Below, piece after piece: positions 1 through 11,125 of a DNA stretch of 11,125 nucleotides. Position numbers and translations under genes: made by a program. The DNA is taken from assembly GCA_049599475.1 (NCBI GenBank), contig JBMYOQ010000108.1, positions 1 through 11,125 of the forward strand, read 5' to 3'. Positions within the stretch are counted from its first letter, which is position 1, and every line of letters begins with the position of its first letter. This DNA comes from Opitutales bacterium. GTDB taxonomy: Bacteria; Verrucomicrobiota; Verrucomicrobiia; Opitutales; JABSRG01. The notes under the pieces are model-generated. The model did not search any database. It saw only the letters and a program-made list of their open reading frames with translations, and was not told the origin of the DNA.

Positions 1-78
1 CATGCCATAATAGTACAAGGCTTTTATCGATTTATTTGAAGACAGCCCCTAGTATCCCTTTACCCAAACCGCTCTTCT

Positions 79-106
79 GGCACAATTAATAAAGCCTACT
101 TGTGCC
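79..106. promoter_or_regulatory. Perfect 7-bp inverted repeat GGCACAA-N14-TTGTGCC, possible transcription-factor operator upstream of the PEP-CTERM gene
   Basis: GGCACAA at 79-85 and TTGTGCC at 100-106 flank the spacer TTAATAAAGCCTAC in non-coding DNA about 150 bp upstream of the ATG at 260. Function is inferred only. Confidence 0.3.
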
Positions 107-259
107 TTTGATCCAGATTGAGTCTCTTCCGTTTAGTTTACGCCCTTAATGCGAGCATCTGATGAATTGTTCGAATCTGAGACCCCGACAAGCTGGACCT
201 TCGGACGCTCGTTTACGTCCAATTCTAAATACTCGAACTCTCACGAAAGCATCCATCAA

Positions 260-976
260 ATGAACATCAAACCCCTCATCTGCACCGCAGCAATTTGCGG
301 TCTCGCATCAACTGTATCTGCTCAAACCGAACTCACATTTATAAGTGGTGGCTCTGGCAGTAGCCAAACATCCACGATCAGCTATTCTTCTGTGGACGGG
401 TTTGCTACTTCCAACGCATCCACCACTCTCGGTGGCAGCTTCGCGAGCTCCGTCGATTTCAGCTTCGATGTCACCGTAACCGCCTACGATAATATCACGA
501 TCGACGGCAGCAGCCTCAATCTCAACGATAGTGAAGCCACTTTAAACTTCAGAAACGATGGTTGGGCTGTAATCGGCGGCGCGAATGGCAATCGCATCAA
601 TGTTGGGGAAGCTCTCCTCATCACCTTCGACTCCTTCGTAGGAATATCTTCTGTTGAGATGACTGAATTAGGCTCGCGGGCTTGGCTCAACGGAGACGAT
701 GCAGGCCTTTTCCTCACAAGCAACAGTAACACAGCGATCGGCAGTGATCTCATCGGCACCGTATCCAATGGCACCGACAATCAATTCACCATCTCTGAAA
801 CAGTTTCAGAAGGCACCACTTATCTATTCACCGCGATAGACGGTGCGGGCCTACGCCTCGAAGATCTATCTTTCAGCTCAGTGGTAGCCGCCGTCCCAGA
901 GCCATCTACATACGCGCTTCTTTTCGGGGGTGCCATTGCGCTCGGAACAATCGCTGTGCGTCGTCGCCGCAAATAA
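260..976 (+). CDS. Secreted PEP-CTERM sorting-domain surface protein (238 aa), Ser/Thr/Gly-rich
   Basis: The ATG at 260 gives a signal peptide (MNIKPLICTAAICGLASTVSA|Q). The C-terminus VPEPSTYALLFGGAIALGTIAVRRRRK is the canonical PEP motif + TM helix + basic tail recognised by exosortase. The upstream ATG at 149 would bury the signal peptide. Confidence 0.93.
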   Translation: MNIKPLICTAAICGLASTVSAQTELTFISGGSGSSQTSTISYSSVDGFATSNASTTLGGSFASSVDFSFDVTVTAYDNITIDGSSLNLNDSEATLNFRNDGWAVIGGANGNRINVGEALLITFDSFVGISSVEMTELGSRAWLNGDDAGLFLTSNSNTAIGSDLIGTVSNGTDNQFTISETVSEGTTYLFTAIDGAGLRLEDLSFSSVVAAVPEPSTYALLFGGAIALGTIAVRRRRK

Positions 977-998
977 ATCGCATTTCAAATTCGAAAAC

Positions 999-1031
999 AA
1001 AAAGCCTCGGTTTCTCGCCGGGGCTTTTTTT
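999..1031 (+). terminator. Rho-independent terminator after the PEP-CTERM gene
   Basis: AAAAA-GCCTCGG-TTTCTCG-CCGGGGC-TTTTTTT: 7-bp GC-rich stem with one G-U pair on the + strand and a 7-U tail, about 22 nt after the stop codon. Confidence 0.9.
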
Positions 1032-1085
1032 GTATTTCAAAATCGGCGGAATGGCATAGTCAGGAAATCATAATTGGAACGGACT

Positions 1086-1499
1086 ATGACTTTCGAACTG
1101 CACCCCACTTTAGCGAGCGACACCCACATATTACACGAAGGCAGCTCAGCGCACTTGCTTCTGCACAGAAACGCAGTGATTCCCTGGTTCATCCTGGTAC
1201 CCCACACCCAAGAGACCGAACTCTGCAACCTCGAGCCCGAGACATACAGCATCACTCTGGATCGTTGCCGTGTAATTTCTAAGTGGATACAAAAAGAATT
1301 TTTATGCAAAAAGGTGAATTTCGGGGCCATCGGCAATCTAGTGCCCCAAATGCATCTTCATATGGTTGGTCGTTCGGAAAACGATGAATGTTGGCCGAAA
1401 CCGGTCTGGGGGAATCTCGAAACATTCAGGGCTTACTCAGAGAAAGAGGTTGAGGATATTAAGCTAGCGATAGCTCAATTCTTTTATACCGATTCATAG
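1086..1499 (+). CDS. HIT-like family protein (putative nucleotide hydrolase), 137 aa
   Basis: N-terminus MTFELHPTLASDT and motifs PWFILVP, KVNFGAIGNLVPQMHLHMVGR and WPKPVWG are typical of the bacterial HIT-like subfamily. The ATG at 1086 is preferred over the TTG at 1074. Confidence 0.88.
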   Translation: MTFELHPTLASDTHILHEGSSAHLLLHRNAVIPWFILVPHTQETELCNLEPETYSITLDRCRVISKWIQKEFLCKKVNFGAIGNLVPQMHLHMVGRSENDECWPKPVWGNLETFRAYSEKEVEDIKLAIAQFFYTDS

Positions 1500-1618
1500 C
1501 GGATCTCCGGACGATCGAGGGGTTCCGGCTACAGAACTCGAGCATCCTCGCAAGGATTTTGAAATATTCTGTAATAAATCTGCGGCTTCGACACTGATAA
1601 GGGCAAAACACCCTCGGT

Positions 1619-2125
1619 ATGCCTTCGAATCGCGAACAGACTTTCCATATATGGCTCAAGCGCCATGAAGCCCTTTTGTATAAGGTGATACACAGCTTTG
1701 CGCAGAGCCAAGAAGACAAGCGCGAACTCTTCAGCGAAATTCTTTACCAAATCTGGCTGTCCATTCCTAACTTCGAGGGACGGTCATCGGAAACTACCTG
1801 GATCTACCGAGTAGCCTTCAATTCCGCCATGAGCTGGAAACGCCGCAACCAAAAGCAGGCTCAAAGATGGCGAAGCTTGGACGGGCTCCAGTCAGCAGAA
1901 CTGGCTATCGAGAGCAGTAGCCCTGACCCGAGACTCAAAGCTTTATATTCAGCCATCCACAAACTCTCAGATAGCTATGCTAGCTTGATAATCATGCACT
2001 TGGACGGGCTGAGCTATCAGGAGATGTCAGACATTTCCGGTATCACTACCAGCCATGTTGGCGTTAAAATTAATCGTGCTAAAAAACAATTAGCGGACCT
2101 CATGAAAGGAACCGAAAATGAGTGA
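1619..2125 (+). CDS. ECF-type RNA polymerase sigma-70 factor
   Basis: Region 2 (ELFSEILYQIWLSIPNFEGRSSETTWIYRVAFN) and region 4.2 HTH (LDGLSYQEMSDISGITTSHVGVKINRAKKQL); 168 aa with no region 3. Confidence 0.93.
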   Translation: MPSNREQTFHIWLKRHEALLYKVIHSFAQSQEDKRELFSEILYQIWLSIPNFEGRSSETTWIYRVAFNSAMSWKRRNQKQAQRWRSLDGLQSAELAIESSSPDPRLKALYSAIHKLSDSYASLIIMHLDGLSYQEMSDISGITTSHVGVKINRAKKQLADLMKGTENE

Positions 2126-2705
2126 TCTAGAAAACCTCTGGAAAAACCAATCCACCGCGATCGGAATCGAAAAAATCGATATCGCGAAAACCACCAAGGA
2201 GCTTCAACAGAGGCACCAAAAGCTCCAGAAAACGCTCTTTTGGCGAGATTTCCGAGAAGTGGGAGTATGCATCCTACTAATTCCCATCTGGATCACACTC
2301 GGCCTTTCGAAAAATGCACTCTGGAGCTGGTATTTAATGATCCCAATTTTAGTCTTCGTCGGCGGATTCATGCTCCATGGGCGATCAAAGAATAAGACGA
2401 ATCAGACTACTTGGGGAGACTCCCTCGTAGAAGGTCTAGAAAAGGCAATACGCGATCTCGATTATCAAATCTGGCTACTAAAGAACGTAGCCATCTGGTA
2501 TCTTGGCCCATTAGGACTCGGACTCGTTATCAACGATGTGCATTTGTATTTTCTCGGCCAACAGAGCCTCAACAGCACGCTCGGTAGTACGCTATTTGTC
2601 TTTTTCCTTTACCTCGCAATCTGGTGGGCCAATCAGCTCGCAGCCAAAAATTCCCTCGAGCCCCATAGAGATTCCCTGAGGAATACACTTAATGAGCTCC
2701 GGTAA
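2118..2705 (+). CDS. Membrane protein with about 4 TM helices, putative anti-sigma factor for the upstream ECF
   Basis: Overlaps the ECF gene by 8 nt. N-terminal LENLWKNQ resembles the L..lW.. start common in ECF-associated membrane proteins. Four hydrophobic segments: VGVCILLIPIWITLGL, LWSWYLMIPILVFVGGFML, VAIWYLGPLGLGLVI, LFVFFLYLAIWWA. Confidence 0.75.
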   Translation: MSDLENLWKNQSTAIGIEKIDIAKTTKELQQRHQKLQKTLFWRDFREVGVCILLIPIWITLGLSKNALWSWYLMIPILVFVGGFMLHGRSKNKTNQTTWGDSLVEGLEKAIRDLDYQIWLLKNVAIWYLGPLGLGLVINDVHLYFLGQQSLNSTLGSTLFVFFLYLAIWWANQLAAKNSLEPHRDSLRNTLNELR

Positions 2706-2785
2706 AGACACGGGCATTGCACATTTCAGGATTCCAAGTCTCTTTGTAAGGCGCCGTGATGCAGAATAATCTACCAGCCTGATCC

Positions 2786-3244
2786 ATGAGAGCCGTTATC
2801 CAAAGAGTCACTTCAGCGAATTGCCGTGTCGATGGCGAGAGCACCGGTGAGATCGGCCCAGGGCTCTTAGTATTTCTTGGGGTTGAAGATGCCGACAATG
2901 ATGACGACCTGAAATGGCTCGCTCAGAAGCTGATCAACATGCGCATATTTCCAGACTCCGAAGGAAAAATGAATATGAGCGTCAGCGATATTGACCAGGG
3001 AGGCATCCTCGTCATTTCCCAATTCACCTTGTTTGGCAGCATGAAGAAGGGAACACGCCCCTCGTTCAATCGCGCGGGTAGCCCGACATATGCCCAAGAC
3101 ATGTATGAAAAATTCGTCGCCCATCTGAGAAACGTATTCGGGGGAAAGGTCGCGACAGGTCAATTCGCGGCAGATATGAAGATCGAGGCCCACAACGATG
3201 GTCCCGTCACCTTGATCTTGGATACCAAGCAGCGAGAATTCTAA
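2786..3244 (+). CDS. dtd: D-aminoacyl-tRNA deacylase
   Basis: MRAVIQRV start, SQFTL motif, RPSF motif and C-terminal NDGPVT (Gly-cisPro motif). Confidence 0.97.
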   Translation: MRAVIQRVTSANCRVDGESTGEIGPGLLVFLGVEDADNDDDLKWLAQKLINMRIFPDSEGKMNMSVSDIDQGGILVISQFTLFGSMKKGTRPSFNRAGSPTYAQDMYEKFVAHLRNVFGGKVATGQFAADMKIEAHNDGPVTLILDTKQREF

Positions 3245-3819
3245 TGAAACACAGACAGCTCCCCGAAGCGGGTGCACTCATCGGCCCCGAATATTTAAGC
3301 GGCGATACCCTAGAAGTCACACGCTCTTTGCTCGGGCAATATCTCTGCCGCACTTTGCCCGATGGCAACACCGCGCGCTGGCCGATCTGCGAAGTAGAAG
3401 CCTACGACGGCATCGAAGACAAGGCCTGCCATGCGCACCGCGGAAAGACTCCCAGAAACGCAGTCATGTTTGGCCCCGCGGGCATCTGGTATGTTTACCT
3501 CTGCTATGGTGTCCATGAACTCCTGAACATTGTCACCGGTCCCAAAGACTACCCGGCTGCAGCCCTCATTCGCGGAGCGGGTGGAGTCTACGGCCCTGGC
3601 AGGCTGACCAAAGCCCTCGGGATTGATCGGAATCTAAACACTCGGCCCGCCTCGCCGAGCTCCAGGCTCTGGATCGAATCGTCTGGAACCCCACTCCCAC
3701 AGACCGAAATCGAAACCACTCCTAGAATCGGCATCGATGGCGCTGGGCCTGAGTGGGCCGCCAAACCCTACCGTTTCTGGGTCCCACCCAAGCGGTATCA
3801 GCGCGTATTCACCGGCTAA
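3244..3819 (+). CDS. mpg: DNA-3-methyladenine glycosylase (AAG/MPG family)
   Basis: Motifs ICEVEAY, DKACHA, MFGPAGIWYVYLCYGVH, LIRG, GPGRLTKALGI, TPRIGI and PYRF. The start overlaps the dtd stop (TAATG). Confidence 0.95.
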   Translation: MKHRQLPEAGALIGPEYLSGDTLEVTRSLLGQYLCRTLPDGNTARWPICEVEAYDGIEDKACHAHRGKTPRNAVMFGPAGIWYVYLCYGVHELLNIVTGPKDYPAAALIRGAGGVYGPGRLTKALGIDRNLNTRPASPSSRLWIESSGTPLPQTEIETTPRIGIDGAGPEWAAKPYRFWVPPKRYQRVFTG

Positions 3820-3905
3820 TGGGTTACATTCCGCGTATCGGCCAGTTTTTGAATTGCGTGCTTTTGGCAGCCCACCTCTAATGCGCAAACTTTTTTGTAC
3901 AGACT

Positions 3906-5102
3906 ATGATAGTAAAGCCGAAGATCCGCTCATTCGTTTGTCTCACCGCTCACCCGGAAGGTTGTGCTGCTCACGTAAAGGAGCAAATCGCCATCGCTAA
4001 GGCAGCTGAGCCTGCTAAGGACGGTCCCAAGAACGTGCTCGTGATTGGTGCGTCGACCGGCTACGGACTTTCGACCCGTATTACATCTGCCTTCACTTAT
4101 GGCGCTAAAACACTCGGCCTGTTCTTCGAGCGCCCATCCATGAAGGGGAAGCCCGCATCGGCAGGTTGGTATAACTCAGCCGCCTTCGAGAAAGAAGCCG
4201 AGGCAGCCGGGCTTTACGCAAAGAGCTTAAATGGAGACGCCTTTTCCAACGAGATGAAGGAAAAAGCGATCGAGCTCATCAAAGAGGACATGGGCCAGGT
4301 AGACCTCGTCATCTACAGCCTCGCTTCGCCACGCCGCACCGACCCGCGCACCGGCGAGACTTACAAGTCCACTCTCAAACCCGTCGGCGCTCCTTTCTCC
4401 GCCAAAAACCTCGATACCGATAAGAAGCTCATCAATGAGGTCTCCCTTGAGCCTGCATCTGAGGACGAAATTCAATCGACCATCAAGGTAATGGGTGGCG
4501 AAGACTGGGAGCTTTGGATGGAAGCCCTCCTCGGCGCTGGTGTATTGGCGAAGGGCTGCAAGACTGTCGCCTACTCTTACCTTGGCCCCGAAGTCACTTA
4601 CCCAATTTATAAAAAGGGCACCATTGGCCTCGCGAAGGACGATCTAGACCGCGCCGTAAAGCACATCCAAGAAGTGATGGATTCTGTCGACGGCAGCGCG
4701 TATGTATCCGTCAACAAGGCCGTCGTCACTCAGGCCAGCTCGGCAATTCCGGTGGTGCCTCTTTACGTATCAATCCTTTTCAAGATAATGAAGGCGAAGG
4801 GCACGCACGAAGACACCATCGAACAAATGGTGCGCCTGCTCAAGGATCACCTCTACTCCGGCAAAGAACTCGAGCTCGACGAAGCCAATCGCATCCGCGT
4901 AGACGACTGGGAAATGGATTCCGACGTGCAGGCAGAGATCTCCGGCATCTGGCACCAAGTCAGCACGGACAATCTGCTCGAGCTCTCAGATTTCCCCGGC
5001 TACCAGGCAAACTTCCTGAAGCTCTTTGGCTTCGGAATCGAAGGAGTCGACTACGACGCTGACGTGGAAGTCGAAATACCCATCCCCAGTCTCGAGGGGT
5101 AG
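3906..5102 (+). CDS. fabV: Enoyl-[acyl-carrier-protein] reductase FabV / trans-2-enoyl-CoA reductase
   Basis: N-terminal KPKIRSFVCLTAHPEGC, Rossmann motif VLVIGASTGYGL, SAGWYN, YSLASP, KVMGGEDW, catalytic Y-x8-K (YKKGTIGLAK), KAVVTQASSAIP and C-terminal FLKLFGF. Confidence 0.96.
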   Translation: MIVKPKIRSFVCLTAHPEGCAAHVKEQIAIAKAAEPAKDGPKNVLVIGASTGYGLSTRITSAFTYGAKTLGLFFERPSMKGKPASAGWYNSAAFEKEAEAAGLYAKSLNGDAFSNEMKEKAIELIKEDMGQVDLVIYSLASPRRTDPRTGETYKSTLKPVGAPFSAKNLDTDKKLINEVSLEPASEDEIQSTIKVMGGEDWELWMEALLGAGVLAKGCKTVAYSYLGPEVTYPIYKKGTIGLAKDDLDRAVKHIQEVMDSVDGSAYVSVNKAVVTQASSAIPVVPLYVSILFKIMKAKGTHEDTIEQMVRLLKDHLYSGKELELDEANRIRVDDWEMDSDVQAEISGIWHQVSTDNLLELSDFPGYQANFLKLFGFGIEGVDYDADVEVEIPIPSLEG

Positions 5103-5182
5103 TTACCTTCGGACGCTTACACGCCTCTCTTTTTGTAGGGGAATCGCCAATGAGCCCTGGCGGGCCTAAACACAGTCAACAA

Positions 5183-7468
5183 TCATCCTTCCTTCGCTAC
5201 CGTGCGCGGAAGGGTGAATAAGAAGCATGTACCTTCTTCCCATTTTGATGTAATTTTGAGTTCTCCGCCGAGCTTTTCAGTGCACTCTTTTACTGCTGAT
5301 AGCCCATAGCCACGACCCGAGTGACCATTCACGGAATTTCGCGAGGAGAAGGCCGGATGCAATAGCACACTGAGCAATCGGCCTTCGGATACCGAACCGA
5401 CCTCCGCTTGGCTGATGATATTTTGTTCAAGGGCGAGGTCTTCGATGCGGCTCAAATCAACACCGGCACCATCATCTGTAATTTCAACCTGGATACATTC
5501 AGAAGCTTTCGAAAGCCGCACTAAGACATTTCCCCGAGCACCCTTTCCTAAATCCTGGCGCGTATCTGCTTCTTCGATACCATGATCAACGGCGTTCCTA
5601 AAAACATGGATAAGAGTTTTAGCCCACTCTCGATAGGCATCTGCATCAACCAACATGTCTTCACCGGTGCAGCGAACACTATTAATCTGCTTACCTAGTT
5701 TTTTCGCAAAGAGTTCAAGGCCCCGCGCCGAACTCAGGATCAGTTCTGAAAGAGGCGCCTGAGTCGAAGGCCTTAACTGTTGCAATAACGAATCCTTACC
5801 AGGGAATTCTGGAGCGAGTTCGATTAGACGGCAAACCTCAGCGATTTCTGTATCTCGATTCGTCGAACCCGAATCGGTCAATATATCATAATGCAACACT
5901 GAACGAAGAACATCTAGGTCTGCCTGCGTATACTGCTCGATTCTGAGATTGTTGAGTTTCTCCTGAATTTCGACTAAGGGTAAATTATAGAATTTCCATT
6001 TATCGATTTCGCTTTCCAATTGATGCAATTTCTCAGCGGTATCCTTGAAATAGAACTGACCAAACAAACCTTTGAATGTATGGATTTTACGATACAAATC
6101 ATCGAGAATATTTGTTTTCTCAAACTCATCCTCATCAATAGCGAGCCCCATGATGGAAAACTGGATATAGTCCGCTAAAAGCTCTCGCAAATCGGCCTGA
6201 TCCTTGAGCGCATATACCACCATTTTTAGCTGATCTCGCTCAGAGGCGATTTCCTTCTCGAGGCGCACCTGTTCGGTGAGGTCCCCAATAATGAGCATAA
6301 TCGTTTCGTTATCCAAATAACGATATTCCAGGTTCAAACTCAACCCAGCACGTGAAACGCTATTCGGTAAGAGCTCGATCATCATTTCGCGGTTCACTGG
6401 ATTTGTCTCAGAAAAAACGAGTTCAAGCGAATCACGAAACGCGGAGGAATCCGAAGCCTCTTCGAAAATGGCCTCAGATATGGGCTTATCCGCAAACCCT
6501 TTCCCAAGCATACGTTCACAGGCTTGAGAGTATTCAGCTTCTATTTTTTCATTCCTGCAAAATGAGAGGAACCCATCGGTCGAATTATCGAGAAGAGTCG
6601 CAATTTTCTCACTGCGTTCCTGGATACGCTGCAAGGCGTTTTCAATGGTACCCTTCGCCTTTTCAAGGGAGCGGTAGTCCTTCTCTAGAACGTCTGTAAA
6701 TGTATTAAAGCGCGAAACGAGCGTGCCCAACTCGTCTTCAGTCTGCGCCTCAAGCCGTTGACTAAAATCCGGTTTTCCCGAGGAAAGCTGTTGGATCGAC
6801 TCAAGGATCTGAACAATCGAACGTCGGGTGGACAGAGAAATGGTTGTTGCGATGTAAATAACCACGACGAAGAGCAACAGACCAATGCCCGCACCTTGCA
6901 GGAGAACCCGGGTCTGACGGTCATTGATCGTCCTAACAGCTTGGTCAAAAGCCGCCTGTTCGGCATCACGAAACTCCTGGAGCAACTGTCGAGTCGCCTC
7001 CACTGTGTTCTCCATCTGAGGCACGATTTCAACAAAGACCCGATCATCGATCTCCCCGCCACTGATAAGTGCGTTGGATAGTCGGCTCGCAGACTCGAAA
7101 TATGCCAAAAACGAGTCTTCTACGACGCCCAGTCTCGATCCCAACCTGGAGGGATCGAGTGCTTCGAGCTGACTCAAGCTAAGTAGAAATGCTTTCTTCT
7201 GCTGTTCGGCCTCCGCCAGCCACGCGGGCTCACCCGCCTCTACAGTGTCCTGGAAAGTACCCACAACCTCTTCGAAGAGAAGTACATGCAGCCCCGCTTT
7301 CTCGGTAATCGGAATGAATGACTCGCGAAGCCCTTCGAGCTCATCGATACTGCCTTGCTGCTCATTGAAGATGTAGAACGAAAACAGGAGGAACAGAAAC
7401 AGAGCCGCTCCGGGAGCCAGGAGCATTTTGTGAAAGATACTCAGCTTCGCCAATGGCTTCGCACTCAT
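5183..7468 (-). CDS. Membrane-bound CheA-like (class III-type) histidine kinase: TM1-periplasmic helical sensor-TM2-HAMP-PAS-like-Hpt-HATPase, no CheW domain
   Basis: TM1 at about aa 14-34 and TM2 at about aa 188-210. HAMP motif DFSQRL...DELGTLVSRFN. PAS-like LLDNSTDGFLSF...EYSQACERMLG. Hpt LYRKIHTFKG (H463, codon 6080-6082). CheA-type N box LIHVFRNAVDHGIE, G1 box DDGAGVD, G2 box FSS...SGRGYGL. The protein ends 7 aa after GTCFLFTLP. Confidence 0.88.
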   Translation of the reverse strand: MSAKPLAKLSIFHKMLLAPGAALFLFLLFSFYIFNEQQGSIDELEGLRESFIPITEKAGLHVLLFEEVVGTFQDTVEAGEPAWLAEAEQQKKAFLLSLSQLEALDPSRLGSRLGVVEDSFLAYFESASRLSNALISGGEIDDRVFVEIVPQMENTVEATRQLLQEFRDAEQAAFDQAVRTINDRQTRVLLQGAGIGLLLFVVVIYIATTISLSTRRSIVQILESIQQLSSGKPDFSQRLEAQTEDELGTLVSRFNTFTDVLEKDYRSLEKAKGTIENALQRIQERSEKIATLLDNSTDGFLSFCRNEKIEAEYSQACERMLGKGFADKPISEAIFEEASDSSAFRDSLELVFSETNPVNREMMIELLPNSVSRAGLSLNLEYRYLDNETIMLIIGDLTEQVRLEKEIASERDQLKMVVYALKDQADLRELLADYIQFSIMGLAIDEDEFEKTNILDDLYRKIHTFKGLFGQFYFKDTAEKLHQLESEIDKWKFYNLPLVEIQEKLNNLRIEQYTQADLDVLRSVLHYDILTDSGSTNRDTEIAEVCRLIELAPEFPGKDSLLQQLRPSTQAPLSELILSSARGLELFAKKLGKQINSVRCTGEDMLVDADAYREWAKTLIHVFRNAVDHGIEEADTRQDLGKGARGNVLVRLSKASECIQVEITDDGAGVDLSRIEDLALEQNIISQAEVGSVSEGRLLSVLLHPAFSSRNSVNGHSGRGYGLSAVKECTEKLGGELKITSKWEEGTCFLFTLPRTVAKEG

Positions 7469-7495
7469 GAGCTGTTTTCTAAGATTCGAAAGGGA

Positions 7496-7873
7496 TCAAG
7501 AAATACGGGAGACCACCTGGTCTATCTGCTCCACCAGTTTCTCCTCCGTGATCGGTTTCAATAAATAACCTTTGGCACCCACATGAATGGCTTTGATAAC
7601 CTTCTGCTGATGTCCGTGAGATGTGATCATCATAATGACTGCATCCGGGTAATCCCTGACAATACGCTTGGTTGCCTCGATGCCATCGATGTCGGGCATC
7701 GTAATATCCATAGTCACCAGATCGGGCAAATGCTCTCCATACAGCTCGACGGCCTGACGCCCGTCATCCGCGACAGCGATCACTCGGTGACCCAGTTTTT
7801 CAAGCATTGCCTTGAGCTTATTTCTTGTGAGCCCCGAGTCCTCGACAATCATGATATTGAGTGCTTCGTTCAT
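7496..7873 (-). CDS. Single-domain response regulator (CheY-like receiver)
   Basis: Acidic pocket IMIVEDS, phospho-acceptor PDLVTMDITMP, MMITS and YLLKP motifs; 125 aa with no output domain. Confidence 0.93.
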   Translation of the reverse strand: MNEALNIMIVEDSGLTRNKLKAMLEKLGHRVIAVADDGRQAVELYGEHLPDLVTMDITMPDIDGIEATKRIVRDYPDAVIMMITSHGHQQKVIKAIHVGAKGYLLKPITEEKLVEQIDQVVSRIS

Positions 7874-7882
7874 CAGAATCCG

Positions 7883-8386
7883 TTAGATTAGTTCATTCAA
7901 TTTGGGACAAAAAAGCGCCACCTGGACCTTACCAAAGTCGGTCGACAACTCTGAAAGTGAAAGGGATCCTTCTTTATGGCCCGTCATCCATTGGCCTGCA
8001 TCAATTATGATGGGGCTCGACAGACTGATATCCATGGCATTGGGGTCGAGGTCGGCAGTCGCATTGCCCACGATGATATTTGAAATATCCCCAGCGGTTT
8101 CAGATAGGGCGCTCGAAACTTCCGCCTCAGCTATTTCAATGTCCTCAGTATACTTCGAGAAAACGGTTTCTATAAGACTCTGCTCAAAGCTGAAGACCAC
8201 AAAGATGTCCACACCCGTGGAGATATTCACCATTGAGGTCACATCCTTGAGGGGAAGACGCTTGGGCCTTTCATCCTGATGAATGAGCTCAGTGACCGGA
8301 ACATGCATTTCTGCCTCTAGATAACGCTCCAACCTCTGCGGGATCCTTCGCGCCAACTTATTGATATCTTTTAATGAAGGATTCAT
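7883..8386 (-). CDS. cheX: CheX/CheC-family phosphatase-like protein
   Basis: Pattern VTSMVNISTGVDIFVVFSFEQSL ... SALSETAGDISNIIVGNA ... ISLSSPIII ... FGKVQVAL matches the CheX fold. It lies directly upstream of the CheY-like gene. Start is the ATG at 8386; the track's 8389 is a TTG. Confidence 0.82.
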   Translation of the reverse strand: MNPSLKDINKLARRIPQRLERYLEAEMHVPVTELIHQDERPKRLPLKDVTSMVNISTGVDIFVVFSFEQSLIETVFSKYTEDIEIAEAEVSSALSETAGDISNIIVGNATADLDPNAMDISLSSPIIIDAGQWMTGHKEGSLSLSELSTDFGKVQVALFCPKLNELI

Positions 8387-8425
8387 CAATTTATTGGCGA
8401 TAAGTCGGAAAAGGACCCACGGCCT

Positions 8426-8857
8426 TTATCGAGAAATTGGGACAATGGTCATCCAGTCCTGAACTTTCGACTCAGGGATACACGCCAGAGCCCCAGGATT
8501 TTTTTTCATAAAGAGAAACAAATCCGAGTCATTCTGAAAGCGTTTCGCTTTGAACCCTCGACCAGTAAAGGCCAAGCGCGTCCAAATATTCTTCAAACGC
8601 CCGAAGGGAATTTGACTCTCCGACTCCAGGCATTTGATCGTCTCTGCATCCGAGGAAAACGCGAGACGCGTGGGATCCCCGTTCTCCCAGTATCGAACCT
8701 CACCTTTGATAATCCCCGCTAAATTTACATCATTTAGATTCTCAACGGTGTTTTGAGCATGGATCACAAAGACGCTGCGAGCTTCGCAAACCAAAGCTCC
8801 CTGGAATATCAGCACTATGCCCAAAAGCGCTGTGACTGTTCGCCGTCCAAGCCTCAT
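8426..8857 (-). CDS. Small exported protein resembling one lobe of a PstS-like periplasmic binding protein
   Basis: Signal peptide MRLGRRTVTALLGIVLIFQGALVCEA. VFVIHAQNTVENLNDVNLAGIIKGEVRYWENG resembles the PstS segment 'vivn..npv..Ls..ql..If.G.i..W'. FMKKNPGALACI resembles 'v..npgaigyv'. At 143 aa it is far shorter than a two-lobed PstS. Confidence 0.75.
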   Translation of the reverse strand: MRLGRRTVTALLGIVLIFQGALVCEARSVFVIHAQNTVENLNDVNLAGIIKGEVRYWENGDPTRLAFSSDAETIKCLESESQIPFGRLKNIWTRLAFTGRGFKAKRFQNDSDLFLFMKKNPGALACIPESKVQDWMTIVPISR

Positions 8858-8860
8858 TTT

Positions 8861-10132
8861 CTAGAAACTCAAGGTTACTTTGAAGGCGAGTCCGAGCGTA
8901 GTATCATAGACCCTGCTGGACGGAAATCGCTCCGTGAGCGTATTGCGCGAATCCCCCACGATTCTCAGCTTCTGCTGCCAGTGCGCCTCCATCTTTAGGA
9001 GTGTAGATTCCCTCCACTGATAGCTGAATCCCAAGGCCAGATTGCGGAAGTTGTGCATGTTCGAAACCAATCTGTCTTCTACCAGCTCAGACCCATCTCG
9101 ATCCGAAGAATCCGCATAATACTCCGTGTAATACGTACCAATGCTCAACTTATCAGATATAAATCGCTCCGCCGAGACATACCAACCGTCCAAGTTCGTG
9201 GAATCTCCGAAACCAGAGGAATTTGGGGGAACTCCATCCAAAAAAACACGCCCATCCGAAGACCTCCCCGCCAGATACTCGGCCCGGAACACCCAATCGT
9301 CCATGACATACTCGGAGGACAGAACGTGCCAGGAGAGCGAACTCTCCGAATAGTAATCTTGTACCGGCAAGCCCTCCGCGAGAGACATATCACCTCGGAT
9401 ACTGAAGTCATTGTAGCGCGCATAGCTGTAAGCCAGAGTCAGCCCGAAATTTGAGTACCAACGAAGCTGGCCGCCATAGATAGTATCCAGGCCAATAGCA
9501 GGATTCGTAAAGGTGCCTTCAAAGGACTGAAAAGCGATCGTCGAGATTGCATCAAAAACATCCTGATCATCAAAATCGATATCCCCTCCATACAAATCAT
9601 AGGAAAACGAACCCCAGTTCTCCGTATCGACGGTCCCATAGACCGAAAAGCCATCAATCGAGGTGTTGATGTCTCGCAGGTCGAGAACATAGACGCCCGC
9701 CGGCAAACGAATAAATGTACGGGTAGCATCAATATCAATGGTCTCTAGGAAGAAACCCTCCTTGCGCCGAATCCGTCCAGCCCGCAACCCAAACTCCTGA
9801 GTGACCTCATGATCGAGGTAGAGGTAGTCTAGCTTAGGATCAATATCGTCATCATCCCCCAAATGGAATACGAACACCTGCCCGCTGATAAGCGTCTTAT
9901 CAAACGGAAAGATCGAGGCATTCAAAGCAGCCTCAAACAGCTCCACATGCTGCTCGCCCTCATTCAGCCCTTGCTCACCATCCTGAAGAAGTATACCGCC
10001 GCTCACAAAGCCACGGAAAGTTGGTTTTAGATCGATAGCCCAGAGACAGGGAGTCACCGCTAGCGCCAAAATTAGGGCCACGAGCCATCTTCTGAGAATG
10101 GCAAATTTATTGGCAGAAGTCTGAAAATCCAT
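8861..10132 (-). CDS. Outer-membrane beta-barrel (porin-like) protein
   Basis: N-terminal signal peptide ending ...TPCLWA. Many amphipathic beta-strands rich in aromatics and Gly (LDYLYLDH, FGLRAGRIR, DGWYVSAERF, LALGFSYQW). C-terminal beta-signal LAFKVTLSF ends in Phe. Confidence 0.82.
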   Translation of the reverse strand: MDFQTSANKFAILRRWLVALILALAVTPCLWAIDLKPTFRGFVSGGILLQDGEQGLNEGEQHVELFEAALNASIFPFDKTLISGQVFVFHLGDDDDIDPKLDYLYLDHEVTQEFGLRAGRIRRKEGFFLETIDIDATRTFIRLPAGVYVLDLRDINTSIDGFSVYGTVDTENWGSFSYDLYGGDIDFDDQDVFDAISTIAFQSFEGTFTNPAIGLDTIYGGQLRWYSNFGLTLAYSYARYNDFSIRGDMSLAEGLPVQDYYSESSLSWHVLSSEYVMDDWVFRAEYLAGRSSDGRVFLDGVPPNSSGFGDSTNLDGWYVSAERFISDKLSIGTYYTEYYADSSDRDGSELVEDRLVSNMHNFRNLALGFSYQWRESTLLKMEAHWQQKLRIVGDSRNTLTERFPSSRVYDTTLGLAFKVTLSF

Positions 10133-10184
10133 GGAAGTTCTATATCAAAAATGCGAAATCACTCTCAAAAGAGCATCTACACAT

Positions 10185-10212
10185 TATTCGACAAGGCCCC
10201 ACGCATCCTTAG
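10185..10212 (-). promoter_or_regulatory. Possible sigma28 (FliA)-like promoter for the five-gene signalling operon
   Basis: The minus strand reads CTAAG-GATGCGTGGGGCCTT(15 nt)-GTCGAATA versus consensus TAAA-N15-GCCGATAA (3/4 and 5/8 matches, exact spacing), about 52 nt upstream of the porin ATG. Confidence 0.35.
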
Positions 10213-10336
10213 CGAGACTTCCAATTCATAACGCAAAAAACGACATTCTTTCCCCTTGGGTCCCAACGACACCCGAAACGTGCTTACCTAGCAGTAGCCC
10301 ATTGATGGACTCTGGATACCCAAAGATTCAGCATCC

Positions 10337-10371
10337 AAAAAACGAGACCTGCCCGTCCGGGCAAGCCTCGT
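10337..10371 (-). terminator. Rho-independent terminator after the beta-trefoil-like gene pair
   Basis: Minus strand ACGAGGCTTGCCC-GGAC-GGGCAGGTCTCGT-TTTTT: 13-bp stem with two G-U pairs that form only on the minus strand, plus a U tail, about 10 nt after the stop at 10381. Confidence 0.85.
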
Positions 10372-10380
10372 GCGCGAAAT

Positions 10381-10815
10381 TTAGCCCGCATTTACGCCGC
10401 CAAAAATCGCTTCATTCGGCGTCCGCTCCTTGGCCTGATCTAGTGGCTGATTCAATGGCATGTTCAACGACGCCGAGACCTGGTAGCCATTATTCGGATC
10501 CGCATAGAGGAATTTCAATGCAGACGAGGAGAAATAGACGGCATCTGTAGCCCTTTCATCGAGCACGTTTCCAAATGTGACCACAGCGGATGGGTCCAAC
10601 TTATCGCTATCGGAAACAACGAGGTTTCCTGAATCGCCATCGACCACGACATAATTGCCATTGTAGGTGAAGACATGGGCACCGGATTGATTGCCGACAT
10701 TGAACACACTCGCGGAATCAGATTCAACGTCTGCGTAGATTGTATTGTCATCGGCAACACGCCAAAAATGATCGTTGGTCCCGTGGATACGGATCTTATT
10801 CGTAATGGTAGACAT
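10381..10815 (-). CDS. Hypothetical 144-aa protein, fascin-like beta-trefoil candidate, no signal peptide
   Basis: The ATG at 10815 is preceded by TAAGGTT (SD-like). Three quasi-repeats: IRIHGTNDHFWRVADDNTIYA, VFTYNGNYVVVDGDSGNLVVS and YFSSSALKFLYADPNNGYQVSAS. A terminator follows. The fold call is pattern-based only. Confidence 0.7.
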   Translation of the reverse strand: MSTITNKIRIHGTNDHFWRVADDNTIYADVESDSASVFNVGNQSGAHVFTYNGNYVVVDGDSGNLVVSDSDKLDPSAVVTFGNVLDERATDAVYFSSSALKFLYADPNNGYQVSASLNMPLNQPLDQAKERTPNEAIFGGVNAG

Positions 10816-10845
10816 TTTTATTAACCTTAATTTTTGTATTGGCAA

Positions 10846-11124
10846 TTAAACACTTTCCGCGACAAAGAGCGCAGTCTCCGGAACATTTTGAGCGGCCTCG
10901 ATCAACGTAGAATCTGGCTCAACTCTCAGGGAAGGGCTCAGCACCCGATCAATGCTGTTCCCGGCATCGACAAAGTTGAACCCAATTGAGGACAAGAGTA
11001 CAAAAGCTCCCGGTGCCTGCTGATTCAAACCGATTTGGGAAAACGCGGATGAATACTGCATATCCGGCCCTCCGACCTTCATTCTCACGAGAGACAGGTC
11101 AATAAAAACGTAGTCTCCATTATA
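10846..11124 (-). CDS. C-terminal 92 aa of a gene truncated by the window edge; divergent paralog of 10381..10815
   Basis: The frame is open to the window end (YNGDYVFIDLSLVRMKVGG...ETALFVAESV*), so the GTG at 11088 is probably not the true start. It aligns by hand to the downstream protein with one gap. Confidence 0.72.
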   Translation of the reverse strand, partial: YNGDYVFIDLSLVRMKVGGPDMQYSSAFSQIGLNQQAPGAFVLLSSIGFNFVDAGNSIDRVLSPSLRVEPDSTLIEAAQNVPETALFVAESV

Positions 11125-11125
11125 A

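Follow-up and report, generated by a model that had tools for sequence, protein, structure and literature searches.

The window, an 11,125-nucleotide stretch of DNA from an Opitutales bacterium, carries five genes on its minus strand that encode, from first to last, a porin-like outer-membrane beta-barrel, a small secreted protein, a CheX-like protein, a CheY-like receiver, and a sensor kinase (Table 1). The intergenic spacings are 3, 36 or 39, 9, and 27 nt, where the second value is 36 nt if the CheX-like gene begins at its TTG codon and 39 nt if it begins at the alternative ATG. An earlier note, made from the sequence alone, had described a tightly spaced, co-oriented unit bounded upstream by a terminator and downstream by the convergent fabV gene. 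This layout was recovered in full, with all five ORFs at the positions given there and with both the strong terminator and fabV in place. No terminator-like site is present within the four intergenic gaps, and none scoring above shuffled sequences follows the kinase stop codon. A sigma-70-like site was not found in the leader; the nearest promoter-like match on the minus strand, and the sole one nearby, is at positions 10518..10489 within the upstream ORF. None of the window ORFs scanned for domains carries an ABC permease, an ABC ATPase, TonB, MCP, CheW, CheR, or CheB, in agreement with the earlier description of the unit.

Table 1. Coordinates of the operon, its boundaries, and the domains of the kinase within the window.
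Feature	Coordinates	Strand	Details
Intrinsic terminator of upstream unit	10342..10371	-	13-bp stem and U-run, 3' of upstream ORF; upstream limit of operon
Leader/promoter region	10133..10341	-	~210 nt, 5' of barrel gene
Barrel gene	8861..10132	-	423 aa
Small-protein gene	8426..8857	-	143 aa
CheX-like gene	7883..8389	-	TTG start, 168 aa; alternative ATG at 8386
Receiver gene	7496..7873	-	125 aa
Sensor kinase gene	5183..7468	-	761 aa
Periplasmic helical sensor domain (kinase)	6908..7366	-	aa 35-187; profile match over aa 43-183
HAMP (kinase)	6683..6835	-	aa 212-262; Pfam E 1.2e-7
PAS-like block (kinase)	6209..6601	-	aa ~290-420; family consensus, alignment A7
His463 codon (kinase)	6080..6082	-	predicted phosphorylation site, in HTFKG
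CheA-type (P4) ATP-binding catalytic domain (kinase)	5195..5755	-	aa 572-758
fabV	3906..5102	+	convergent; downstream limit, outside operon

The barrel protein has a signal peptide and a C-terminus ending in LSF. Its Pfam match is to BBP2 (E 0.0053, below the cut-off), and the 60 barrels of the family include matches to Porin_4 (20), Porin_O_P (17), and BBP2 (6), with no Plug or TonB_dep_Rec domain in any of them. Residues G41, Q85, D107, and R138 are invariant in the family alignment (A4), and no related solved structure was found by sequence search. The neighbouring small protein had been called half of a periplasmic binding protein, and its predicted structure bears this out. The AlphaFold2 model (pLDDT 91.3) comprises only one of the two lobes of PstS-type binding proteins, namely domain II; the signal peptide lacks a lipobox. 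Its best fold matches are PstS proteins aligned across one lobe only, as with residues 107-219 of 4gd5 (VIA Z 13.7, rmsd 2.1 Å over 108 residues). The window protein has no Pfam match, and no close relative was found in the metagenome contigs. PBP_like_2 is matched by 106 of its 136 relatives. It also lacks a His residue common to the family (84 of 136 members).

Adjacency of the barrel and the small protein is near-obligate across phyla. A barrel homologue directly adjoins 76 of 80 small-protein ORFs on the same strand and in either gene order (75 loci). The survey covers 76 loci from several phyla, 75 of them with a called small-protein ORF, and is a subfamily sample because the loci were retrieved with a single motif, [YF]WK[KR]xVFTG. 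Three small-protein paralogues in the genome that contains the window likewise each follow a barrel. Of the 75 loci in which a small-protein ORF was called, 47 have a chemoreceptor gene immediately next to the pair and in the same orientation; others have kinases or a PP2C phosphatase, and no PstC/PstA-type phosphate permease was seen in the pair loci. The pair is linked to membrane signalling proteins rather than to transporters. The earlier statement that it recurs beside MCP, GGDEF, and kinase genes holds for MCPs and kinases, while GGDEF proteins are not seen in this sample. A sensor-domain gene is absent next to the pair in 21 of the 76 loci; some of these loci end at a contig edge and six have another conserved context.

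The linkage is to one particular module, composed of a helical periplasmic sensor between two transmembrane segments and followed by HAMP, which is carried mostly by chemoreceptors. The chemoreceptors adjacent to the pair have the TM-periplasm-TM arrangement in 45 of 47 cases, with a uniform periplasmic part of 147-174 aa, and a profile of the ~155-aa helical domain was built from 45 of them. Matches occur in 55 of the 76 pair loci, in 47 chemoreceptor ORFs and eight others (one HAMP-SpoIIE protein, three kinases, the N-terminal piece of a split MCP, and three ORFs truncated at contig edges), and in none of the 16 other MCP ORFs of the same loci. Among the 9,935 ORFs of the window genome, the profile matches two, namely the window kinase and an MCP encoded next to the paralogous pairs (E 3.8e-18). 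The kinase match is marginal, at E 1e-3 and 8-18% identity; it spans the entire domain and preserves the register of the family motif. Residues 1-270 of the kinase can be aligned over their full length to the N-termini of pair-adjacent MCPs (E down to 6e-13), and the two share the TM-~155 aa-TM-HAMP arrangement. Searching with the periplasmic part alone as a single sequence returned one MCP only, and CHASE3 gives a weak match to the domain (E 0.019). The profile match makes this domain a probable distant member of the sensor family that is linked to the pair.

Beyond its sensor and second transmembrane segment, the kinase continues with HAMP, a PAS-like block that has no Pfam match in this protein, an Hpt domain (Pfam E 0.0092, below the cut-off), and a CheA-type ATPase (HATPase_c E 6.2e-17; E 1e-27 against CheA P4 structures such as that of T. 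maritima CheA). The putative phosphorylated residue, His463, is invariant in all 21 sequences of alignment A7. The CheX-like protein scores 38.3 bits with PF13690, above the cut-off of 27 (E 1.4e-9), and the GE..N motif reads GD..N (D101 and N104) when aligned to CheX structures, so that an Asp occupies the position of the catalytic Glu of solved CheX proteins. The receiver is a stand-alone, CheY-like Response_reg domain (PF00072, E 7.7e-31) in which D12, D56, T84, and K106 can be read off the sequence. Its best NCBIfam match is CheY_Halo, with 110 bits, below the cut-off of 200.

These three proteins recall the CheA-CheY-CheX core in possessing a CheA-type ATP-binding domain, an Hpt His, a CheY-like receiver, and a CheX-family protein. 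However, the P3 and P5 domains, CheW, MCP, CheR, and CheB are all missing, and the kinase, unlike CheA, carries its own transmembrane sensor and HAMP. A survey of CheA proteins reports Hpt, dimerisation, kinase, and CheW domains in all CheAs examined, and states that a sensor domain is missing from CheA (Berry, Andrianova, Zhulin, bioRxiv 10.1101/2023.09.19.558490). We rejected the identification of the kinase as CheA, since neither a CheW-like nor a dimerisation domain is present and the protein does have a sensor. Of the earlier label, 'CheA-like', the ATPase and Hpt resemblance stands, but the protein is better placed in a separate Hpt-ATPase family. A search at E <=0.001 gave 439 relatives with a common C-terminal module, the closest with 33% identity; they have Hpt and HATPase_c but neither CheW nor H-kinase_dim, many are fused to CheX, and their sensors include PAS, SBP_bac_3, 7TMR-DISM, GAF, CHASE, and hydrogenase-like domains. 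In 80 metagenomic loci of this family, CheX is fused in 26 and encoded separately but adjacently in 35 (either in 58 of 80), a lone receiver adjoins the kinase in 37, and both CheX and the receiver are present in 31. The window kinase belongs to this family of proteins with Hpt and a CheA-type ATPase, usually accompanied by CheX and a nearby lone receiver. These PAS-like-Hpt-HATPase sensor kinases are uncharacterised and are labelled 'ATP-binding protein' or 'CheA' at the source.

The operon joins two recurrent cassettes, the barrel/one-lobe pair and the PAS-like-Hpt-ATPase kinase with CheX and a receiver. The window kinase differs from other members of its family in having this input: no barrel, small protein, or sensor domain of this type occurs in any of the 80 kinase-family loci. 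Conversely, no CheW-less Hpt-type kinase is present in the 76 pair loci, and no full-length relative of the kinase was found across 100 genomes of the same order. The exact five-gene combination was seen nowhere else in the loci and genomes surveyed. The pair itself is widespread yet unstudied: a literature search returned no description of this system, in line with the earlier statement that no functional characterisation was known.

Structure prediction suggests that the two proteins of the pair dock into each other. The predicted complex has an ipSAE of 0.66, whereas the best of three controls has 0.33. Among reference predictions, 116 of 157 solved complexes but 2 of 215 mismatched pairs attain the mark of the predicted complex (these counts are approximate, as our own alignments were used). 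The runs have at least 96% of contacts in common, with a partner pLDDT of at least 82. One unrelated control protein of 103 residues also scored 0.33 with 68 contacts, indicating that the model tends to put small proteins on this barrel. Conservation is higher at the predicted contacts than in the remainder for both the barrel (0.61 versus 0.45; 2 of 10,000 permutations as high) and the small protein (0.52 versus 0.43; 327 of 10,000), and tandem barrel paralogues keep contact positions at 0.71 versus 0.56 elsewhere. In the model, a conserved FTGxG face is predicted to seat the small protein in or at the barrel mouth, and the contact pattern, rather than the coordinates, hints that it may reside within the lumen. 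Known systems of related design are the plug-and-barrel complex LptD-LptE and the TonB-dependent cell-surface signalling pair FecA-FecR. As in these complexes, with their separate or internal globular domains, such a domain is predicted to touch many barrel strands, and, as in FecA-type systems, the signal would start at a barrel in the outer membrane and reach a sensor in the inner membrane. In contrast to these systems, the 60 barrels lack the Plug and TonB_dep_Rec domains, the unit has no TonB, ExbBD, or anti-sigma factor, and the plug candidate folds like a binding protein and carries a signal peptide that has no lipobox.

We favour a mechanism, at a probability of roughly 45%, in which the docked pair passes a cue to the matching sensor of the kinase and thereby sets phosphorylation of the CheY-like receiver, with reversal by the CheX-like protein. 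The cue would act at or through the barrel and thereby change if, or in what way, the ~155-aa sensor domain is engaged by the small protein, which would serve as a co-receptor or as a plug that can detach. HAMP would then modulate autophosphorylation at His463, from which the phosphoryl group would be transferred to Asp56 of the receiver and eventually be removed by CheX. Such a pathway would use neither an array nor methylation-based adaptation, given that CheW, CheR, and CheB are missing from the unit. A possible output target is the flagellar switch, because FliM is encoded in the genome. The proposal of the earlier note that barrel and half-protein form an input module gains support from their adjacency, their signalling neighbours, the complex prediction, and the distant sensor-family match. 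Both of the checks suggested in that note that were carried out favoured it, and nothing that the note had named as refuting it was encountered.

A different and in our view unlikely explanation is permeation only. With the small protein gating or assisting it, the barrel would simply admit a specific solute across the outer membrane, and the helical sensor would bind this solute directly, such that the three genes travel together through a common ligand with no relay between proteins. The porin matches of the barrel relatives, including the phosphate-selective Porin_O_P, the solute-binding fold of the small protein, and the fact that dedicated sensor domains can bind ligands directly are all consistent with permeation. 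However, the SGT loop by which PstS proteins bind anions such as phosphate is retained in just one of the 136 small-protein relatives, and this loss, together with the single lobe, makes classical ligand capture improbable. Moreover, the most conserved face of the small protein is the predicted barrel contact, and no inner-membrane uptake system was seen alongside the pair. In tandem arrays, several diverged barrels (62-82% identical) and near-identical small proteins (87-100%) are found beside one sensor, a pattern more easily explained by a common adaptor than by independent channels.

Tripartite envelope signalling of the kind carried out by YfiB-YfiR-YfiN (TpbB) offers another model, which we regard as improbable for this operon. 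The small protein would inhibit or activate the sensor from the periplasm and be captured by the barrel upon perturbation of the outer membrane or wall, and the cue would be envelope stress or surface contact rather than a chemical. In both systems, neighbouring genes supply a protein of the outer membrane, a small one of the periplasm, and a signalling enzyme of the inner membrane. The three compartments and the three-part logic are the same, and partner switching is plausible. The predicted binding of the small protein to an outer-membrane partner and the presence of kinases and a PP2C phosphatase among the outputs agree with such sequestration. In contrast, none of the 136 small-protein relatives matches YfiR (DUF4154) at E <=0.01, nor does YfiR appear among the best 50 fold matches, and the outermost component is a porin-like barrel instead of an OmpA/Pal-type lipoprotein. 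The outputs also differ, in that the window has an Hpt-type kinase and 47 of the 55 sensor-bearing partners are chemoreceptors, which typically read chemical gradients, while barrel diversification in the arrays suggests several specific inputs.

Fortuitous placement of the pair, serving another sensor or none, upstream of an unrelated CheX-receiver-kinase cassette with which it does not cooperate would account for the uniqueness of the combination and the marginal sensor match, but is very improbable given the 3-39 nt gaps free of terminator-like sites, the kinase being one of only two profile-matched ORFs in the genome with its full domain in register, and the membrane topology that it has in common with 45 adjacent MCPs.

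The favoured relay from the docked pair to the kinase resembles binding-protein-dependent chemoreceptors and sensor kinases, of which MBP-Tar of E. coli is one, in that a periplasmic protein of solute-binding fold is encoded with, or acts on, a transmembrane receptor whose periplasmic domain is helical. PstS-CtpL of Pseudomonas aeruginosa is a further example (review PMC8050422), and it is PstS proteins that the small protein most resembles in fold; the excerpt of that review mentions no porin or truncated binding protein. The window system departs from both precedents in that its small protein has one lobe instead of two, lacks the phosphate-binding loop, is not used in common with an ABC transporter, and has a near-obligate outer-membrane barrel partner. 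Fusions also exist, as the small-protein domain twice caps a BlaR1/M56 signal transducer at its outer end.

The five-gene unit, a predicted operon, is best read as a widespread putative input module, formed by an outer-membrane barrel, a small one-lobe protein of the PstS type and a periplasmic sensor domain, grafted onto a recurrent cassette of a CheX-like protein, a receiver and an Hpt kinase. Five closely spaced, co-oriented genes had been claimed in an earlier note, and all five are present as minus-strand ORFs at the coordinates it gave, with matching short gaps of 3, 36, 9 and 27 nt (the second is 39 nt when counted from the ATG at 8386). No terminator candidate beating shuffled sequences was found 3' of the kinase stop codon, and a promoter scan was not above chance, with 5 found versus 5.8 expected. 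Transporter components, TonB, MCP, CheW, CheR and CheB, which the same note had reported as absent, were not recovered among the scanned ORFs of the window.

Features of the window and one related gene of the same genome (coordinates refer to the window unless another contig is named)
Feature	Coordinates	Strand	Description
Secreted protein	149-976	+	275 aa, with PEP-CTERM sorting signal
Sigma factor	1619-2125	+	ECF type (Sigma70_r2 and r4_2); 8-nt overlap with the next ORF
Membrane protein	2118-2705	+	195 aa, no Pfam match; likely the anti-sigma factor of the overlapping ECF-type sigma factor
fabV			Convergent to the operon (Pfam, NCBIfam)
Kinase	5183-7468	-	761 aa
Receiver	7496-7873	-
CheX-like protein	7883-8389	-
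Small one-lobe protein	8426-8857	-	143 aa
Barrel	8861-10132	-	423 aa
Terminator of the upstream unit	10371..10342	-	13-bp stem and U-run
Last ORF of the upstream unit	10381-10845	-	154 aa; sub-threshold matches to Fascin and DUF7910
ORF preceding the 154-aa ORF	10846-11124	-	Open-ended; no Pfam match
Chemoreceptor with sensor domain	G000:C83:9015-10481	+	Beside loci L003/L004, adjoining two paralogous barrel and small-protein pairs; broken by one in-frame TAA (pseudogene or assembly error)

The kinase carries two hydrophobic segments flanking a periplasmic stretch of ~155 aa, a HAMP domain and an HTFKG motif that includes His463. Its match to the Hpt model is sub-threshold (Pfam E 0.0092), Hpt is annotated in many relatives, and all 21 aligned relatives have the predicted phospho-accepting histidine. 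Residues 572-758 match CheA P4 structures with an E value of 1e-27, and NCBIfam CheA models are matched as well. The P3 dimerisation domain (H-kinase_dim, PF02895) gave no match in the kinase at E ≤0.1 and is absent from the precomputed domains of the family, canonical CheAs excepted; the P5 CheW-like domain (PF01584) is likewise not matched in the kinase. By the criterion taken from Berry et al. (10.1101/2023.09.19.558490), a CheA has the CheW-like P5 domain and lacks a sensor of its own. Judged by the criteria of these authors the protein is not a CheA: it has Hpt and P4 regions, is missing P3 and P5, and brings its own transmembrane, periplasmic and HAMP sensor.

A search with the C-terminal 332 residues of the kinase yielded 439 relatives that combine Hpt and HATPase_c without a CheW or dimerisation domain. 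These proteins have varied sensors, many include a fused CheX, and the closest is 33% identical to the window kinase; a PAS-like block, the invariant histidine and P4 are common to the family. In 80 metagenomic loci of the kinase family, CheX is fused to the kinase in 26, encoded separately but adjacently in 35, and present in either form in 58. Thirty-seven of the 80 loci have an adjacent lone receiver, and 31 have both receiver and CheX. No barrel, small protein or sensor domain of the module turned up at any of these 80 loci, and 100 genomes of the same order contained no full-length relative of the kinase, yielding P4-level matches only.

The CheX-like protein scores 38.3 bits with PF13690 (gathering cut-off 27). 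The active-site motif of CheX is E-x2-N, and in alignments with 6vpw and 3iic the GE..N segment becomes GD..N (D101 and N104), with the downstream proline retained. The receiver matches PF00072 with an E value of 7.7e-31, and E11/D12, D56, T84 and K106 can be read from its sequence; as a CheY equivalog it falls below the cut-off (110 bits versus 200). FliM and two other CheX-like genes are carried by the same genome. Elsewhere in the kinase family, three members (proteins P0174, P0187 and P0218) carry CheX together with [FeFe]-hydrogenase-like domains (PF02906) as fusions, which suggests that redox- or H2-sensing versions of the cassette might exist.

A model of the small protein made by AF2 from a 136-sequence alignment has a pLDDT of 91.3; one made with only four paralogues (pLDDT 50.6) was not used, and the protein was refolded with the larger alignment. 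The top fold matches from Foldseek and VIA-align are PstS phosphate-binding proteins, and the model aligns to just one lobe of these (4gd5 residues 107-219, Z 13.7, rmsd 2.1 Å over 108 residues), with Foldseek TM values to PstS-type structures of ~0.6 (query) and ~0.35 (target). The 143-aa chain thus does not have the two ligand-enclosing lobes of a PstS or PBP_like_2 phosphate-binding protein. Profile alignment to 4q8r and 4gd5 places e-v-h opposite the S-G-T anion loop of PstS, and one of the 136 relatives has SGT, which is absent from the window protein. The latter has no match to PF12849 (PBP_like_2), and 106 of the 136 relatives match this family weakly (E ≤0.01). Their matches cover positions ~91-190 of the 267 in the profile, with a best E value of 3.6e-13. 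YfiR (DUF4154) is neither one of the 4 Pfam families matching the 136 relatives at E ≤0.01 nor among the best 50 fold matches.

An exhaustive profile search places 3,935 clusters (50% identity) in the small-protein family at E ≤0.001 and 831 at E ≤1e-10. Nearly all are 135-155 aa long, and their source labels are either phosphate ABC transporter binding protein or unnamed; a word-index search with the window protein returned nothing but itself. Among the candidates listed, the longer forms comprise one 568-aa single-pass protein and otherwise ordinary two-lobe PstS-like proteins, a hint that fusions of the domain may be rare.

To survey genomic context, 76 loci were collected by a scan for the small-protein motif [YF]WK[KR]xVFTG in one genome per species. 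The seed was an 18-row subset of the 136-row alignment, which biases the collection to one motif subfamily. The loci span Verrucomicrobiota, Desulfobacterota, Planctomycetota, Lentisphaerales, Cloacimonadota, Fibrobacteraceae and Pseudomonadota. A barrel homologue lies directly adjacent on the same strand for 76 of 80 small-protein ORFs (upstream in 40 cases and downstream in 36). The genome of the window has three further small-protein genes, each following a barrel, and no close relatives of the window small protein were found in metagenome contigs.

Invariant polar residues and a C-terminal aromatic residue are common to 60 barrel relatives. The window barrel matches BBP2 below threshold (16.5 bits versus a cut-off of 26.2), and at E ≤0.01 the relatives match Porin_4 (20/60), Porin_O_P (17/60) and BBP2 (6/60). 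A TonB-dependent receptor or transducer was rejected, as none of the 60 barrels matches Plug or TonB_dep_Rec. The barrel profile found no credible solved relative among PDB sequences.

When the barrel and the small protein were predicted as a complex, the median score of three runs was 0.66, and the highest-scoring of the 3 controls gave 0.33; this control value means that the complex score should be read with caution. Of 157 solved complexes 116 attain the 0.66 mark, as do 2 of 215 mismatched pairs, counts that are rough as the alignments were custom. At least 96% of the contacts are common to the runs, with a partner pLDDT of at least 82. Predicted contacts on the barrel are distributed over many separate stretches between residues 38 and 422, often with i, i+2 spacing, and include the invariant residues G41, Q85, D107 and R138, while those on the small protein include its FTGxG signature. 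From this pattern of contacts, rather than from coordinates, we infer that the small protein might sit within the barrel lumen or at its mouth. The predicted contact residues are conserved more than the remainder, also between tandem paralogues. Tandem arrays occur at loci L031, L045, L055 and L056 and on contig G000:C83 of the window's own genome, where small proteins are 87-100% identical and barrels 62-82%. At L055, three small-protein genes and four barrel genes precede one HAMP-SpoIIE sensor.

Linkage of the pair to membrane signalling genes rather than transporters had been put forward as a check in the earlier note, and the neighbourhoods agree with this expectation. Pfam was scanned with 355 flanking ORFs, and a local MCP profile run over all ORFs recovered genes masked by antisense ORFs. 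In 47 loci the pair has a chemoreceptor gene as its direct same-strand neighbour, and no PstC/PstA-type permease was seen among the scanned flanking ORFs; nearby transport genes amount to one ABC_tran, one ABC_tran_2 and one MacB/FtsX. The TM-periplasm-TM layout, with a periplasmic part of 147-174 aa, is found in 45 of the 47 chemoreceptors. A profile of this part identifies a carrier of the sensor domain in 55 of the 76 loci, made up of 47 MCP ORFs and 8 others. These 8 are a HAMP-SpoIIE phosphatase, kinases with HAMP or PAS domains, an MCP that is split in two, and three ORFs truncated at contig ends. None of the 16 other MCP ORFs of the 76 loci is matched.

Exactly two of the 9,935 ORFs in the window's genome, which has 16 MCP signalling domains in total, match the sensor profile. 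The first is the MCP beside the paralogous pairs (E 3.8e-18), and the second the window kinase (E 1e-3), whose residues 43-183 align with profile positions 8-148. Over this domain the identity of the kinase is just 8-18%, with an F-P...F...Y/F-x-D...G-D/E motif retained. Used as a single-sequence query, the periplasmic part of the kinase gave one match only. Its resemblance to CHASE3 (PF05227) is weak at most, with 15.3 bits (E 0.019, cut-off 28), and 3 of 45 aligned sensor domains match CHASE3, the best with an E value of 3.9e-4.

Instead of a phosphate ABC transporter component, as databases label it, the small protein appears to be an accessory to membrane sensors that has a porin as its obligate partner. 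A pair encoded beside a chemoreceptor could instead be a target that the receptor regulates. Chemoreceptors have no transcriptional output, and for this reason the pair is more likely the input of the adjacent chemoreceptor. We infer a relay from the small protein to the sensor domain, as well as its cue and output. One speculative form of this input, to which we would give about a three in ten chance, is that the one-lobe protein serves as the detachable plug to a dedicated porin, and it would leave or re-seat in the barrel on a surface cue and thereby switch the matching inner-membrane sensor.

To our knowledge, the inputs of most bacterial chemoreceptors and sensor kinases are unknown, and signal passage across the outer membrane is understood in few systems only. 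If the relay is real, an entire class of orphan sensor domains would be explained, and the signalling parts known so far would gain an outer-membrane input device made of two proteins. The plug, if correct, would represent an undescribed class of outer-to-inner-membrane signalling with thousands of clusters in at least six phyla; it could be combined with chemoreceptors, DHp kinases or PP2C phosphatases and, in the window, with a CheA-type kinase that has its own CheY and CheX. What the window adds is that the putative input module can be transferred to an output of quite another kind, here the CheA-type kinase, which is array-free and comes with CheX and CheY. Phosphorylation by this kinase would offer a simple in vitro read-out for studying the module. 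In annotation, the genes of the operon should not be taken as evidence for phosphate transport or for a chemotaxis CheA. The literature searched, outside subscription journals, yielded no description of the module of barrel and one-lobe protein, nor of the family of Hpt kinases linked to CheX. The Geobacter esn paper (PMC5585712), to the extent of the portion consulted, is unrelated to the operon.

Other arrangements of these parts were also observed. In some Verrucomicrobiota and Planctomycetota (loci L021, L026, L075 and L067), the pair and its MCP lie within a full chemotaxis cluster with CheA, CheW, HDOD and CheD. A second conserved context is found in loci of the Desulfobacterales type (L041, L051, L068, L069, L071 and L078), where a receiver-HisKA-HATPase hybrid kinase and an unknown protein of ~190 aa are encoded upstream of the pair, and an unknown protein of ~385 aa and a caspase-PEGA-FGE-sulfatase protein downstream. 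The one-lobe domain also occurs twice in tandem, both at the outer end of a BlaR1/M56-type membrane signal transducer (P0037, 744 aa) and in the two-copy proteins P0052 and P0121, and two such copies might together form a full clam.
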